Source: a virus (lineage: Duplodnaviria > Heunggongvirae > Uroviricota > Caudoviricetes). Taken from it: a DNA stretch of 64,000 bases. The notes under the pieces are model-generated. The model did not search any database, was not told the origin of the DNA, and saw only the letters and a list, made by a program, of their open reading frames with translations. The stretch is taken from positions 291,216 to 355,215 of IMG/VR virus record IMGVR_UViG_3300049049_000146; one strand, written 5' to 3'. The position numbers and the translations under genes are program-made. Shown piece after piece: positions 1 to 64,000 of this stretch; the stretch's first letter is position 1, and every line of letters begins with the position of its first letter.

Positions 1-611
1 GCGCGGATTCGACGACCGAAGCGAGCATTGTTCTCGACCTCAGTACCGCCCTCTACACGTTCACGGTTGATTACGCCGTCAATTCCTCGAACCTGGCCCT
101 GAATGTTGACGATACGATTCGGCGGAACCTCGAACAGAGGACCAGAACCAAGTGCTTCCACCGGGACTTTGATTTCGTACCGGCGCGCACTTGCGTTGTA
201 GAACGACGACAATGACGATCCGAGAATGAATGCGTCGCGCAGCGTGCGGTACGCAATAGTGCTGTCCGTCGTCGTCACCACAGTGCCAGCAGGAATGACA
301 ACAACCTCATCAGCAGACAATGCGACGTACGTGTAGAAGATCACGTTACCGCGAGCAGCGCGACCCTGGCTCTTACGGATGCCGTGGTTGGCCCCGTACA
401 GCTGGAGTACCTCAGGATTCCTAGAGAGGACGTAATCAAGGCTGTAGCGTCTGCTCAGATCGTCGTAGAGCAGTTCTACGCTGCGTAGCTGCGCAGCCTG
501 AGGGCGGATGAAGATGTCGAACACAGGTCCCTTGACCGTGTCGATAGACGAGTCCTGATTCTCGATTGAACGAGCAAGAGACTCTTCGATTTGTCGCAAG
601 GTTCTTGCCAC
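1..611 (-). CDS. Baseplate J/gp6-like wedge protein (3' end runs off the window)
   Basis: Manual translation from GTG 611 (GAGG upstream): MARTLRQIEESLARS...YGANHGIRKSQGRAARGNVIF...IPAGTVVTT...VPVEALGSG...IDGVINRERVEGGTEVE. This is the typical baseplate J pattern; the ORF is missing from the track because it is partial. Confidence 0.8.
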   Translation of the reverse strand, partial: MARTLRQIEESLARSIENQDSSIDTVKGPVFDIFIRPQAAQLRSVELLYDDLSRRYSLDYVLSRNPEVLQLYGANHGIRKSQGRAARGNVIFYTYVALSADEVVVIPAGTVVTTTDSTIAYRTLRDAFILGSSLSSFYNASARRYEIKVPVEALGSGPLFEVPPNRIVNIQGQVRGIDGVINRERVEGGTEVENNARFGRRIR

Positions 612-619
612 GGCTGACC

Positions 620-1114
620 TCAGAACGGACGAGTGTCGTCCGTTACGATAGAACCAGGAAGGTTAGGCTGCGCGGAATTGAGGAATTGGTGACGGAGGTT
701 GACGCGGAATGACGAAGGGACCTTGTCGGGGCCCGCCATCGGATGCACGTCGATCCAAAGAATGTAGCCAGTCTGAGAAATCTGAAACACGCGAATCGTC
801 CCAACCTCTTTGATTGCTTCGAAAGCCGTCAACTGGTCCTGGCGTGTGTTCTGAAGCGCCTGAAGACGGTCAATCGCGTCACGAGCACGTTGCATCAAGA
901 ACGCCTTGTTGAAGATGCCAAGGACACCAGCACGAACAGGCTGGTCGTTCAAAGAGGCAAGCTCAGAACCAAACTGGCGGTCGGGGTCGTACTCCGTTAA
1001 AAGAGCATCAGCCGTATCTTGCGATAGCTTCTCGATGCCCTCGATGTATTCGGGGCGACCATTGCTCGTCGGCAGATAGATATCTCCGTCAATTTTCTTC
1101 AACGTTTTCGACAT
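620..1114 (-). CDS. gp25/W-like baseplate wedge protein
   Basis: 164 aa, 'DGDIYL...G..KLSQD..LLT.....FGSEL' pattern, immediately upstream of the J-like gene. Confidence 0.6.
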   Translation of the reverse strand: MSKTLKKIDGDIYLPTSNGRPEYIEGIEKLSQDTADALLTEYDPDRQFGSELASLNDQPVRAGVLGIFNKAFLMQRARDAIDRLQALQNTRQDQLTAFEAIKEVGTIRVFQISQTGYILWIDVHPMAGPDKVPSSFRVNLRHQFLNSAQPNLPGSIVTDDTRPF

Positions 1115-1115
1115 G

Positions 1116-1658
1116 TTATTCGTACGTAGCTAGAACACGAATCCAGGATTGCAATTCCGACCTAAAGTTCGCGTTGCCTGAAGCTTCCGCCCGAGAGCGA
1201 AGAACGTTCAAGACGGAGTAATTGAATTGATACCGATCGCGCAGTTCCGCCAAGGGGCCGAGGCTGGTATTGATCGCTTCTTGTAGGAGGGAAGTCTCAC
1301 CTACGTCAGTGAATCCCTCGGCAACATTGCTGAACGAGTCGCGAATTTGGTCGTACAGTTCAGTGTAGTTGTCGAAAGCGCGCAACGACTCAGTGTCGTT
1401 ACGAAGTTCCTCTTCAAGAAACTCAGAAAGTAGGTCGGCCCTGTCCTCCAGGTCGTTAGGGTTGTTCTCTAGGATAACCTGGAAGAAGTTTGCGATCTGA
1501 TTCCGAACCGATACGGGGGTCAAGATCAGGAAGATCTCGAATTCCTCGGAGATTTCGCTGGCCGTAGCGGTCAGGGACGAGAAAAGCTCGGGTCGATTAC
1601 CATCACCACGAGCTTGACTTGAGACTCTCTCCGCTTCTTCTGCGGTAAGCGTGCGCAT
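1116..1658 (-). CDS. Hypothetical protein (tail module)
   Basis: 180-aa acidic helical ORF, tightly coupled to its neighbours. Confidence 0.6.
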   Translation of the reverse strand: MRTLTAEEAERVSSQARGDGNRPELFSSLTATASEISEEFEIFLILTPVSVRNQIANFFQVILENNPNDLEDRADLLSEFLEEELRNDTESLRAFDNYTELYDQIRDSFSNVAEGFTDVGETSLLQEAINTSLGPLAELRDRYQFNYSVLNVLRSRAEASGNANFRSELQSWIRVLATYE

Positions 1659-3520
1659 TAGCCACCTACTGAGATGTCCGCACCTGCCGTAAACCCTGCG
1701 AGAGCGCGGTCTTGGAGGAGCGAAATCAGCTGGGCTACTTCAGGAGGGGCACAACCACCCGAACCTGAAGTGTCACCAGACGTGTACGAAGATCCCGACG
1801 TGTTCCTCTGCATGAGGTTGAGTCGGAGGCTCAGGCTGAGGCTCACCGAAGACATACGAAGCGAGCGTAGGTTAGCGATCGAGCGGTCGAACAGACTCGT
1901 CATGAAGTCCATCGCCACCTTGATAGCACCCATCGCGTCGATCATCTCGCCTGGAAGCTCAAAACCCTCAGCCTCAAGACGCTCGCTCTGGCATTCCAAA
2001 GCTCCACCACTGAACGAGTTCTGCGAAATGAAGCTCGTCGGTACGAACGAACCCATACAGGAAATCGAGGAAGCACTCGAAAACACCGAGGTGACCGAAT
2101 CAATGTAGCTCTGGATAGAGGCGACCTGCCCCTCTACACGAGAGATGATTGATTCAATCAGACTCACCGTAGAAGATCCGGGAGTTCCAGGAGTACCCGG
2201 CCCGCCAAATCCACCCACGCCAACGGTAATCGAAGCCGACGCTGACGCAGCAGGAGCGCCAAACGCAGGCGAGAAGCCTGAGCCGAACAAGCAATTGAAG
2301 AGGCCGTTGGCCTGGTCGTTGAACACCGTGTTGACGACGTTCTGGAGGTTCGTAAGCTCGTTCAGTGTCTGCGTTACAGTACCTTGAATCTCGTCAAGAA
2401 CCGCCTGCATCACGTCCAGCTGTGCCTGCAGAGCGCCTGCAACCCCTTCAGCAAACTGCTGAGCAGGCCCCGTACTCGCTGCGGAAAACTGCCTGATTGA
2501 GGCAAATGTATCACTGAGTCTGAACGTTTTGTTGATGTCGATTACACCGACAAGTGACGCCGAGGGTGAGGTGAAATCCTGAAATCCTGAAGGGCCCGCA
2601 CCGCCCGAGGACCTCGATAGGGAATCTCGGAGAACTCGCGCGACTTCCAGCGCCGTCGCGTCCAACGAAACAGGACCACGTGCCCGGTCGATAACCGCAT
2701 CAGCGTCGTCCCCAAAGGCACCGCTGACACGAGCGATGTCCATCGGATCGTCGATCTTGTACACGAAGAGGTTTCCTCTCGACGTCAACGAGACCATATC
2801 GACGAATTGGTCATTCGTGAAGCCAAGAAGGCGGGCTTTTGCCCTATTCAGTTCACTCGCTTCAGGGCGGCCGAGCCAAATGATGTAGAGCTTCAACTCG
2901 CTAGCGGGAACACCAGCAGTTAGCGCCGCTCGCGAAATGGGCACGTCGATCCCAGCCGTAACTTCGACTTCGATGACCTTCTCAGGATCACACTTGGATG
3001 CTGCGATCACCGTGCGCTTCATGTACGTCGCAGCGAAAATGAAGCGCCGAGTGAATGTCATCGTACGTCGGTACGAACGCTCAGACCCTGGGTCGATGAC
3101 TACGCCTTCAAGTTCGGGCGTGATCGCTCGAATTCCTTCGAGGCCGCCAACCAAACGGGCCAGAATCTTGATCGGTCGAAGGTCGACCGTACCAGCAGGA
3201 ATGATTCGACCCTCAACTGCAAGCAAACCGAAGCGGTCAGTAAAGGTCGATTCAATATCCTCAGACGTTTCGCCTGTGATCATGCCAGAAGCGTCGATCA
3301 GTGCCTCTGTGCTCGTGTCAGCGATGGCTAAGGTAGCGTCAAGGTCACGACGCAGGGGAACAAGATAGTCAGTCGACAAAGCCGCCGACGTAGCCGCTAC
3401 CTCGCCCAGCAAACGCCGGGTCTCAAGCAGACGCTCGCCTAGTCGCTCCTGATAGGAAATCAGGGCAGCGTCTACGGCGGAATCAATGCGGCAGCGAACG
3501 TACGTCGGCGTAAACGGCAT
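1658..3520 (-). CDS. Hypothetical virion/tail protein
   Basis: 620-aa ORF overlapping the next start; Ser/Gly-rich helical C-terminal half. Confidence 0.6.
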   Translation of the reverse strand: MPFTPTYVRCRIDSAVDAALISYQERLGERLLETRRLLGEVAATSAALSTDYLVPLRRDLDATLAIADTSTEALIDASGMITGETSEDIESTFTDRFGLLAVEGRIIPAGTVDLRPIKILARLVGGLEGIRAITPELEGVVIDPGSERSYRRTMTFTRRFIFAATYMKRTVIAASKCDPEKVIEVEVTAGIDVPISRAALTAGVPASELKLYIIWLGRPEASELNRAKARLLGFTNDQFVDMVSLTSRGNLFVYKIDDPMDIARVSGAFGDDADAVIDRARGPVSLDATALEVARVLRDSLSRSSGGAGPSGFQDFTSPSASLVGVIDINKTFRLSDTFASIRQFSAASTGPAQQFAEGVAGALQAQLDVMQAVLDEIQGTVTQTLNELTNLQNVVNTVFNDQANGLFNCLFGSGFSPAFGAPAASASASITVGVGGFGGPGTPGTPGSSTVSLIESIISRVEGQVASIQSYIDSVTSVFSSASSISCMGSFVPTSFISQNSFSGGALECQSERLEAEGFELPGEMIDAMGAIKVAMDFMTSLFDRSIANLRSLRMSSVSLSLSLRLNLMQRNTSGSSYTSGDTSGSGGCAPPEVAQLISLLQDRALAGFTAGADISVGG

Positions 3521-3522
3521 TG

Positions 3523-4119
3523 TCAGACCTGAACAGGCTCCTGAATGGTGATCACGAACTCATACGCACTCTTCGCGTATCCGAGTTCTTGCACGTAACC
3601 ACCAGAAGGAGGCGTGGGGTTGGTCGTCAGCTGACCGGCTGTACCAATGTAGTACACCGTATCAGGCGTAAGAGGAATGAAATTCAATCCAAGGTTCTCG
3701 GTGTACACGAACGAACCAAGGTTTTGAACGCGAGCAGTAGTCGGAGACGGCAACGAAGTCACAACGCCAACGACAGGACCAGTGGTGTACGAAGCATTGC
3801 TTGCGACAGACACGGTATCATTGCTCGAAATGTAGACCCACTCGCCCACGTTGATGGTACCAGACGTGTTGAACAACAACGTCGGGGTGACCGCGGATCC
3901 TTGCTGGCCCAGCTGACCGTAGATCGTGTTGATCTGCGAGTTGAAGTAGGCGTTCGACGGGTTCTGTGTACCAGACAAGGCGTCTGCCCACGCCTGGACA
4001 ACCATGTTGTAGTTCGCGCTGCCGCCATTCTGCAGAGCGGGAACATTCATCTGCGACCGAAGATTCGACTTGATCGCTTCAGCTAGAGTATTCGGGTCGA
4101 TTTCAGGAAACTGCGGCAT
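3523..4119 (-). CDS. Virion structural protein with DUF2190/cement-like beta domain
   Basis: ATG 4119 (MPQFPEID); 'VGEWVYIS...VVGVV...TVYYIGTAGQLTTNP...QELGYA' resembles small phage beta-sandwich fibre/cement domains. Confidence 0.55.
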   Translation of the reverse strand: MPQFPEIDPNTLAEAIKSNLRSQMNVPALQNGGSANYNMVVQAWADALSGTQNPSNAYFNSQINTIYGQLGQQGSAVTPTLLFNTSGTINVGEWVYISSNDTVSVASNASYTTGPVVGVVTSLPSPTTARVQNLGSFVYTENLGLNFIPLTPDTVYYIGTAGQLTTNPTPPSGGYVQELGYAKSAYEFVITIQEPVQV

Positions 4120-4120
4120 G

Positions 4121-5383
4121 TCACAACGCCTTTGTGTTCGTGGTTGTATAGGACTGAAGACAGGTGTCCAGAGCAATAAGATACGTGAAAATCGTGTTCA
4201 GCGGACCGGCGAGAGCAGCCAAAGGCCCCGCCGAGGTGGCCGCTGTAGCTGAGGTGGCTCCCGAAACGAGCGCAGCCCCGCCTACAGACTGCAGAATGTT
4301 ATTGATCGAGTCAGCGTAATAAAGCGTATGCGCCATCGCGCGCTGATCCGTTCCCAACGTAACGCTCGTGCTGTTCATAACGATCGAGTTCTGACCATCC
4401 ATCTTGATGTCATCAGCGCTGATCGTGGCCGTATTCTCTACGTCCATTAGAAGGTTCCGGCCGATGTTGTGCTGCTCGTCGCGGCCCACCGTAATCTTCA
4501 CATCCGTGCGCTCGACGTCGATATTGACGCCGTAGCTCGCATTCGATGGGAGCATTACGTTGACGTTGCCCTCCTCATCAAGCTCAACTAGCGTTTGTTC
4601 TGACTGCACGGTGCCGTACACCGTACGGCTTCGAAGCTTCTTTCCAGTTACGTCAGACTCCATCTCTTCGCCATCATTGTCAATGACGTGACCTTCACGA
4701 TGGTCGACCAGCGTGTACGGGGGAGCCTTGCTTGCGATGTTTCTCAGGTACTCCTTCGCAAATACGCGGCTCGAAGCACCCTCAGGCTGGATTCTCACGT
4801 ACTTGTCCTGCGTCTCATCAGTGGAATTGACGCGCTTGACGACGCCAAAACGAATCTCACTAGAGATTTCGGACACCTCGTTATCGAGTGTACGCTGAAT
4901 GATCGTCGGGGCCTTGGAATTGATCTCCAATTTCTCGACGGACATGATGGACGTCAGAGGCCCGGCACGATGTGAAAGCGTACCTCCCTGTGCCCAGTGC
5001 GTTTGGGCTAGTCCGTTGGAGCTAACATCAATCTCACCTTCCCGAAGGCGACGGTAGTAGAAGTTGTTGTCTCTGTAAGTCGAGTCGATTTGGCCCTGAG
5101 ATGAAGCCTCAGCTACGTAAGCAGAGATGAACGGCTCACCTGAATCTGCGCGAGAGTTCACGATTAGTCGTGTTGCGCGCTCAGGCATGACCCGGATCCA
5201 GCTGCCGGGGCCGAGATACGGGTGAGAAATCGGAATGGTGCGGCCCGAACGAGGGCCCTCGAACGTAATCTGATCACGCTGCGGATTCGTTGAGATAAGC
5301 ACAGCGCCATAAGGGCGCTTCGCGTACTCGACGTCCGTTCCGTGCAACCTTCTTTGGATCTGAACTTCGCGTCCTGCGCTCAT
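4121..5383 (-). CDS. Putative baseplate central spike (gp5/gpV-like)
   Basis: N-terminal OB-like 'IPISHPYLGPGSWIRVMPE' and a C-terminal beta-helix-like repeat 'VKITVGRDEQHNIGRNLLMDVEN'; follows the hub gene. Confidence 0.55.
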   Translation of the reverse strand: MSAGREVQIQRRLHGTDVEYAKRPYGAVLISTNPQRDQITFEGPRSGRTIPISHPYLGPGSWIRVMPERATRLIVNSRADSGEPFISAYVAEASSQGQIDSTYRDNNFYYRRLREGEIDVSSNGLAQTHWAQGGTLSHRAGPLTSIMSVEKLEINSKAPTIIQRTLDNEVSEISSEIRFGVVKRVNSTDETQDKYVRIQPEGASSRVFAKEYLRNIASKAPPYTLVDHREGHVIDNDGEEMESDVTGKKLRSRTVYGTVQSEQTLVELDEEGNVNVMLPSNASYGVNIDVERTDVKITVGRDEQHNIGRNLLMDVENTATISADDIKMDGQNSIVMNSTSVTLGTDQRAMAHTLYYADSINNILQSVGGAALVSGATSATAATSAGPLAALAGPLNTIFTYLIALDTCLQSYTTTNTKAL

Positions 5384-5385
5384 AT

Positions 5386-8300
5386 TCAACCTTCACGACT
5401 ACGATACGTCGCTTCTGCCATCTCTCTTGTAAGTCTGGCCTGATCCGGAAGGGGCTCACCAGGCTGACGAGGGACATTCCCTTCATATCGCTCAGGAGGA
5501 CAGGTATCAGGAGCAACCGCCCCAGAGAAGAGCGCCTTCTGGCGATCCCTCTGCGCAGTGTATTCCTCAAGTTCCGCCAGCGTACGCTCGTTCCTACGAA
5601 TCACAGCGTCACGTGCTTGCTGCTGTCTACGCAGGCGGACGCCAGTAGCTGATGAATCAACTTCAGGCACAGGCTCCGTCGTAAATCTGCGGGGCTCGGC
5701 AGGCAAACGCAACGCGGGAATGCCCTTGAGACCCCAATCACGGTAGTAGGCTTGCAGCGAAATCACGTCAGTTCGGCTCGGCTCTCGTGCCGCAGGATTC
5801 GTAGCATCGGAGAACGGGTCAGCCTGCGGCACCGGACTGTAGAACAGGAACGTGCGAGGGAGCACGAAATTACCGTCACGACGCGGAAGGAACGTAAGAT
5901 CGAAACGCTGCGCAAGCTCGGGGCTGATCGTCGCCATCGAAATGGTAGCGCTGCCTACGCCGTTAACCAAACGCTGACCCGCGGTGACGGCAGAGGCACT
6001 AACGTCGACCAACGTGGCGCGAAGTCTGGTGACCTCGGGGAATTGAGAGGGGACGTAGCGATCGTACGTCGGAGAATACTTGATGACCGCTGTCTCGAAG
6101 TGAATATGGGTCATCGTTTCCCGGCGCTCTGTGCCGGAGAATCCACAGTACGAAATGACTTGGTGTCTTTTAACAGCAGCACCAAGCTCGATTTCGTCAG
6201 CCAGACGCCGCTGATGTCGATAGAATGTGCAGAACCCGCCCTTGTGGATGAGTCCGACACCCATACCCTGGCCGTCGCCGTCCTCAGGTGAAATGTAGAA
6301 GACGACACCGTCAGCAACTGCGTAGACTGGTTCGTCGAGATCCATCGGAATATCAACGCCAGGATGCCACCCACCGCTACGCGCACCGAAAGGTGACGTT
6401 ACAATGCGAGGGAATTCTCCCGCAAACTGCCACGTACCCACGCCACGCGGAATCTGGTCATCGGGAAGACGACCTTCAGCGTAGCTTTCAAGCACACGAC
6501 GACGTTGTCCCGACTGAATCGCGCTGCGGAACGCGGCCCACAGCGGATACGTACGACGAGCAGCACCTGTAGGGGCGCTGAAAAGGTCAGGATCGCCTGG
6601 GTAGCAGGGTGGACCAGGATCTTCCGGGCCCTGCGGGTCAGAATCGCGCTCGCTCTCGTCAAGAGGCTGCACGGTTGAGCGCACGCCGGTAACTCCGACG
6701 TCAGGACGTACGCCTGCGCTTGCGCTTCGAGACGTGCGAGGTTCGATTCCTGAGTCGCGCAGCGACTGAAGAACCTCGTCGGCCTGAGCACGCAGGTCGC
6801 GCAAGGCTTCCTGTCGTTCAGACTCAGACATTGACCCCGCAGAAGTCATCAGTTCAGCTACGCGTGCGTCCAACTCACGGAGAGCAATGATGCGCTCGTC
6901 CTCTTCACCCTCAGGGCGAGTACGCTCACCTTGGAACGAGGCAGCCAACACGTTGTACGTATCCTGCCTATTCGGCAGAATTGCGTTGTAGTGCTCGCGA
7001 AGCTCACGGAACTGCTCTGCGGTAACGCTGCCGCCCTCTGACTGAAGAGATTGGATGGCGCTACGGAACTCGTTCACCCGCTCCTGAATCGTTTGCAGGA
7101 CCTGCCCGTCGCCTCCTACACGCTGGCCGAAGTACATCGGCTGAGAAGGGCCGCCTGTAATGAACCTAGGCACGCCAAGCTCATCAAAAGAACGACTGTA
7201 GTTCAGCGTGATGTTCATCGTGGGTGGGCTGTGACCCACGCCAGCGCCGTTCGTAACAGGAAGCTGCCAGCTGACGTTCTCAACCAGCGCAAAGCGATCT
7301 CGGTACTTGTTGAATACGGGCTTGTTGATCAGAAGCCACGGACGGAAAGCAATCTGAATCTGATAGCGGTCGGCTGCTGCAAGCAACTTTTGAAATTCGA
7401 GCGAAGCAAGCTGGTTGAGTCGGTCCTGGTTGACGATTTGCGGGAAGCTACGCACGCGAACGTTCAATCCGTGCCTAGAAGCCATGGAAGGCGACCAGAT
7501 ACCGACCGAATTCGGGATGAATCGTCCGAAACTCTCGGGGTCCGACACGTCTGCTCGACCGGTATAAGACCCGTTAACCACCACAGCGGTAACGACTTCG
7601 CCGCCTTCCTCGTCAAAGCTCTCGTTCTTGAGATGGTGGTCTAGCGTCAGAACCTCCTGCCACGGACCATAATCCCGTGGATTGAAGTCGTACTGCGCGA
7701 ATTCAAAGATGAGGTCGCCTGCTCCGCTGACCCAGAAGCGATAATCAACAGTCTCACAAGCGTCCACGATCAACTGAAGACGTGTAGTCCAGTTGTGATT
7801 CTGAGCAACAGCCTGACCTGCGATAGTCGCCATTTCCCAGATCAAATCACCAAAAGGTGTGTCGATACCGGGAAGGGCCATATGAACTGCCTGCGCATCA
7901 GGCTGCCACAAGCCTTCGCGGCGCGTCTGGCGACCAGCGGCGTGTACTTCACGCTCTCTCCAGTAGCGACGATAAACCGCGCTGTGATCTACAGGAGAGT
8001 CCTGTACCTCACCCGTACGTGAAATAGGCTCGTGCCTACGAGGTGACGAGAAGAAACAGAGGTTGTACCAGCGCGCCCACCACCTACGAACAGTCGAATC
8101 GTCACGAACGGAGGGGTAGTAGCATTCGTGCATGTACGAACGAGGAGGATCCGTAGGGACCGCTTCGTCGTCGTAAGGGAATACACCCGGACGCATACGG
8201 CCGATACGCCCTGAACCGTTCGACTGCACTCGACGATATTCGATGCGCTGCGAAGCCACACCTGAAACGTCGGATTCGCTGGTCCCTGGGGGAGCAACTG

Positions 8301-9699
8301 GAGTAGTTCCCGGCTCTCTCGCCTGCGTCAATGTAGGGTCAAGCTCAGGCTGATCGGTTGGCGAATCGGCAACAGGCGTCGCAGCGGGCTGCAGATCCTC
8401 CAAGCTGCCACCGAGCAGGCGGAATTGATTGGAGAGATCGTCGTATTCCTCGCGCTCCTCGGCACTCAACACGTCCAGAGAGCCGCCCGCGGCCTGAACA
8501 CGCTGACGAAGCACAGAAAGACGCTCACCAATCGCCGCTGCTTCACGGCGACGTGCGGTCTGAAGGCGGCTATCGACTGTCTGATCGGCCTCGTCCGTGA
8601 GGCGCTGCGAATCGCCAACGAACGTCAGGGCAGCAATCAGGTCGGGGAACGGAAGAGAGACCCAAGGATTAGCGTACTGCGAGCTACGGACGAGGTCCGT
8701 GAAGAAGCTATTGCTGAATTGCTGGTTCGACTGAGGGCTGAAGATTCGAAGGCCAGTGAAGGGCTGCTGGTTCGTAGGGTCAGCCCCCTGCGTCGCCTGC
8801 TGACTTGGAAGGCATGCCAGCACGTTGTTCGAATTCACGCGCATGCTTGACATCAGGTGACGAATGTCAGCGCAAGAAATCGAAATGGTATTCCTACCCG
8901 TGATGTAATCCTCACTGATAGGCTTGCTTACAACGTATCCGGTAAATACTGGAATCCACTCATCAAATTCAGACGCAGGGTTGTGAATCCACACGCGCAC
9001 GCAGTCGTTCTTGTGAAAGACCGTGCTCCAGTGGTGAAGCGGAAAGCGACGTCCGCCTGATTCGTCGTCGATCGGGTTGTAGTCGATGTCCCGCTTACGT
9101 CGGAACATCGCAGCCTTAGCAGATTCGTCGTAGTCAAAGTCTACAACACGCCCATCTTCGCCACTCGATGTTCTGAAGCGATTCAGCTGAATATTTTCTG
9201 GCGTCAGAGTGAATCTGTGCCCCGCATTATCGAGCGTGAGATCGCACTTGTTTGGCTCGGCACCGGATCCATAGCTCACGGAAATGTGGCCGGACAGGAA
9301 GGGTGTTACGTTCTGCCCCTCGATGTAAACGATCACGTCATGGTAGTAGACCTGGTGCACCCTTTCGGTGAAGTAGTGCGGCGCGTAAGCTCGGCGAGGA
9401 CGCGTAGCTTCGGTCGAAGCTGTCGAGGTACCGGGCACCTCTTCAGTTTCGTCCTCCGATCGAGAAGAAACAGTTGACGTAGCAGCACGTTCGGCTGCTG
9501 CCGCCTGCTGCTGAGGCGTAAGGCCGTCAGCTAGGGGTACCTGGTCAACGATCGTTTCCGTATGCGGAAGGTCTTGCTCAGCAATTCCTTCAGCAAGACC
9601 ACGATCATCGACAAGACTAGGCGTAGCAGCAAGCTCTTCGCCTGGGCGGCGAAGCCTGCTAGCGTCCTGTCCTCTGATGAATCTTAGCTCGTCAGCCAT
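5386..9699 (-). CDS. Baseplate hub-like protein fused to an M23 peptidoglycan endopeptidase
   Basis: 1437 aa. Hub-like motifs (CDLTLDN, VFTGYV, ISISCAD, FWVSGAGDLIF) plus M23 motifs TSPFGAR..HPGVD, VYAVADGVV, FYRH, G.SG...HIHFE. Confidence 0.75.
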   Translation of the reverse strand: MADELRFIRGQDASRLRRPGEELAATPSLVDDRGLAEGIAEQDLPHTETIVDQVPLADGLTPQQQAAAAERAATSTVSSRSEDETEEVPGTSTASTEATRPRRAYAPHYFTERVHQVYYHDVIVYIEGQNVTPFLSGHISVSYGSGAEPNKCDLTLDNAGHRFTLTPENIQLNRFRTSSGEDGRVVDFDYDESAKAAMFRRKRDIDYNPIDDESGGRRFPLHHWSTVFHKNDCVRVWIHNPASEFDEWIPVFTGYVVSKPISEDYITGRNTISISCADIRHLMSSMRVNSNNVLACLPSQQATQGADPTNQQPFTGLRIFSPQSNQQFSNSFFTDLVRSSQYANPWVSLPFPDLIAALTFVGDSQRLTDEADQTVDSRLQTARRREAAAIGERLSVLRQRVQAAGGSLDVLSAEEREEYDDLSNQFRLLGGSLEDLQPAATPVADSPTDQPELDPTLTQAREPGTTPVAPPGTSESDVSGVASQRIEYRRVQSNGSGRIGRMRPGVFPYDDEAVPTDPPRSYMHECYYPSVRDDSTVRRWWARWYNLCFFSSPRRHEPISRTGEVQDSPVDHSAVYRRYWREREVHAAGRQTRREGLWQPDAQAVHMALPGIDTPFGDLIWEMATIAGQAVAQNHNWTTRLQLIVDACETVDYRFWVSGAGDLIFEFAQYDFNPRDYGPWQEVLTLDHHLKNESFDEEGGEVVTAVVVNGSYTGRADVSDPESFGRFIPNSVGIWSPSMASRHGLNVRVRSFPQIVNQDRLNQLASLEFQKLLAAADRYQIQIAFRPWLLINKPVFNKYRDRFALVENVSWQLPVTNGAGVGHSPPTMNITLNYSRSFDELGVPRFITGGPSQPMYFGQRVGGDGQVLQTIQERVNEFRSAIQSLQSEGGSVTAEQFRELREHYNAILPNRQDTYNVLAASFQGERTRPEGEEDERIIALRELDARVAELMTSAGSMSESERQEALRDLRAQADEVLQSLRDSGIEPRTSRSASAGVRPDVGVTGVRSTVQPLDESERDSDPQGPEDPGPPCYPGDPDLFSAPTGAARRTYPLWAAFRSAIQSGQRRRVLESYAEGRLPDDQIPRGVGTWQFAGEFPRIVTSPFGARSGGWHPGVDIPMDLDEPVYAVADGVVFYISPEDGDGQGMGVGLIHKGGFCTFYRHQRRLADEIELGAAVKRHQVISYCGFSGTERRETMTHIHFETAVIKYSPTYDRYVPSQFPEVTRLRATLVDVSASAVTAGQRLVNGVGSATISMATISPELAQRFDLTFLPRRDGNFVLPRTFLFYSPVPQADPFSDATNPAAREPSRTDVISLQAYYRDWGLKGIPALRLPAEPRRFTTEPVPEVDSSATGVRLRRQQQARDAVIRRNERTLAELEEYTAQRDRQKALFSGAVAPDTCPPERYEGNVPRQPGEPLPDQARLTREMAEATYRSREG

Positions 9700-9745
9700 T
9701 CTTACCCAAGTGAAGACTACTCGTAGAGATAACCCAGAATGGCCA

Positions 9746-9782
9746 GAAAAACAAACGCCCCAGCGGGGGTGCCGGGGCGTTT
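9746..9782 (-). terminator. Intrinsic terminator separating the replication block from the tail block
   Basis: AAACGCCCC/GGGGCGTTT stem followed by a T-run on the minus strand. Confidence 0.75.
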
Positions 9783-9794
9783 CTTCGAGACGAA

Positions 9795-10307
9795 CTACTG
9801 AATTTCTTCAGCGATTCTGCCTGGTTTGCAGACTCTATCCACGTGATAGGTCATCCAGGGGTCGGCGACAGCACACTGGGTGACTCCGATGGTCTTCAAA
9901 CCCAACATAGAGGCGTAAGCTAACTCCAACCCCACTCGACCACGACCGAGCGAATCGAGGTCAACGACGAAGTAATCGGAGCGCAGGAGCACCCACAGGT
10001 CCTGCATGACCAACCCTTCGATGTTAAAAGGGTTCTGCATGGCGTAGGCAGAGATTTTGTCACCTCTGGCTTCAAGCAATGAAGGAGTTAGGCGAGCAGA
10101 ATAGCGCCCGGAAGCGACCGTACTAAGGCGTTCAACCCGTGACGCACTTACCGACCGAGAAGCAAGTTCAACCATCGTCTGCGGTACGATCTGCCCACCA
10201 GACAAGTAGAACGCCGCTCTGTCCTTGAACTGAGCGATCGTTTCTTCAACCCAAGTAGGGACGTCGCGAGAGTCGCAGGGGTACCCTACGTAGATGACAT
10301 TGATCAT
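9795..10307 (-). CDS. Nucleoside 2-deoxyribosyltransferase-like protein
   Basis: 'IYVGYP...DLWVLLRSDYFVVDL...G.GLELAYASMLGLKTIGV' matches the NDT-fold signature. Confidence 0.65.
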   Translation of the reverse strand: MINVIYVGYPCDSRDVPTWVEETIAQFKDRAAFYLSGGQIVPQTMVELASRSVSASRVERLSTVASGRYSARLTPSLLEARGDKISAYAMQNPFNIEGLVMQDLWVLLRSDYFVVDLDSLGRGRVGLELAYASMLGLKTIGVTQCAVADPWMTYHVDRVCKPGRIAEEIQ

Positions 10308-10825
10308 CGGAGGTCCCGTCGAGCGAACTCACGATCAATTACGTGATTCACGATGCGGTCTGCGTCAGCCTTCTCAAGAAGGCAGGAGCAGATGTGGCGA
10401 ATGACGTACACTTCATCAATCTTCTCCAGTACGTCAGTCACATCCTTCGACTTGAAGGTAAGCGCCTGGTCTCCGACCTGGTTGTTGAAATCTGAAATGT
10501 ACTGGGTAATGCGTGTCAGGGCGTTGTAGTAGCCCATGTAACGCTGAAGGCGGTCGTTTACCGCGGAAAAGAGGATCTCTTCGTAAGCCTTCGCGTTGTC
10601 ATCCGTAATGTTGTCGTCCGAGAACGAATTGGCCAGGGCATCGTGAAGCTCCTGGCGCATCGAGTCCATCTGCTCTTCTAAGATGGCGGCAGCGCTCTCG
10701 CGCTCCTCGGCCGACATCTCCGCTACTTCCACGGAGAAGTCGTTGAGCAGGTGCTTCAGCCTGTTCTCAAACTGCGAGATAACGCTCAATCGAGCGGCGC
10801 GGGGGCTGAGTTTGGGACGAGTCAT
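10304..10825 (-). CDS. Hypothetical protein
   Basis: 173-aa helical ORF with ATGA overlaps. Confidence 0.6.
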   Translation of the reverse strand: MTRPKLSPRAARLSVISQFENRLKHLLNDFSVEVAEMSAEERESAAAILEEQMDSMRQELHDALANSFSDDNITDDNAKAYEEILFSAVNDRLQRYMGYYNALTRITQYISDFNNQVGDQALTFKSKDVTDVLEKIDEVYVIRHICSCLLEKADADRIVNHVIDREFARRDLR

Positions 10826-11403
10826 ACTTTGTCCGCAAGAGTCTGCTTGCTCTTGCGCCCTACGTTCGAGAGACCGCCTTCGTACATCATCTCCTTCACA
10901 ATCTCAACCTGAGTGCGAAGGATGTTGAAGGACTGGTTGATATTCTGGTTTACCAGGTGAGCGGCGTCAACCAGGCGTGATACCCTGTCGAGCTTCTCCT
11001 CAATCTCAGGGCATGTGATGGAAATGACTGCATTTCGCTGCGTGTCATTCTTCAGGTTGAGCACTTCCTTCTTCAGGAACAGCTGCGCGCGAACAATAGA
11101 CAGAAGGCGCTCCAGACGACCCTTAACCGGGTTCAGTGTCAGCAGCAGATATGACGTACGATCCTTGTACGACTTGATCTGTTCTGCGATCTCCATGCCC
11201 TTCTGAAGGTCTGCTGGGCCATGGATTCTCTTGACGAGCTTATCAGCTTCCTCCATGTGCGGGAAATACTGCTGAAGTTCATCAAGGATCGACATGTCGA
11301 TCTTGATCTTCTTGGCCGAATCAAGAGCCTTTGCGATAGGAGGCTCCTGTCGGTACTCCGCAGCACGTGCCTGCCAAGAGTTAGTTGCGAGTTCGTCAGT
11401 CAT
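10822..11403 (-). CDS. Coiled-coil protein, possibly a UvsY-like recombination mediator
   Basis: All-helical 193 aa near Mre11 and RecA; the function is inferred from context only. Confidence 0.4.
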   Translation of the reverse strand: MTDELATNSWQARAAEYRQEPPIAKALDSAKKIKIDMSILDELQQYFPHMEEADKLVKRIHGPADLQKGMEIAEQIKSYKDRTSYLLLTLNPVKGRLERLLSIVRAQLFLKKEVLNLKNDTQRNAVISITCPEIEEKLDRVSRLVDAAHLVNQNINQSFNILRTQVEIVKEMMYEGGLSNVGRKSKQTLADKV

Positions 11404-11654
11404 CGGTCCACCATGACTTTCATATTAGGCACGCCGGGGTAAGCGGGGACGTTTACAAGCCGACGAACACAAAGGAAGGTGTTGTTCAACATACGGAAAT
11501 CGACAGCACCGTGACGCTCCTTTACGATCTTCGCGAACCAAGAAGCGATCACCTCAACGCGAGAGTTGAATTGCTCCGCGTCTGGTACGTCGACCAAAAG
11601 CAAGACGTGCTGGCCCTGGTTCAGAGCCTCCCACACTTTCGTATAGTCTCTCAT
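11400..11654 (-). CDS. Hypothetical protein
   Basis: 84 aa with ATGA overlaps at both ends. Confidence 0.6.
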   Translation of the reverse strand: MRDYTKVWEALNQGQHVLLLVDVPDAEQFNSRVEVIASWFAKIVKERHGAVDFRMLNNTFLCVRRLVNVPAYPGVPNMKVMVDR

Positions 11655-12682
11655 TCCACGACGCTCGAAAGAAGTGTCTCTATCTCGCCGAGAGCGATCT
11701 CAAGTTCCTCGTCTGTAGGATTCTGTTGGCGAATACCTTGCGTCAACTTATCCCGGAGGGAAGAGCCTACGTCAATCGCAAGAGACGTGATCGACTTCTC
11801 GTAATCGAACTTCACGACGTTCTCAGGAAGCTCCATCGAGGAAAGCTCCTGAGCGTCTCGCACCTTGAGCTTTACGAACGCTCCCTTAGGGACGATGTCG
11901 TCCTTCCCTGCTTTCACCAGCTGGTTAGAAGGGACGGGAACGAACTTGGGATGCTCGGGATCGTCTGTGTCGACGATAAGCACACCTTTCGGCCAATCAT
12001 CGTCGAACTTAGTCTGAACCGGGGACCCGCTGTAGAACGCCTTCGACCCGACGGCCTGATGCTTGTGGATGTCCCCACAAGCCCAATAAGTCACTGGAAG
12101 GGTCATGTCCGGAGCTTCTTCACCGGTCTTCATGCGGTAGTGAGACCCATCCTTCATCCGAGCGTCGGTGAGAGATCCTTGAATCGTCTCGTGACAGACG
12201 ACAACGAAGCTACTCGCTCCGGTGTCGATGGAGGAACGATGATAATCTCGCACGGCTCGCCTGGAATCCTTGCGGAAGTGTCCGGGGCGATGGCACAGCA
12301 GGCAGAAAACCGTGTCTCGAATCTTGACGTAGGCCGTATGCTCCACGATCGTTGAATTCTTGAACCTGCCGTGAGCATGAAGCATAGCCAGATAGTGAAT
12401 CGCCGTCTCGCCTTGAGCGTTCACTAGGTCGTGGTTCCCTGGAATGCAGAGGATGTGGTACCCTGCTGCATCGTACTCCAGGAACTTACGCTGAACTAAA
12501 TGACGCTCCTCGGGTGAGGGGTCAGGGATGTCAAAAACATCCCCAGCCACAACGACCACGTCAACATCCTGATCGTAAGCAATATCGAAGATCGCGTCGA
12601 GCATCGCTTCCTGGCGTTCCAGGAAGCGTGGCAAGAAGCGCGTACCTCCGATATGCAGATCTGCCGTGTGCAGAAAACGCAT
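11651..12682 (-). CDS. Mre11/SbcD (gp47-like) metallophosphoesterase nuclease
   Basis: HTADLHIG, AGDVFD, PGNHD, CH, GDIHK and YSGSP motifs. Confidence 0.92.
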   Translation of the reverse strand: MRFLHTADLHIGGTRFLPRFLERQEAMLDAIFDIAYDQDVDVVVVAGDVFDIPDPSPEERHLVQRKFLEYDAAGYHILCIPGNHDLVNAQGETAIHYLAMLHAHGRFKNSTIVEHTAYVKIRDTVFCLLCHRPGHFRKDSRRAVRDYHRSSIDTGASSFVVVCHETIQGSLTDARMKDGSHYRMKTGEEAPDMTLPVTYWACGDIHKHQAVGSKAFYSGSPVQTKFDDDWPKGVLIVDTDDPEHPKFVPVPSNQLVKAGKDDIVPKGAFVKLKVRDAQELSSMELPENVVKFDYEKSITSLAIDVGSSLRDKLTQGIRQQNPTDEELEIALGEIETLLSSVVE

Positions 12683-13291
12683 TCAGATATCCGGAGTGAT
12701 GCCTTCGACCTTCAGGTAGTTGAGAATCTTCGCGCTGGCTTCTTCGCGGGTGTAGAAGCGCCCAAGGTCTCGTTCGCCAGAGACGAAGTATTGCTTATAG
12801 GCCGCGGACCACAGACGTACCTGAGAGATACCGATCTGTTCCGTGGACAACTTCATCTTGAACTGGACCAGAACAACCCAGTGCTGCTTACAGGGCATCA
12901 CCAGGCCGAACCAGGTAGCAACTCCGTCGGCGATCTGCACCTTATAGAGGTTCAGAGCGACGAACAGACTCCGCTGCTTGAGCGCGGGAAGAATCCTGTC
13001 GTAGGCTGTCTCGTCGATAACAGTGATGTTCAACGAGCTAGCGAGAAACCGAGCCATCGGTAGGATGAAACGGATTTCGGCGTTCTTCACCTGAGGAGGT
13101 ACGTCAGGGAATGCTGTATCAGGCCGAAAAGAGAATTCGACCTTGTCGTCAGGACCGATGATGTTCGGGTTCGTATTGCCGTGAACGATGGCGTTACCAT
13201 CAAGGTCGAACAGAGCGCCATCAACCTTGGCGGTGGGGTCGCGCATCAGCGCGCCATCCCGCAGAAGTTCAGTAACAGGGCGATTGCTCAC
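12683..13291 (-). CDS. Hypothetical protein
   Basis: 202-aa ORF in the operon. Confidence 0.6.
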   Translation of the reverse strand: MSNRPVTELLRDGALMRDPTAKVDGALFDLDGNAIVHGNTNPNIIGPDDKVEFSFRPDTAFPDVPPQVKNAEIRFILPMARFLASSLNITVIDETAYDRILPALKQRSLFVALNLYKVQIADGVATWFGLVMPCKQHWVVLVQFKMKLSTEQIGISQVRLWSAAYKQYFVSGERDLGRFYTREEASAKILNYLKVEGITPDI

Positions 13292-13806
13292 GAATTACCC
13301 TCCACAAGAGGAAGAACATAGCTCTTCAAGTACGAAGAGCAGACCTTCTCCGCGGTCAGCATCTTGCTGCACGTCGTGAAGATTTCCTTCCCGTTGTCGA
13401 TGAGAGTAATACCCTGAAGTCGGGCACCACGAACGTCGTACGATGCGTGCAACGAAAGGACGCGACGTCCCTTCACAAACACAGCGAATGGGATCCACTG
13501 GGCACTCAAGATGCCCTTCTTCTTGGTGATGCGCTGGTCAACGAAATCGAACACCGCGTACGAACGGTCAGCGAGATCTTCTTCGCGTTCGGTCTCCAGC
13601 GCCTCCAAGACAAGCAGATCGCATTTAATGGTACGTGCGAGGCGCTCTGCGAGCGAACGCAACGCAAACTGAAGAACAAGAGAATGCTGACGCATTCTCG
13701 TCTCCTGAAAGTCAACAACGTTCCCTGAACGGAGCGCTACTGCGTCCGAGTTGAGGGAAAGGGTCGTAGACTTACGTACCATCGGTACAACGTTCGTGAT
13801 TCCCAT
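13288..13806 (-). CDS. Hypothetical protein
   Basis: 172-aa ORF in the operon; start codon uncertain. Confidence 0.55.
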   Translation of the reverse strand: MGITNVVPMVRKSTTLSLNSDAVALRSGNVVDFQETRMRQHSLVLQFALRSLAERLARTIKCDLLVLEALETEREEDLADRSYAVFDFVDQRITKKKGILSAQWIPFAVFVKGRRVLSLHASYDVRGARLQGITLIDNGKEIFTTCSKMLTAEKVCSSYLKSYVLPLVEGNS

Positions 13807-13838
13807 GAGATAACGGTCCTGACGCCTGTTTTACAAGG

Positions 13839-15134
13839 TCAGTCCCTGTTGATCACCTCAAGCATCTCACTCTCTTCGTCAGCAGCGCGTCGCCCGCGCT
13901 TCTTCTTCGGCACAGGCAGCGCTTCGGCTTCCTCGTACTGCTCCTTGAGGGCCTTGAGAGGGTTGACCTCGTCCGCAGCGGCTTCCTCGTCCACCGCGTA
14001 CACGTCTTCCCAGTTGTTAGCCGCGAAGTACATCTTGAACGCGGTGCCCGATTCGATCTGGCTGCGGCACACGTCGCGGAAAGCGTTCGTGCAGAACAGC
14101 GCCATCAATTCGTCCACGCTCTGGTAGCTCTTGCCGTTCCAGTCGAAGTTCTCACCATCAAGCTGCATGTTGAGCAGCTTGCGACTTCCCTTCGCCTCCA
14201 GCTGCCCGGTCAGCTGCAAGTACCCGTAGGCGTCACGGCCGCGTTCGTATCCGCGCCCGAAAGCAACGGCGAGAGTATCCTTACACTCCAAGAACGGAAC
14301 GAACTGCTTGTTCTTCTTCGTGGAGATATTCACGTAGCGCATCGAACGATTGCGCTCCTCGAATACCTTACCGACCGCCTGGAACCTGATCTTCAGGTCG
14401 GGGTAGAAATCAACAGCCTGGCCACCGGGCTCGTACTCAGGGTTGCCGTACATTACGCCCGGCTTGAGACGAGTCTGGTTGGTGGCGAACAAGCTACAGT
14501 TCTTACGGCCGAGCTTGCTCTTGATGAGCGGCATGAACTGCGAGTGCACCGCGGCCTGCGCAGCCATACGAATGTTCTCGTCATCCTCCTCAATCGCTTC
14601 AGGCAGCATGGCTGCAAGCGAATCGATCAGGAACAAAGCAGGAGGGAACGGACGTCCTCCAGGACCGGGGGTGTAATCCGGCATCGACGACAGAAGACGG
14701 CTGATAACGCGATACGTTGCCTCTGCCGTGGTCGGCTGGAAGTAGTTGAAGAGCGGGTTCTTGGTCCCGTCCTTCAGTCGAATCTTGATTCCGAGCGAAT
14801 GGAGGTACTTGCTGTCCGCCGACGCTTCATGGTCGAACAAGAAGACAGGAATACCCAGCTTGATCGCGCTGGAAATCAAGTGGTAACTGCAAGTGCTCTT
14901 GCTGCTACCTGGCAAGCCGTAGGTATTTCCGATCTTACCTGGCGGCATTCCACCACCAGTGATCAGGTCAAGAACGAGACTTCCGAAGGAAATAGCGCCC
15001 TGGACGTAGGAACCACGGTCAAGGTTGACGGGAGGGTTGTCGTTTTCAGCACCGATAGCTTCTGCCTTACGAGCAAGCTCAAGCGGGTCGGTGGTAAAAA
15101 CCTTCTCTGGTACGGACTTCTTCTCTTTTGCCAT
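13839..15134 (-). CDS. recA: RecA/UvsX recombinase
   Basis: ISFGSLVLDLITGGGMPPG, Walker A GLPGSSKST, IDSLAAM, NQTRLKPGVMYGNPEYEPGGQAVDFY. Confidence 0.95.
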   Translation of the reverse strand: MAKEKKSVPEKVFTTDPLELARKAEAIGAENDNPPVNLDRGSYVQGAISFGSLVLDLITGGGMPPGKIGNTYGLPGSSKSTCSYHLISSAIKLGIPVFLFDHEASADSKYLHSLGIKIRLKDGTKNPLFNYFQPTTAEATYRVISRLLSSMPDYTPGPGGRPFPPALFLIDSLAAMLPEAIEEDDENIRMAAQAAVHSQFMPLIKSKLGRKNCSLFATNQTRLKPGVMYGNPEYEPGGQAVDFYPDLKIRFQAVGKVFEERNRSMRYVNISTKKNKQFVPFLECKDTLAVAFGRGYERGRDAYGYLQLTGQLEAKGSRKLLNMQLDGENFDWNGKSYQSVDELMALFCTNAFRDVCRSQIESGTAFKMYFAANNWEDVYAVDEEAAADEVNPLKALKEQYEEAEALPVPKKKRGRRAADEESEMLEVINRD

Positions 15135-15161
15135 GTGACGGACTCTTTACGGTTTACGGGG

Positions 15162-16907
15162 TTACTGTGTACGTTGAACTAGAACGATGTGCCCTTTTGC
15201 ATCAAAGCAGAAAGGACTCGACCAAGCGGTAGACGCGGATTGCAGTACGGGGTCAGCGTTCGCAGGAAGCCAGACGCGTAGAGCGCTGTCGTCCTCCGGA
15301 CATCTGAATTTCGGACGAAGAGACTTCGTCGAAATCAAGGCACAAGCATTCTGTGCCCACTCCCAATAGTAGCGCATAAACGCATCAAGGGGAGCCCCAG
15401 AACGCACAGAATCGATCTCCTCTTCTGCCTCGGCGCAGAAATCAGCGTCAAGAAGATCGGGTACTGTCTTCTTGAGAAATGTTACGAGTGACTCACCACG
15501 CAACGTAGGGCGTACGGTGCCTCCGTGGATGATTACGTAACCTTCGTCAAGGAGATGAGTGAACATACTTCGGTAAAGCGAGGGGCGCCCCATCATCGCC
15601 TCGTCGAGCTTGTGCAGGAGGGAAGCGTACGTATGGCGTACAGGCCCCGAGCTACGAGGGCGGACAGCGTAGTCGATGATGGTCAACTGACCGTCTTCGA
15701 GCGTCTGGCCGCGGTCTAGGAACAGCTTACTACTCAGTTGATGCCATCCGAGACTACTAGAAGCGGCGCCACGAGCCCGAAGAACAATTCCATCCGCTTC
15801 GTGAACACATTCCTGCGTGTCGACAACGTAAGAATTTCCCTGAGTAGCTAGAGTGCGGAACCAAATCGCCGAGTAAACGGTTCGAAGGTCCCCTCCCAGC
15901 GAGGAATCTGCAGGGCTCACCTTGATTGCGACGGGGCGAACGGCCTCTTCACCTCCATCGACACCAAAACGAGTCGACGGAGATAGAAGTGACGAACCAA
16001 AAGTCTTCAGTACGTAATCTCGAACCTGGTCAACGGTCGAACACCTTAGTGTAGTCGCTTGCGTGTACGGGTACGTGATCATACCCATCGCGTACAAGGC
16101 GTCACACAAATCAAGAGACTTAGCTGGCGAGAAGTCGTATCGAGCGGCGAGGAAATGAAGCAGTGATGAGGTGTTAAATGGCGCTGGTGCTGGTACTGCC
16201 TCACGGGCTGAGGTGTACGCGGGAGCAGCTAGCTTAACCTTCTCTGCCGCGGTGATGGCTTCCTGCTCCGAGGGGAACGAAACAACCGATTCAGAGATCG
16301 ATCCGTCCTCCAACGTGGCGTAAATAGCCCACTGCTTCTCGCTGGGGCGGCCTCGAACCTTACGTTCACGACGCGCTAGATGGTTCAACAGGAAGGCGGT
16401 CGAGAGACGAAGAACTCCCGCCCCCGGCCCTAGCCGCTTCTCAACCAACGGCCCAATCTCGAACGCAATAAAGCGCTCAATGGCCTCGCGGGCTAGGTAA
16501 GCGTTTACCTGTGACTCGTTGATCGAGGATCTCACCTCCAACGCCGCAGCCACAGCACCAGAGGTAAGCTCGCTTACTCGAACGCGGTTGAACGGTTTTC
16601 CGCAGACCTCTGACGTGATCGAGATCTGCTTAGCTATGAATTCACCCTCATCGTCGTCCAAAGTCAGAGCGACTACTTCGTCTGCTTCCGAAATGGCTGC
16701 TTTGATCCGAGCCATCGTCTTCGAGTCACGCACGCCGTACTTCGGAACGAAGTTCTCCTTGGGGTCGAATGCGCGCTGCTTCTTAGGCAGACCGGCGTAG
16801 ATTCCGTTGCAAGAAATCACGCTGACGTCGCTGATCTTCGCAGCAACGCCAGACAACAAACTTGCTCGGGCAGGAGATTCGACGATCAGAAGTCGCATGC
16901 TACTCAA
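15162..16907 (-). CDS. topA: Type IA DNA topoisomerase-like protein, divergent active site
   Basis: IVESP, DDDEGE.IA toprim, PFNTSSL, LY..G.ITY, EAVRP, GRPS.Y, PT.RG, T/CAE.EEE.D; several conserved residues are substituted. Confidence 0.85.
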   Translation of the reverse strand: MSSMRLLIVESPARASLLSGVAAKISDVSVISCNGIYAGLPKKQRAFDPKENFVPKYGVRDSKTMARIKAAISEADEVVALTLDDDEGEFIAKQISITSEVCGKPFNRVRVSELTSGAVAAALEVRSSINESQVNAYLAREAIERFIAFEIGPLVEKRLGPGAGVLRLSTAFLLNHLARRERKVRGRPSEKQWAIYATLEDGSISESVVSFPSEQEAITAAEKVKLAAPAYTSAREAVPAPAPFNTSSLLHFLAARYDFSPAKSLDLCDALYAMGMITYPYTQATTLRCSTVDQVRDYVLKTFGSSLLSPSTRFGVDGGEEAVRPVAIKVSPADSSLGGDLRTVYSAIWFRTLATQGNSYVVDTQECVHEADGIVLRARGAASSSLGWHQLSSKLFLDRGQTLEDGQLTIIDYAVRPRSSGPVRHTYASLLHKLDEAMMGRPSLYRSMFTHLLDEGYVIIHGGTVRPTLRGESLVTFLKKTVPDLLDADFCAEAEEEIDSVRSGAPLDAFMRYYWEWAQNACALISTKSLRPKFRCPEDDSALRVWLPANADPVLQSASTAWSSPFCFDAKGHIVLVQRTQ

Positions 16908-17202
16908 CCGAAGACACTGCTTCCATCACCTCTTCTTCGATGGGAACTCCAACGCTCTTGTGGCGAAGACGTCCACCGGAGAAAAGTCTCAATTGAGGCA
17001 CACGAACACAAGCGAATTCCTCGATCTTCGAGGTCTTGTCAGAGACAGGTACGACGAAAACCTCGAAATCGTTGGCGCGCAGCCGTGTCTCAAGAAGAGA
17101 AAAGACCGATCTTGCGCGCGTACACAGGGGCTCGTTCTCCTGGATGAGAAGGACGGCCACATTCGCTCGTGAGCGAATCTGAGAGAGTGCCTGTTCGTGC
17201 AT
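16900..17202 (-). CDS. Thioredoxin-fold protein lacking CxxC
   Basis: 100 aa; 'EPLC' single Cys, cis-Pro motif 'VRVPQLRLFSGG', 'VG...E.V' end. Confidence 0.6.
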   Translation of the reverse strand: MHEQALSQIRSRANVAVLLIQENEPLCTRARSVFSLLETRLRANDFEVFVVPVSDKTSKIEEFACVRVPQLRLFSGGRLRHKSVGVPIEEEVMEAVSSVE

Positions 17203-17220
17203 GTCTGCCTCAATATGAGG

Positions 17221-17256
17221 GAAAGAAAAGGGGCGGAAGGAAATCCCTCCGCCCCT
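17221..17256 (-). terminator. Intrinsic terminator after the SSB gene
   Basis: AGGGGCGGA/TCCGCCCCT stem plus TTTCTTT on the minus strand. Confidence 0.8.
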
Positions 17257-17263
17257 AAGCTAA

Positions 17264-18304
17264 TCACTCATCATCGTCTGCGTCGTCGTCGAAATCATCA
17301 TCGTCGACAGGAGCCCTCTTGATGGGCTTCGCAGGGGCAGCAGCCTTCGCAGGCTTCTTAGCGGGCACGACGTCATCATCGTCGTCATCGTCGTCTACGA
17401 CCGGCTTCGCCTTCTTGGCGGGCTTGACGTCGTCATCGTCGTCTACGACCGGCTTCTTGGCCGGCTTCTTCACCGGCACATCGTCGTCATCGTCGTCGAC
17501 TGCGGGCTTCTTTGCAGCCGGCTTTCGAACCGGCACATCGTCATCATCGTCGTCATCGACAGCAGGCTTGGACGGCTTCTTGGAGGGCTTCACGTCCTCC
17601 TCTTCATCGTCCATCTTCTTCGACATAGGCTTCTTCCCGCCAGGGACCTTCGTCGAATCTTCGTCGCCGTCGTTGAAGTATCCGTGGCGCTTCAAGTCCT
17701 CGCGGATACGATGCACATCTGGCTCCAGATAGTGCTCGTCGAAGCTGATGAATTCAAATGCCTGCTCTTCCTCAGTGAGAGGAGAGCGATCACCCTTCTG
17801 AACCGCCCACTCAACGCCGCCACGCTTCTTAGAGCGCTGCTTCATGAGGAAGATATCAGTTCCGAACTTCGGGTGCGCGACAGAGTACGCCTGACCCTTC
17901 ACCGTGTTCAGCTTCTTCAGATCGATGATCTGGCGCATGACGGTGGGGGCGATATCGAGAGCACGGATCGGGTCGGACGAGCCGCTCTGCTGCGCCTCGC
18001 GGTCGATGACGTTCATCATGTAACGAACGCCAGGACGCTCACCAAGCTCGCAGACAGGGCAGTTGCCCTTCTTGCTCGTCGACTCGGTGGACTGATCCCA
18101 GTTTGCGCAGTCTACAGGATAGCGCTTCGTCTCGCCATTCTTGTTCTGGAACTCGATCCAGTGCTGCGCATAGGTAAAGACACCGCCGACAATACGGAAG
18201 CCATACCACTCATCCATCTTCGGCATGGCGACCTGGGGAATCTCTTCCTTCCAGTTCTTGTCACGGGTCCTAGGGTTTACGTCGTCAAAGTCCTTCAATG
18301 CCAT
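17264..18304 (-). CDS. gp32-like single-stranded DNA-binding protein
   Basis: HW..F...C....CPVCE...RYMMNVIDR, HPKFGTDI, and a long acidic tail. Confidence 0.8.
   Translation of the reverse strand: MALKDFDDVNPRTRDKNWKEEIPQVAMPKMDEWYGFRIVGGVFTYAQHWIEFQNKNGETKRYPVDCANWDQSTESTSKKGNCPVCELGERPGVRYMMNVIDREAQQSGSSDPIRALDIAPTVMRQIIDLKKLNTVKGQAYSVAHPKFGTDIFLMKQRSKKRGGVEWAVQKGDRSPLTEEEQAFEFISFDEHYLEPDVHRIREDLKRHGYFNDGDEDSTKVPGGKKPMSKKMDDEEEDVKPSKKPSKPAVDDDDDDDVPVRKPAAKKPAVDDDDDDVPVKKPAKKPVVDDDDDVKPAKKAKPVVDDDDDDDDVVPAKKPAKAAAPAKPIKRAPVDDDDFDDDADDDE
17270..17620 (-). repeat. Imperfect tandem coding repeats (KPAKKP-V-DDDDD) in the SSB tail
   Basis: About six alternating Lys/Pro and poly-Asp blocks in the translation, with repeated TCGTCATCG in the DNA. 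Confidence 0.85.
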
Positions 18305-18316
18305 TGTTCTGATTTT

Positions 18317-19570
18317 CTACGGGTTACGGGTTAGTGGGGTACGTGCGGAGGATTGCTGCCTACGACGTTCTGCTTCTACTTTTCCCGGATCAAGCTCCTG
18401 CGCGACGTACTCGATTAGTCCGAAATGCAAACAGACTAGATTTCGTAGGTCGACAGGTAGATTGTCCAGTAAGACGTTTACAGAGTCAGAGGGGGAGTAA
18501 GCTAAGATGTCAACTTCATCAGGACTTTCCACCAAGTTCATCGCGGACGTACCGCCATCGGACTTGAGTGGGTAATCCAAAGAGCGCACTTGAGACGTGC
18601 GCACGGTGTTATATATCGTCTCCACGTGAGACTTTGAATACCCAGACAATTCTGAAAGATCAGAATCGTCAAGGGGCCCGTGCTGTGACTCAAGCTTCGA
18701 GCGGATCGCCTCCAGTTTGGCGTAATGCTGCCAGGTATTGGAGGAGACCTTGATGAGGTTCGAATCTTCCTTTACATAGAAGAGCATGCTCTGGCGAATC
18801 CACCAGCGAGCATGCCCTACGAATCTCGCGTTTGACACGTGGTCATACGACGAGGTCGCACGCAGCAGCCCGAACGAACCGTTCTGGAAATTGTCGAGCG
18901 AATGATCGTCAGAAATGGCCTGACTCTTCGCCAACTTCAGGATTACGCGTGAATAGGCGTTGAAGATCTTGTCGTAGATGCGTCGCAACGCGTCGAGTCG
19001 GCGCTCAACATAGCGGATCACGCCAAATGAACTGAGCGGGTCGAGGAAACACTGCTGCTCGATGCGGTGACACTCTGCGTCGGCAGCAGAAGCGCGCAGT
19101 AAGTCACCCTGCGCGTACGCCTCACTCGACGCGATGCATGCCTCAGTGTAACCGTTCGTAGCCGCAACCCAGTCCTTTACGATCTGCTCGAAGACCATGC
19201 GGGTCAACGGTAAGCTCAGGATCAGGTCAATTTGACGATCTACGTCGGCGTCAAGGAGTGCCCGCTGAAGGTCCATGCAGCGACACAGGAACTCTGCCTG
19301 ACGTTCCTCGGCATCCGGAGGTACATCACGTACGGAACCATCAACGAACGCCACAGAGCGTCGGTAAATCGCCTTATTGCGGTCGAGATTCGCCGCGACC
19401 TCCGCGCCAAGAGCCACGATGCGCAGCTGTACGTAATTGCTCTCACGCACAATCAAGCGAACACAGTCGTTCACGAGGTGCGACGCGCGAGCGAACAGGG
19501 GGAAAAGCTCTTCTTGGGTGAGCGTTTCTCCTGTGTTTACGGACTCGATGAGTTTTCTGGCTGAAAGCAT
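18317..19570 (-). CDS. Phage sigma70-family RNA polymerase sigma factor
   Basis: Region 2 'DNFQNGSFGLLRATSSYD...RFVGHARWWIRQSM', region 3 'SLDYPL', region 4-like 'LP...R.LVCLHFGL'. Confidence 0.9.
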   Translation of the reverse strand: MLSARKLIESVNTGETLTQEELFPLFARASHLVNDCVRLIVRESNYVQLRIVALGAEVAANLDRNKAIYRRSVAFVDGSVRDVPPDAEERQAEFLCRCMDLQRALLDADVDRQIDLILSLPLTRMVFEQIVKDWVAATNGYTEACIASSEAYAQGDLLRASAADAECHRIEQQCFLDPLSSFGVIRYVERRLDALRRIYDKIFNAYSRVILKLAKSQAISDDHSLDNFQNGSFGLLRATSSYDHVSNARFVGHARWWIRQSMLFYVKEDSNLIKVSSNTWQHYAKLEAIRSKLESQHGPLDDSDLSELSGYSKSHVETIYNTVRTSQVRSLDYPLKSDGGTSAMNLVESPDEVDILAYSPSDSVNVLLDNLPVDLRNLVCLHFGLIEYVAQELDPGKVEAERRRQQSSARTPLTRNP

Positions 19571-20034
19571 CAGGTGAGTCGCTTGAGCCTATCGCTGATC
19601 GTGATGTCCCGCGACTGTTCGCGGAGGCGCTTCGCTTCAGTGTTGTTTGAGTAGAGCACGGTCTCGGCCAGTTTCAACAAGTGGGGGCACAGGCCCACCT
19701 TCTGGTCGGACCGAAAGCGGTCAGGGATATCGCCGCGCTCGACTTTCGAGTCAGTCGCGCCGTTCGTGTACAACGAATTCGACAGACGATATTTGAAGTA
19801 CGCACAGGTACACCCAACCTTTACAGAAGCAGTAGCGTCAACCTTCTCTGCGTACATATGAATTGTAGGTCTGCGTGGTTGCTCGCCGCCGACGACAATC
19901 GCTGAGAACGAGAGATACTCTCCGCCTTCGTCCTCGCCTTTGCTCTGCTTAAGGGTGTCGATCACGTAGTCACCCTTGAACATCTTCTTGTCCGTGGCAG
20001 TGATCGATAGCAGCTGAGCAAGGGATAGCGACAT
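19570..20034 (-). CDS. SWIM zinc-finger protein
   Basis: V.CTC..F.YR ... GLCPHL (CxCxnCxH). Confidence 0.8.
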   Translation of the reverse strand: MSLSLAQLLSITATDKKMFKGDYVIDTLKQSKGEDEGGEYLSFSAIVVGGEQPRRPTIHMYAEKVDATASVKVGCTCAYFKYRLSNSLYTNGATDSKVERGDIPDRFRSDQKVGLCPHLLKLAETVLYSNNTEAKRLREQSRDITISDRLKRLT

Positions 20035-20270
20035 CAGAACACCTTGAATACCTTGTTCATCAACTCAAGCGAGGCACGCAACTTACGCAAAATGAAGCGA
20101 TTCTTAGGCGTAAGATGCTCAGAGATACGCGATGCCTGCGTGTCCATGAGAAGGAAGGCTAGGACTTGGGAGAGATAGAAGATGTCTTCACCCTCTTGAA
20201 TCCCTCGCGCTGCCATCTCGGACCGCATGCGCCTCGCGTCCTCCGCAACGTCTTGGTAAGATTTGTTCAT
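20034..20270 (-). CDS. Hypothetical protein
   Basis: 78 aa with a TGATG overlap to the SWIM gene. Confidence 0.55.
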   Translation of the reverse strand: MNKSYQDVAEDARRMRSEMAARGIQEGEDIFYLSQVLAFLLMDTQASRISEHLTPKNRFILRKLRASLELMNKVFKVF

Positions 20271-20400
20271 GAGTGAGCCTACAGTCTACCATCTTCAGAT
20301 ACGAATCGAGTAACTCTTCGTATTGTGAAGGGTTCAGACGAAACTTGGAGGCAGCCTTGGTGAAGCGCTCCTCAAGAATAGGTAATTCAGAACGGCTCAT
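20188..20400 (-). CDS. Hypothetical protein
   Basis: 70 aa, GGGG upstream, fills the gap but overlaps the next ORF by 83 nt. Confidence 0.4.
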   Translation of the reverse strand: MSRSELPILEERFTKAASKFRLNPSQYEELLDSYLKMVDCRLTHEQILPRRCGGREAHAVRDGSARDSRG

Positions 20401-20413
20401 AGGTCAACAACCC

Positions 20414-21220
20414 CTAGAGTTCCTTCCAGGCACCGAGCGAAAACAGTAAGAAATCGTATTTCAGCGGGTCGTGAGGGTCGAGACAGCGCAAACTAGCTGT
20501 AATTTCCTCAGCAACAGCCCACGAACTACCCGATCTGCTCGTCAAGCCAAGAACAGAACTCGCTTTCTGTACATGCGTATCCAGCGGAATGATAAGCTCT
20601 GAGCGTGAGATTCCAGACCATATACCTAAATCTACGTCATCCTTCCGCACCATCCACCGCAGGAACATGTTGAGACGCTTGCATGCGCCTTTCTTACGGG
20701 GATCAGGAATCAGATAAGAGAACGAGGGAGAACCTTCGACAGGGAGACCTAAAGGGGAGAAATCTAATCCACGAAGGAGCGACACAAATGAACACAACGT
20801 GTCGTACAGAGGCTCCTCTTGTCGCTCGATAACGAAAGCGCTTTCAAGCGAGCCGTACATCTCAATCAAGTGCTTGGTTGCGTACAGCAGGCACCTGATG
20901 TCGTCCGCAGAATTGAATCGGTACAGCAGGCCGTGGAAATACTTCCTAACATCGGCACTCCTAACGAAGTCGTAAGGAGACGATCCCATTACGTCGAAGA
21001 TGCCTCGAACGACGGGAACGAATACCTTACGCTGACCGTACGCCAATGAAGACGCCACAAGGCCCGCGATCTCCAGGTCTTCCGGGCGCGAGTATCGATA
21101 GATCGTACCGATAGGGTCATCTGCTGAGGCACTAAGACGAAGGGCGGCTCTCTTTTCAGAAAGCCGCCTGTCCAGGAACTCACGCAGATAGTCAGATCGC
21201 TCTGACGAAAGCTGCATCAA
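20414..21220 (-). CDS. TIGR02757/DUF2400 family protein (EndoIII/HhH-related)
   Basis: DPI..Y..EDLEIAGLVASSLAYG, ACKRLNMFLRWMVRKDDVDLGIW, L.IPLDTHV, DP.DPLKYDF.LF.LG. Confidence 0.88.
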   Translation of the reverse strand: MMQLSSERSDYLREFLDRRLSEKRAALRLSASADDPIGTIYRYSRPEDLEIAGLVASSLAYGQRKVFVPVVRGIFDVMGSSPYDFVRSADVRKYFHGLLYRFNSADDIRCLLYATKHLIEMYGSLESAFVIERQEEPLYDTLCSFVSLLRGLDFSPLGLPVEGSPSFSYLIPDPRKKGACKRLNMFLRWMVRKDDVDLGIWSGISRSELIIPLDTHVQKASSVLGLTSRSGSSWAVAEEITASLRCLDPHDPLKYDFLLFSLGAWKEL

Positions 21221-22935
21221 CCCTCACACATCGTGCACTCGGAAGCAGACCGATAGTACGATCTGCTACCGCTGTCTCCTTTGAGAACAGAACTGGTACG
21301 GCAGTAATACAACGTTGCGAGCCCCGACGACCAAGCCTCAATGTGCACCTTGTTGAGGTACTTGGTATCAGTGTTCGCAGGGAAGAACAGGTTCAGGGAC
21401 TGGCCCTGGTCGATGTGACGCTGACGAGCGGCAGCCAGACGAACCAGGACGTACTGATTGAGTTCTCTCGCGGTGAGGAAAACGTTCTTCTCGTCTTCCG
21501 AGAGGAAATCCAGACCCTGGACGCTTCCGTTATTGTTGACGATGTGCTTCCAGGTCTCGGAATTGTTCTTGCCCTTCGAGTCAAGAAGAGCCTCAAGCTG
21601 CCTGTTCTTCTGCAGGAAGGTACCCTTCGCCGACTTCTGAGCGAAGGCGTTTGCGGCCCAAGGCTCGATACCCGCGGACACGTTACCCGAGATGAGCGAG
21701 TTCGAAACGGTAGGCGCAATCGCGAGGAGGTGCGTGTTACGACGGCCGTATCCCTTGCACCACTCAGGCTCACCGAACGCTTCAGCGAGGGCCTTCGTAG
21801 CGATCTCAGCCTCTGCGCGGATGAACTTGAACATCTGGAGGTTCAGGAGATGCGTCTCCATGCAGTCGAATGGGATCATTCGCTGCTGGAGCAGCGTATG
21901 GAACCCGAGGATGCCGAGACCGAGAGCGCGGCTCTTCACCGAGAAGGCATGTGCGCGCTCGAACCCCTTGAGGTTAGCCGTCTTCTGGATGAACTCCTCC
22001 ATGACAGCGTCAAGGAACCAGATTGCAAGCTGCACCGTATCGGTGTCCTTCCACTCATCCCAGCGTGCTGCGTTGAGGGAGCTAAGGCAGCACACGAACG
22101 TGTGGTGTTCATCGGTGTGGAGAAGGATCTCAGAGCACAACTGGGACGTCTTTACGTCCAGGCCAAGGTCCTTGTACCACTGAGGGCGCATTCTGTCTGC
22201 GTTGTCGCGGAAGAACAGGTAAGGCTCACCCGTCTCGAAGCGCGACTTCAGAATATGCTTCCAGCGACGACGAGACTCCTTGTCTCCGTCGACGACCTTC
22301 TGCATGAATTCATCACCGATGCTGACCGCGTGGTGAATATTCAGGCACTGACGATTGAGGTCGCCTTTGGGGCGACGCATCTCAATGAATTCGTCGAAAT
22401 CTCCGTGCTCGACGGGGAGGTACGCCGAAGATGCACCCCTGCGTGTTCCTCCCTGAGAGATGCCGATCGTCACAGAGTCCTGGATCTTCAGGAACGGTAC
22501 GATTCCGTCGGAGACTCCGTTGCCCTTGATGGCGGAGCCGCGGGCACGAACATCACCCCAATACGTGCCGATACCTCCGCCGTTCTTCGAGAGCATCGAG
22601 ATTTCGTGCATCGAAGACATGATTCCATCGACGCTGTCGGGAATCGTCATCCCGTAACACGAAATCGGAAGACCTCGCTCCGTGCCGAGGTTCGCAGCAA
22701 CAGGAGAAGCGGGGCACAGCCAGTTCTTCCAGAAGATATTGAAGAACTTCGCTTCGAGATCAGGACGCTTCAGCGTCTTCGCAGCGGCGCGTGCGAGACG
22801 CAAGTACATCGTACGAGGAGTCTCTCCTGCAAGGAGATACCCGCGGCTGAGGGTTTCGTAACCCTCAATAGTCATCCACTCAGGAACGTCGCCATTACGC
22901 TTCAGATCATCGAGATTAGGACTGCTCATGGTCAC
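21217..22935 (-). CDS. nrdA: Class I ribonucleotide reductase alpha subunit (short, no ATP cone)
   Basis: SP..N.G..RGLPISC, GGGIG, QGGTRRG, GEPY.FF, SQLCSEI, CCLSS, AIAPT, DQGQSLN, LYYCR, C-terminal CTMCEG. Confidence 0.96.
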   Translation of the reverse strand: MTMSSPNLDDLKRNGDVPEWMTIEGYETLSRGYLLAGETPRTMYLRLARAAAKTLKRPDLEAKFFNIFWKNWLCPASPVAANLGTERGLPISCYGMTIPDSVDGIMSSMHEISMLSKNGGGIGTYWGDVRARGSAIKGNGVSDGIVPFLKIQDSVTIGISQGGTRRGASSAYLPVEHGDFDEFIEMRRPKGDLNRQCLNIHHAVSIGDEFMQKVVDGDKESRRRWKHILKSRFETGEPYLFFRDNADRMRPQWYKDLGLDVKTSQLCSEILLHTDEHHTFVCCLSSLNAARWDEWKDTDTVQLAIWFLDAVMEEFIQKTANLKGFERAHAFSVKSRALGLGILGFHTLLQQRMIPFDCMETHLLNLQMFKFIRAEAEIATKALAEAFGEPEWCKGYGRRNTHLLAIAPTVSNSLISGNVSAGIEPWAANAFAQKSAKGTFLQKNRQLEALLDSKGKNNSETWKHIVNNNGSVQGLDFLSEDEKNVFLTARELNQYVLVRLAAARQRHIDQGQSLNLFFPANTDTKYLNKVHIEAWSSGLATLYYCRTSSVLKGDSGSRSYYRSASECTMCEG

Positions 22936-23915
22936 TCCGCCGCGTCGGCAAGGTCGTCATCGAACATGGTGTCGAAGTCGAGAGCGCCCTTCGAGTAGTC
23001 CGACACGCGATTTGCGAAGAAGTCCTGACTCTCTACACCACTACTGAGGAAATCGAACCAAGCCATGCGATCGAGAGACTCCGAATTGATGTTGTCCCAA
23101 TTGCGCTTGAGACCGAGGTCGCCAAGCTTCACGTTTGCGCGATTGCGAATGAACTGCTTCAGGTCGTACTTCGAGAGACCCTTAGGCTCACCAGCACCGA
23201 AAACAGAATCAATGAAGCTGTCCTCAAGAGCGACAGTAGTGCGAGCAGCCTCGTAGATCTCACGCTTCAATTCGTCGTCCCAGATTTCTGGGTTCTCAGA
23301 GATAAACTGACGGAACAGCCAGCATCCTGCTTCCGAGTGAAGCGATTCATCGCGAATCGAGAACGCGATGATTTGACCTACGCCCTTCAGGAGATTCCAT
23401 CGAGAGAAGTTGAGAAGAACAGCAAAGCTAGAAAACAACGAAACGCCCTCAGTGAACCCTGAGAACGTTGCGAGAGAGCGTGCGATGTCACGCTTATCAC
23501 CATTCTTTACAGCAAGGAGGCGGTCAATCTTCGCCTTGGCTGCTGGCTCCTCTAGGAAGGCGTCGTAGTCCTCCAGACCGAGGCTGTCGTTCAGGTGCGC
23601 GTACGCGATCGTGTGGATCGTCTCCATCGCACCGAAGCACGAGGCCATCATTGCAACCTCGGGGTGCCTGAACCAGCCAGCGACGTTCTTCGTCCAGTAG
23701 TCGTTGACGATGATTTCCGTCTGAATGAACCCCTTCAGCACGCCACCGACAATCGACTTATCGGTGTCACTCAGGAGGAGCTTCCAGTCCTGGACATCCG
23801 AGGACATCGGTACCTCGGAGTGCAGCCAATGGGCGTTCTGCTGCTTGAGCCAATAGTCGTAAGCTTGTGGGTAATGAAACGGCTTGTATGTGTTGCGTAC
23901 TTCCAGAAGACCCAC
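22932..23915 (-). CDS. nrdB: Class I ribonucleotide reductase beta subunit
   Basis: YKPF.YP, W.H.EVPM..DV.DW, ETIH..AY, EGVSLFSSF, RDESLH, DFFANR..DY. Confidence 0.96.
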   Translation of the reverse strand: MGLLEVRNTYKPFHYPQAYDYWLKQQNAHWLHSEVPMSSDVQDWKLLLSDTDKSIVGGVLKGFIQTEIIVNDYWTKNVAGWFRHPEVAMMASCFGAMETIHTIAYAHLNDSLGLEDYDAFLEEPAAKAKIDRLLAVKNGDKRDIARSLATFSGFTEGVSLFSSFAVLLNFSRWNLLKGVGQIIAFSIRDESLHSEAGCWLFRQFISENPEIWDDELKREIYEAARTTVALEDSFIDSVFGAGEPKGLSKYDLKQFIRNRANVKLGDLGLKRNWDNINSESLDRMAWFDFLSSGVESQDFFANRVSDYSKGALDFDTMFDDDLADAAE

Positions 23916-23979
23916 GGGACCACCTCAAAGGGAAAAGAATGCCGCTAGGGATCTAGAACGTGCCCAGTCCCTATGTTGT

Positions 23980-24068
23980 TTGACCCGAGCCGGAAAGGCC
24001 GTGACCTACTTAGCGAGTCTTGAGTCTAGATAAGTAGGGACCAAGCAGGTCTAAGACACGTCGGTCAA
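23980..24068. promoter_or_regulatory. Nested multi-stem element in the intergenic region upstream of nrdB
   Basis: Five nested complementary segments found by eye (see findings). Confidence 0.45.
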
Positions 24069-24077
24069 GCGAAAGAA

Positions 24078-24506
24078 TTAGCGACGTAACCACGCGTTAA
24101 GAGACGAGATATAAGCGTCGATGTGCTCCGAAAGCTTCATCAAAGCGCTGTCAATCTCCTTCTCGGTGGTGACGGCAGAAAGAGCAGGTACGAGATCGGA
24201 TTGTGCACGAGTCCACACGTCAGCGTCAACCTTGAACGCGTGCGCGAGACGCAGGTAAGAGTCGGACACAACAGCGAGAGCATGAGCACGTTCCGAGTAC
24301 GACCCTTTACGGGACTGGACGAGCACTGCCTTCAACTTCGTTGAAGTCTGAAGCAACTTCGTGGCACGAACGGAAGTGTAATCATCCCGGTCGGACGTCA
24401 TCGTCTTCTTCAACTGAGCAAGCTGACCCGCAGAACGGGTAACATGCTTCTCTTTGAGCATGCCTTCGAGCTTCTCGACAATTTCAAGCGCAGCCTTGTT
24501 AGTCAT
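24078..24506 (-). CDS. Hypothetical protein
   Basis: 142-aa helical ORF, strong GAGGAGG RBS. Confidence 0.6.
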   Translation of the reverse strand: MTNKAALEIVEKLEGMLKEKHVTRSAGQLAQLKKTMTSDRDDYTSVRATKLLQTSTKLKAVLVQSRKGSYSERAHALAVVSDSYLRLAHAFKVDADVWTRAQSDLVPALSAVTTEKEIDSALMKLSEHIDAYISSLNAWLRR

Positions 24507-25342
24507 CAGCCCCTCCTCACGAGGGAAGACGGGCTGATCAGCAGTTGCTCAAGATCGTCACGGAAGCACACTCCGTAGTATGAGCACCCAAGGTTGTGTC
24601 CTTCGTAGGTGCTCGAACACGTACGCGCAGGCATCTCACCCGAGTATAGGTCGTCCTTCGCCTTTGCGAACTGCTTCAAGGCTTCCGGGTAAACGTCGTG
24701 TAGAGGCTCGCGAACAAAGACCGCGAACTCTTTCGGCCGATTACGACTGAAGTACACAAAGATGAGCTTGTCGAGTGACCAGTCGAACTGCTGGTTCAGC
24801 GAAGCGAGGTAACAGGATGCCTGGACCATGTGCTTCGGGTATGGGCTGGTCAGCTTCTTCAGGTTCTCAGAAGACGTCGTCTTGAATTCCCCGACAGCGT
24901 TGTATCTCTTGAATACAGCATCAACGTGCATTCCAAGCTCTGAGTCGATCTCAAATTCTTCGTACTTCTGTGGTTTCCCGCAGACAGGGCACGTGGCGGA
25001 TCCCTCACGCATCTTTTCGGTAACGCCGCAGCAGGTCCAGTTACCGAACAACAGCGAAATCATTCCGAGGTACTGCTGTACGTGCTCGTGCACTGCATGC
25101 CCGATGCGGACATAGAAGTTGAAGGAGTAATCCTCACTCCTGACAGGCCGCTGATGAAGCGGCCATCGCTTGTGGATGACTACTTCACGAGAACAGAAAG
25201 GAAGGCGGCTCGCACGAAACTGGAAATCGTACGGAACGTAAAACTCCGAGGCCATCGCTTGATTGAGATCGACACTGACCGCCTTCTCAATCTCTGCGCG
25301 AATCTCGTTCGTCAGGCTTGCTGAAGGAACTCGTGCAGCCAT
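24506..25342 (-). CDS. PD-(D/E)xK (Cas4/RecB-like) exonuclease
   Basis: S.LP.C.R, G.AVH..VQ, HVD, EFKT, Q...Y, terminal C..C.Y...C; zinc-ribbon insertion CCG..CPVCG. Confidence 0.85.
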   Translation of the reverse strand: MAARVPSASLTNEIRAEIEKAVSVDLNQAMASEFYVPYDFQFRASRLPFCSREVVIHKRWPLHQRPVRSEDYSFNFYVRIGHAVHEHVQQYLGMISLLFGNWTCCGVTEKMREGSATCPVCGKPQKYEEFEIDSELGMHVDAVFKRYNAVGEFKTTSSENLKKLTSPYPKHMVQASCYLASLNQQFDWSLDKLIFVYFSRNRPKEFAVFVREPLHDVYPEALKQFAKAKDDLYSGEMPARTCSSTYEGHNLGCSYYGVCFRDDLEQLLISPSSLVRRG

Positions 25343-26289
25343 TCCAATTGCTCCTTCTGCAGCGAACCAGGATCCTGGTCAGGATCGTCAAGCGAGAGGG
25401 TTTTCACGCGGTCGAAGAACGGGAGAATCTCTTCTTTGATCTCTCTCGCTGCAACTCTTCCCGCGTGGTCGGGGTCCATGAAGAGGTATACGTACTTGAT
25501 ACCGAGGGCAAGAAGCATATCCCGCTTCTTGTCTGACCAGTTGTTCGATCCGAGGATCGACAGTGCCGGAATACCTGCCTGTAGCAGGTTGAGTGCGTCG
25601 ACCTCGCCCTCTACGAGGACGACAGAGTCAGTGCCAGGGAACGTATCGCGTACGTAGTCGAACGGAAAGAATGTAGTAAGCGCCTGGCACCAAGGTGCCC
25701 GGTAATACTTCATCTTCTTGTTCTTATCGAGCCGACGACCGACCCAACCAACGAGCCGGTCATTCTGCATGTACGGCCAAAGAATGCGCTCGACGACGAA
25801 CCGCTTGTACACCACACCGGAGTCGTTCTTCAACTCAACGGGCTGCTGCCAGAGGTACGAAGGAATCTTCTTGAGGAACTTTCTCTGAAGTCCGCGCCAA
25901 ACAGGCTCGGTCCACGGAGTGATCTCCTTAGGAAGGTCTTGACCTTCATCCTCCTTACCAAAAGACTCAAGCTCGTCATGAAGCTGGGCGAAGAGGTCCA
26001 TCTTCGCCACGCGCTCAGTGAACGTATTTGCGGTGGCCTGTTCAAATTCAGCCAGACCAAGAAGTCGGGCAACCTTATTCCAGCTGCCAGACCAGTTGCA
26101 CACCCAACAGTGTGCCTTCCGGCCGTCGCGAGTAAGTTCGAGGTTGTATCCCGTGTCAACCTTGTCCCCGTGAGGATTGGGGCAGTTGATCTTGATGTTA
26201 TTCCGTCCACCTGACCGCCAGTCAATGCCCGAGCGGCCAAGCTCACCCATGAGGTGAGCCTCTGCTTCTGCGGGATGCGGCCAGCGCAT
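25312..26289 (-). CDS. DnaG-type DNA primase
   Basis: Zinc-binding CP.PH.D...HCWVC, GWVGR, TOPRIM VEGEVDAL and DPDHAG. Confidence 0.9.
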   Translation of the reverse strand: MRWPHPAEAEAHLMGELGRSGIDWRSGGRNNIKINCPNPHGDKVDTGYNLELTRDGRKAHCWVCNWSGSWNKVARLLGLAEFEQATANTFTERVAKMDLFAQLHDELESFGKEDEGQDLPKEITPWTEPVWRGLQRKFLKKIPSYLWQQPVELKNDSGVVYKRFVVERILWPYMQNDRLVGWVGRRLDKNKKMKYYRAPWCQALTTFFPFDYVRDTFPGTDSVVLVEGEVDALNLLQAGIPALSILGSNNWSDKKRDMLLALGIKYVYLFMDPDHAGRVAAREIKEEILPFFDRVKTLSLDDPDQDPGSLQKEQLEWLHEFLQQA

Positions 26290-26291
26290 AA

Positions 26292-26615
26292 TCAACCCTT
26301 CGGGTCTGCGGGCGGATTCAAAAGCATCGCGGTCTGACGCACAAGATTGTTCCAGTGGTCAGGAGGGCATCCTTCGGGTGCCTTCGTCTGCGACGCGATG
26401 TTGTACCACTCGTACAACAGCTGAAGGTGCGCGTGAGGCGTCACAAACAGCTGAGTAAGCGGCAACAGCGGCAACTTCTCACCTGCCTGGATGTACGTCG
26501 AGTCGATTTCCATGTCCATCACAAGGATATCGTCAACGAAATACTCAACATACGTGGTCTTGGCGTCCTTCTGAGACACCGACACGTAGACCATGGGTAC
26601 CTTGATGGTCGTCAT
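26292..26615 (-). CDS. Hypothetical protein
   Basis: 107-aa ORF. Confidence 0.55.
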   Translation of the reverse strand: MTTIKVPMVYVSVSQKDAKTTYVEYFVDDILVMDMEIDSTYIQAGEKLPLLPLTQLFVTPHAHLQLLYEWYNIASQTKAPEGCPPDHWNNLVRQTAMLLNPPADPKG

Positions 26616-26636
26616 AGGCTTGGATTTACAGAACGC

Positions 26637-27398
26637 TCACTCGTCCGAAAGGCTTAGAGAATTCCCGGCGAGAGCGGAACGCCAGGCGCTGTACAACGAG
26701 CGCCCGGAGTAGAATGGGGGTTCGGTGGAGCGCACAGTAAACGTAGCGGTCCAGTTGACCTTGGCGGGGTCTTCTGCTTGCTCGCCAAACTGCAGGCCCT
26801 CGGGGTTGAAGAATCCACGAAGGAAAATCTCAGGATATACCAAGCTGTGGTACACGATGTAGGTGAAGTTGGGGCGGCCGTCTGCAAGAATCTTCTCCTC
26901 GTTCATCAGGTCGAAGAAGTCGTAGAAGTCCAGCAGCCCTGGAGGCAGGTCGATTGCGTCCGCGGTGAACGTCTGGCCTGAAATCTCGCCAGAAGTACGT
27001 GTACGAACAGGCAAAAGGTTACCGGTCTGGAAGGTGAACTGAACAGTAGGTTCATCGAAGAACGTGCTGCGGGAAGAATTCCGCCAAAGGTGGAGAATGG
27101 TCCCGGACCGCGTCTTTTCCTGAGCGGCGCGCATCGGGAAATTCCACTGCGTGTTCTCTGGTCCCGACCAGAAGATGATGTACCTACCCTGCGCCGCGAA
27201 CGATTCCGAAGTGATGATCATCGGCGCGCGGATCTGCGCGTAAGGGCCACGGTAGTCGCCGGAGGCCGTGTTCAGGTCCTGCGCCCTGATGCCGCGGCGC
27301 TGCATGATGTCGACCAGCCGCTCATCGTCACGGACAAGCTCTTGAACCGCGGCGAAATTAGTCAGGACTTGGGATGCTTCTGAGCCTGCTCCGGGCAT
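26637..27398 (-). CDS. Putative tail tube initiator/baseplate protein
   Basis: 'PE.....QEKTRSG.I..LW...V.F..QTG...GFF..L.F.E.A..P....W.ATF.V' resembles CIS/tube-fold baseplate proteins; AGGAG RBS. Confidence 0.5.
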   Translation of the reverse strand: MPGAGSEASQVLTNFAAVQELVRDDERLVDIMQRRGIRAQDLNTASGDYRGPYAQIRAPMIITSESFAAQGRYIIFWSGPENTQWNFPMRAAQEKTRSGTILHLWRNSSRSTFFDEPTVQFTFQTGNLLPVRTRTSGEISGQTFTADAIDLPPGLLDFYDFFDLMNEEKILADGRPNFTYIVYHSLVYPEIFLRGFFNPEGLQFGEQAEDPAKVNWTATFTVRSTEPPFYSGRSLYSAWRSALAGNSLSLSDE

Positions 27399-27473
27399 TT
27401 GCGCTCCTAACGCAGAGTGCCTGGCAAGAATTTCTCACCAGGCACTCCGTAGATAACCATCAACCTTCAGGTG

Positions 27474-28187
27474 TCACTCGTCGTCGGATTCCTCATCGAT
27501 CGCTTCACCGGTGAGCAATGCGTACTTCTCCTTCGCGTACTTCTGGACGATACCAGTCGTGTTCGCGATGATGTATGCAAGGTCAGCCTCAGTGAGTTCG
27601 ATGCCCTCAAGCTCATTCTTGGCCTGACGGGACTTGATCTCCTTGCTCGCGAGCGACTCACAGATCGACTCAACGCGGGCACTGACGTTCGTGTCAGTGA
27701 TCGCCTCTGCCATCTCGATCTCACTATCGCTTGCGAGGAAGTGCTCCGGGATCTCTGGGGCGGCGGCCACTGCCTTACCCTGAAGGCGGGCGTCAGCAAC
27801 CTCGTCGTCCTCTGCAGTCTTCTTCAGCGCACGCACGTCGCGGTTCTTGTAACCGATGCGCTCATACGCCTCAGCAATCGCTTCACGCACGCCTGGGCGG
27901 CCAAGCTCCTGCTCAGCCTGGTCCTTCGGGACAAGCTCAAGAGCATTCGCGTCAAGAAGCTGACGCAACTGCGAGCTATTCCGAATCATGTTCGGGGTCG
28001 CCTTGTTGGAAAGGCAGATGGGGTGCTTGATATTCGGAATCGCCTCACGGTGCGTCCTACCATTATCGGACAGCGTGACGACGATGATGCCGCGCTTGCC
28101 GTCCTTCGTCTTGTAGACGTTGCGGACGTAGATCGGCTGCTTGTTATCCAGAAGCTCGTCAAGATAGACGAATGCACTCGTTTCCAT
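27474..28187 (-). CDS. Hypothetical protein
   Basis: ATG 28187 with GAGG RBS; strong phage codon bias. Confidence 0.65.
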   Translation of the reverse strand: METSAFVYLDELLDNKQPIYVRNVYKTKDGKRGIIVVTLSDNGRTHREAIPNIKHPICLSNKATPNMIRNSSQLRQLLDANALELVPKDQAEQELGRPGVREAIAEAYERIGYKNRDVRALKKTAEDDEVADARLQGKAVAAAPEIPEHFLASDSEIEMAEAITDTNVSARVESICESLASKEIKSRQAKNELEGIELTEADLAYIIANTTGIVQKYAKEKYALLTGEAIDEESDDE

Positions 28188-28195
28188 TGCGGACC

Positions 28196-28363
28196 TCACT
28201 TAGACTCAGTTGGCTTGTTGTCAGACTGCTTTTCGGAAGGGGAAGGAACCTCGCGCGGCTCTTCGCCATTAGAGGCCCGACGACGCTTGACCTTGTCCTC
28301 AAGGGATTCACCCTCAACGACCTGGGTGGACTGAACGACATCACCGTAGCGAACTGTAGACAT
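28196..28363 (-). CDS. Small hypothetical protein (55 aa, absent from the ORF track)
   Basis: GAGGT RBS then MSTVRYGDVVQSTQVVEGESLEDKVKRRRASNGEEPREVPSPSEKQSDNKPTESK; exactly fills the gap. Confidence 0.6.
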   Translation of the reverse strand: MSTVRYGDVVQSTQVVEGESLEDKVKRRRASNGEEPREVPSPSEKQSDNKPTESK

Positions 28364-28371
28364 GATGCACC

Positions 28372-29328
28372 TCACTCAAAAGTTTCGGGCATGATGCCCG
28401 TTGGTTCGAAGAATTCTTTCGGCCAGAGACCCGAAGCCTTTGCTGCGAGCCTCGTTCGGGACCATCGACCCGAAGGAACCGAAAAGTTCCAACGACCATA
28501 CGTGGAATGAGCCAGATCTCGAAGCAAACGAGAAGCAAAACCCTTCGACGGCAAGGGATCCTTCTCAAGAACCGAGGTTAAGATGCGATAAGCCACGGAT
28601 GGACCGTTGACAGAATGACTCCAAAACACGGCAGTAGCAAGGTCAGCCTCAGCTGAAAGAGGACCGCTGCCGTACAACCACTCCTGAAGAGTGGCGGTGC
28701 GCCCCGCAACTGTGAGTTTCTTGCGCTGCGACGTGTTGTTGAAGTGTTTGACGCCAAAGTCAACTTGAGCGTCGAACGTCTTTGGATTCGAGAACACTTC
28801 GTGGAATGCAAGCGCCCAGCGCTTGGATTCATCCCACTGAGGCCCGCTGCGAGGCACTTTGCCATCGACAGGAGTAAACACATCTCGGATGTGATCGCCG
28901 TACACGAGAGATCCCGTCTTTGCGCGTACGGTCACGGAACCAATCTGAACGGTCGCGTCTTTTGCGTAGCGAAGGTCGGTGCCAATAAGCGACCACCCCT
29001 CAGACGCAAACATCGAACGAAGCGATGCAGTAGTTTCATTAGGGAGCGATGCCACCAGCGCAAACAACGACCCTTGGTCATCAGCTGCGTTGAGATCTTC
29101 GTCCGCAAGTTCCTTCGGATAAACCGCAATAGCCTGGTGAAGGCCCGCAGTCATTCCCGTACCGTCATAGGCCATGACGGCACCAAAATTCCCACCTGAT
29201 TCGACCTTAGAGGTCAACCAAAGGACGCGGTCCATGTGGGAAGCGTCGCGTTGTAGAGTAAGCGACTGCTTCCCACGGATCCGGGGCCCAGAATAGGAAC
29301 CGTGAGACGAAAAAGAGACTAAGGTCAC
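28372..29328 (-). CDS. Putative lysozyme-fold peptidoglycan hydrolase (endolysin candidate)
   Basis: 'VESGGNFGAVMAYDGTGMTAGLHQ' (E..G....YD..G.T.G..Q) and 'HSVNGP' resemble lysozyme-like muramidase motifs. Confidence 0.5.
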   Translation of the reverse strand: MTLVSFSSHGSYSGPRIRGKQSLTLQRDASHMDRVLWLTSKVESGGNFGAVMAYDGTGMTAGLHQAIAVYPKELADEDLNAADDQGSLFALVASLPNETTASLRSMFASEGWSLIGTDLRYAKDATVQIGSVTVRAKTGSLVYGDHIRDVFTPVDGKVPRSGPQWDESKRWALAFHEVFSNPKTFDAQVDFGVKHFNNTSQRKKLTVAGRTATLQEWLYGSGPLSAEADLATAVFWSHSVNGPSVAYRILTSVLEKDPLPSKGFASRLLRDLAHSTYGRWNFSVPSGRWSRTRLAAKASGLWPKEFFEPTGIMPETFE

Positions 29329-29861
29329 TGACCCTCGCCTTCGCCTTCACCCTTCTCAGCAGCGTCAGCCGCAGCCTTCTTCTGCTTCTTCAGCTTCTTG
29401 CGCTCAGCGCGAGAAAGACCCGACTCAGGGTCACTGGACGACGTCTCAGCAGGTGCTTCTTCCGAAGCGGATTCAACCGTCTCGGACTCAACAGCAGGCT
29501 CCTCAGACTTCGGAGCTTCAGTGGTCTCTTCAACCTTTGGCTCTTCAGGCTTTGAATCAGCAGGAACGACAGGCTCGGAAGGGGCCGCAGGCTCCGTTGG
29601 CTCGACCGGAGGAGCCTCAACTTCGACCTTCTTCTCCTTCTGCTTCTTCAGCGCGAGAGGAGGCGAAGGTGGAGCAGCTACCTCAGGCTCAGCCGGAGCC
29701 GAGGTATGCTCCTCCTTTACGATGACCCCAAACTTACGCAACTCCTCTACGGTTGAATTGTCGAGAGGAGCAGCGAAATTGCTGTAAGGGCCTACACGGT
29801 GGCCGCGTACAAACACGACGCTGCCATTTGGGTTTCGTACATCGTAACGGCGACTACTCAT
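29325..29861 (-). CDS. Hypothetical protein with Pro/Glu-rich disordered tail
   Basis: 178 aa, GGAG RBS. Confidence 0.65.
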   Translation of the reverse strand: MSSRRYDVRNPNGSVVFVRGHRVGPYSNFAAPLDNSTVEELRKFGVIVKEEHTSAPAEPEVAAPPSPPLALKKQKEKKVEVEAPPVEPTEPAAPSEPVVPADSKPEEPKVEETTEAPKSEEPAVESETVESASEEAPAETSSSDPESGLSRAERKKLKKQKKAAADAAEKGEGEGEGQ

Positions 29862-29909
29862 GATTTGTTCTCCAGAAAGGGACTAAGCCGGAGACAGCCT
29901 AGCGATTGG

Positions 29910-30284
29910 TCACTTAGCGACCCAGCCTGCGGTCGTACCGTTGCCCGACTCCTTCACGTACAGGGTCGTGTTGGCGCCACCGTCCGTGCGGACGTAAAGG
30001 TCACCAATGCTACCAAGCACGGCTCCAGCAGGAGCGCCGGTACCACGAAGAAGACGGCCACCACCGAGAACAACTTCCGCCTGATTGTCGGCGTTGCTCG
30101 TCGTGGGGGTCGTGCTCCAAAGAATTAGGCTAGCAGCAGCAAGCTCGATGAGCTTCGCCTTCGTAAGCTCAAGCTCCTGCTCCAGTAGTTCAACGACACG
30201 AACTTCGTTAGGCTCAAGAACACCGACGTAGCTGTTGACAGGAAGACGGCTCGCCGTGCGATTTGTGACTGAAAGATTCGGCAT
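29910..30284 (-). CDS. Virion appendage/fibre protein
   Basis: C-terminal 'GTGAP.G...GSIGDLYVRTDGGANTTLYVKESG.GT.GWVAK' module typical of phage fibres and spikes. Confidence 0.65.
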   Translation of the reverse strand: MPNLSVTNRTASRLPVNSYVGVLEPNEVRVVELLEQELELTKAKLIELAAASLILWSTTPTTSNADNQAEVVLGGGRLLRGTGAPAGAVLGSIGDLYVRTDGGANTTLYVKESGNGTTAGWVAK

Positions 30285-30361
30285 GTCCCAGGTTACTCCG
30301 TGGCGAGGACCCTCCCCACCAACTCATTCGGTATATAATCGAGGGGTGCCGTTCCATTATC

Positions 30362-31075
30362 TCAAACGCTGCTCGGGCTCCATTTCATAAGGAGAATCCA
30401 CTCATTTCCTGTGCCGAGGATCTGGGCGCATTCACCTACCCCTAGCTGAAAAAGCTCGCCAAAATAGACGTTGCCGATTCCTCGGTAGTGCTTCACGGTG
30501 ATGAATGATGCACGAACCTCAGGAGGCAAACGTAGCGTAACGTGCCCTGTAGTCGTGTCACACAGAATCAGCTGGTCGTCATCCTGAACGCTGTCCGCCC
30601 CTGAAACAAATCGGAACTTGGGCAGGTGCTCGTGGTTTCCGGCCGCAGCCTGCTTAGCGCCTGTACCGAGAGAACGAAGGCCGGGCTGCGTCGGTAGTGG
30701 GTCAAGCAACGATGAATTCAGCTTATTCACCGTGATTGAAGCAGCCGCAATGTGCCTGGTACCTACAGCACTCGGAGCAATCTCAAGCTTGTCAGGGAAT
30801 CGTCCGACGATAGCGCCGCCTGCGTCGCCTGTGGGGAGGCCGCCAGCGTGTTCCTGTACAAAGCGCACCGTCGCGATAGCCCCCTCAGGGGTAGAATCCG
30901 TCGAGGTCGTGTAGGAAATTGCACCAGAAGTGCGCAACGACTCCAACTTTGACCGGACAGAATCAAGCTGCGTGACGTTCACGTTGAACTCGCGGGTCTC
31001 CGTCGGCCCAACGAATCCAATCGTGGAATCGAGCACGATGCGGGAGCGTGTGTTGTTCTTCACCGTCAGCAGCAT
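30362..31075 (-). CDS. Virion fibre-like protein
   Basis: 'G.AGG...G.FP', 'RSLGTGAKQAAAGNH', 'ILCDTT.G.VTL.LP' fibre motifs. Confidence 0.6.
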   Translation of the reverse strand: MLLTVKNNTRSRIVLDSTIGFVGPTETREFNVNVTQLDSVRSKLESLRTSGAISYTTSTDSTPEGAIATVRFVQEHAGGLPTGDAGGAIVGRFPDKLEIAPSAVGTRHIAAASITVNKLNSSLLDPLPTQPGLRSLGTGAKQAAAGNHEHLPKFRFVSGADSVQDDDQLILCDTTTGHVTLRLPPEVRASFITVKHYRGIGNVYFGELFQLGVGECAQILGTGNEWILLMKWSPSSV

Positions 31076-31083
31076 AGATTACC

Positions 31084-32220
31084 TCAGAGAAGACCCAAAC
31101 GGGACATGAGTGGGAGAATTTGACTAGAGCCTCCCTGGACCGTCTGCACCTTCGCAACGAGGCTGGTCAGGCCGAAGTCGTAGGGGCGCGTTGCGAGCAC
31201 GCCTGTGCTCACGCGACGGAGCATATTCCTCTTCGTCTTCTGAAGCTCATTGTCCAGGTAGTCCTTTAGACGGCTCATTGCGTCGGAGTACGTACCAGTG
31301 CGGTCTACGTCGAGCGTGGTGGTCTGGCCTCCGAAGTTGAAGGCAAGCTCGCCCTCGCTGATGTACTGCGCCTGAAGGCCCCACCAAGCGGAAGCGGCGA
31401 GGAGGAAATTCGTCATACCGTAGGCGAATGGGAACGTCGTAAGGTCCCACGAAGTGATCGGGTTCGTGGCATTGATCGTGTCTACGCCGCGTAGGAAGTA
31501 CGCATACATATCTGCGTCGCTGTAAGCCTGAACGTGACCGACCTTCTTCTGAATCTTGTCGATCAGCATACGAAGATCGGGCTGTAGCCACCAGAATGTC
31601 TGCTCTGGTACACGAATCTGGTGAATGAATGTAGTGGCGGGAGATACGACGGTCTGACGGCACTGCCAGCGCACGAGATACGCGCCCTCGCTCAGCGTTG
31701 GCGTGTCAGCATAGTAGATGTAGAACCCGTCCTGCTGCACTTCCTGAAGGAAGGGAGTCAGGTCGTACGTCGTGTTCGCGCGGTTGACCAAGAAGCACTG
31801 CTTCTCTGCTTGTGCATTCTTGAATTTGATGATGACGCGCTCGGACTGGCCGCAGTACGTAATCATCGTGTACTGGCGCTCGTCTGGCGACGCTTCAATG
31901 TTGTCGATGACGACGAAGTTCGACTGGCGTTCGATCTGACGGCCACCGTTCGTGACCATCATCCAGTCGATGCGCCATGGCGTATCAGGACCACCGAGCA
32001 TCGCGTCAGCGGGCACGAACCATTGAAAGCGCCAGCGTCCGTCGCCCAGAGAAGTGGCAACGCCGGACTGGATGATCTCTTCCGCAGGTGAAACAATCGA
32101 CACCGAAGGATACGCCAACGGATCGACTGGAACGATCGGCGAAACACCATCAGCATCAACGAATAGCTGCTCGAAAGCAACCATTGTTCCGCGCACGACC
32201 TTTTGAGCAGAATTCGCCAT
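31084..32220 (-). CDS. Putative head-tail adaptor/neck protein with N-terminal Ig-like domains
   Basis: Two Ig-like beta domains, then a helical 'LRMLIDK...YSD.D...F..G...IN' adaptor-like region. Confidence 0.5.
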   Translation of the reverse strand: MANSAQKVVRGTMVAFEQLFVDADGVSPIVPVDPLAYPSVSIVSPAEEIIQSGVATSLGDGRWRFQWFVPADAMLGGPDTPWRIDWMMVTNGGRQIERQSNFVVIDNIEASPDERQYTMITYCGQSERVIIKFKNAQAEKQCFLVNRANTTYDLTPFLQEVQQDGFYIYYADTPTLSEGAYLVRWQCRQTVVSPATTFIHQIRVPEQTFWWLQPDLRMLIDKIQKKVGHVQAYSDADMYAYFLRGVDTINATNPITSWDLTTFPFAYGMTNFLLAASAWWGLQAQYISEGELAFNFGGQTTTLDVDRTGTYSDAMSRLKDYLDNELQKTKRNMLRRVSTGVLATRPYDFGLTSLVAKVQTVQGGSSQILPLMSRLGLL

Positions 32221-32309
32221 AGTCCACACAACCCCTCTCGTTATATTGAGATAGGCTGGTCCTCAAATAACGGGGCCGGCTCGATTTGCTAACGCAGCAG
32301 GGGCATTTC

Positions 32310-33440
32310 GTGAGCGCAAGAGGGTACAGGCCACCAGACGACGACAGGGTCAGTTCCAGAACGGACATTCTGGACGACCTGCCGCAGCGTCACGCGCGCG
32401 AGGACCTGGTCCCCATCATCGCGAGAATGAGTCAGAACGCAACGAACGTAGACCCTGTCTACTTCGAGTTCTTTCAGCGACTGAAGACGGGACGTCGCTG
32501 CTCCTGCTGGACTGTCGAGACCGAGGCGCAGGCGCTCTGCGTGTGCTGCTTCGGAACTGGAGTCGTAGGCGGGTACAACAAACGTGGCACGAAGACAGAA
32601 GTGTTCGATGTCACGTACCCCAATACGCGTTGTGCGAACACCACACCTGATTACGCACAGCCTACGCGGCCTACGTTCTGGTCGCTTGTGAAGACGGCGG
32701 TCTTCGGGACAATCGAATTTGACATCCCGATCACAAGCAACATCGGAAAGATTGACGTTCTCGATATTCAGGATTACCAGCCTGAGGGTACCGAGATTCA
32801 ATACTACGTCAAATCCCCTTCGGAGGCAGACTTCATTCGCCTTACGCAGGCGTCAGTTACAGCCAGACTCGGACAAAAGAAGCTCCAAGTCAAGGTCGTA
32901 ATGAAGCGGGTCAGCCCTGTGGCACCTCTGCCGAAGCTCGTGTGCATGCGCTTTTCGTACAAGCTCATCCCCCACACAGAAATTCGAGTCGACATTCCCC
33001 GTGTACAGGAGAGTCTCACACTCGAAGAGTTCGGTATCTATCAAAGCTTCAGCAGCCAGACGTTCTTCCTCGACAACACACTCAAGAATGTCAGCACCGA
33101 AGACTTCATGTACAACGTCAGGGACGGCACGCGCTGGAAGGTAATTGAGGTTTCAGACAACCGTCCCCTTGGAATGCTGACGTCGTGGGATCTTACCGCC
33201 CGTCTCGTCCAAGATTTCGAGTCTTACGCAAAGGTTCCGCTTGGTGAGCTTACCTCGAAGATTCTTCCTGAGTACGTCAAGAGCATTCAGACAGACAAGG
33301 AAGATGCATCGTTTGTCTACAAGAGCGATACAAGCCATCTAAGGCAGCCTGGAAATCGACCACAGACATCAACACCTGACGGACCGCCTGTCACATCACC
33401 AGGACAAACCGACGTTAGCTCTCCGAAGCGAGAGGTTTAA
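32310..33440 (+). CDS. Putative neck/head-completion protein
   Basis: 'GRRCSCW...CVCCFGTGVVGGY' zinc motif and 'D......G.RW.V..V' typical of large-phage neck proteins; the start could be TTG 32286. Confidence 0.55.
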   Translation: MSARGYRPPDDDRVSSRTDILDDLPQRHAREDLVPIIARMSQNATNVDPVYFEFFQRLKTGRRCSCWTVETEAQALCVCCFGTGVVGGYNKRGTKTEVFDVTYPNTRCANTTPDYAQPTRPTFWSLVKTAVFGTIEFDIPITSNIGKIDVLDIQDYQPEGTEIQYYVKSPSEADFIRLTQASVTARLGQKKLQVKVVMKRVSPVAPLPKLVCMRFSYKLIPHTEIRVDIPRVQESLTLEEFGIYQSFSSQTFFLDNTLKNVSTEDFMYNVRDGTRWKVIEVSDNRPLGMLTSWDLTARLVQDFESYAKVPLGELTSKILPEYVKSIQTDKEDASFVYKSDTSHLRQPGNRPQTSTPDGPPVTSPGQTDVSSPKREV

Positions 33441-33450
33441 GGAGTAACAC

Positions 33451-33858
33451 ATGCCAACATTCCAGATTCGCCGAGGAGATCCTTCGGCAAGCCCACCTCC
33501 GAGCGATGACCCGGCGCTCACCGTTCTGCTCACGGCGGACGATCGTGCTGTCATCTGCGTCGGCGCAAAGATGTTCGCAGCGTCGGACACCGGACAGGTC
33601 AGTCGAGGAATGCAGAGCGCACTTATCGGCAAGCGTTACGCAGGCCCCTATGCGGGCACTGTTGATCGCAAGCCGCTGTCACACGGCGGCACTCTCAATA
33701 TCTCAATTCACGGTGTCGATATCCCCGACGAAACAGCTAAAACGCTAGATCAGATGATCAAAGATGCTCTCGCAGATCTAGTTTATCGCAGATACCTCGT
33801 ATGCACGGTCGACGGGGGAGCAAGGCTGACACCAGACGAGGTTAGAACTCACGCGTAA
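33451..33858 (+). CDS. Hypothetical protein
   Basis: 135 aa, AAGGAG RBS. Confidence 0.65.
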   Translation: MPTFQIRRGDPSASPPPSDDPALTVLLTADDRAVICVGAKMFAASDTGQVSRGMQSALIGKRYAGPYAGTVDRKPLSHGGTLNISIHGVDIPDETAKTLDQMIKDALADLVYRRYLVCTVDGGARLTPDEVRTHA

Positions 33859-33871
33859 GGAGAAACAATAG

Positions 33872-34297
33872 GTGCAGATTGAACTACGGCAGCATGAAGA
33901 TGGCACCTACGTACTTGAAGTAGTCTCGAACAATCAGAAGAAGGAAGTCGACGTAACGTTGATTATCCAAGAGATTGTCGTCAACAAGCTCAAGTACCTA
34001 CAGACCAAGCTTCAGCTTGAAGAGCGTTACAGGAATTGGATTGTCGAGTCGGCTCAAGAAACTAACCGTAGTCTCTCAACCACTGCATCTAGGTACGCCC
34101 AGATGCAGCAGCGTCTCAAGGAAACTAACGAAGCGATCTATACCGCTGTCGACCTATGGCGAAAGCAAAAAGAACTTCAAGGAAGCATGATGGTTCTGAA
34201 CCGAGTAGCGGATCAGAATCGCCACTTCATCGAGAACGACTCAGCGCTCCAGAACCTAGAGAAGGTCCTGAACAAGGGCCAGAAGCCACAGGGCTAG
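33872..34297 (+). CDS. Hypothetical coiled-coil protein
   Basis: 141 aa, AAGGAG upstream. Confidence 0.6.
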   Translation: MQIELRQHEDGTYVLEVVSNNQKKEVDVTLIIQEIVVNKLKYLQTKLQLEERYRNWIVESAQETNRSLSTTASRYAQMQQRLKETNEAIYTAVDLWRKQKELQGSMMVLNRVADQNRHFIENDSALQNLEKVLNKGQKPQG

Positions 34298-34752
34298 GGT
34301 CCATCCTAGCGATGGACCCAGGCTCGAAGAACTTTGCCTGGGCCTTCCGTAAGGAAGGGAAATTAGTTACAGCGGGATGGCTAAAGGCCATGCCGACAGT
34401 CTACGAAGATGAAGAGTTCATCAATCACTACCTCGAACTCTTAACCAAGCTCAAGCCTGACTTTGTCATCCTTGAGCGGTTCATGGTGCGTGATCGTGGC
34501 CAGAGCGTTCTGGCAGAAATCATCAACCAGATGATCGGCAGAATCTGCGTGCTCTCCCGTGCATTCGGAAGAGACGTACTACAGGTCACTGCCGCTCAAT
34601 GGAAAGTGTACATGGAGAAGAACAAGGGGAAGGACTCTACCGGCCTGTTCCCTGAGTTGCCGAGCATCCACCAGCAAGATGCTGCGGCTATGGCTCTGTA
34701 CGCTGATGAGTATTGGATTACTGAAACGGTAAAGCGGGCAGCCAAGAACTAG
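34156..34752 (+). CDS. ruvC: RuvC-like Holliday junction resolvase
   Basis: ILAMDPGSKNFAW, VILERF, QWK, HQQDAAAMA; start codon ambiguous (34156 vs 34312). Confidence 0.85.
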   Translation: MAKAKRTSRKHDGSEPSSGSESPLHRERLSAPEPREGPEQGPEATGLGSILAMDPGSKNFAWAFRKEGKLVTAGWLKAMPTVYEDEEFINHYLELLTKLKPDFVILERFMVRDRGQSVLAEIINQMIGRICVLSRAFGRDVLQVTAAQWKVYMEKNKGKDSTGLFPELPSIHQQDAAAMALYADEYWITETVKRAAKN

Positions 34753-35390
34753 CGCGACACACTCTCGTTGCGAGAGATCCTACGGGAACTACGACGCTGC
34801 TTCACCTTCGGCTTCTCGGAAAGCTCGATAGACTCTTCCCAGTCTCCGGCGTCGTTAATAGACGCTCCGACCTGGTGACAGCCGCTATCGATACGCTCGT
34901 CACGCGCACCGCGAGCCCACTCCTTCTTGTGGAAGTCGAGGTAGTCTGACGTCAACAGACCGGGCTTACGCTCGTCTGGACGACGCACAGCGTGAATTGC
35001 GAACAGAAGCTCGTTGCCCTTCTCACGAAGAACCTCGGCGGACTCACGCAGCGTGTCGCTCGTGTAGACCCAGCCCTCCAAGTTCTCGTGCAGAATGCGT
35101 GGCGACCCCTGGAACTCAGACTCAAACCACTGGTCCGACGCTGGGCGTTCAAGCTCATACGCCGAGCGCAGTAGTACCGTGGCCAGGTCACGAAGCTGCT
35201 GAGCAGTGTAGCCCTTCATGTCCATGCCCTTGCTTACGAAGGTCATGTCAGTCGAGCCCATTGCTCCAAAGGAAATGCAGAGGTCAGCACGATCAGGCAG
35301 TCTCTCAGAGCGAGAGACTGCGATCGTGACTCCGCTATTGCCAGTGTGAACGTAACGAGAATCTAAGACACGCGGAAAAGACGTACTCAT
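34749..35390 (-). CDS. Hypothetical protein
   Basis: 213-aa ORF directly downstream of the release factor. Confidence 0.55.
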   Translation of the reverse strand: MSTSFPRVLDSRYVHTGNSGVTIAVSRSERLPDRADLCISFGAMGSTDMTFVSKGMDMKGYTAQQLRDLATVLLRSAYELERPASDQWFESEFQGSPRILHENLEGWVYTSDTLRESAEVLREKGNELLFAIHAVRRPDERKPGLLTSDYLDFHKKEWARGARDERIDSGCHQVGASINDAGDWEESIELSEKPKVKQRRSSRRISRNESVSR

Positions 35391-35396
35391 TGGATA

Positions 35397-36084
35397 TTAC
35401 ACCAGGATTTCTTCCCAGTCTCCTCTGAGATACCTCTTTACAGATGTTTTCCGACCATTTCGGTGATCAATTACGACGTCATCCTGATATCGGATGGTCC
35501 GGATCTTATCCCCGCGCATTCCAGAGCCGACTTGCTCCTTTCTCGCCGCTGCCATTGCAGAGAATTTGGCATTCTGTTCTGCTTCGTACAAGCGAGCACG
35601 AAGAAGAGCCTTAGCCAATTCCTTGTTCTGAAGCTGCGAGCGTTCGTTCTCGACACGAACAACAAGCCCAGAAGGCTTGTGAACAGCACGGACCGCGGAT
35701 TCAGTCTTGTTCCGCTTCTGGCCTCCATTACCGGAGCCACGGAACGTAGACCACTCGATGTCGCGTTCGTCGAGACGGACCTGTGTAGGTCCAGGCTCCG
35801 CCAACACAGCGACCGTCACGGTGGACGTATGAACGCGTCCCCGCTTCTCGTTGGGAGGGATTCGCTGGTAGCGATGGCCTCCCGATTCATTCTGGAACGT
35901 ACTGCGGGCACCGCGCCCGCTTACACGGAACGCTAGAAACCCAGGACGCTCTTCGATGACTTCAAACTGGTCAAAGACCCCTCCGACCTCCGAGCTTCAC
36001 GTAGGTCGAGAAAAGCTCGTGTACGAGATCCTTGGCGTCGTCGCCACCTTCACCAGCCCGAATTTCTACGATCACAGATTCCAT
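35397..36084 (-). CDS. Class I peptide chain release factor (domain-1-less, RF1-like), translated via a +1 programmed frameshift; 228 aa
   Basis: GGGAGG RBS and ATG 36084: MESVIVEIRAGEGGDDAK...GRRGL then TGA. The +1 frame continues DQFEVIEERPG...ESGGHRYQRIPPNEKRGRVHTSTVTVAVL...GSGNGGQKRNKTESAVR...ERSQLQNK...GMRGDKIRT. Confidence 0.92.
35970..35984 (-). promoter_or_regulatory. prfB-type +1 frameshift cassette (internal SD, 3-nt spacer, CTT-TGA-C)
   Basis: Minus strand reads GGAGG GGT CTT TGA C, the same geometry as the prfB site (AGGGGG TAT CTT TGA C). Confidence 0.9.
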
Positions 36085-36250
36085 TGCGAACCTCCCTATC
36101 TGTTAGGGTAAGACTACTTCAGACTACGACAAACTAGCTGAGGTATCAATCGGCCTTCGGAGAGTCCCCACCCTCATCGGCCTGTGTCGTCGGTTCTGCC
36201 CCTTCCGAGAAAGCAGAATCGACGGCATCCTTTTGGGATGCCGACATCGT

Positions 36251-37057
36251 TCATTCGTCCCGCTCAGGCGTGTAGCCATCGAACGAAGCAAGGGCCTGGG
36301 CTGCCGCAGCAGCCTGCATGTCTGCCTGAATCTTGGCGTCCTCACGAGCCTGAATATCACAGACCGTGCAGGAACCAAGCTCGTGCACGTGATCAACGCC
36401 GCTGGCGTGGGATTCCGCGACGTGGTCACGTTCCTTTTGCACCATCTCTTCGAGAACACTCATCATCTGCGGCATCAACTCGGGGCCTCGCTCCTCCACG
36501 AGGATACGGCCCATCTCTTCAGCGCTCTCCGCCTTCTCCAGGCGCTCCTGCAGATCGAAACCAGCAACGTCCATCTGGTTGCGGGCTTCGCGGAGGTCGT
36601 CGCTGCTGGGCATCTGGGGAAGGTCCTCGACCTTCTTCGCTTCGCTCTCAGTGCGGAATCCTTCGCCAGACACACCACCGACGGTACGAGCGATGCGCCC
36701 AGTGAACACATCGCGCTTGTACTGCTCCTTCAGATCGACCTTGCTCTGGACGCCGTGGCGATCGAGGAGATCACGGGCAACGGTGCTCGCAGTCTCGGGC
36801 GATTCAGCAAAGCTACGCTGAACCTCCATGCGGAATCTCTTGAGACCATCCTCCGTGAGGGGAGGATCGAGCTTGATGTGAACCTCACGAGGAGGTTCCT
36901 TTGAACCAATCTCAGGCTGCGTCTCGACGAACTCCTTCTTGAAGTGCCAAGCAGGAGGGGCGTCAATCTTCAGACGGAAGATGCGGCCAAGGACTGGAAG
37001 ATGAAATTCGAGACGGTACAGGTCCCGCTCTGAGTCAATGTTGAGTACGAAAGACAT
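36251..37057 (-). CDS. Hypothetical protein
   Basis: 268 aa, GGAGG RBS, 'HVH..GSCTVC' metal-binding motif. Confidence 0.65.
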   Translation of the reverse strand: MSFVLNIDSERDLYRLEFHLPVLGRIFRLKIDAPPAWHFKKEFVETQPEIGSKEPPREVHIKLDPPLTEDGLKRFRMEVQRSFAESPETASTVARDLLDRHGVQSKVDLKEQYKRDVFTGRIARTVGGVSGEGFRTESEAKKVEDLPQMPSSDDLREARNQMDVAGFDLQERLEKAESAEEMGRILVEERGPELMPQMMSVLEEMVQKERDHVAESHASGVDHVHELGSCTVCDIQAREDAKIQADMQAAAAAQALASFDGYTPERDE

Positions 37058-37117
37058 CGAAAGCCTCCGGCATGGGTTAGGGCTTATGCCTATTAGATAA
37101 CTTCTAACTCCGCGCGA

Positions 37118-37585
37118 CTATCTTTTTCTCTGCTTACCGCCACGAGTCCGGAAAGCCTCTTCCTTCCATCCTCGCTGGATTCTGCGACAGAGACTGCGGT
37201 ACTTGATGTTGAGGAACTTTGCCCAACGGTAGAGGCTCATCGTCCTCTTTCGGCCATCGGGACCAACCGCAGTCACAGAGGTTCCACCAGCGTAGAGTAG
37301 GTAGGCGTTCTGTTCGCTCGCAGTGGCCCAGGTTACGTTCCCTGGCTCGTACCCCTTCGTCGAATCAATGCGATGAAGGGTGCAGCCCTCTGGTCGCTCG
37401 CCTACGTGCTCAAGGAAGCGCTCGAAGCCTCCACGTCCCGTCCATTCGTCGCAAACCGTGATCCCCTTACCACCGTAGTCCGGGTAGCTCTTGTGCTTCG
37501 GATTCCGGCAGCGCTGGTGCATCGCGGTCCAGGTGCCGTACGTCGGGCTAGCCTTGCCGCCCTTCTTGTGACCGTGCTTGCTCAC
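37118..37585 (-). CDS. HNH-type homing endonuclease-like protein
   Basis: TY.TW.AM.QRC.NP...Y..YGG.GITVC.EW..F..F...G.RP...TL.RID...GYEPGN..WAT. Confidence 0.85.
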   Translation of the reverse strand: MSKHGHKKGGKASPTYGTWTAMHQRCRNPKHKSYPDYGGKGITVCDEWTGRGGFERFLEHVGERPEGCTLHRIDSTKGYEPGNVTWATASEQNAYLLYAGGTSVTAVGPDGRKRTMSLYRWAKFLNIKYRSLCRRIQRGWKEEAFRTRGGKQRKR

Positions 37586-37950
37586 GGCAGTGCATTGTGA
37601 AATTCGAGAGCGAGGTCACGGAGAATGGCAGCGTCCGGGCCGTACTCCTCAAGCTCGTTCACAGCGTTGATCTGTGAGATGCGAAGAAACGCCTTGCGCC
37701 AATCGTTGCTGAAGAAGAGTAGGATGCCGTTCATTCCCTCAAGCAGCATGTCACTAGCTTCGCGCCACACACCGAAAGCTGGGTCCTTCTTAGCAGAAGC
37801 AAGCCAAGGGAGACGCTCTACGTACTTCGAGGCAGCAAGCTCTTGAACCTTGCCGAAGGCTGAATGGAATTCGGGCCCATCCGCGACAAAGGTTTCACGG
37901 TGGGCCCGAAGAGCGAGCAGTAGACCGAGGTAGAACTGATAGCGGCTCAC
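37582..37950 (-). CDS. Hypothetical protein
   Basis: 122 aa, GAGG RBS, GTGA overlap. Confidence 0.6.
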   Translation of the reverse strand: MSRYQFYLGLLLALRAHRETFVADGPEFHSAFGKVQELAASKYVERLPWLASAKKDPAFGVWREASDMLLEGMNGILLFFSNDWRKAFLRISQINAVNELEEYGPDAAILRDLALEFHNALP

Positions 37951-37968
37951 ACCTCGTGTTTACAGGAG

Positions 37969-38367
37969 TCAGTTGCGGATGATCACCATAGCGTTCGGAT
38001 CACCCGAGACCGTGACTGAGCCGAACTTGATATTCGGGTCAACCCAGGTGGAGCAGCAACGGCAGGGGTAGCCACTCATTCCACACTGGAAGCAGGGAGA
38101 ACCGATGGGGCGAGCAGTCGAATTCGGGTCAGGAGTGTAGGGCAACGGAACAACAGTCACAGGAGGGTTAACCGCTGGCACATACGGGCTCACCCTGATA
38201 CCTGATCCGCTAGCAGGAAACGTGATGGTCTGGATGTAATCACTGGGGACAACAGGCTCCACCTTCTTCAGGTCTCCCTGCTTCTCGACGAGGAGCTTCA
38301 TTAGCTCCGGCAGCGAGTCCATATCGATTTCCAGTTCGACCTTCATCTTCTTGCTATTCGTCGTCAT
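37969..38367 (-). CDS. Hypothetical protein with a Cys cluster
   Basis: ATG 38367 after GAGGAGG; CFQCG...CRCC. Confidence 0.55.
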   Translation of the reverse strand: MTTNSKKMKVELEIDMDSLPELMKLLVEKQGDLKKVEPVVPSDYIQTITFPASGSGIRVSPYVPAVNPPVTVVPLPYTPDPNSTARPIGSPCFQCGMSGYPCRCCSTWVDPNIKFGSVTVSGDPNAMVIIRN

Positions 38368-38644
38368 CTGAATCATCCTCCTCATCGAAGACTTCGTGCA
38401 GATCGTCATCGTCCCCATCGTCGTCGGGGTCCTCTGTACGCTCAGAGGTTCGGACGTACTCTGACTCTAGGAATTTCACAAGGCCCCGAAGGAGTGGGAT
38501 GATATTCTCACCCTCAGACTCCATCCAGTCCTCTTCGAATTCCATGTCGTGAATCTGGTCCACGAGATAGCCGTGCAGTCGGGTTAACTGCTCGTCACTC
38601 ATAGAGTCGAGGTCGATGATTTTCTGCTTGCGTTTCCTAGCCAC
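38354..38644 (-). CDS. Small acidic hypothetical protein
   Basis: 96 aa; basic N-terminus, Asp/Glu-rich C-terminus; GGAGAGG RBS. Confidence 0.6.
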   Translation of the reverse strand: MARKRKQKIIDLDSMSDEQLTRLHGYLVDQIHDMEFEEDWMESEGENIIPLLRGLVKFLESEYVRTSERTEDPDDDGDDDDLHEVFDEEDDSDDDE

Positions 38645-38965
38645 GAGAACCCTCTCCCCGAGTAACTAGCAGATGCGAGGAGAGTTTCTAGTCCAGCAGC
38701 GAGTTGTTAACGCAGGAGCGAGTGTAGGTATGAGTAAGCAGGGAGTTAAAGTCCGTCAGGAGCTATTTCTCCCTCGGATTGTTAATACGAGGGGCTGGGT
38801 CTAGACTCTAATGTCTTTAACTTACTTGTACCCCGGGCGCCGGGGGCCAACCAACGAGTAACGAAGGTACGAAGTGGGTTTACAGAATTCGACAGACCAC
38901 TTGATCGTTTCTTCTGTAACATCGTACAAGTGACCGAAACCACTCACGATTAAGTCTCACACAGC

Positions 38966-39853
38966 ATGCAGTCTGAAACAATCGATCCGGAGCCGCCGAT
39001 GAGCGAGAACAGCGCAAAAAACCCTCCTGGCGAGGTTAAAAAACTCAGTCTGAGGGTTGTTCACGACGAAAAATCCCTGATGCGCTGTCAGGTGCACGGC
39101 GAGCCGATCCGCGTCGACTGCCAGCTGAGTGAGTGCGTGTTCCACACCCGGTACCCCGGGGTGAAGAATTGCGTGCTGGTGTACATGGCCAAGCAGGGCC
39201 TTCACGACCTCAAGGCCATCGACATCGGTATGCTCAAGGGCATCCCCGCTCAGAAGGTCAACCGCGACCTCTCCCGGGCTACCGTCGCGATGCGCAACGA
39301 CACGCTGAAGGTCTCGAATGCGATCGACGTGGAGCCTCGCTTCGTCACCATGGTCGGCCTGGACGTCTGCTACGCGTGCGAGACGCCCATCACCATGAAG
39401 AACCGCAAGGCTGCCCTGGAGACCCGCCTGCCGCGCTCAGGGGACACCGTCACCTACTGCTCGCAGGCGTGCCACGACCAGAAGCCTCCCCAGTTCATCG
39501 CTGCTGAAATTGCGTGCTGCAACGACATCGCAGTGATCAGTGAGTGGGCCTCCAAGAAGTATTCGACGCTCGGCGGCTTGGAGCAGGCGCTCGGGATGAA
39601 TCGCGCACTGCTTGGTGAAGCGCTCAAGAATCTCCTGGATATTGATGCCGAAGAGCTTTACTCGACGACCCAGCGTGTAAAGACCAGGAGCAAGGAATTG
39701 GTCCGCCGCACCGGCTCCCGTCCGGAGTGGTTGTCGAACTTCATGGACCTGATGCGGCCTCTCCTGGACGATATGACCCGAAAGCACGGCAAGCCGAAGA
39801 TGAATTTCTCGGCGCTGGTCGAGGAAGTTCAAACCGTAATCGATACGATCTAA
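38966..39853 (+). CDS. Putative Zn-binding/HTH transcription regulator
   Basis: C..H....C...C.FH..C cluster, HTH-like 'LKAIDIGMLKGIPAQKVNRDLSRA', CYAC...YCS.AC finger, second HTH-like 'TLGGLEQALGMNRALL'. Confidence 0.55.
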   Translation: MQSETIDPEPPMSENSAKNPPGEVKKLSLRVVHDEKSLMRCQVHGEPIRVDCQLSECVFHTRYPGVKNCVLVYMAKQGLHDLKAIDIGMLKGIPAQKVNRDLSRATVAMRNDTLKVSNAIDVEPRFVTMVGLDVCYACETPITMKNRKAALETRLPRSGDTVTYCSQACHDQKPPQFIAAEIACCNDIAVISEWASKKYSTLGGLEQALGMNRALLGEALKNLLDIDAEELYSTTQRVKTRSKELVRRTGSRPEWLSNFMDLMRPLLDDMTRKHGKPKMNFSALVEEVQTVIDTI

Positions 39854-39934
39854 CCATTATAGATGGCAGGCACTTGCTTATCTATGAGAAGTTAGTGCCA
39901 GTAGGGGTCCACCACCCCACCTCAGGAGAACAAA

Positions 39935-40759
39935 ATGAGAGATCGCATCAACAGCAAGCTCCTCGATCGCCTCGGTAAGACGGTTGAAGCGAGGAATCTC
40001 CCGCCGCGTTCGGACATGTTCATTTCGGATGTTGAGTACATCGACCCAATGAAGTGCAATGTGCTCATTGGCTACGATGCGCACGTGGCTGGCGCCCCGA
40101 CGCTCTCGCAGATCGAGCGCTTCGTCGAGGCGACCTTCAACGGCAAGATCCACGCGCAGAGCACGACCGCGATGCTTCACGAGCCAGAAGAGGCCGTCAG
40201 CATCCTTCTCACGCTCCACGCCGATACCCGCCCCATCACCGACGCGACCGTGATGCGCCGCATGCTTGCGAGCGCGTACATGGACGACGCAACTGGTTCG
40301 ATTTGGCAGGTTGCTGATACCGGCACGCACAAGATTCTCGTTCGTCAGACGGACGAGGACATCTCGCAGATCGTCAAGGCCCGCGTGCAGCGCCGTTCGC
40401 GCAAGCAGGCGAGCTTCGGCCGCGTTCGTCAGGCCGCGCCGATGGTTTCTGTCGGAGACAAGGTCCGCTACTTCGACGGCGTGATCCCGCAGGTGGGCAC
40501 TGTTTCGTCCGTGTCGGACAAGAAGGTGACCATCAACGGCAAGTCCTTCCCCCGCGAGTCCGTTTTCAACGTTGTGGAGCGCTCCGAGGGCGTGCTCACC
40601 GACGAGAAGAACGTCCTTCAGGACTACTGGACCCGCGCTGTTGGCAATGCTGAGTGGGCGAAGGCATTCACCCGTCAGCTGAATCAGCAGTCCGAGAGCC
40701 TTTCGACCGACACTGGATTCTCCGGCACGGTTGGTGAGGGCGCTGGAAAGAAGAAGTGA
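39935..40759 (+). CDS. Conserved-looking head-module protein
   Basis: 274 aa, AGGAG RBS, 'YMD...G.IW.V......LVRQ..EDI..I' and an SH3-like C-terminus. Confidence 0.65.
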   Translation: MRDRINSKLLDRLGKTVEARNLPPRSDMFISDVEYIDPMKCNVLIGYDAHVAGAPTLSQIERFVEATFNGKIHAQSTTAMLHEPEEAVSILLTLHADTRPITDATVMRRMLASAYMDDATGSIWQVADTGTHKILVRQTDEDISQIVKARVQRRSRKQASFGRVRQAAPMVSVGDKVRYFDGVIPQVGTVSSVSDKKVTINGKSFPRESVFNVVERSEGVLTDEKNVLQDYWTRAVGNAEWAKAFTRQLNQQSESLSTDTGFSGTVGEGAGKKK

Positions 40760-40968
40760 GCCCTGAGCGTCTTCTTCGTCTAGCACTTCGTCTGAAGGAC
40801 CTCGCTAATCTGACAGACGAAGAGACCTCTATGTCTCCTCATTCCTTCCCCGGAATTCTTCCTGAGACGCTCGGTGGACCCATCAGGAAAAGGCACTTGC
40901 CGCATGATACCGAGAGGCCCCGAGGAATTGTAGAGGCAGAAGAAGACGACGATCTGACTGACGAATGA
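40756..40968 (+). CDS. Small hypothetical protein
   Basis: 70 aa, GTGA overlap, followed by a terminator. Confidence 0.5.
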   Translation: MSPERLLRLALRLKDLANLTDEETSMSPHSFPGILPETLGGPIRKRHLPHDTERPRGIVEAEEDDDLTDE

Positions 40969-40976
40969 CTGATGCT

Positions 40977-41011
40977 AAAGGGGCCGCTTCTATCCGGATG
41001 CGGCCCTTTTT
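40977..41011 (+). terminator. Intrinsic terminator
   Basis: GGGCCGC/GCGGCCC stem plus TTTTT. Confidence 0.8.
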
Positions 41012-41029
41012 GCTTCCAGGGAGTTGGAC

Positions 41030-41623
41030 ATGAAGGTAATCAAGCTGACCAAAGAAGAGCAGGAACAAGTGCTCGAAGAGACGCGCATCGGCAAGTCCCC
41101 CGAGCGCATTTCGATTGAACTATGCCTGGATTACGACGATGTCGTGACCTTTCTTGACTCGCTTGAGCCGAAGAATCGCTACGCTCGTCTGTCCGAAGTC
41201 ATCGACGACCTCGAAGATGTATGCCGCCGAACGAAGATGGAGCTTGATCAGGGCGCGGATAACGCAATGCTCGTTCAGGCATACCAGCGTGTGGCCAACG
41301 AATACCGTGTAGCTCTCGCTGAGCTTGATTCTCTTCAGACTCCTGAGGAACGCGTAGGCGAACTCATGGAGCGCGCATTCAATCCATTCGTGAAGGCGCT
41401 CTTGAAGGTGTGCGTCGAGGAAACCAACAAGCTTCAGCAGGAGCTTGTGAAGTACGCGGTGCCGGAGCGCGACGCGAAGAACGTCTCGACAGAGCTTTTC
41501 AAGCGTCTCGCTGATTCACTGAAGGGGTCGATGAGCCCCTCTGCTGACGCCCTCCGCGCTTACTTCGGTGCCAAGAAGCAGGAAGAGGCCGCTCAAGGCG
41601 TGCCCGGAAGGACGCTGCAGTGA
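41030..41623 (+). CDS. Putative terminase small subunit
   Basis: N-terminal HTH-like 'GKSPERISIELCLDYDDV' plus coiled coil, two genes upstream of TerL; inferred from position. Confidence 0.45.
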   Translation: MKVIKLTKEEQEQVLEETRIGKSPERISIELCLDYDDVVTFLDSLEPKNRYARLSEVIDDLEDVCRRTKMELDQGADNAMLVQAYQRVANEYRVALAELDSLQTPEERVGELMERAFNPFVKALLKVCVEETNKLQQELVKYAVPERDAKNVSTELFKRLADSLKGSMSPSADALRAYFGAKKQEEAAQGVPGRTLQ

Positions 41624-41958
41624 ATCCTACGATTCAGCAGCGCCTAGCGAAGGTTGCGGCGACCGTAGCGCAGCTTGAGCGGCTGCGAATCGTGGCCGAG
41701 GGTTGCGTATGCCCGCCGAATTCTGCGCCTGTGTGCGGAACTGACGGGCGTACGTATGAGAACGCCTGCGTGTGCCGATGCAGCGGCGCTGACGTGATGC
41801 ACGACGGGCCTTGTGAAAAGAAGGAAGAGTCGAACATCGATGACGGCGCGGCCCCTGCCCCGACCGGATCGCCTGTTAACCACTCGCGTTACATGGTTGA
41901 GCCAGGCCACGGCGAAGCCACTGTTGACTTCCTCAGATTTACGGCGAAGAGAAAATGA
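41620..41958 (+). CDS. Kazal-type domain protein
   Basis: C.CP....PVCGTDGRTYENAC...C.G..V.H.GPC is the Kazal signature; GTGA/ATGA overlaps at both ends. Confidence 0.85.
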   Translation: MNPTIQQRLAKVAATVAQLERLRIVAEGCVCPPNSAPVCGTDGRTYENACVCRCSGADVMHDGPCEKKEESNIDDGAAPAPTGSPVNHSRYMVEPGHGEATVDFLRFTAKRK

Positions 41959-43982
41959 GCAAGACGAATCCCAAGGTCCAGGACGACAACTCACATCTGT
42001 TAGATCTCGATGCGCTGATCAATCAGATTGTCGATTCCGGCCTTGATCCTACAATTTTCGACGTCGATCTTGACGTCAAGTTCGCGAAAAACGTCATCGA
42101 ATTCGCGCTCAGTCCTGAGTACATGAACACCCTGCTCTTTGCTCGCCAGGCAGAGCAGGCAGTCAGGCTGTTCCTTGACTACTGCCCCGCGTGCACAGAC
42201 AAGGATTTCATCGAGGACGTTCCTGTCGATGCATCGATGGGTACCTTCCGTTCGAAGGTGATTCTCCTGGAGCATGGCGTTTGTCCCTCATGCCAGAAGA
42301 ATCGCTGCGAGCTATTTGAGACGATCCCTTACGAACTCGTAAGCTGTCTCGGTCAGCGCTCGGGTAAGACGGCTCTCGCGGGTGGCATCATTTTCCCGTA
42401 CTACGTGCACCGGTTCTTGGAGATCAAGAATCCGTCTCAGTATTACGGGCTGATGAGCAACACGCTGTTCCAGATGACGTTCGTCGCCGTCACGGCTACA
42501 CAGGCGTACGAAACACTGTGGCAGCAGTTCAAGCAGTCGCTTCTTTCCAGTCCTTGGTTCAAGGACTACATGAAGAAGCTGAAGGACGTCGAGAAGGAGC
42601 GTGACTACGAAAAGGGCACGCTCATCAAGGTCATGGATACCTTGATTTGGTTCGGCAACAAGCAGCTGGGTATTTCCTACGCTGCCGCCGACATGAAGTC
42701 CCTTCGTGGTCGTACGCGTGTTGCTGCCGGCATCGACGAGTTGGGCTGGTTCAATTCCAAGGAAGCTGTTCGCGCGAACGCCGACGAAACGTATGCGGCT
42801 CTTGCGAACTCTCTCCGCACGGTTCGTTCTGCTGCTGACAAGCTCTGGAAGAATGGCGACTACAAGGCCCTTCCGGGTTTGATGGTGAACATCAGTTCGC
42901 CTAGCTCTCTGTTCGATAAGATCATGCGCCTACTCAAGGAGGGTGAGCGCGATAAGCGTAAGGCGTGCTTCCACCTCGCTTCGTGGGAGGCGAACCCAAA
43001 CATCACGCGCGAGAGCTTGCACTCGGACGAGATGAATAACCCCGTGGTGTTCTGGCGCGACTTCGGGGCCCAACCTCCCGTCGCCAACAATCCGTTCATC
43101 GAGAGTGCGTCTGCAATCAAGGATCTGAATTCTGGGCGTAAGGCGCTCTTCAACTGGAAGACGGAATACGTCAAGGACAAGGTTACGAACAAGAATCGTT
43201 ACGTCGGCGCAAAGCTCATTACGAGCCAATTCACCGACCGCATGACTCCACGAATCATCACCGTAGACGGCGGCGAAACCCAGAACGCCTTCGCTATCAA
43301 CGTGATGCACATGGAGCGCAGTGCAGATTCGACCGAGTCTGAGTTCACCATCTATACGGATGCGGTGATCGAAGTCAGGCCGGAAAAGATCAAGGAGACT
43401 GAGGAAACCATCCCGGTCCATTTCCCCTCGATGTTCCAGATCATTCTGGACCTCTGCAACCGCCAGACAGGCTTGAACATCCGAGCGGTTCTCTACGACC
43501 GTTGGCAGAGTACCGGCGAAGTACAGCGTCTTCGTGATCTCCGAATCAAGGCTGAACGCTACTCGCCCAAGGAGCAGGACTTCAAGAATTTCCGCAACCT
43601 AGTGTACAGCGGGAATTTCCGTACGCCGAAATGGGAGTACGATAGCGTTGACGAGCTTGACATCACCGATTTGATGCAGGTGAGGGCTGCTCCATACACC
43701 CATTTGGCTCTCCAGTGCGCCACAGTTCGCGAGATTGGACGCAAGGTCGTCAAGCCGGAAGCTGGTGACGACGATCTTTTCCGTACATGTGTTCTCGGAG
43801 CTTATTATCTACTGGAGAACAAGAAGGAGTTCCTCGTCGCTTCAACCGGGGAGCGTCAGGGTGCTGTTGTCGGCTCACTCAGGCTTAGGTCAGCGGGGAG
43901 AATGGGACCGTCGTTCCAGGCTACCAGACCAAAGAACCAGGTCGGTGCTGTTCGAGGTATGAACGGCTTCAAACGCCGCTAG
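41955..43982 (+). CDS. Terminase large subunit
   Basis: Walker A GQRSGKT, Walker B AGIDE, ISSP coupling motif, SWEANP, RDFGA, nuclease TVDGG...YDRWQS...DD. Confidence 0.92.
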   Translation: MSKTNPKVQDDNSHLLDLDALINQIVDSGLDPTIFDVDLDVKFAKNVIEFALSPEYMNTLLFARQAEQAVRLFLDYCPACTDKDFIEDVPVDASMGTFRSKVILLEHGVCPSCQKNRCELFETIPYELVSCLGQRSGKTALAGGIIFPYYVHRFLEIKNPSQYYGLMSNTLFQMTFVAVTATQAYETLWQQFKQSLLSSPWFKDYMKKLKDVEKERDYEKGTLIKVMDTLIWFGNKQLGISYAAADMKSLRGRTRVAAGIDELGWFNSKEAVRANADETYAALANSLRTVRSAADKLWKNGDYKALPGLMVNISSPSSLFDKIMRLLKEGERDKRKACFHLASWEANPNITRESLHSDEMNNPVVFWRDFGAQPPVANNPFIESASAIKDLNSGRKALFNWKTEYVKDKVTNKNRYVGAKLITSQFTDRMTPRIITVDGGETQNAFAINVMHMERSADSTESEFTIYTDAVIEVRPEKIKETEETIPVHFPSMFQIILDLCNRQTGLNIRAVLYDRWQSTGEVQRLRDLRIKAERYSPKEQDFKNFRNLVYSGNFRTPKWEYDSVDELDITDLMQVRAAPYTHLALQCATVREIGRKVVKPEAGDDDLFRTCVLGAYYLLENKKEFLVASTGERQGAVVGSLRLRSAGRMGPSFQATRPKNQVGAVRGMNGFKRR

Positions 43983-43990
43983 GAGAAACC

Positions 43991-44344
43991 ATGCGTAGTC
44001 CAATCGACGAATTCATCGACGAAACCCTGAAGACCTATCAGGTCAAGCACGTAGTGACGCCGGAATACCGACGTGCGCTCAAGTACAAGTTGGCGATGGC
44101 CGAGATCACCGATCGTCCGTCCACAGACGTGGATAAGGAGATCGCCCGCGACATCATCCTGAAGGATTTCCAGAAGGGCGCCAACTCGATGCGCACTGCC
44201 GCGCTTTCATCGCCCTATCAGGCGGAAGTAATGAAGAGCGCGGGTATGTGCCCCCGTTGCCGCCACGTGATGGCATTCTGCAAGCTTGCCGAAAGCAATG
44301 ACGCTCGCTTCTGCAGCAACTGTCACGTCGTTCTCCCCTCCTGA
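43991..44344 (+). CDS. Zinc-ribbon protein
   Basis: CPRC...FCSNC; AGGAG RBS. Confidence 0.65.
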   Translation: MRSPIDEFIDETLKTYQVKHVVTPEYRRALKYKLAMAEITDRPSTDVDKEIARDIILKDFQKGANSMRTAALSSPYQAEVMKSAGMCPRCRHVMAFCKLAESNDARFCSNCHVVLPS

Positions 44345-44356
44345 ATCGAGGCTCCA

Positions 44357-44716
44357 ATGTCTGACGTGTCCGCAAAGAAGGCGTTGATCCGCAATCTTTG
44401 GTCCCTTGGTCTTCACAAGCAGGCCAGAGCCGAATACCGTTCGGCTCTTTCCGGCATGGATCAGAAGACTCAGGGCCAGCAGATGAAGATCTTCAGGTCC
44501 GTTCTGAGCGACATGGGCGCTGATTCGGTGGTCGAGAGCCTTCGCCTCAATCCGCAGAAGAAGACCATGTCGTTCAAGTTGAACCTCGGTCTCACGGAGT
44601 TTTCTCCGTTCCTGGAGAGATTCCTTCGTAACCTGAATGCGTCAGGCACGAAGGAGTATTCCGTCAGCGGTATCCACCGTGGAGACAACACCATCGTCGA
44701 AATCAAGATCGGGTGA
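44357..44716 (+). CDS. Hypothetical protein (head module)
   Basis: 119 aa, GAGG RBS. Confidence 0.6.
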   Translation: MSDVSAKKALIRNLWSLGLHKQARAEYRSALSGMDQKTQGQQMKIFRSVLSDMGADSVVESLRLNPQKKTMSFKLNLGLTEFSPFLERFLRNLNASGTKEYSVSGIHRGDNTIVEIKIG

Positions 44717-44719
44717 AGT

Positions 44720-45178
44720 ATGGAGCCGTATCAGCCGAAATTTCTCACGGAAGATGAGCGTGGAGAGCCCGAGACGATTCCTTCGGCTGACGTAACGCCG
44801 TCACAGCGTGAGCTTCGTCCAGTCGAGGGCTCGTACATGACGTACGACGCGGCAATCGACGACCTTCGAATGATGGGTGCTTACAAATTCGCCCTGAAGA
44901 GCAAGCTCGGCGAGAAGTGTCACGTACTTCAGTTCAAGTCGAACTACTCTCTTGACTCCGTGCCTAACGCATACAAGGGTAAGGACGGCCCGCTCCTCTG
45001 GAAGATCACTCTGCCAGGAGTCGTGGGCTACACCACGGACCAGGATTTCAAGACGATGTACTTCAAATCCCCCGCACACGTTGAGAAGTTTCTCGCGGCA
45101 ATGCGTGGTGATGACGAAGGTCGCTCGTTCGAAGAAGTCCAAGAACAGGGTGACAACCTCAAGAAAGTCCTGTGGTAA
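44720..45178 (+). CDS. Hypothetical protein (head module)
   Basis: 152-aa ORF in the operon. Confidence 0.6.
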   Translation: MEPYQPKFLTEDERGEPETIPSADVTPSQRELRPVEGSYMTYDAAIDDLRMMGAYKFALKSKLGEKCHVLQFKSNYSLDSVPNAYKGKDGPLLWKITLPGVVGYTTDQDFKTMYFKSPAHVEKFLAAMRGDDEGRSFEEVQEQGDNLKKVLW

Positions 45179-45181
45179 TTC

Positions 45182-47524
45182 ATGTCCAGTATCAAGTTCA
45201 ACTTCGACAGAATGAGGGTCGCAACCCTGCGTAAGCAGGCTGCGGGCGCTTCTGGCTTTTCCAGTTCAGGACTTAGTGGCGGCGGCGCAGGCGGGTTTGG
45301 CGGATCTGGATTCAACGGATTCGGGGGTGGTGGTCGAGGCAACTCCCATAACCGCTTCAACCCAGTCTACGACGATCTCTCAGAGGGCACGATTGTCGAG
45401 CAGTTCATGCCGACGGATGTTCGCCGTCTGCATCGTATCTGGCGACGCATCTACTACCAGGATCCGGTAGCAGGCCCAGCTGTTGAGTTGTACAAGGACC
45501 TGCCCTGGTCGGACTTCCAGTTGATCGGAGTCGACGACCAGACAATCGCGCAGCTGTACAGCGACTGCCTCAACGCGATCAACATCACGTCGCGTTTGCC
45601 TGAACTTTCGGCCGAATTCCTTACGATGGGTAAGGTCATCGGTCACATGCTGTTTGATGAGTCCAAGGGATTCTTCAACCGCATGATCATTCACGATCCT
45701 GACTGGATTCGTGTCAGCGAGATTCCGCTTGGCGGTTTCCAGCCTAAGCTGGACCTCATTCCAACTCCAGGAATGAGAGCCTTTGCGTCTTCAAAGGACC
45801 CTCGTGACATCGAAGCGCAGGAACAGGTACCTGAACTCGTCCAGATGATTCGGAACGGCCAGGAGATTCCGCTCGCTCCTGAGCACACGTTCTACATTCC
45901 TCGTCGATACGCACCGTACGACGTCATGGGCGCAAGCGCTTACACGCGCATCATCATGTTCGTGGCGTACGAAAAGGCGCTCGTCAACGCGACGGTGGCG
46001 TCCGCACGCCGCCGCGCATCCAGAATTCGCCACGTAACGGCAGGCATCGACGATGTGTGGGAGCCTAGCGCTGAGGAGCTTGGTTCGATTTCCGATCTCT
46101 TCATGCAGGCGGATGAGGACCCTGTCGGCGCTATCGTAGTTACCCGTACCGGAGTGCAGGTAAACGAAGTCGGTGGGTCGAGTCCTCAGGATATCGTCAA
46201 GATTTCCGACGAGTGGCAGTTCCTTCTCCAGGGTAAGCTCAATGCTCTCGGTGTGTCTGAGGCATTCCTTACCGGTGAGGCGACGTACAATACGCTTGAA
46301 CAGCTGATGTCGGTCTTCCTTGAGAAGGTGAAGGCGCACCGAAACTTCTTCGTGCATAACCTCATCAAGGAAAAGATCCTCAAGCCACTCGCTATCAAGC
46401 ACAACTTCATTCGCCGTAAGAAGGCCGAAGTCGACCATCGCATTCGTATCGCGCAGGACGTGAACGAGCGCGATTATATCATCCCAACGTTGGCGTGGGC
46501 GAAGAGCTTGCGGCCAGTTGCAGACCGTGACTACCTCGAAATTCTCGGTATGATGGAAGAGAAGGGCATTCCCGTAACTCTTCGCACATGGTCGTCTGCC
46601 GCTGGATTCGATCTCGACTCCGAGATGGACCAGTTCCCGAACGACGTCGAAGCACGTCGTCAGATGTCACAGCAGAAGAAGAAGGTCACTGCCGTAGCGC
46701 CTGAAATGGCGCAGCAGGGCGCTGGAGGAGGTCTCGGCGGAGACGACGCTCTTGGCGGTCTTGGTGGTGATCTCGGCGGCCTTGGGGGCGGCGGTGGCAT
46801 GGATATGGGCGGCCTCGGCGGCGGCATGGACATGGGAGGTATGGGTGGTGCTGGCGGAGACATGGGCGGTGGGCTCGGCGGCGCTGGTGGAGATGCTGGT
46901 GCAGGTGGTGCTGGTGGCGGAGCAGGCGGGGGTCTTGCGCTACCCGCTGTCGGTGCATCTTTCCGCGGCGCCGCTGCTATTTCGTCACCTGACGAAGTTC
47001 CAGATTCATCCAGGGAATTTGCCGCTATCTTGAGGAACCTTCCCTTCTGGGATCGTAAGGGCCAATTCATGGGCCTCGGTCTGGATCAGGCCGAGCTTAC
47101 GATGTGGCGTCTTCTCGATTTCGCAGGGACGAAGACTGCACGTACGATGACCAAGGGCGATACGAATCGCCTGCTTCGCACCGGAAATCACCGACGTGAT
47201 GACGTGCTGAAGTTCGTCCTTAGCCGTGTCGGTGTTCTGCGTAACGCAGCTATCTCTCGCGAAGTCGGAATCGATATTCAGGAGAAGCTCTCCGCGACAC
47301 TCGGGGGTCACCCTGACAAGCTCGCAGTAGAGCTTAGGGCGGTCGCTGCTTGTGTGGCAACGGGCCTTCGTGATTCGAAGCCGGCCATTCTTGAAAGGCC
47401 GGAGAACGCGAAGCTTAGGAAGGCTTCCGCGATGCAGAAGGGCCTTGTTTCTCGCTCAGAATCCGCGGGCACTTCGCTGCTTACGGGCTATGTCGACGAT
47501 CCAAAACAGCTTAAGGATGAATGA
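45182..47524 (+). CDS. Portal protein with Gly-rich linker and C-terminal extension
   Basis: 'R.IYY.DPVAG.AVELY..LP.SDF', 'ALGVSEAFLTGEATY', located between TerL and the protease. Confidence 0.8.
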   Translation: MSSIKFNFDRMRVATLRKQAAGASGFSSSGLSGGGAGGFGGSGFNGFGGGGRGNSHNRFNPVYDDLSEGTIVEQFMPTDVRRLHRIWRRIYYQDPVAGPAVELYKDLPWSDFQLIGVDDQTIAQLYSDCLNAINITSRLPELSAEFLTMGKVIGHMLFDESKGFFNRMIIHDPDWIRVSEIPLGGFQPKLDLIPTPGMRAFASSKDPRDIEAQEQVPELVQMIRNGQEIPLAPEHTFYIPRRYAPYDVMGASAYTRIIMFVAYEKALVNATVASARRRASRIRHVTAGIDDVWEPSAEELGSISDLFMQADEDPVGAIVVTRTGVQVNEVGGSSPQDIVKISDEWQFLLQGKLNALGVSEAFLTGEATYNTLEQLMSVFLEKVKAHRNFFVHNLIKEKILKPLAIKHNFIRRKKAEVDHRIRIAQDVNERDYIIPTLAWAKSLRPVADRDYLEILGMMEEKGIPVTLRTWSSAAGFDLDSEMDQFPNDVEARRQMSQQKKKVTAVAPEMAQQGAGGGLGGDDALGGLGGDLGGLGGGGGMDMGGLGGGMDMGGMGGAGGDMGGGLGGAGGDAGAGGAGGGAGGGLALPAVGASFRGAAAISSPDEVPDSSREFAAILRNLPFWDRKGQFMGLGLDQAELTMWRLLDFAGTKTARTMTKGDTNRLLRTGNHRRDDVLKFVLSRVGVLRNAAISREVGIDIQEKLSATLGGHPDKLAVELRAVAACVATGLRDSKPAILERPENAKLRKASAMQKGLVSRSESAGTSLLTGYVDDPKQLKDE

Positions 47525-47557
47525 AAATCGAAACCTGTTGATTATCTAGAGGTCACG

Positions 47558-48292
47558 ATGCTGAAGATCGGTGAATCAATTGGGGCCGTTCGTCTCTTCG
47601 AGGGACGTACTTGCGAGATGGAGCGTGATCCGTTCAGCGGAAAGCTACGCGCCGCCTCGGAGAACTTCCTCAACAAGACGAGGTCGATTGACGTATCGTG
47701 GCTCCCGATGGCTGCAGAGAAGCTGAACATCTCTGCCGACATTCGCGACTACATCATCAACGAGATTCCAATCGTCACCGTCAACGTTCCAAACAGGAAC
47801 CTTGATGAGTTCCCATACGATGAGGTCTCTGGTTTCAACGAAGAGATGGGTCGCCTCGTTTACCAGACGTTCATCGGTAAGCCGACCCATATGGATCACG
47901 ACAACCGTGATCCACGCAAGGCCAAGGGCGTTCACTTCGACGCTTCTCTCCAGAAGGTGAGCGACACTCAGTACAAGATTGTCGTTCTCGCTGGTTGGGA
48001 CCGTACGAAGGACCGCGAGCTTGCGAATGCAATCCTTCGTCGTGAGCGCACGGGCTTCTCGATGGGTGCCCTCGTCGGTTACACGATGTGTTCGTATCCA
48101 GGTTGCGGTGCAACTAGCCCGAACGGCAAGATTGCGTGCCGCCACCAGGAGCACGGACGCGGCAAGGGTCGCATCCTCGAAGGTCAGCTGATCTACGAGC
48201 GTTGCTTCCGCGTCAACTTCATCGAGACGTCGTCCGTCGCCGATCCTGCAGACCACACAGCGCACGATCGCTGGGTCAAGCCTTTCATGTGA
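47558..48292 (+). CDS. Prohead maturation protease (assemblin-like) with Zn insertion
   Basis: N.N.D.F, TFIGKP...DH, G...DA, FSMG...CS..CG...C.H, F.E.S.V.DPAD. Confidence 0.8.
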   Translation: MLKIGESIGAVRLFEGRTCEMERDPFSGKLRAASENFLNKTRSIDVSWLPMAAEKLNISADIRDYIINEIPIVTVNVPNRNLDEFPYDEVSGFNEEMGRLVYQTFIGKPTHMDHDNRDPRKAKGVHFDASLQKVSDTQYKIVVLAGWDRTKDRELANAILRRERTGFSMGALVGYTMCSYPGCGATSPNGKIACRHQEHGRGKGRILEGQLIYERCFRVNFIETSSVADPADHTAHDRWVKPFM

Positions 48293-48294
48293 TC

Positions 48295-49266
48295 ATGAAG
48301 CGCCCTGCAAACAGACTCGCCAAGTTTGAGCAGAACCTGCAGCGTCTTGCTGTGTGGGGCGTGGATGATTCCGCGGAGACGGCCAAGTATAAGGCATGGC
48401 GTGATGTTCGCGCTATGCTGAATCGTATTCTTCTGCGCCTGAATGCGATTGAGAGCCCAATCAATGCGGCGATCAATATCCCTCGTCAGAAGGCGAAGGA
48501 ATTGAACAATCCGCAGCTTGCGGCCAAGGCGCAGGAGAAGTTCAATCGTATTTTCGGAGACATCCTATCCCCGCTTGAAATGCTCCGCTCAAACATTGCT
48601 CCCATCGAAAATGCGATGGAGCAAGTTGAGGTTCGGATGGCAAAGGGGTCGGAGCCGATCACACGCAAGATTCAGGAGATTGAGGCCGAAGGCAGCCTCA
48701 GTCAGATGCGCGCGCAGAAGCTCCAGCAACTCAAGCAGGAGCTTGCAAAGCTTTATCCCGATATTGCTGAAGTGAAGCAGGTAGTGGAGGCGATCAAGCA
48801 GTCTCTACCGATGATTCAGACTGGCCTGAACGCCGTCAAGCCTGGAAATATTCTCGCGCCTATCCGGACCGAGATTGCTAAGCAAAAGCAGGCACTTGTA
48901 CAGCTTGAAGAGTTCAAGAGCACTGAAGGTTTCAAGTCGAATCCTGAACTTCAGCGCAAGTACCAAATTACACTTCAGGGCATTCAGCAGTATCTAAGCG
49001 TGCTGGAACAGATCGGCGCGACCGCGCAGGATGCTGACGGCAACGAGGTCTCTGATTTTATCGATCGCATTCAGACGAATGTGGATCGTGCCTTGAAAGA
49101 AGACGTACCGAAGCTTATCGAAGCAACGAAAGCTCTCGGAATGGCCTACGGCGCAAAGCCCAGAGAAAAAGCAGCCTCTGTGTCCAAGCGCCGACAGCTT
49201 CAGAACAGACTTAGAACAGCGGCTAAAAGAGTATTCTGGCTACACTATCTAAGTAGCAGGTTGTGA
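48295..49266 (+). CDS. Coiled-coil putative internal head protein
   Basis: ATG 48295; Gln/Lys-rich helical sequence. Confidence 0.6.
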   Translation: MKRPANRLAKFEQNLQRLAVWGVDDSAETAKYKAWRDVRAMLNRILLRLNAIESPINAAINIPRQKAKELNNPQLAAKAQEKFNRIFGDILSPLEMLRSNIAPIENAMEQVEVRMAKGSEPITRKIQEIEAEGSLSQMRAQKLQQLKQELAKLYPDIAEVKQVVEAIKQSLPMIQTGLNAVKPGNILAPIRTEIAKQKQALVQLEEFKSTEGFKSNPELQRKYQITLQGIQQYLSVLEQIGATAQDADGNEVSDFIDRIQTNVDRALKEDVPKLIEATKALGMAYGAKPREKAASVSKRRQLQNRLRTAAKRVFWLHYLSSRL

Positions 49267-49366
49267 GGAGTTCCTCCGTGACTCGGAAGCAGGCAATGGT
49301 GCTTGATTCCATCAACCGCTCGGAGGCCCATTTTACTGGTTTCACCGGTAAACAAGGCTAGACACA

Positions 49367-50368
49367 ATGGCAAAGCAGGACGCAGCAGCCTTACGAGCAG
49401 CCCGTGAAGCGCGCATTGCAGCGCGTGGTAACTCTGCAACGGGCGATCAGTCTAATTCGAAGAACGTTAAGAGTGACGAGCAGACCAAGAGCGCTGCCCC
49501 CGTCGAGACCCCGAAGGCCGCTCCTGCGAGCGAGCTTCCGGCTGTCCTTACGGCGGCTGTTCTTGATCCTTCCGCAGTGCAGAAGACGGCCGAGGTCGAC
49601 ATGCTTCTGTACGGCGCGGAGAGCGAAGACCCCCACTGGGTGGTCGTTGCTAGCGGCAAGCCTGTGGCGGAAATTCGCCTGAGCGATCAGGAAGAGCCCC
49701 ACAAGATCGCCAAGATGTTCGTGACTCAGCAGTATGCAGAGGGCGTTCGTGAGGCGGCGAAGCAGTTCGATTTCGCTGAGATCCTTACGAGCATTCACGC
49801 ACGTCCGTACGTGGCTTCGGTTTCGACGGCTGACGCAGTGAAGACCATCACTGCCCAGGCGCAGGAAGCGGCTGCCAAGGACCTTCGCAAGGCGAAGGCG
49901 GACCTTCGTGACAACACGCTCAATATGCTCAACCTCGTGGTCCTCGCTCAGACGAAGAACTTCCTCCAGGAGAACCCCCTGAAGGATGAGCTTTACCGTC
50001 GCATGACGGAGTCGGGCGTGGGCGAGCGTCAGGCTGTCGCAATCATTGAAGCTGCATACCAGGCGCGCGCGGCGGATCACTTTGAGGCTTGCTTCAAGCA
50101 GGCGTCGAAGTGGATGGACCTGCAGCCGGCTGCGCTCGCTGAGCTTGAGGAGCAGATCAAGGGCCTCGCGTACCGTCAGCCCGTCGTGGCTGAGTCGGAC
50201 GAGATCCGCTCTGCGTCTCATTCGCCAAGCCGAATCCACAACGTTCCTCTTGAGACCCGTACCGCCTCCGGCACCGCTCACGCGGGCGAAGAGGACGAGA
50301 AGGAGAACCTCAAGGTGGCGTTCGGATTCCGAAGCAGGTCTCTTAATCGCTCGATGCCACAGCGCTGA
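49367..50368 (+). CDS. Putative capsid scaffolding protein
   Basis: Ala-rich helical protein between protease and decoration gene, with strong codon bias. Confidence 0.6.
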   Translation: MAKQDAAALRAAREARIAARGNSATGDQSNSKNVKSDEQTKSAAPVETPKAAPASELPAVLTAAVLDPSAVQKTAEVDMLLYGAESEDPHWVVVASGKPVAEIRLSDQEEPHKIAKMFVTQQYAEGVREAAKQFDFAEILTSIHARPYVASVSTADAVKTITAQAQEAAAKDLRKAKADLRDNTLNMLNLVVLAQTKNFLQENPLKDELYRRMTESGVGERQAVAIIEAAYQARAADHFEACFKQASKWMDLQPAALAELEEQIKGLAYRQPVVAESDEIRSASHSPSRIHNVPLETRTASGTAHAGEEDEKENLKVAFGFRSRSLNRSMPQR

Positions 50369-50388
50369 GTCACAGGAGAAAATAGACC

Positions 50389-51096
50389 ATGTTCGATTTG
50401 ACCCGTTCCTACTTCAATGACATCCGCGAGCGCGCGGTTCACTCTGCGGCGACGATCGCCGAAGAGGGCACCGTCCTCGTATACGTGAATGCCGGCGACG
50501 GCACCCTCGCTGTCCAGCCTTCGGCTGGTGCAGGCGCCGAGGTTGTCGCGGGCTTCGCCATCACCGACGCGCTCAAGTACGCCACGAACGTGGTGGTTGA
50601 GTCGGTCGTTGTCCCTGCGGGCGGCGGCGCGGTGAACCTTCGTCACGCTGGTCTCGTTGCGAGCACCACTCGCGCGTACAACGTGACGGACGCGGCTGCC
50701 CTTACGGCAGTCGGTGGCGCTCCGGCAGCTGGTCAGTTCCTCATGAACACGACCAACGGCACGATCACCTTCAACGCTGCGGAAGCGGGCGACACCGTCA
50801 CGGTGACCTACCGCTACACTCCAACGCTTGAAGAGGCGCTTGCTACGCACCACGAGCGCAGCATCAACAACCGCGCGCAGGATTTCTTCCACAGCGTGTC
50901 GGTTGGCTGCCTTGAGGGCGAGATCTTCACCTCGATGTACGACACCACGCAGGCATACGCCGTTGGCGCCACTGTTTACAGCGGCGCGAACGGACGTGCG
51001 ACCAGCGCGGCTGGTGGTACCGCTCTTGGTGTGGTCTCTCAGACCCCGAGCGTGAACGACGGCCTTCTGGGCATCAAGTTCCACATCGGCGCCTGA
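50389..51096 (+). CDS. Capsid decoration/cement protein
   Basis: Ala/Thr/Gly-rich beta protein, 'TSMYDTTQAYAVGATVYSGANG...GVV.Q.PS....LG'; AGGAG RBS. Confidence 0.65.
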   Translation: MFDLTRSYFNDIRERAVHSAATIAEEGTVLVYVNAGDGTLAVQPSAGAGAEVVAGFAITDALKYATNVVVESVVVPAGGGAVNLRHAGLVASTTRAYNVTDAAALTAVGGAPAAGQFLMNTTNGTITFNAAEAGDTVTVTYRYTPTLEEALATHHERSINNRAQDFFHSVSVGCLEGEIFTSMYDTTQAYAVGATVYSGANGRATSAAGGTALGVVSQTPSVNDGLLGIKFHIGA

Positions 51097-51115
51097 TAGC
51101 AACTAGCTGAGATCT

Positions 51116-51158
51116 GAATGGGCCGGGAGGATAAATGCCCTCCCGGCTCGTTCTATTT
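51116..51158 (+). terminator. Hairpin/terminator after the decoration gene
   Basis: GCCGGGAGG/CCTCCCGGC stem followed by GTTCTATTT. Confidence 0.65.
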
Positions 51159-51190
51159 AAGCTTGACGCTACCCTTAGCGGAGGAATTCC

Positions 51191-51598
51191 ATGGCTAACG
51201 CGCTCTACGATACAGGTCGTGCTGCATTCTTGAACGGCGACATCGACTGGACGAACGACGACATCAAGTGTGTGCTTGTCGACACTGGCGCATACACGCC
51301 AAACATGGCCACTGACGATTTCCTTGCGGACATTGCATCGGGCGCACGCATCGCGACCTCGGCAAACCTATCAGGAAAAACGTCAACAGCAGGCGTAGCT
51401 GACGCGAACGACGTGACGTTCACCGCCGTGTCAGGCGTCAGCGTCGAAGCGCTCGTGATCTATAAGGACACAGGAAGCGCAGCAACGTCCCAGCTAATCG
51501 CATACATCGATACAGCGACGGGTCTGCCTGTTACACCGAACGGCGGCGATATCACAGTCGTTTGGGACAACGGAGCGAACAGAATCTTCAGGCTGTGA
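51191..51598 (+). CDS. Conserved small virion protein (fibre-associated)
   Basis: MANALYD.GR.AFL.GDIDW..D.IK...GVADANDVTF...LIAYID...GLPVTPNGGDI.V.WDNGAN.IF.L, which I recognise from phage minor tail/fibre modules. Confidence 0.75.
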   Translation: MANALYDTGRAAFLNGDIDWTNDDIKCVLVDTGAYTPNMATDDFLADIASGARIATSANLSGKTSTAGVADANDVTFTAVSGVSVEALVIYKDTGSAATSQLIAYIDTATGLPVTPNGGDITVVWDNGANRIFRL

Positions 51599-51601
51599 TC
51601 T

Positions 51602-52630
51602 ATGGAGAAGTGGACAAATAATGCAACGTCCACACTAGCCTCAGGCATTTTGTCTGGGGCTACGTCTCTTGACGTCCAAGCGGGACATGGATCTCGGTTC
51701 CCTACGCTTACTGCTGGTGATTATTTCTGGGCGACGTTGACCGAAGGCTCAACGATGGAAGTCGTACTCGTTACGGCTAGGTCGACGGATACCTTCACCA
51801 TCGAGCGAGCCCAGCAGGGTACGTCAGCTGCGGCATTTAGTGCTGGCGCTACGGTCGAGCTTCGGGTAACTGCAGACACCCTGCTACGTCTTCAGCGGGG
51901 TCCTGAGCTTGTGCTGGCGACTGGCTGGAGCGGTAGCAATTTCCTTCAGAGTGCCTCCGGCAACATGAACGGAAATGCCACAATGACTGTTGGTACCCTC
52001 GTTCGTCTGCCCCGTGTGCAAGATGAAGATGGTGTTACAAAGGTCATCATCTCGAATGGGACCTTGTTCACGCAGGGTTATGGCATTCAGTTCGATGCAT
52101 TGCGTCCGGCTGTTCAGGCTGCATTCGATTTCTCCAAGTTCACGACTGGATCTTTCAGCCCCGACTGGTCTCCAGGTCCTGTTACATCGCCGGGTACATT
52201 CGGGTTCATCGACTGGAAGACGTGCCTCCTTGTCGAGCGCGTAGATGGCAATAACGTCTCGATTTTCCTTCAGATGATTGAATTCCGTACGATTACACCT
52301 GCTGGCGTGTTCACTCCGGGCGCTACCGGAATGATCGTGGGACAGGCAGTCGACGGAACTCTCCCGTTCACTGATGGTGGCCTGGCCGGAATCGCGTACG
52401 CAGACGTCGCATTCACTAATGCACAAATCCGTGAGTGGATGCTTGCGTGCATCGAAGCGAACGACGTTGTGACGAACAGCCTTGCGTGGGATAATCTGTT
52501 CTCATTCAAGCAGATGGGCCTGCGGCACGGTGATTCAGTACCGAGCACTGTTGATGATATGATCGGTTCTGCCGATTTGACGCTTACAGGCTCCCTCAGT
52601 ATCGTAGAAGAACGACCAAGGTGGCTTTGA
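51602..52630 (+). CDS. Virion protein with C-terminal LamG/concanavalin-like domain
   Basis: N-terminal 'NNA.STLASGI...E.V.VTARS.DT.TI.RAQ.GT.A.AF' module; beta-rich C-terminus. Confidence 0.6.
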   Translation: MEKWTNNATSTLASGILSGATSLDVQAGHGSRFPTLTAGDYFWATLTEGSTMEVVLVTARSTDTFTIERAQQGTSAAAFSAGATVELRVTADTLLRLQRGPELVLATGWSGSNFLQSASGNMNGNATMTVGTLVRLPRVQDEDGVTKVIISNGTLFTQGYGIQFDALRPAVQAAFDFSKFTTGSFSPDWSPGPVTSPGTFGFIDWKTCLLVERVDGNNVSIFLQMIEFRTITPAGVFTPGATGMIVGQAVDGTLPFTDGGLAGIAYADVAFTNAQIREWMLACIEANDVVTNSLAWDNLFSFKQMGLRHGDSVPSTVDDMIGSADLTLTGSLSIVEERPRWL

Positions 52631-52631
52631 T

Positions 52632-52919
52632 ATGAGTCTTATGATTCCGCCGAAGAACATTCGTCTTCACTGGGACGCAGAAAAGGGATGGCTCTTGGAT
52701 GTTCCGTGGGGTGTTTCGGAGTCGATGCTTCGAAGGGTTGCAGAGTATGCAGTGCCTCGGCAGATCGACAGATGGAAATCCCTGCCACCAGGCGATAAGA
52801 AAGAAGACCTGAAGCTCGCAATCCAAAAGCTTCAGCGGTTTGAGATCAAGCAGAACATCGTAGGCCCTCGTGGTGACGGCCTAGGGGACCTCGTACTCTT
52901 CTCAGGCTCTAAGGAGTAG
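52632..52919 (+). CDS. Hypothetical protein
   Basis: 95-aa ORF in the operon. Confidence 0.55.
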   Translation: MSLMIPPKNIRLHWDAEKGWLLDVPWGVSESMLRRVAEYAVPRQIDRWKSLPPGDKKEDLKLAIQKLQRFEIKQNIVGPRGDGLGDLVLFSGSKE

Positions 52920-52922
52920 AAC

Positions 52923-53444
52923 ATGGCAGCCACTTGGCGCGCAACTTCACAGGCAGTCGCTTTCGCAAGCGGAAAGTCGATGCTCGACGTGTTCAACGGT
53001 GCGGGGTCTACCCGTGTTGTTCGCGTGTACCGCATCTATCAATTCAACAACGGTGTGACTGCTGTTACCGGCGTGCTCACAGCAATGCGTATCAACCGCC
53101 TGACTGCGGCTTCGGCGGGCACGACGGTTACGCCTGTTGCTCACGATACGGCTAGCTCCGCTTTGAACGCAAATACTACGGCGGGAACAGGCCGAACGGT
53201 TACACGTACGTCGGTCTTCCGTCAGTTCTTGTGGTCGAACGACGAGCCCGCCGTCTCCGGCGCAACGATGGACGAGTGGGAACTTCTTGTTCCGTTTGCG
53301 GAGGTCTGGAACGCTGGATATGGTGACACCAACATCGAGCCGCTCGTGTGTCGCGCAGGCTTTGGTGTCGAAATTCAGCAGTCAGGTACTTCTGCCGTGG
53401 GATCAAACGACTTCGAAATTGAATTCACCGACTCTGCGACCTGA
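52923..53444 (+). CDS. Beta-sandwich virion protein
   Basis: 173 aa, AAGGAG RBS; 'FNG.GS..V..V.R' and 'EPLV.R.G.GV' shared with the next gene. Confidence 0.6.
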   Translation: MAATWRATSQAVAFASGKSMLDVFNGAGSTRVVRVYRIYQFNNGVTAVTGVLTAMRINRLTAASAGTTVTPVAHDTASSALNANTTAGTGRTVTRTSVFRQFLWSNDEPAVSGATMDEWELLVPFAEVWNAGYGDTNIEPLVCRAGFGVEIQQSGTSAVGSNDFEIEFTDSAT

Positions 53445-53447
53445 TAC

Positions 53448-54692
53448 GTGACTGCAACGTACACATGGCGTGTTCCTCGCGTTGACTCAGGCATTCAGCT
53501 TGACGGTCTCGCCATGCTTTTAAATCAAAGCGAGGGGGAAATCGAGATTGTTGAGATCAGCATCCTTGAGCCATCTCCCGCGTCCGGAAATCCGGCAACT
53601 AAGACAGCCGGAACGTGGCATCTAGAGAAGATCACAGCACTGGACACGTCGTCCGGACAGGCGATGAATGTCGAGAAATTCGACACTGATGCAGCTGACC
53701 TACCATCGCAAGTAATAGCCTGGGCCGAGCCTGCAAGCGTTACTCTCCCAGGCCAAATCATCAGGCAAATTGCAGATGCTCCGGGACTCACACCAACGGT
53801 TAGCGGTGGGATGCTGGCATCCATGTTACCGCTTCAGGTAACAAACAACGCCAATTCTGCAACGATTTTTCGTTCTGGATGGGCCACTGAGGTAGAGCCG
53901 CTCGTCCTTCGTGAAGGTGAAGGTGTTGCTTGCGTACAGGATTTGTACGGATCGCCGCACGCAGCAACAGTGTCGATGATGGTTCGTGTTGCTGGCACAG
54001 GTGCGACTTACGTCATCCGTTCTCGTGACTTCGGAACTCGAAGAGCAGGGAACGCGCTTTATGCCGTTTTCAACGGCGTGGGGTCTGGTGTTGTTCTCGA
54101 AGTGTTCCGGTGGATGATGATGGAGGACGGGGACACCGTCATTCCTGGAATTCGCCTGACTCGCTGTGACGGCTACATCGATGTAGCTGGTTCAGTAGAA
54201 CTGAATACGGCAATTCCAAACGACCCAGCCAGTCCTAGTCTACCATCAGACGTAAAGCTGGTCCGTGGAGCCGCACTCGTTAAGCTTCTTGGCTGGGATA
54301 TGGGTGTGCCTTATCGCTGGTTCGAGGGCTTTGTTGGTGCCGGGTTGACTACCACAAACGTCAATGGTTTCGTTCCTGCAACTAGCCCGAATGGAATGAG
54401 CACTGTTATCGAACAGTCGATTGGCACGTATAGGTCTGTGTCACGAGTCGCGCGTCCTAACGATATCGGCGTAACAGTAGGCACGCCTGACATTGGCAAC
54501 CTATTCTGGAAAGCGAAGAGCGGTTCGGGCATTCTGTTGCGAAAGAATCAGGGAGTTGCAATTGCAGCCGGTCGCGGCGGTTACGTCGACTCAAGTCAGC
54601 TGAATTTCTACGACATCAGAGTTACTTTCACGTATCGTCCGAAGATCGGTGCGTCATCTTCGCTAGCTAACCCGATTGTGAGGGGAGCATGA
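53448..54692 (+). CDS. Beta-sandwich virion protein (tandem paralogous domains)
   Basis: 414 aa; contains EPLVLREGEGV, FNGVGSGVVLEVFR, ILLRKNQGV. Confidence 0.6.
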   Translation: MTATYTWRVPRVDSGIQLDGLAMLLNQSEGEIEIVEISILEPSPASGNPATKTAGTWHLEKITALDTSSGQAMNVEKFDTDAADLPSQVIAWAEPASVTLPGQIIRQIADAPGLTPTVSGGMLASMLPLQVTNNANSATIFRSGWATEVEPLVLREGEGVACVQDLYGSPHAATVSMMVRVAGTGATYVIRSRDFGTRRAGNALYAVFNGVGSGVVLEVFRWMMMEDGDTVIPGIRLTRCDGYIDVAGSVELNTAIPNDPASPSLPSDVKLVRGAALVKLLGWDMGVPYRWFEGFVGAGLTTTNVNGFVPATSPNGMSTVIEQSIGTYRSVSRVARPNDIGVTVGTPDIGNLFWKAKSGSGILLRKNQGVAIAAGRGGYVDSSQLNFYDIRVTFTYRPKIGASSSLANPIVRGA

Positions 54693-55237
54693 AAATCTCT
54701 GGTATCCCTCTCGGGCAAACAATCACGCTAGATTTCATTACTTCCGACCCTGCGTACGGCACCCCTACCAGTGCGTCAGCCACAACTATTCGTGTCTTCG
54801 AGGATGCGAACGATACTGAGATTCTAACACCAACAGCCACTGAGCGTTCGGGCAACACAGGTAATTACCGTGTACAGATCGCGTGTACTACAGCGAACGG
54901 TTTCGAGGTAGGCAAGTCCTACAACGTCGTCGCTGATGTGACAGTGTCCGGGGCCAACGCCAAGGCGGTCATTGGATCTTTTCTTGTCGTAGTGCCGCTG
55001 TTTCAGGCCAACGTAGTAGCTGATGGTTCCAACACAGCTACTACGTTTGAAACTGACCTGACTGAGGCCACGAACGACCACTGGAAGGATGCGCTGCTTG
55101 TGTTTGTCACAGGCTCGCTCGCCGGGCAGGTCAAGAAAATCACAGCATACAACGGTACGACGAAGTTCGTAACCTTTACCAGTGGCTTTACGGCAGCGCC
55201 TAGCGGCGGGGACAAGTTCATCTTAGTGAACGCATAA
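54689..55237 (+). CDS. Ig-like virion protein
   Basis: 'TGNYRVQIACTTANGFEVGKSYNVV', 'GSLAGQVKKITAYNGTTK...FT.AP..GD.F'. Confidence 0.6.
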   Translation: MKISGIPLGQTITLDFITSDPAYGTPTSASATTIRVFEDANDTEILTPTATERSGNTGNYRVQIACTTANGFEVGKSYNVVADVTVSGANAKAVIGSFLVVVPLFQANVVADGSNTATTFETDLTEATNDHWKDALLVFVTGSLAGQVKKITAYNGTTKFVTFTSGFTAAPSGGDKFILVNA

Positions 55238-55246
55238 GGGGGTCCT

Positions 55247-57202
55247 ATGAGTAGGATTCTCTTTGAGTTCTTCGATAGCGCGGGAGGGCCGACGCAGGTC
55301 ATTGACCTGAACGGCACGACTTCCAGCGGCGCGATCAACTCTGGCGCGATCAACACGTTCGCGATCAATGCCACACCCCCGTCTTCGACGAGCGGTGGCA
55401 TTGCGTCAGGCGAGGCGTTTGGCACGCCGACAGTAACGCAGGGTACTGCAGGGCAGTCGATCAATCTGTCGGGCGAAGGCATCGCGTCCGGCGAAGCCTT
55501 CGGTACCTCGCAGCTGAACCTTACACTGTACGCCACGAGCATTGCCTCTGGTGAAGCGTTCGGTACGTTGCAGGTAAATCGGAACCTGCAACTCACAGGA
55601 ATTGCCTCGGGCGAGGCATTTGGCACTCCGCAGCTAAATCTCGTTCTCACTGCTACGGGTATTGCTTCTGGTGAAGCATTTGGCACCCCGCAGTTGAATC
55701 TGCGTGTCTTTGCGACCGGAATCGCTTCAGGTGAGGCGTTCGGCACTCCACAGCTGAATGTCCAGGTTACTGCTACAGGGATTCCTACAGCTGAGGCGTT
55801 TGGTACGCCTCAGCTAAATCTCAGACTGACGGCGACTTCGATTGCCTCGGGCGAGGCGTTTGGTATTCCTGCTCTAATTCAACAGCAGTTTGTTTCGCCG
55901 TCGAGCATCGCCTCGGGCGAAGCTTTCGGTACTCCTCAACTCAATCTCCGCATTGACCTTGACGGAGACGGCATCGCCTCTGCTGAAGCATTTGGAACGC
56001 CGACTGTTCAGGCGGCCGGTAACAATCTCTATCCTACCGGAATTGCGAGTGCAGAGGCGTTCGGCACAGCACAGGTGAACCTCACTGTATACGCCGCAGG
56101 TATTTCAACTGCCGAGGCGTTCGGTACTCCGAGCGTAAATCGCGTTATCCAGGTCACGGGTATTTCGACTGGCGAGGCGTTTGGTACTCCTCGTATCGTC
56201 AACATCGTTCAGCCTAGCGGTATTGCTTCGGCTGAAGCGTTTGGAACTCCTCAGATCAACCGGACCATCGTTGTAACATCGATCGCGTCGGCTGAGGCGT
56301 TTGGTACGCCACGCTTCAGCCGCGGAGTGCACCCCACAAGTATTGCCTCCGCTGAGGCATTCGGTACTCCACTATTCCGGCTTTCGGTGCACCCAACCAG
56401 CATTGCTTCTGCTGAGGCGTTCGGCACTGCGCAGGTCAATCGCACTATCCAAATGACTGGAATTCCTACGGCTGAGGCGTTCGGCAGCCCCTCACTCTTC
56501 CAGTCAATCCAGATTCATCCTACCTCAATCGCTTCTGCAGAGGCATTCGGGGCACCTCAGCTGAACAGAACGGTGCCTGTCACAGGAATTCCTACAGGGG
56601 AAGCGTTCGGCACGGCGCAGGTCAACAGGAACATCCGCGTCAACGCGGGTATCCCGACCGCAGAGGCTTTCGGTACAGCCCGAGTAAATCGGAATATCTA
56701 CGCGAATGGAATCGCTTCGGCTGAAGCGTTTGGAACACCTCTCGCGCGTATCGAGACGCACCCAACAGGCATTCCGACAGGCGTTGCGTTCGGTACGGCC
56801 CGCGTCAACCGAAATATTCGCATGACCGGCATCGCGTCGGGTGAAGCTTTTGGTACGCCGATTTTCAGCGACGTAGCGATGGGTATTTACCCCACCGGTA
56901 TTCCTTCTGGTGAGGCGTTCGGCACGCCCTGGGTGTACGGTCTAATGATTCCACCGAGCTTTCCTCGCTACGGACGAATCAACCCAACACCTGGCGAATT
57001 TGTTCGAGGAACAGAGAAAATCGAGATCACGTCGTTGGCCATTCGCGCTGACGCGCTCTACTGGACCACGCAGAGAGATGTCCAAGCGAAGGTATCTCCT
57101 GCATTCAAAAACGGCAACGCTGCCGACTACGTAATCGGCGAAACAGCCGTCGAAAAGAACATGCTCATGCTCCGTCAGCGAATCGTCTTGCGCTTTTTCT
57201 GA
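55247..57202 (+). CDS. Repeat fibre protein
   Basis: 651 aa with 25 copies of (G/S)I(A/P/S)(S/T)(G/A)EAFG-type motifs. Confidence 0.75.
   Translation: MSRILFEFFDSAGGPTQVIDLNGTTSSGAINSGAINTFAINATPPSSTSGGIASGEAFGTPTVTQGTAGQSINLSGEGIASGEAFGTSQLNLTLYATSIASGEAFGTLQVNRNLQLTGIASGEAFGTPQLNLVLTATGIASGEAFGTPQLNLRVFATGIASGEAFGTPQLNVQVTATGIPTAEAFGTPQLNLRLTATSIASGEAFGIPALIQQQFVSPSSIASGEAFGTPQLNLRIDLDGDGIASAEAFGTPTVQAAGNNLYPTGIASAEAFGTAQVNLTVYAAGISTAEAFGTPSVNRVIQVTGISTGEAFGTPRIVNIVQPSGIASAEAFGTPQINRTIVVTSIASAEAFGTPRFSRGVHPTSIASAEAFGTPLFRLSVHPTSIASAEAFGTAQVNRTIQMTGIPTAEAFGSPSLFQSIQIHPTSIASAEAFGAPQLNRTVPVTGIPTGEAFGTAQVNRNIRVNAGIPTAEAFGTARVNRNIYANGIASAEAFGTPLARIETHPTGIPTGVAFGTARVNRNIRMTGIASGEAFGTPIFSDVAMGIYPTGIPSGEAFGTPWVYGLMIPPSFPRYGRINPTPGEFVRGTEKIEITSLAIRADALYWTTQRDVQAKVSPAFKNGNAADYVIGETAVEKNMLMLRQRIVLRFF
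55395..56930 (+). repeat. 25 tandem ~20-aa coding repeats (IASGEAFGTP core)
   Basis: Counted in the translation; period about 60 nt with synonymous divergence. Confidence 0.9.
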
Positions 57203-57414
57203 TACTTGCAGCGTTAGACTCTTTCGAAGGCCCCTCTATTTTTCAGATGTAGTCTTACTGACTCCTGCCGGGGTCGAACAGAAGCAAGTTTTACGCGGAC
57301 TTCAGGAGCGCGATACTCCTCCCAAAAACATCGGGTCAGTCTAATAGGTGCAACAAGTCGAATTGTTCTCCATCGATCCACTAGATCGAACCTAAAAAGA
57401 GAAAGACAACTACA

Positions 57415-58539
57415 ATGGCAAGTCCGTACGCTTCTGGTCCCGGCATCAAGGTCATGCGCGATGCTCCGGACGTGCCTGCGACCTCGCAGGACGGTATTCG
57501 TGGTGGTGTTCGTGTTGCTGGCTCGTCCCGCGTTTCCAGCGGCCCAGCCTTCGGCGCGAACGGTGAGTTGAACGCATCCTCGAAGCGCGAGCTTATGCAG
57601 GTCGTTGGTCACGTTCTCGCGTCAGCGCGTGAGAGCGTAACGACGCACCGCGCGAGCGCAGAGAACGCGGAGATGCGCATTGCGCACCTTCGTGAGGCTT
57701 ACGCCGACAAGTCTGGAACCAAGTTCCAGGTTCTCGGTGAGGTCATCTCGGAGGAGATCTGGGAGACGCTCGGTCGCGAAGGCTTCAGCCGTCGCCTCAT
57801 GTCGGTTATGCCCCTCGCGAAGGGTCAGACCGGCCGCGTGAAGGTTCGTCGCAAGGACGTCGTTGCCTACCAGGTGACGACCGATGTGAAGATCCAGGAG
57901 CAGCGCATCCGTCAGACCTACGTGTACCCGCCTGAGTTCTACCTCGGCGCGTACATCCTCATCGAGGACAAGGAGATCGAGCAGGCGTCCACGGATCTTC
58001 TCGACGAGAAGTTCCAGGATGGTCTTGAGGCAATTCTTCGCCGCGAGGACCAGATCACCCGTTCGCTCCTGAACACCGCGTCGACCGTGTTCAACGACCT
58101 CGTGCTCTTCACGACCTTCAACCCAAGCGTTCTCACGACGCTTCGTACGCAGGTTAACCGTTGGGGTACGCCTGCTGCGACGATGCTCATCGCCTTCGAC
58201 ATTTGGGATGACATCATCGCCGACGCTGACTTCGTTCAGTGGTGGGACCAGGTCCACAAGCACGAGCTTATTCTTGAGGGTCGCCTCGGCTCGATGCTCG
58301 GCATGGAGATCATCACGGACGGCTACCGTTACCCAACCCTCCAGGTTCTTCAGCCTGGTGAGGTTTACGTGACGGCGTCGCCTGTGACCCTCGGAACGAT
58401 CACGCAGCGCAAGGAGCTTGATAGCCGCGCGATCGACACCTACAACCAGGGCCGCCCGGCTCGCGGTTGGTTCATGGAGCAGATCCAGGGTATGGTTGTG
58501 GTCAACGCTCGCGCGTGCGACCGCGGCGTCCGCGTCTGA
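57415..58539 (+). CDS. Major capsid protein (HK97 fold)
   Basis: 374 aa, strongest codon bias, 'REGFSRRL...L..GQ', 'PPEFY', 'EDQ', 'G.LGS.LG..I.TD', 'PGEVYV...P..LG', 'GWF..Q..GM.V.N'; followed by a strong terminator. Confidence 0.82.
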   Translation: MASPYASGPGIKVMRDAPDVPATSQDGIRGGVRVAGSSRVSSGPAFGANGELNASSKRELMQVVGHVLASARESVTTHRASAENAEMRIAHLREAYADKSGTKFQVLGEVISEEIWETLGREGFSRRLMSVMPLAKGQTGRVKVRRKDVVAYQVTTDVKIQEQRIRQTYVYPPEFYLGAYILIEDKEIEQASTDLLDEKFQDGLEAILRREDQITRSLLNTASTVFNDLVLFTTFNPSVLTTLRTQVNRWGTPAATMLIAFDIWDDIIADADFVQWWDQVHKHELILEGRLGSMLGMEIITDGYRYPTLQVLQPGEVYVTASPVTLGTITQRKELDSRAIDTYNQGRPARGWFMEQIQGMVVVNARACDRGVRV

Positions 58540-58561
58540 TCAACTCCTAGGTGAGTGGACT

Positions 58562-58598
58562 AGGCAGGAGAGCTTCGGCTCTCTTGCCTTTTCCTTTT
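58562..58598 (+). terminator. Intrinsic terminator after the MCP
   Basis: AGGCAGGAGAGC-TTCG-GCTCTCTTGCCT plus TTTCCTTTT. Confidence 0.88.
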
Positions 58599-58666
58599 AA
58601 GCCCTAAGAACACCTAAACGAGCGCTCGAACGACGCTATTTGATAGCATCTGAGGAGTGTGCGTTC

Positions 58667-59080
58667 ATGCGACCTGATATTCAAGAGCGGCTCATCCGCG
58701 TCGGTCGGAACATGGATCGCCTTGCCCATATCGAGCGCATCTACAAGGATGCCGCGGGCGAGAATCCACGAGAAGTCGTTGCTAACGCTGCTGTGGTAGC
58801 TGCTGAAATCGTCGCCGCCTACACAGGGAACATCGAGGACGTGGGAGCAATCCACAGAGCGTACGAAGAGATCTTCGCAGCGCTAGAGGCTTCCCCAGCC
58901 ATCCAGGAAATGTTCTCGTGGGCGAAGACGGCATCGTTTAACAACGACGAAGTGTCTTCGAAGATTGCGGATTTCCGCGTACGTATGAACCTGAAGTCAG
59001 CGGCCAAGCCATGCGCCTGCGGTCACGGTGACTGTGAAGATTGCGCAGACTGCGCAGGAGAGGGCTGCCCCGATGAGTGA
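58667..59080 (+). CDS. Putative internal head protein with Cys-rich tail
   Basis: GAGGAG RBS; ends CACGHGDCEDCADCAGEGC. Confidence 0.6.
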   Translation: MRPDIQERLIRVGRNMDRLAHIERIYKDAAGENPREVVANAAVVAAEIVAAYTGNIEDVGAIHRAYEEIFAALEASPAIQEMFSWAKTASFNNDEVSSKIADFRVRMNLKSAAKPCACGHGDCEDCADCAGEGCPDE

Positions 59081-59741
59081 CATCTACGAACGCTTGATGG
59101 TACTTGCGGGCCGTGCTCGTAAGAAGAAGTACGAGAGCGACGTCGAGAACGCCTACGACGAATTGCTTGAGTACACGACCGACGAGACTGATTACTCGAT
59201 CAACGACAAGGTTCATCGCATGTTGAAGCGCATCAAGTACGCGCTTCAGGCGGAGGGCTACAAGTTCGTTGCGAAGGCCACGCCTTCTCCGAAGGACATT
59301 TCATCCAATACGGCCCTACCGAACTCGTCGTCAGACGGAATGAACCCTCAGCACATTCAGTGTAAGGGTAGTCTGTTCACGCTATTCAAGGCAAAGGCAC
59401 CTGCTTCCGTTGATCACGAGAGCTACTTCAAGCTCCGGGAGATCTTCGATAAGCAGTGCTACAAGTTCGATCTTTCGCCAGCCGAAGGCCGCGAGAAGCG
59501 AAACAACGGACGCAACATCGTTCTGCCTAAGCCCATCACGTGGGCAAAGCTTCAGAGCGAAGGTCTCGTTATTCAGTCGATGTTCAACAGCACCGGCAAG
59601 CTTCTACTGGAGGAATTCCGTGCTGACGGTGTGTCGGCGTATACGTACGACCGCCAGTGCTTCTACGTGGCGAATGCGGGTATGTGCCGTCGCTGGGTCA
59701 AGGCAATCGACACGATGATTGCTGAGTGCGTGGAGCGTTGA
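59073..59741 (+). CDS. Hypothetical protein (putative internal head)
   Basis: ATG 59073, MSDIYERLMVLA... Confidence 0.6.
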   Translation: MSDIYERLMVLAGRARKKKYESDVENAYDELLEYTTDETDYSINDKVHRMLKRIKYALQAEGYKFVAKATPSPKDISSNTALPNSSSDGMNPQHIQCKGSLFTLFKAKAPASVDHESYFKLREIFDKQCYKFDLSPAEGREKRNNGRNIVLPKPITWAKLQSEGLVIQSMFNSTGKLLLEEFRADGVSAYTYDRQCFYVANAGMCRRWVKAIDTMIAECVER

Positions 59742-59744
59742 ATT

Positions 59745-61175
59745 ATGCTTCGCTTCTTGGTCAAGGCGGACAATATCACCGACATTGCGTCGGCTGAGCG
59801 TGTCCTGTCAAAATACAAGAACGAAGACGTTCACATGCGTGTGGACGCCCAGTCGTTCGACGCAACGCTGATTGACGCCCGCGTCGCCAGCGGCATTCTG
59901 CATATCAAATTCTCGTGGAAGACGAACGGGTCTAACAGCAACCTGACGGATATCGCCAGTAAGGTGCGCTTGCTTGAAAGCTCCATCGGGAAGATGGTAC
60001 GCTTTCAGGTGAATTCCGATTCGTTCATGGGCCTGCTGACGAATACTACGAAGCCGCCTACCGGATTCACGCCAGATCAGTACGTGGATTCGCCGTTTGT
60101 GATTAGCTTCAGCTTCAACGAACAGGACCAAACCGTCACTGCTGGTGCGGGTGAGTCCTCAATCATCGGCCTCAGCATCCCCAAGAACATCCAGGACATG
60201 CTCCCGTTCGATCCTGAACTGGAGTACCCTCCTCACATTACGGTCTGCTACTTCCCGAAGCTGGAAGCCAACAAGCTTGAGGCTGTCGTTGACAAGGTGC
60301 GGGAAGTCTCCGAGAACTTTGGATCGTTCAAGGTCACGCTCGACGGCAAGACGACAAGCTTCCCGAATCCTGGGGACGATGGGAAGTATCCTTACGTCGC
60401 TCTAGTGAACTGCCCCATGCTCCAGAAGTTTCACTCGACTCTAGTCGAGGCACTGGAGGATTCTTTTCCGGGCCTGGTAGACACCAAGTTCGCCTACAAG
60501 AACTACAAGCCGCACGCCACGCTCAGCTACGTTGAGGAGCCCCTCCGTGCTCCTATCAAGCCCGTCGCGTGGACCGTCGACAAACTCTACCTCCACTACA
60601 AGAGCACGGACAAAATCCCGATTACGCTGCAAAAGAAGCACGTAGCGAAGACCGAGGGAGAAGTTCCGTACATCCAGTTCGAGAACAGTAGAATTCCGAT
60701 CACGATCGCGGAGTCCGATCAGAACAAGATCGTTTTCCGTCTGAGCAACTCCTCTGACGCTCCAAAGGCCGCAAAGCTTGAGGGCATGGAAGTAATGCTC
60801 GGCACACGGGACGGCGATCGACGCATCGAGATTATGGACCTCGACGAGAACGGAAATAACGAGTACACGGCGACATTCCGGGTACTCAATACACACGTTC
60901 CGATTACGACTGCGTCTACGCTGCGTTATGTCGCTGCTGTGGCGGAGAGTCGTGGTCTGTTAGGTGTCGCTGAGAAGATCGCGAAGTTCTTGGACTTCTC
61001 AACGCCAGCGCCTACTGAAGAATGCGGAGACGAGGGCGAAGACAAGGAAGCTCTGGGCCCTGGTTTCGAAGGAACTGACCCACGAATCGTTACTTACGTC
61101 AAGTCACCACAGACTCAGCAGAGCGTCGAAGAGCCTAAAAATCCGAAGAGCTTACCTCTTCACGAACGAATTTGA
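59745..61175 (+). CDS. Multidomain protein with central 2H phosphoesterase domain
   Basis: Two HxT motifs, PPHITVCY and YKPHATLSY, about 93 aa apart. Confidence 0.82.
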   Translation: MLRFLVKADNITDIASAERVLSKYKNEDVHMRVDAQSFDATLIDARVASGILHIKFSWKTNGSNSNLTDIASKVRLLESSIGKMVRFQVNSDSFMGLLTNTTKPPTGFTPDQYVDSPFVISFSFNEQDQTVTAGAGESSIIGLSIPKNIQDMLPFDPELEYPPHITVCYFPKLEANKLEAVVDKVREVSENFGSFKVTLDGKTTSFPNPGDDGKYPYVALVNCPMLQKFHSTLVEALEDSFPGLVDTKFAYKNYKPHATLSYVEEPLRAPIKPVAWTVDKLYLHYKSTDKIPITLQKKHVAKTEGEVPYIQFENSRIPITIAESDQNKIVFRLSNSSDAPKAAKLEGMEVMLGTRDGDRRIEIMDLDENGNNEYTATFRVLNTHVPITTASTLRYVAAVAESRGLLGVAEKIAKFLDFSTPAPTEECGDEGEDKEALGPGFEGTDPRIVTYVKSPQTQQSVEEPKNPKSLPLHERI

Positions 61176-61186
61176 GCGGGGATCTC

Positions 61187-61678
61187 ATGAAGAAGACGGT
61201 GTTTGATTCAGACGAAGAGCGCATGCTCCGCACTGCGAATAAGCTTCGCGGACTGGTTCGTGCGCAGGTGAAGAAGGAAGCAATCGCTCCCGCTCTTGCT
61301 GCGGTAGCACGTGCAATTATCCCTGCCCTTCGCTCTCTCGGGCCGAAGATTGTGCAGGTGTTGCAGAGCATTCCACCTGAGGCGTGGCAGCAGATTGGCC
61401 AGCTAATTGTGACGATGCTTCAGTCGCAGCTTGGCGGCGGTGAAGGCGGGGCCGGAGCGCCTGCGAAGGCCGCGTCCGTGAATCCTTCCGACAAGGCGAT
61501 CGAGAAGATTGCGGAGATTCTGGAAAAGAAGGGCTTCCCCGAGCCACAGCGCGTCGCGACGATTCTCGTCACGGCTACTGAGGTCGAGACGGAGCAGAAG
61601 ACTCCTGCTATCCTTGAAGCTTCCGCGGCTGTAGAGGAAATGATTCGTCAGCTGCGCATCCTTAAGGAGTACGCGTAA
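61187..61678 (+). CDS. Hypothetical protein (putative internal head)
   Basis: Helical, Ala-rich; the start may be TTG 61172. Confidence 0.6.
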   Translation: MKKTVFDSDEERMLRTANKLRGLVRAQVKKEAIAPALAAVARAIIPALRSLGPKIVQVLQSIPPEAWQQIGQLIVTMLQSQLGGGEGGAGAPAKAASVNPSDKAIEKIAEILEKKGFPEPQRVATILVTATEVETEQKTPAILEASAAVEEMIRQLRILKEYA

Positions 61679-62487
61679 TGGAAGTCCTCCCCCTCGATCA
61701 GCAGAAGAAGGCCATCCTCTTCGCGCCGAAGGAACTTCTTTGGAAGATCGTGGAGGATGAGCAGGCGTGGGTTTCTCTTTTCCGCGCTCTGCCTGATGAA
61801 TACTACTCTCAGTTCCTTGCGCTCTGCAGGCGAAATCACGTCAAAGACCCAGGTAAGATTCGCTCGTTTGCCCAGTCTTACGTGAAGAACAAGGTCCGGT
61901 ACGACCACCTGCAGAAGGCAGTCACCGATAGCTGGAATCCAGAGAATCTGGAGGAGGCTACCTCCTGGCTCAAGGAGAATGGGTTCCTCAACCGTCCACT
62001 GATGCCGCTGAATCTGGCAGCGATGGTTCGGGAGGCAGCCACGACTCCACGCGCCACTCGTGAGCGCCTCGCTCGTGCGGCGAACAACGAAAGCCCTAAG
62101 CTCGGGCGCCCTCCGGAGGGTGCGTCCCCCGAGGGCACCAAGGCGTGGAATCGTGTGATGCGCGATAAGAAGCGCCGCAAGATGATCCTCAAGCCTAAGT
62201 CCGTGGGTGATCAGTGGGCGCTTGCTATGAAGTTCTGGCTGTCGGAGTGCGCAGAGAAGTGCGCCCCGGCGTACAAGAGCAATAGCAGCGGAAGCTCTAC
62301 GTCCCATCACGGCAAGAGCACGGTTCAGCGCGCTATTCGCGAGTTGGCTTCCGGCCTTGCGTATGACGGATATACGATGTCCAGGCCCGCTTCCCGTGCG
62401 TACAAGACACTGTGGGAGCAGCTGAAGGCGGACGGCTATGACCTCGGTGAATGGTCGCCCCTCAAGCCTAAGAGGAGAGTCAAGTGA
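61678..62487 (+). CDS. Hypothetical protein
   Basis: 269 aa, AAGGAG RBS, TAATG overlap. Confidence 0.65.
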   Translation: MEVLPLDQQKKAILFAPKELLWKIVEDEQAWVSLFRALPDEYYSQFLALCRRNHVKDPGKIRSFAQSYVKNKVRYDHLQKAVTDSWNPENLEEATSWLKENGFLNRPLMPLNLAAMVREAATTPRATRERLARAANNESPKLGRPPEGASPEGTKAWNRVMRDKKRRKMILKPKSVGDQWALAMKFWLSECAEKCAPAYKSNSSGSSTSHHGKSTVQRAIRELASGLAYDGYTMSRPASRAYKTLWEQLKADGYDLGEWSPLKPKRRVK

Positions 62488-63938
62488 TGTCTGCACGTGA
62501 ACGGCTTGAGAAGAAGGCAATTGAATTCCAGAAGCTGGCTCAGGAGCTTCTGAATGCCGACGAAGTAAAGATCGCGTCCCTCGGATCGAAGGTTGACGAC
62601 GCGGCTATGTTTGACCGCGATCTCTCAACGATTCTTTCGATTCTTTGGGCGCACGATACACTCGCGCCATCTACCGGGAATCTTCAGAAGTCACCTGTTC
62701 GCTTCCTCAAGATCCTTGCTGAGGAGCTTCAGGGTAACCGCGGATTCAAACTGAATTCGTTCACGAACCGCCTGAAGCACATTGAGCAGGCGTCAGGCGG
62801 AACTTTCCGTCGTAAGGAGCCCTCGGCCTACGGCGGCGGTGACGTGCACGCTCTTGATAAGCCGCTGCGCCGCCTCCGCGAGATGTTCTACGAGATCGGC
62901 ATGCACGAGGCCGGTCACGAAAGCGCAGCGGACGGGAAGAAGGTTACACAGCTTTCTGGTCAGGATCTTGTCAAGCTTCTTGAGAACCTCATCGTTGTCA
63001 TCAAGACGCTTGAAACTGACGGGCTCAAGTACGAAATCAATGATCAGGGCGAACGTGTGTCGAAGGAACGCACCAAGCGCCTCGATGAGATGTTCGATAA
63101 GCTCGCCGCGCAGCTGAACAAGAAGATTGGTTCTTCGACAGAAGGAACGATTGTCCGTCTCCTGCACATTCACACAGCAGGGCTGGAGCAGGAATTCGGT
63201 GACAATTCCTACGCTGTTGCAATCGACGCGGTGCCGAAGCTTGTTGAGATCGTAAAGTCGGCCCTTCCCGATCCAGACAAGTGGAATCCGACCGAAGAGT
63301 ACCACAAGGTCGATTCCATTGTGCCCGAGCCTCCTGTGGAGTCCGCCTCGTTGCTTGAGGAATACAATCAGGAGTATGAGGCGATCTCAGAGATCGCCTT
63401 GGCTTCGAAGAGCGGCAACGACATCGTTCGCGTTGTGCGCCTTCCGTTTACCCCCGGGGACCTCGACAAGGACGCATTCGCTACGCTGGAGCTTGTGAAG
63501 GACGAGCCCATCGGGCGTAACATCTCTCGGACGGTCATCGAGGGGATGAACAAGCTCAGATTCTCTGGATTCGTAGAATTCGATCAGCATTACCGTATGA
63601 TGATCGTCTGGGCAATTGCTGATGACCAGCAAGTCGACGAACTCGGACAGTCATACAGAGATATGCTCATCAAGGTGCTCACCCACTACTCAGGTAAGTT
63701 CACCGACGTAACTGGGCAGAAGCCCGAAGTTCGTAAGACGAAGAGCGGCGCAGCCTACTACTTCCCGAAGCCCACCAGCGTGCCTGTGCTGGTCAAGAAT
63801 TTCGAGAAGTTCACGAACCTCTTGGGACAGATCAACAATACGATCGTTACCCAGGAAGTGAACCGCGGATTTACACGTCAGTTCAACCGCACTCTTAGCA
63901 ACGAAGAACTTCCTAGCTACGTAGAGGAGAGTGCTTGA
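62487..63938 (+). CDS. Hypothetical protein (putative internal head)
   Basis: About 483 aa, AGGAG RBS. Confidence 0.65.
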   Translation: MSARERLEKKAIEFQKLAQELLNADEVKIASLGSKVDDAAMFDRDLSTILSILWAHDTLAPSTGNLQKSPVRFLKILAEELQGNRGFKLNSFTNRLKHIEQASGGTFRRKEPSAYGGGDVHALDKPLRRLREMFYEIGMHEAGHESAADGKKVTQLSGQDLVKLLENLIVVIKTLETDGLKYEINDQGERVSKERTKRLDEMFDKLAAQLNKKIGSSTEGTIVRLLHIHTAGLEQEFGDNSYAVAIDAVPKLVEIVKSALPDPDKWNPTEEYHKVDSIVPEPPVESASLLEEYNQEYEAISEIALASKSGNDIVRVVRLPFTPGDLDKDAFATLELVKDEPIGRNISRTVIEGMNKLRFSGFVEFDQHYRMMIVWAIADDQQVDELGQSYRDMLIKVLTHYSGKFTDVTGQKPEVRKTKSGAAYYFPKPTSVPVLVKNFEKFTNLLGQINNTIVTQEVNRGFTRQFNRTLSNEELPSYVEESA

Positions 63939-64000
63939 TGTACCTCAGAATTCGCAAAGAGGTTGGCTTCGTCAACATCAATATCGTAACCACGACAGCG
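63938..64000 (+). CDS. Start of the next gene (partial)
   Basis: GAGGAG RBS, TGATG overlap, MYLRIRKEVGFVNINIVTTTA... Confidence 0.5.
   Translation, partial: MYLRIRKEVGFVNINIVTTTA

Follow-up and report, generated by a model that had tools for sequence, protein, structure and literature searches.

The prfB site has been regarded as one ancient invention, bound to RF2 and to UGA, the stop codon that RF1 does not read. At this site, pairing of a Shine-Dalgarno (SD)-like run and a slow stop lead to re-pairing of CUU to UUU, at a rate that goes up when the A site is not filled by a release factor (PMC12421855). According to the accessible text of the same survey, the gate codon of prfB is always one that its product reads, and 12,753 bacterial genomes contained TAG in none of 8,164 prfB sites and not one programmed shift in prfA (PMC12421855). 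PrfH (RFH), which goes together with RtcB, is a class-I factor that lacks domain 1 and measures about 200-230 aa, and stop-gating is not reported for it in the accessible parts of two papers (PMC6514570, PMC1586002). Domain 1 is dispensable for release and required for RF3 (PMC1586002). In recoded Jade, Lak and Agate phages, a phage-borne RF1 or RF2 has been proposed to tune termination (bioRxiv 10.1101/2021.08.26.457843), in a paper whose main text does not contain the word "frameshift". A phage RF1 that is frameshifted or lacks domain 1 was undescribed in the literature searched, including the available parts of PMC7824862 and PMC10746230, and the supplements of huge-phage studies and subscription papers may list such proteins as RF1.

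The DNA analysed here, referred to as the window, is a stretch of 64,000 nucleotides from a complete virus record of 423,825 bp with terminal repeats, 57% G+C and 38 tRNA genes. The genome uses the standard code and has no suppressor tRNA among the 38, which by description sets it apart from the recoded phages. It contains a +1 frameshift site in a new position, within a gene of a new release-factor family. We read the arrangement, with a probability of roughly 0.5, as a switch that would sense termination on behalf of a broad-specificity backup factor and would close its own synthesis, both the specificity and the feedback being predicted.

The release-factor gene and its interrupted reading frame

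The gene is a member of a minus-strand cluster with a RuvC-like resolvase (34156-34752) on one side and the terminase large subunit (41955-43982) on the other. An SD sequence, GGGAGG (36091-36096), stands at a spacing of 6 nt before the ATG at 36084, from which the zero frame runs for 37 codons to a TGA (35971-36084). This piece encodes a beta strand (residues 3-10) and helix alpha5 (15-34) of domain 2, as assigned from the open reading frames, the match to PCRF positions 100-132 and the structural model; in the alignment, the helix tip (residues 12-19, E-G-G-D-D-A-K-D, 36028-36051) holds the family-specific residues E12, D16 and K18, D16 being the counterpart of RF1 E123. The Arg codons CGG AGG then form an internal SD-like GGAGG (35980-35984), 3 nt 5' of the P-site codon, and after GGT follow CTT (35976-35974), the gate stop TGA (35973-35971) and a C (35970), so that the slippery CTT-T, stop and C together span 35970-35976; both elements are seen in the sequence and in relatives, and the slip sequence was also compared with shuffles. 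Omitting position 35973 gives a 228-aa product (P0001), whose +1-frame part of 191 codons and a TAA (35397-35972, with the stop at 35399-35397) encodes the remainder of domain 2 and domains 3 and 4, as judged from profiles and the structure match. In it lie the codon-reading loop (residues 73-86, 35826-35867), placed by alignment, and the catalytic GGQ motif (residues 120-122, 35718-35726), placed by translation and alignment. No alternative start yields the codon-reading domain, because the +1 frame is closed by a stop 8 codons 5' of the junction and has no start codon in between.

The ribosome-binding site, start codon, 37-codon frame and slip sequence all lie where the initial annotation had placed them, and its view that skipping one base gives a 228-aa release factor with GGQ agrees with both the translation and the profile matches. 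It had also pointed out correctly that the open reading frame list holds only the last 140 aa, beginning at GTG 35819. Gene callers truncate most members, and annotations therefore largely miss the family. The window holds a single copy of the string GGAGG-N3-CTTTGAC (shuffle mean 0.03; at least one copy in 3 of 100 shuffles), and so does the 424-kb genome as a whole. A second GGAGG-N3-CTTTGA, with A as the next base, lies on the plus strand at 36891-36904, antisense to a gene, and is taken as chance. Neither the region 3' of the stop nor the 5' piece showed RNA structure better than that of shuffles (z -0.62 and -0.22, respectively), a promoter and terminator scan stayed at chance level, PADLOC gave no matches for the release factor and four neighbours, and Pfam gave none in the ORFs directly upstream and downstream. 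Two genes upstream in the same cluster lies an HNH endonuclease-like gene (37118-37585).

The gene product is, as judged from its sequence, an RF1-like class-I release factor of 228 aa without domain 1. With 27.8 bits against a cut-off of 24, the 37-aa piece alone matches PCRF positions 100-132; the second piece matches PCRF 154-194 and the RF-1 domain, and the two stand in profile order. The joined protein scores 215 bits with the prfA profile, 153 with prfB, 91 with prfH and 35 with ArfB, every score being below its cut-off (423, 370, 167 and 100 bits, respectively). The prfA match begins at position 113 of 361, past domain 1, in line with the initial annotation, which had regarded this domain as absent. 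A model predicted from a 53-row alignment (pLDDT 86) matches ribosome-bound RF1 with a TM score of 0.92 and has the junction in the loop that links the helix at 15-34 to a strand at 39-46. GGQ is present in all 125 aligned rows that make up the four main gate classes.

Compared with the known systems, the best profile and structure matches are to RF1, whose Q185, R186, H197, T198 and GGQ are kept; unlike RF1, the phage factor lacks domain 1, is stop-gated and stands on a branch apart from the 30 sampled RF1 sequences (SH-like 98). PrfH shares the size and the missing domain, but the phage factor has PPN in place of the SXY motif, no rtcB directly upstream and a far lower score. The mycobacteriophage "RF-1 peptide chain release factor" (PHROG 3122) and ArfB have the GGQ domain in common with it, but these matches cover just 21-24% of the query, around GGQ and without the codon-reading domain, whereas the window protein has the PCRF domain 2. 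The site itself resembles that of prfB in its SD-like run, 3-nt spacer, CTT, stop and usual C, in its register, which is the same as in the prfB genes of loci L362 and L368, and in gating a class-I release factor. It differs in that its SD is spelt by Arg-Arg codons within an RF1-like gene, and in that sister lineages of the phage family use an in-frame stop instead. The gene is predicted to work like prfB but, judged by the features that define each of these systems, belongs to none of prfB, RF1, PrfH and ArfB.

Conservation and origin of the gate

A locus search with the single protein gave no matches, and an alignment-based query was required. The protein search recovered proteins of 220-240 aa that form one family; of its 122 rows (120 matches and the two queries), 52 begin to match no earlier than residue 30, often opening with the +1 reading of the site. 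Among the best 80 of 330 viral matches to the C-terminal part, 74 have a +1 shift at the same codon (CTT-TGA 59, CTT-TAG 12, TTT-TAG 1, CTT-TAA 2), as the initial annotation had expected of homologues; three of the other six have an in-frame stop at this codon and three are open. A second set, obtained with a frame-blind DNA pattern for the N-terminal part, comprises 119 loci, and the 118 scorable ones divide into 55 shifted, 52 with an in-frame stop and 11 open. Both sets, minus 39 loci without flanks and clustered at 90%, gave 130 representatives, 119 of them stop-gated (84 by a +1 shift, 35 by an in-frame stop) and 11 open. The 82 representatives shifted at the window's site use TGA (64), TAG (15) or TAA (3), two are shifted elsewhere, and the 35 in-frame stops, at several positions, are TGA in 34 cases and TAG in one. 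Gate stops occur at offsets 25, 26, 27, 32, 36, 39, 40 and 42 from the conserved EGG; because the gates come in several designs and offsets, it is the stop that is conserved rather than one slip sequence.

In each of the 82 genes that shift at the window's site, the +1 frame continues without interruption to its end. The P-site codon is CTT in 81 of the 82, against a gene background of 0.17, and the Arg codons of the SD run are AGG in 44 of 46 (background 0.115) and CGG in 56 of 67 (background 0.175). The preference persists in 45 sequences thinned to 62% identity (CTT 44/45, AGG 21/22, CGG 29/36), and the p-values of these codon comparisons are overstated because related sequences are not independent. 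The base after the gate stop is C in 58 of the 82. An SD match of 4-5 out of 5 is found in 56 of the 82 shifted genes and in none of the 35 with an in-frame stop; it is weak or absent in 26 shifted genes, and with 11 of 130 representatives ungated, neither the SD nor the gate is essential. Ordinary RF1 loci are uninterrupted (145/145). Two bacterial copies carry inserts of 8 and 29 codons upstream, with CTT-TGA-C still directly before the next strand.

That the programmed +1 site is real is therefore close to certain. An assembly error or a disabling mutation would account for the extra base without any function. The assembled contig that crosses the junction with 0 differences at a depth of 615 may itself be the source of the sequence, three other sequencing runs leave the junction uncovered, and many database relatives are in frame, 70 of the 122 rows matching from the N-terminus, in a list biased to full-length proteins. 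However, the same site recurs in 82 distinct phage and bacterial genes with both halves intact. Its presence in relatives, the selection on synonymous codons and the placement of CTT-TGA-C despite the inserts exclude error and decay in our judgement of the comparative data, which leaves such an artefact a very small probability. Homologues in frame, which the initial annotation had named as the mark of a pseudogene, are limited to the 11 open representatives.

The slip site aligns to RF1 W144 and RF2 F161 in domain 2, far in the alignment from the prfB site as seen in L362 and L368, which lies at codon 26 in domain 1; the position is thus not homologous to that of prfB, as had been proposed. 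RF1 has E-x-[RK]-[GR]-W here, ungated family members have x-R-x-G-L, and the read-through gates most often consist of a TGA at the very codon of the RF1 Trp. Since Arg-Arg-Gly-Leu codons need only one added base to yield the cassette where they stand, an origin de novo is likely and preferred over a transplant. The initial annotation had offered "independently acquired or relocated": independence fits better than relocation, as the cassette residues align in place with RF1 E140-W144. That a second release-factor lineage has the same cassette at a different place, with read-through gates at the codon next to it, makes a clear case of convergent recoding.

In a FastTree phylogeny of 162 rows rooted on two RF2 rows, the family forms a single branch (130 rows, SH-like 98) apart from the 30 RF1 and two RF2 rows, with a placement as sister to RF1 that depends on the root. 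The shift takes 9 changes on this tree, a figure whose rooting bars counting origins or placing the family inside RF1. On the same tree the TAG gates, which distinguish 15 of 82 family sites from the TAG-free prfB sites of the survey, are scattered (13 changes, at least 4 of them forced by well-supported branches). A more careful tree was built from the 82 shifted genes only, and a single clade of TAG gates is rejected (p-AU 4e-42; 15 vs 67 rows). Three loci (L262, L334, L107) have CTT-stop +1 sites at other codons, at offsets of about 42 with TAG and 36 with TGA, and these cassettes are likely further independent origins. Four others (L038, L065, L067, L304), nested among shifted genes, have an in-frame stop at the shift position after a non-slippery codon and are likely conversions from shift to read-through. 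Two family genes (L309, L322) contain two in-frame stops each.

The codon-reading head and what the gate would sense

In the preferred reading, translation would start at ATG 36084, where ribosome-binding site and start codon are in place, and at codon 38 a host factor would normally terminate and free the 37-aa peptide, as is established for UGA and RF2. When the A site stays empty, GGAGG would pair with 16S rRNA and the peptidyl-tRNA-Leu would slip from CUU to UUU, as established for prfB, and the gate would signal that termination capacity runs short during infection. The cassette would then be a sign that phages monitor host termination. The full factor, with GGQ kept and domain 1 missing, would release peptides without RF3 and would rely on host PrmC, since PrmC is absent from the phage genome. 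If it reads UGA besides UAA and UAG, it would shut its own gate, and for such closure we see about even odds. Sensing by the factor's own activity is the less secure step, since the protein scores as an RF1 and RF1 does not read UGA.

The residues of the head point in two directions. The third-base contacts are of RF1 type (Q185, H/Q197, T198, I/V196), R186 and P188 of RF1 are also kept in the family, and in the window protein Q73, R74, P76-P77-N78, H85 and T86 align to RF1 Q185, R186, P188-x-T190, H197 and T198. The RF2 features SPF, V202 and R213 are absent, the window protein having PPN, Q73 and V84. RF1 E123, invariant in 146 of 146 RF1 sequences, is replaced by D in 64 of the 65 TGA-shift rows and in all 33 TGA-readthrough rows; RF1 position 119 (T/A) is an invariant E (E12), A125 a near-invariant K (K18) and position 189 a P (P77), as in the SPF of RF2. 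E12, D16, K18 and P77 are near-invariant across the family and absent from the 146 RF1 sequences. T190, invariant in RF1, varies as T/N/S, so that the RF1 PxT becomes PP(T/N/S), with PPT in 45 and PPN in 16 of the 65 TGA-shift rows. The PPN of the window was considered as a special determinant and rejected, since PPT is commoner with TGA gates. The family loop is basic (E-K-R), and the beta hairpin is shorter than that of RF1. The Asp at the position of RF2 D143 has a role in reading G2; the window protein has D19 there, as have 9 of the 65 rows. No residue tracks the gate codon after 1680 tests (best p 0.004), and the head is remodelled family-wide and unchanged across gate codons.

In the accessible parts of the literature, a computational study cited in PMC3974865 describes R186 as holding E123 from bonding G2, a repulsion of G2 has been proposed for T190 (PMC5776981), and single charge changes widened the specificity of RF2 (PMC7530605). 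RF1 itself binds UGA 650-fold worse than UAA (PMC3974865). The use of one head with TGA, TAG and TAA gates, taken with the rule that a prfB gate codon is read by its product, points to a broad reader, and the relatives' use of all three gate stops hints at a protein that may recognise each of them.

The main rival accepts the shift as real and takes the product as a plain reader of UAA and UAG, whose UGA gate gauges host RF2 or termination load in an open loop, the added RF1-type activity freeing RF2 from UAA stops. The prfA score, the retention of Q185, R186, P188 and T198 without SPF, the status of PPN as a minor variant of PPT and the preference for terminal TAA in the family (38 of 65, and also in the window gene) all fit this account. 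The same features weigh against the preferred reading: most of the loop and its third-base contacts are of RF1 type, T is the commonest residue at position 190, the change from E to D at 123 is conservative and its effect a guess, changes of gate codon also alter one loop residue (D/E, N, S), which could be drift, and a good UGA reader would not need a TAA of its own. The open loop, however, leaves unexplained E12, D16, K18 and P77, one head with three gate codons and the zero programmed shifts in bacterial prfA, and we consider it distinctly the less probable of the two.

A second possibility, which we regard as improbable, is a rescue factor of relaxed or non-stop specificity that frees ribosomes on damaged mRNA or hungry codons, with a gate that senses any empty A site. 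The loss of the same domain as in PrfH, tRNA genes within flanks of 0.6-5 kb at 65 of 130 loci and the 38 tRNAs, PTH2, Thg1, two RNA ligases, Ro60 and RlaP of the genome would suit it; the PrfH hallmarks, namely SXY and the rtcB partner, are nevertheless absent, the prfH score of 91 bits stands against a cut-off of 167, the stop-reading residues are conserved, and in the window's genome the nearest tRNA lies at least 43 kb from the gene, which adjoins terminase and resolvase genes.

The initial annotation had tied the gate to the TGA-rich stops of the phage. Its tally of 27 TGA stops in 35 minus-strand genes is close to our recount (23 of 31 ORFs of at least 100 aa at 620-32229), TGA ends 82 of 106 long ORFs of the genome, and start-stop overlaps are possible in 14 of 23 TGA stops in the window; genome-wide recoding of a stop was rejected. 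The tie itself does not hold, since among ORFs flanking TAG-gated relatives TGA is about as frequent a stop (0.42, n=67, vs 0.47, n=291; crude ORF calls), and no relation between gate codon and flank stop usage appeared within GC bins either (67 ORFs for TAG). The TGA bias is a reason for UGA demand and does not explain the gate. Such independence would also suit a fixed attenuator, in which the gate holds a toxic factor at a constant low level and senses nothing, any leaky stop being sufficient: gate design and codon vary freely, and surplus release factor is toxic according to the accessible text of PMC12421855. But a weak ribosome-binding site would be a simpler way to less output and a strong one is retained, 99 of 119 gates are TGA, and this type of site responds to the release-factor level by its mechanism, which makes the attenuator an unlikely explanation.

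A stronger proposal, which we hold at somewhat less than an even chance, joins two statements: that these proteins would be a fourth bacterial class-I release-factor family, found in large phages, plasmids and some chromosomes, which reads all three stops without RF3, and that this family would have re-invented stop-gated self-control several times, including a prfB-type cassette and a UAG version. If the head reads UGA, the family would offer a natural test of the RF1/RF2 split of stop codons, recoded strains would gain a compact tool, and an omnipotent factor would be the natural form of what only mutants have approached so far.

Genome setting and occurrence beyond phages

The sole RF-1 domain of the genome is that of the release-factor gene, and a second release factor is absent from it. 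Around its tRNA array, at 140-214 kb (L389-L393), lies a set of RNA-repair and translation genes with two PF09414 RNA ligases, Thg1, PTH2, Ro60/TROVE, RlaP, NADAR, MT-A70 and Bax1-I. The genome also encodes tRNA-Leu(AAG) and tRNA-Ile(AAT) (c197917-198002 and c92422-92498; L391:26917 region), anticodons that are unusual in bacteria. The former reads the P-site CUU and could tune the slip; such tRNAs lie near only 2 of 84 shifted loci, and CTT makes up 30% of the Leu codons of the genome. Elsewhere, a tRNA with a CTA anticodon stands beside a TAG-gated gene (L080), and tmRNA genes stand beside two shifted genes (L012, L021).

The 139 of 415 called ORFs scanned with Pfam contained no host marker, and the N-terminal piece was found in none of 10 GenBank records of cultured phages. 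Among 401 genomes of the phylum of a Nannocystis metagenome-assembled genome (G001, with L127), six pattern matches comprised four family genes and two others. All four are CTT-TGA shifted, and three of them lie among ordinary cellular genes; these four genomes of the myxobacterial phylum are a hint to the host only. On a 9.07-Mb contig (G242), a CTT-TGA-gated gene (L402:9685-10500) lies inside an array of 38 tRNAs amid cellular genes, which is either a phage relic or a stress tRNA island. Scans of 1/64 of the genome and metagenome collections gave at least two and at least four family members, respectively, among 80 matches listed each, most of them ordinary RF1, and the cellular frequency comes from the one phylum sample only.

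Plasmids of two cultured bacteria, Bosea sp. RAC05 (L405:2501-3202) and Rhizobium leguminosarum TP16 (L406:2501-3210), carry the in-frame-TGA form at the RF1 Trp codon, which makes the family testable now. The Bosea copy, which carries a hypothetical-protein annotation, has cas genes on one side and a HipA-type pair on the other.
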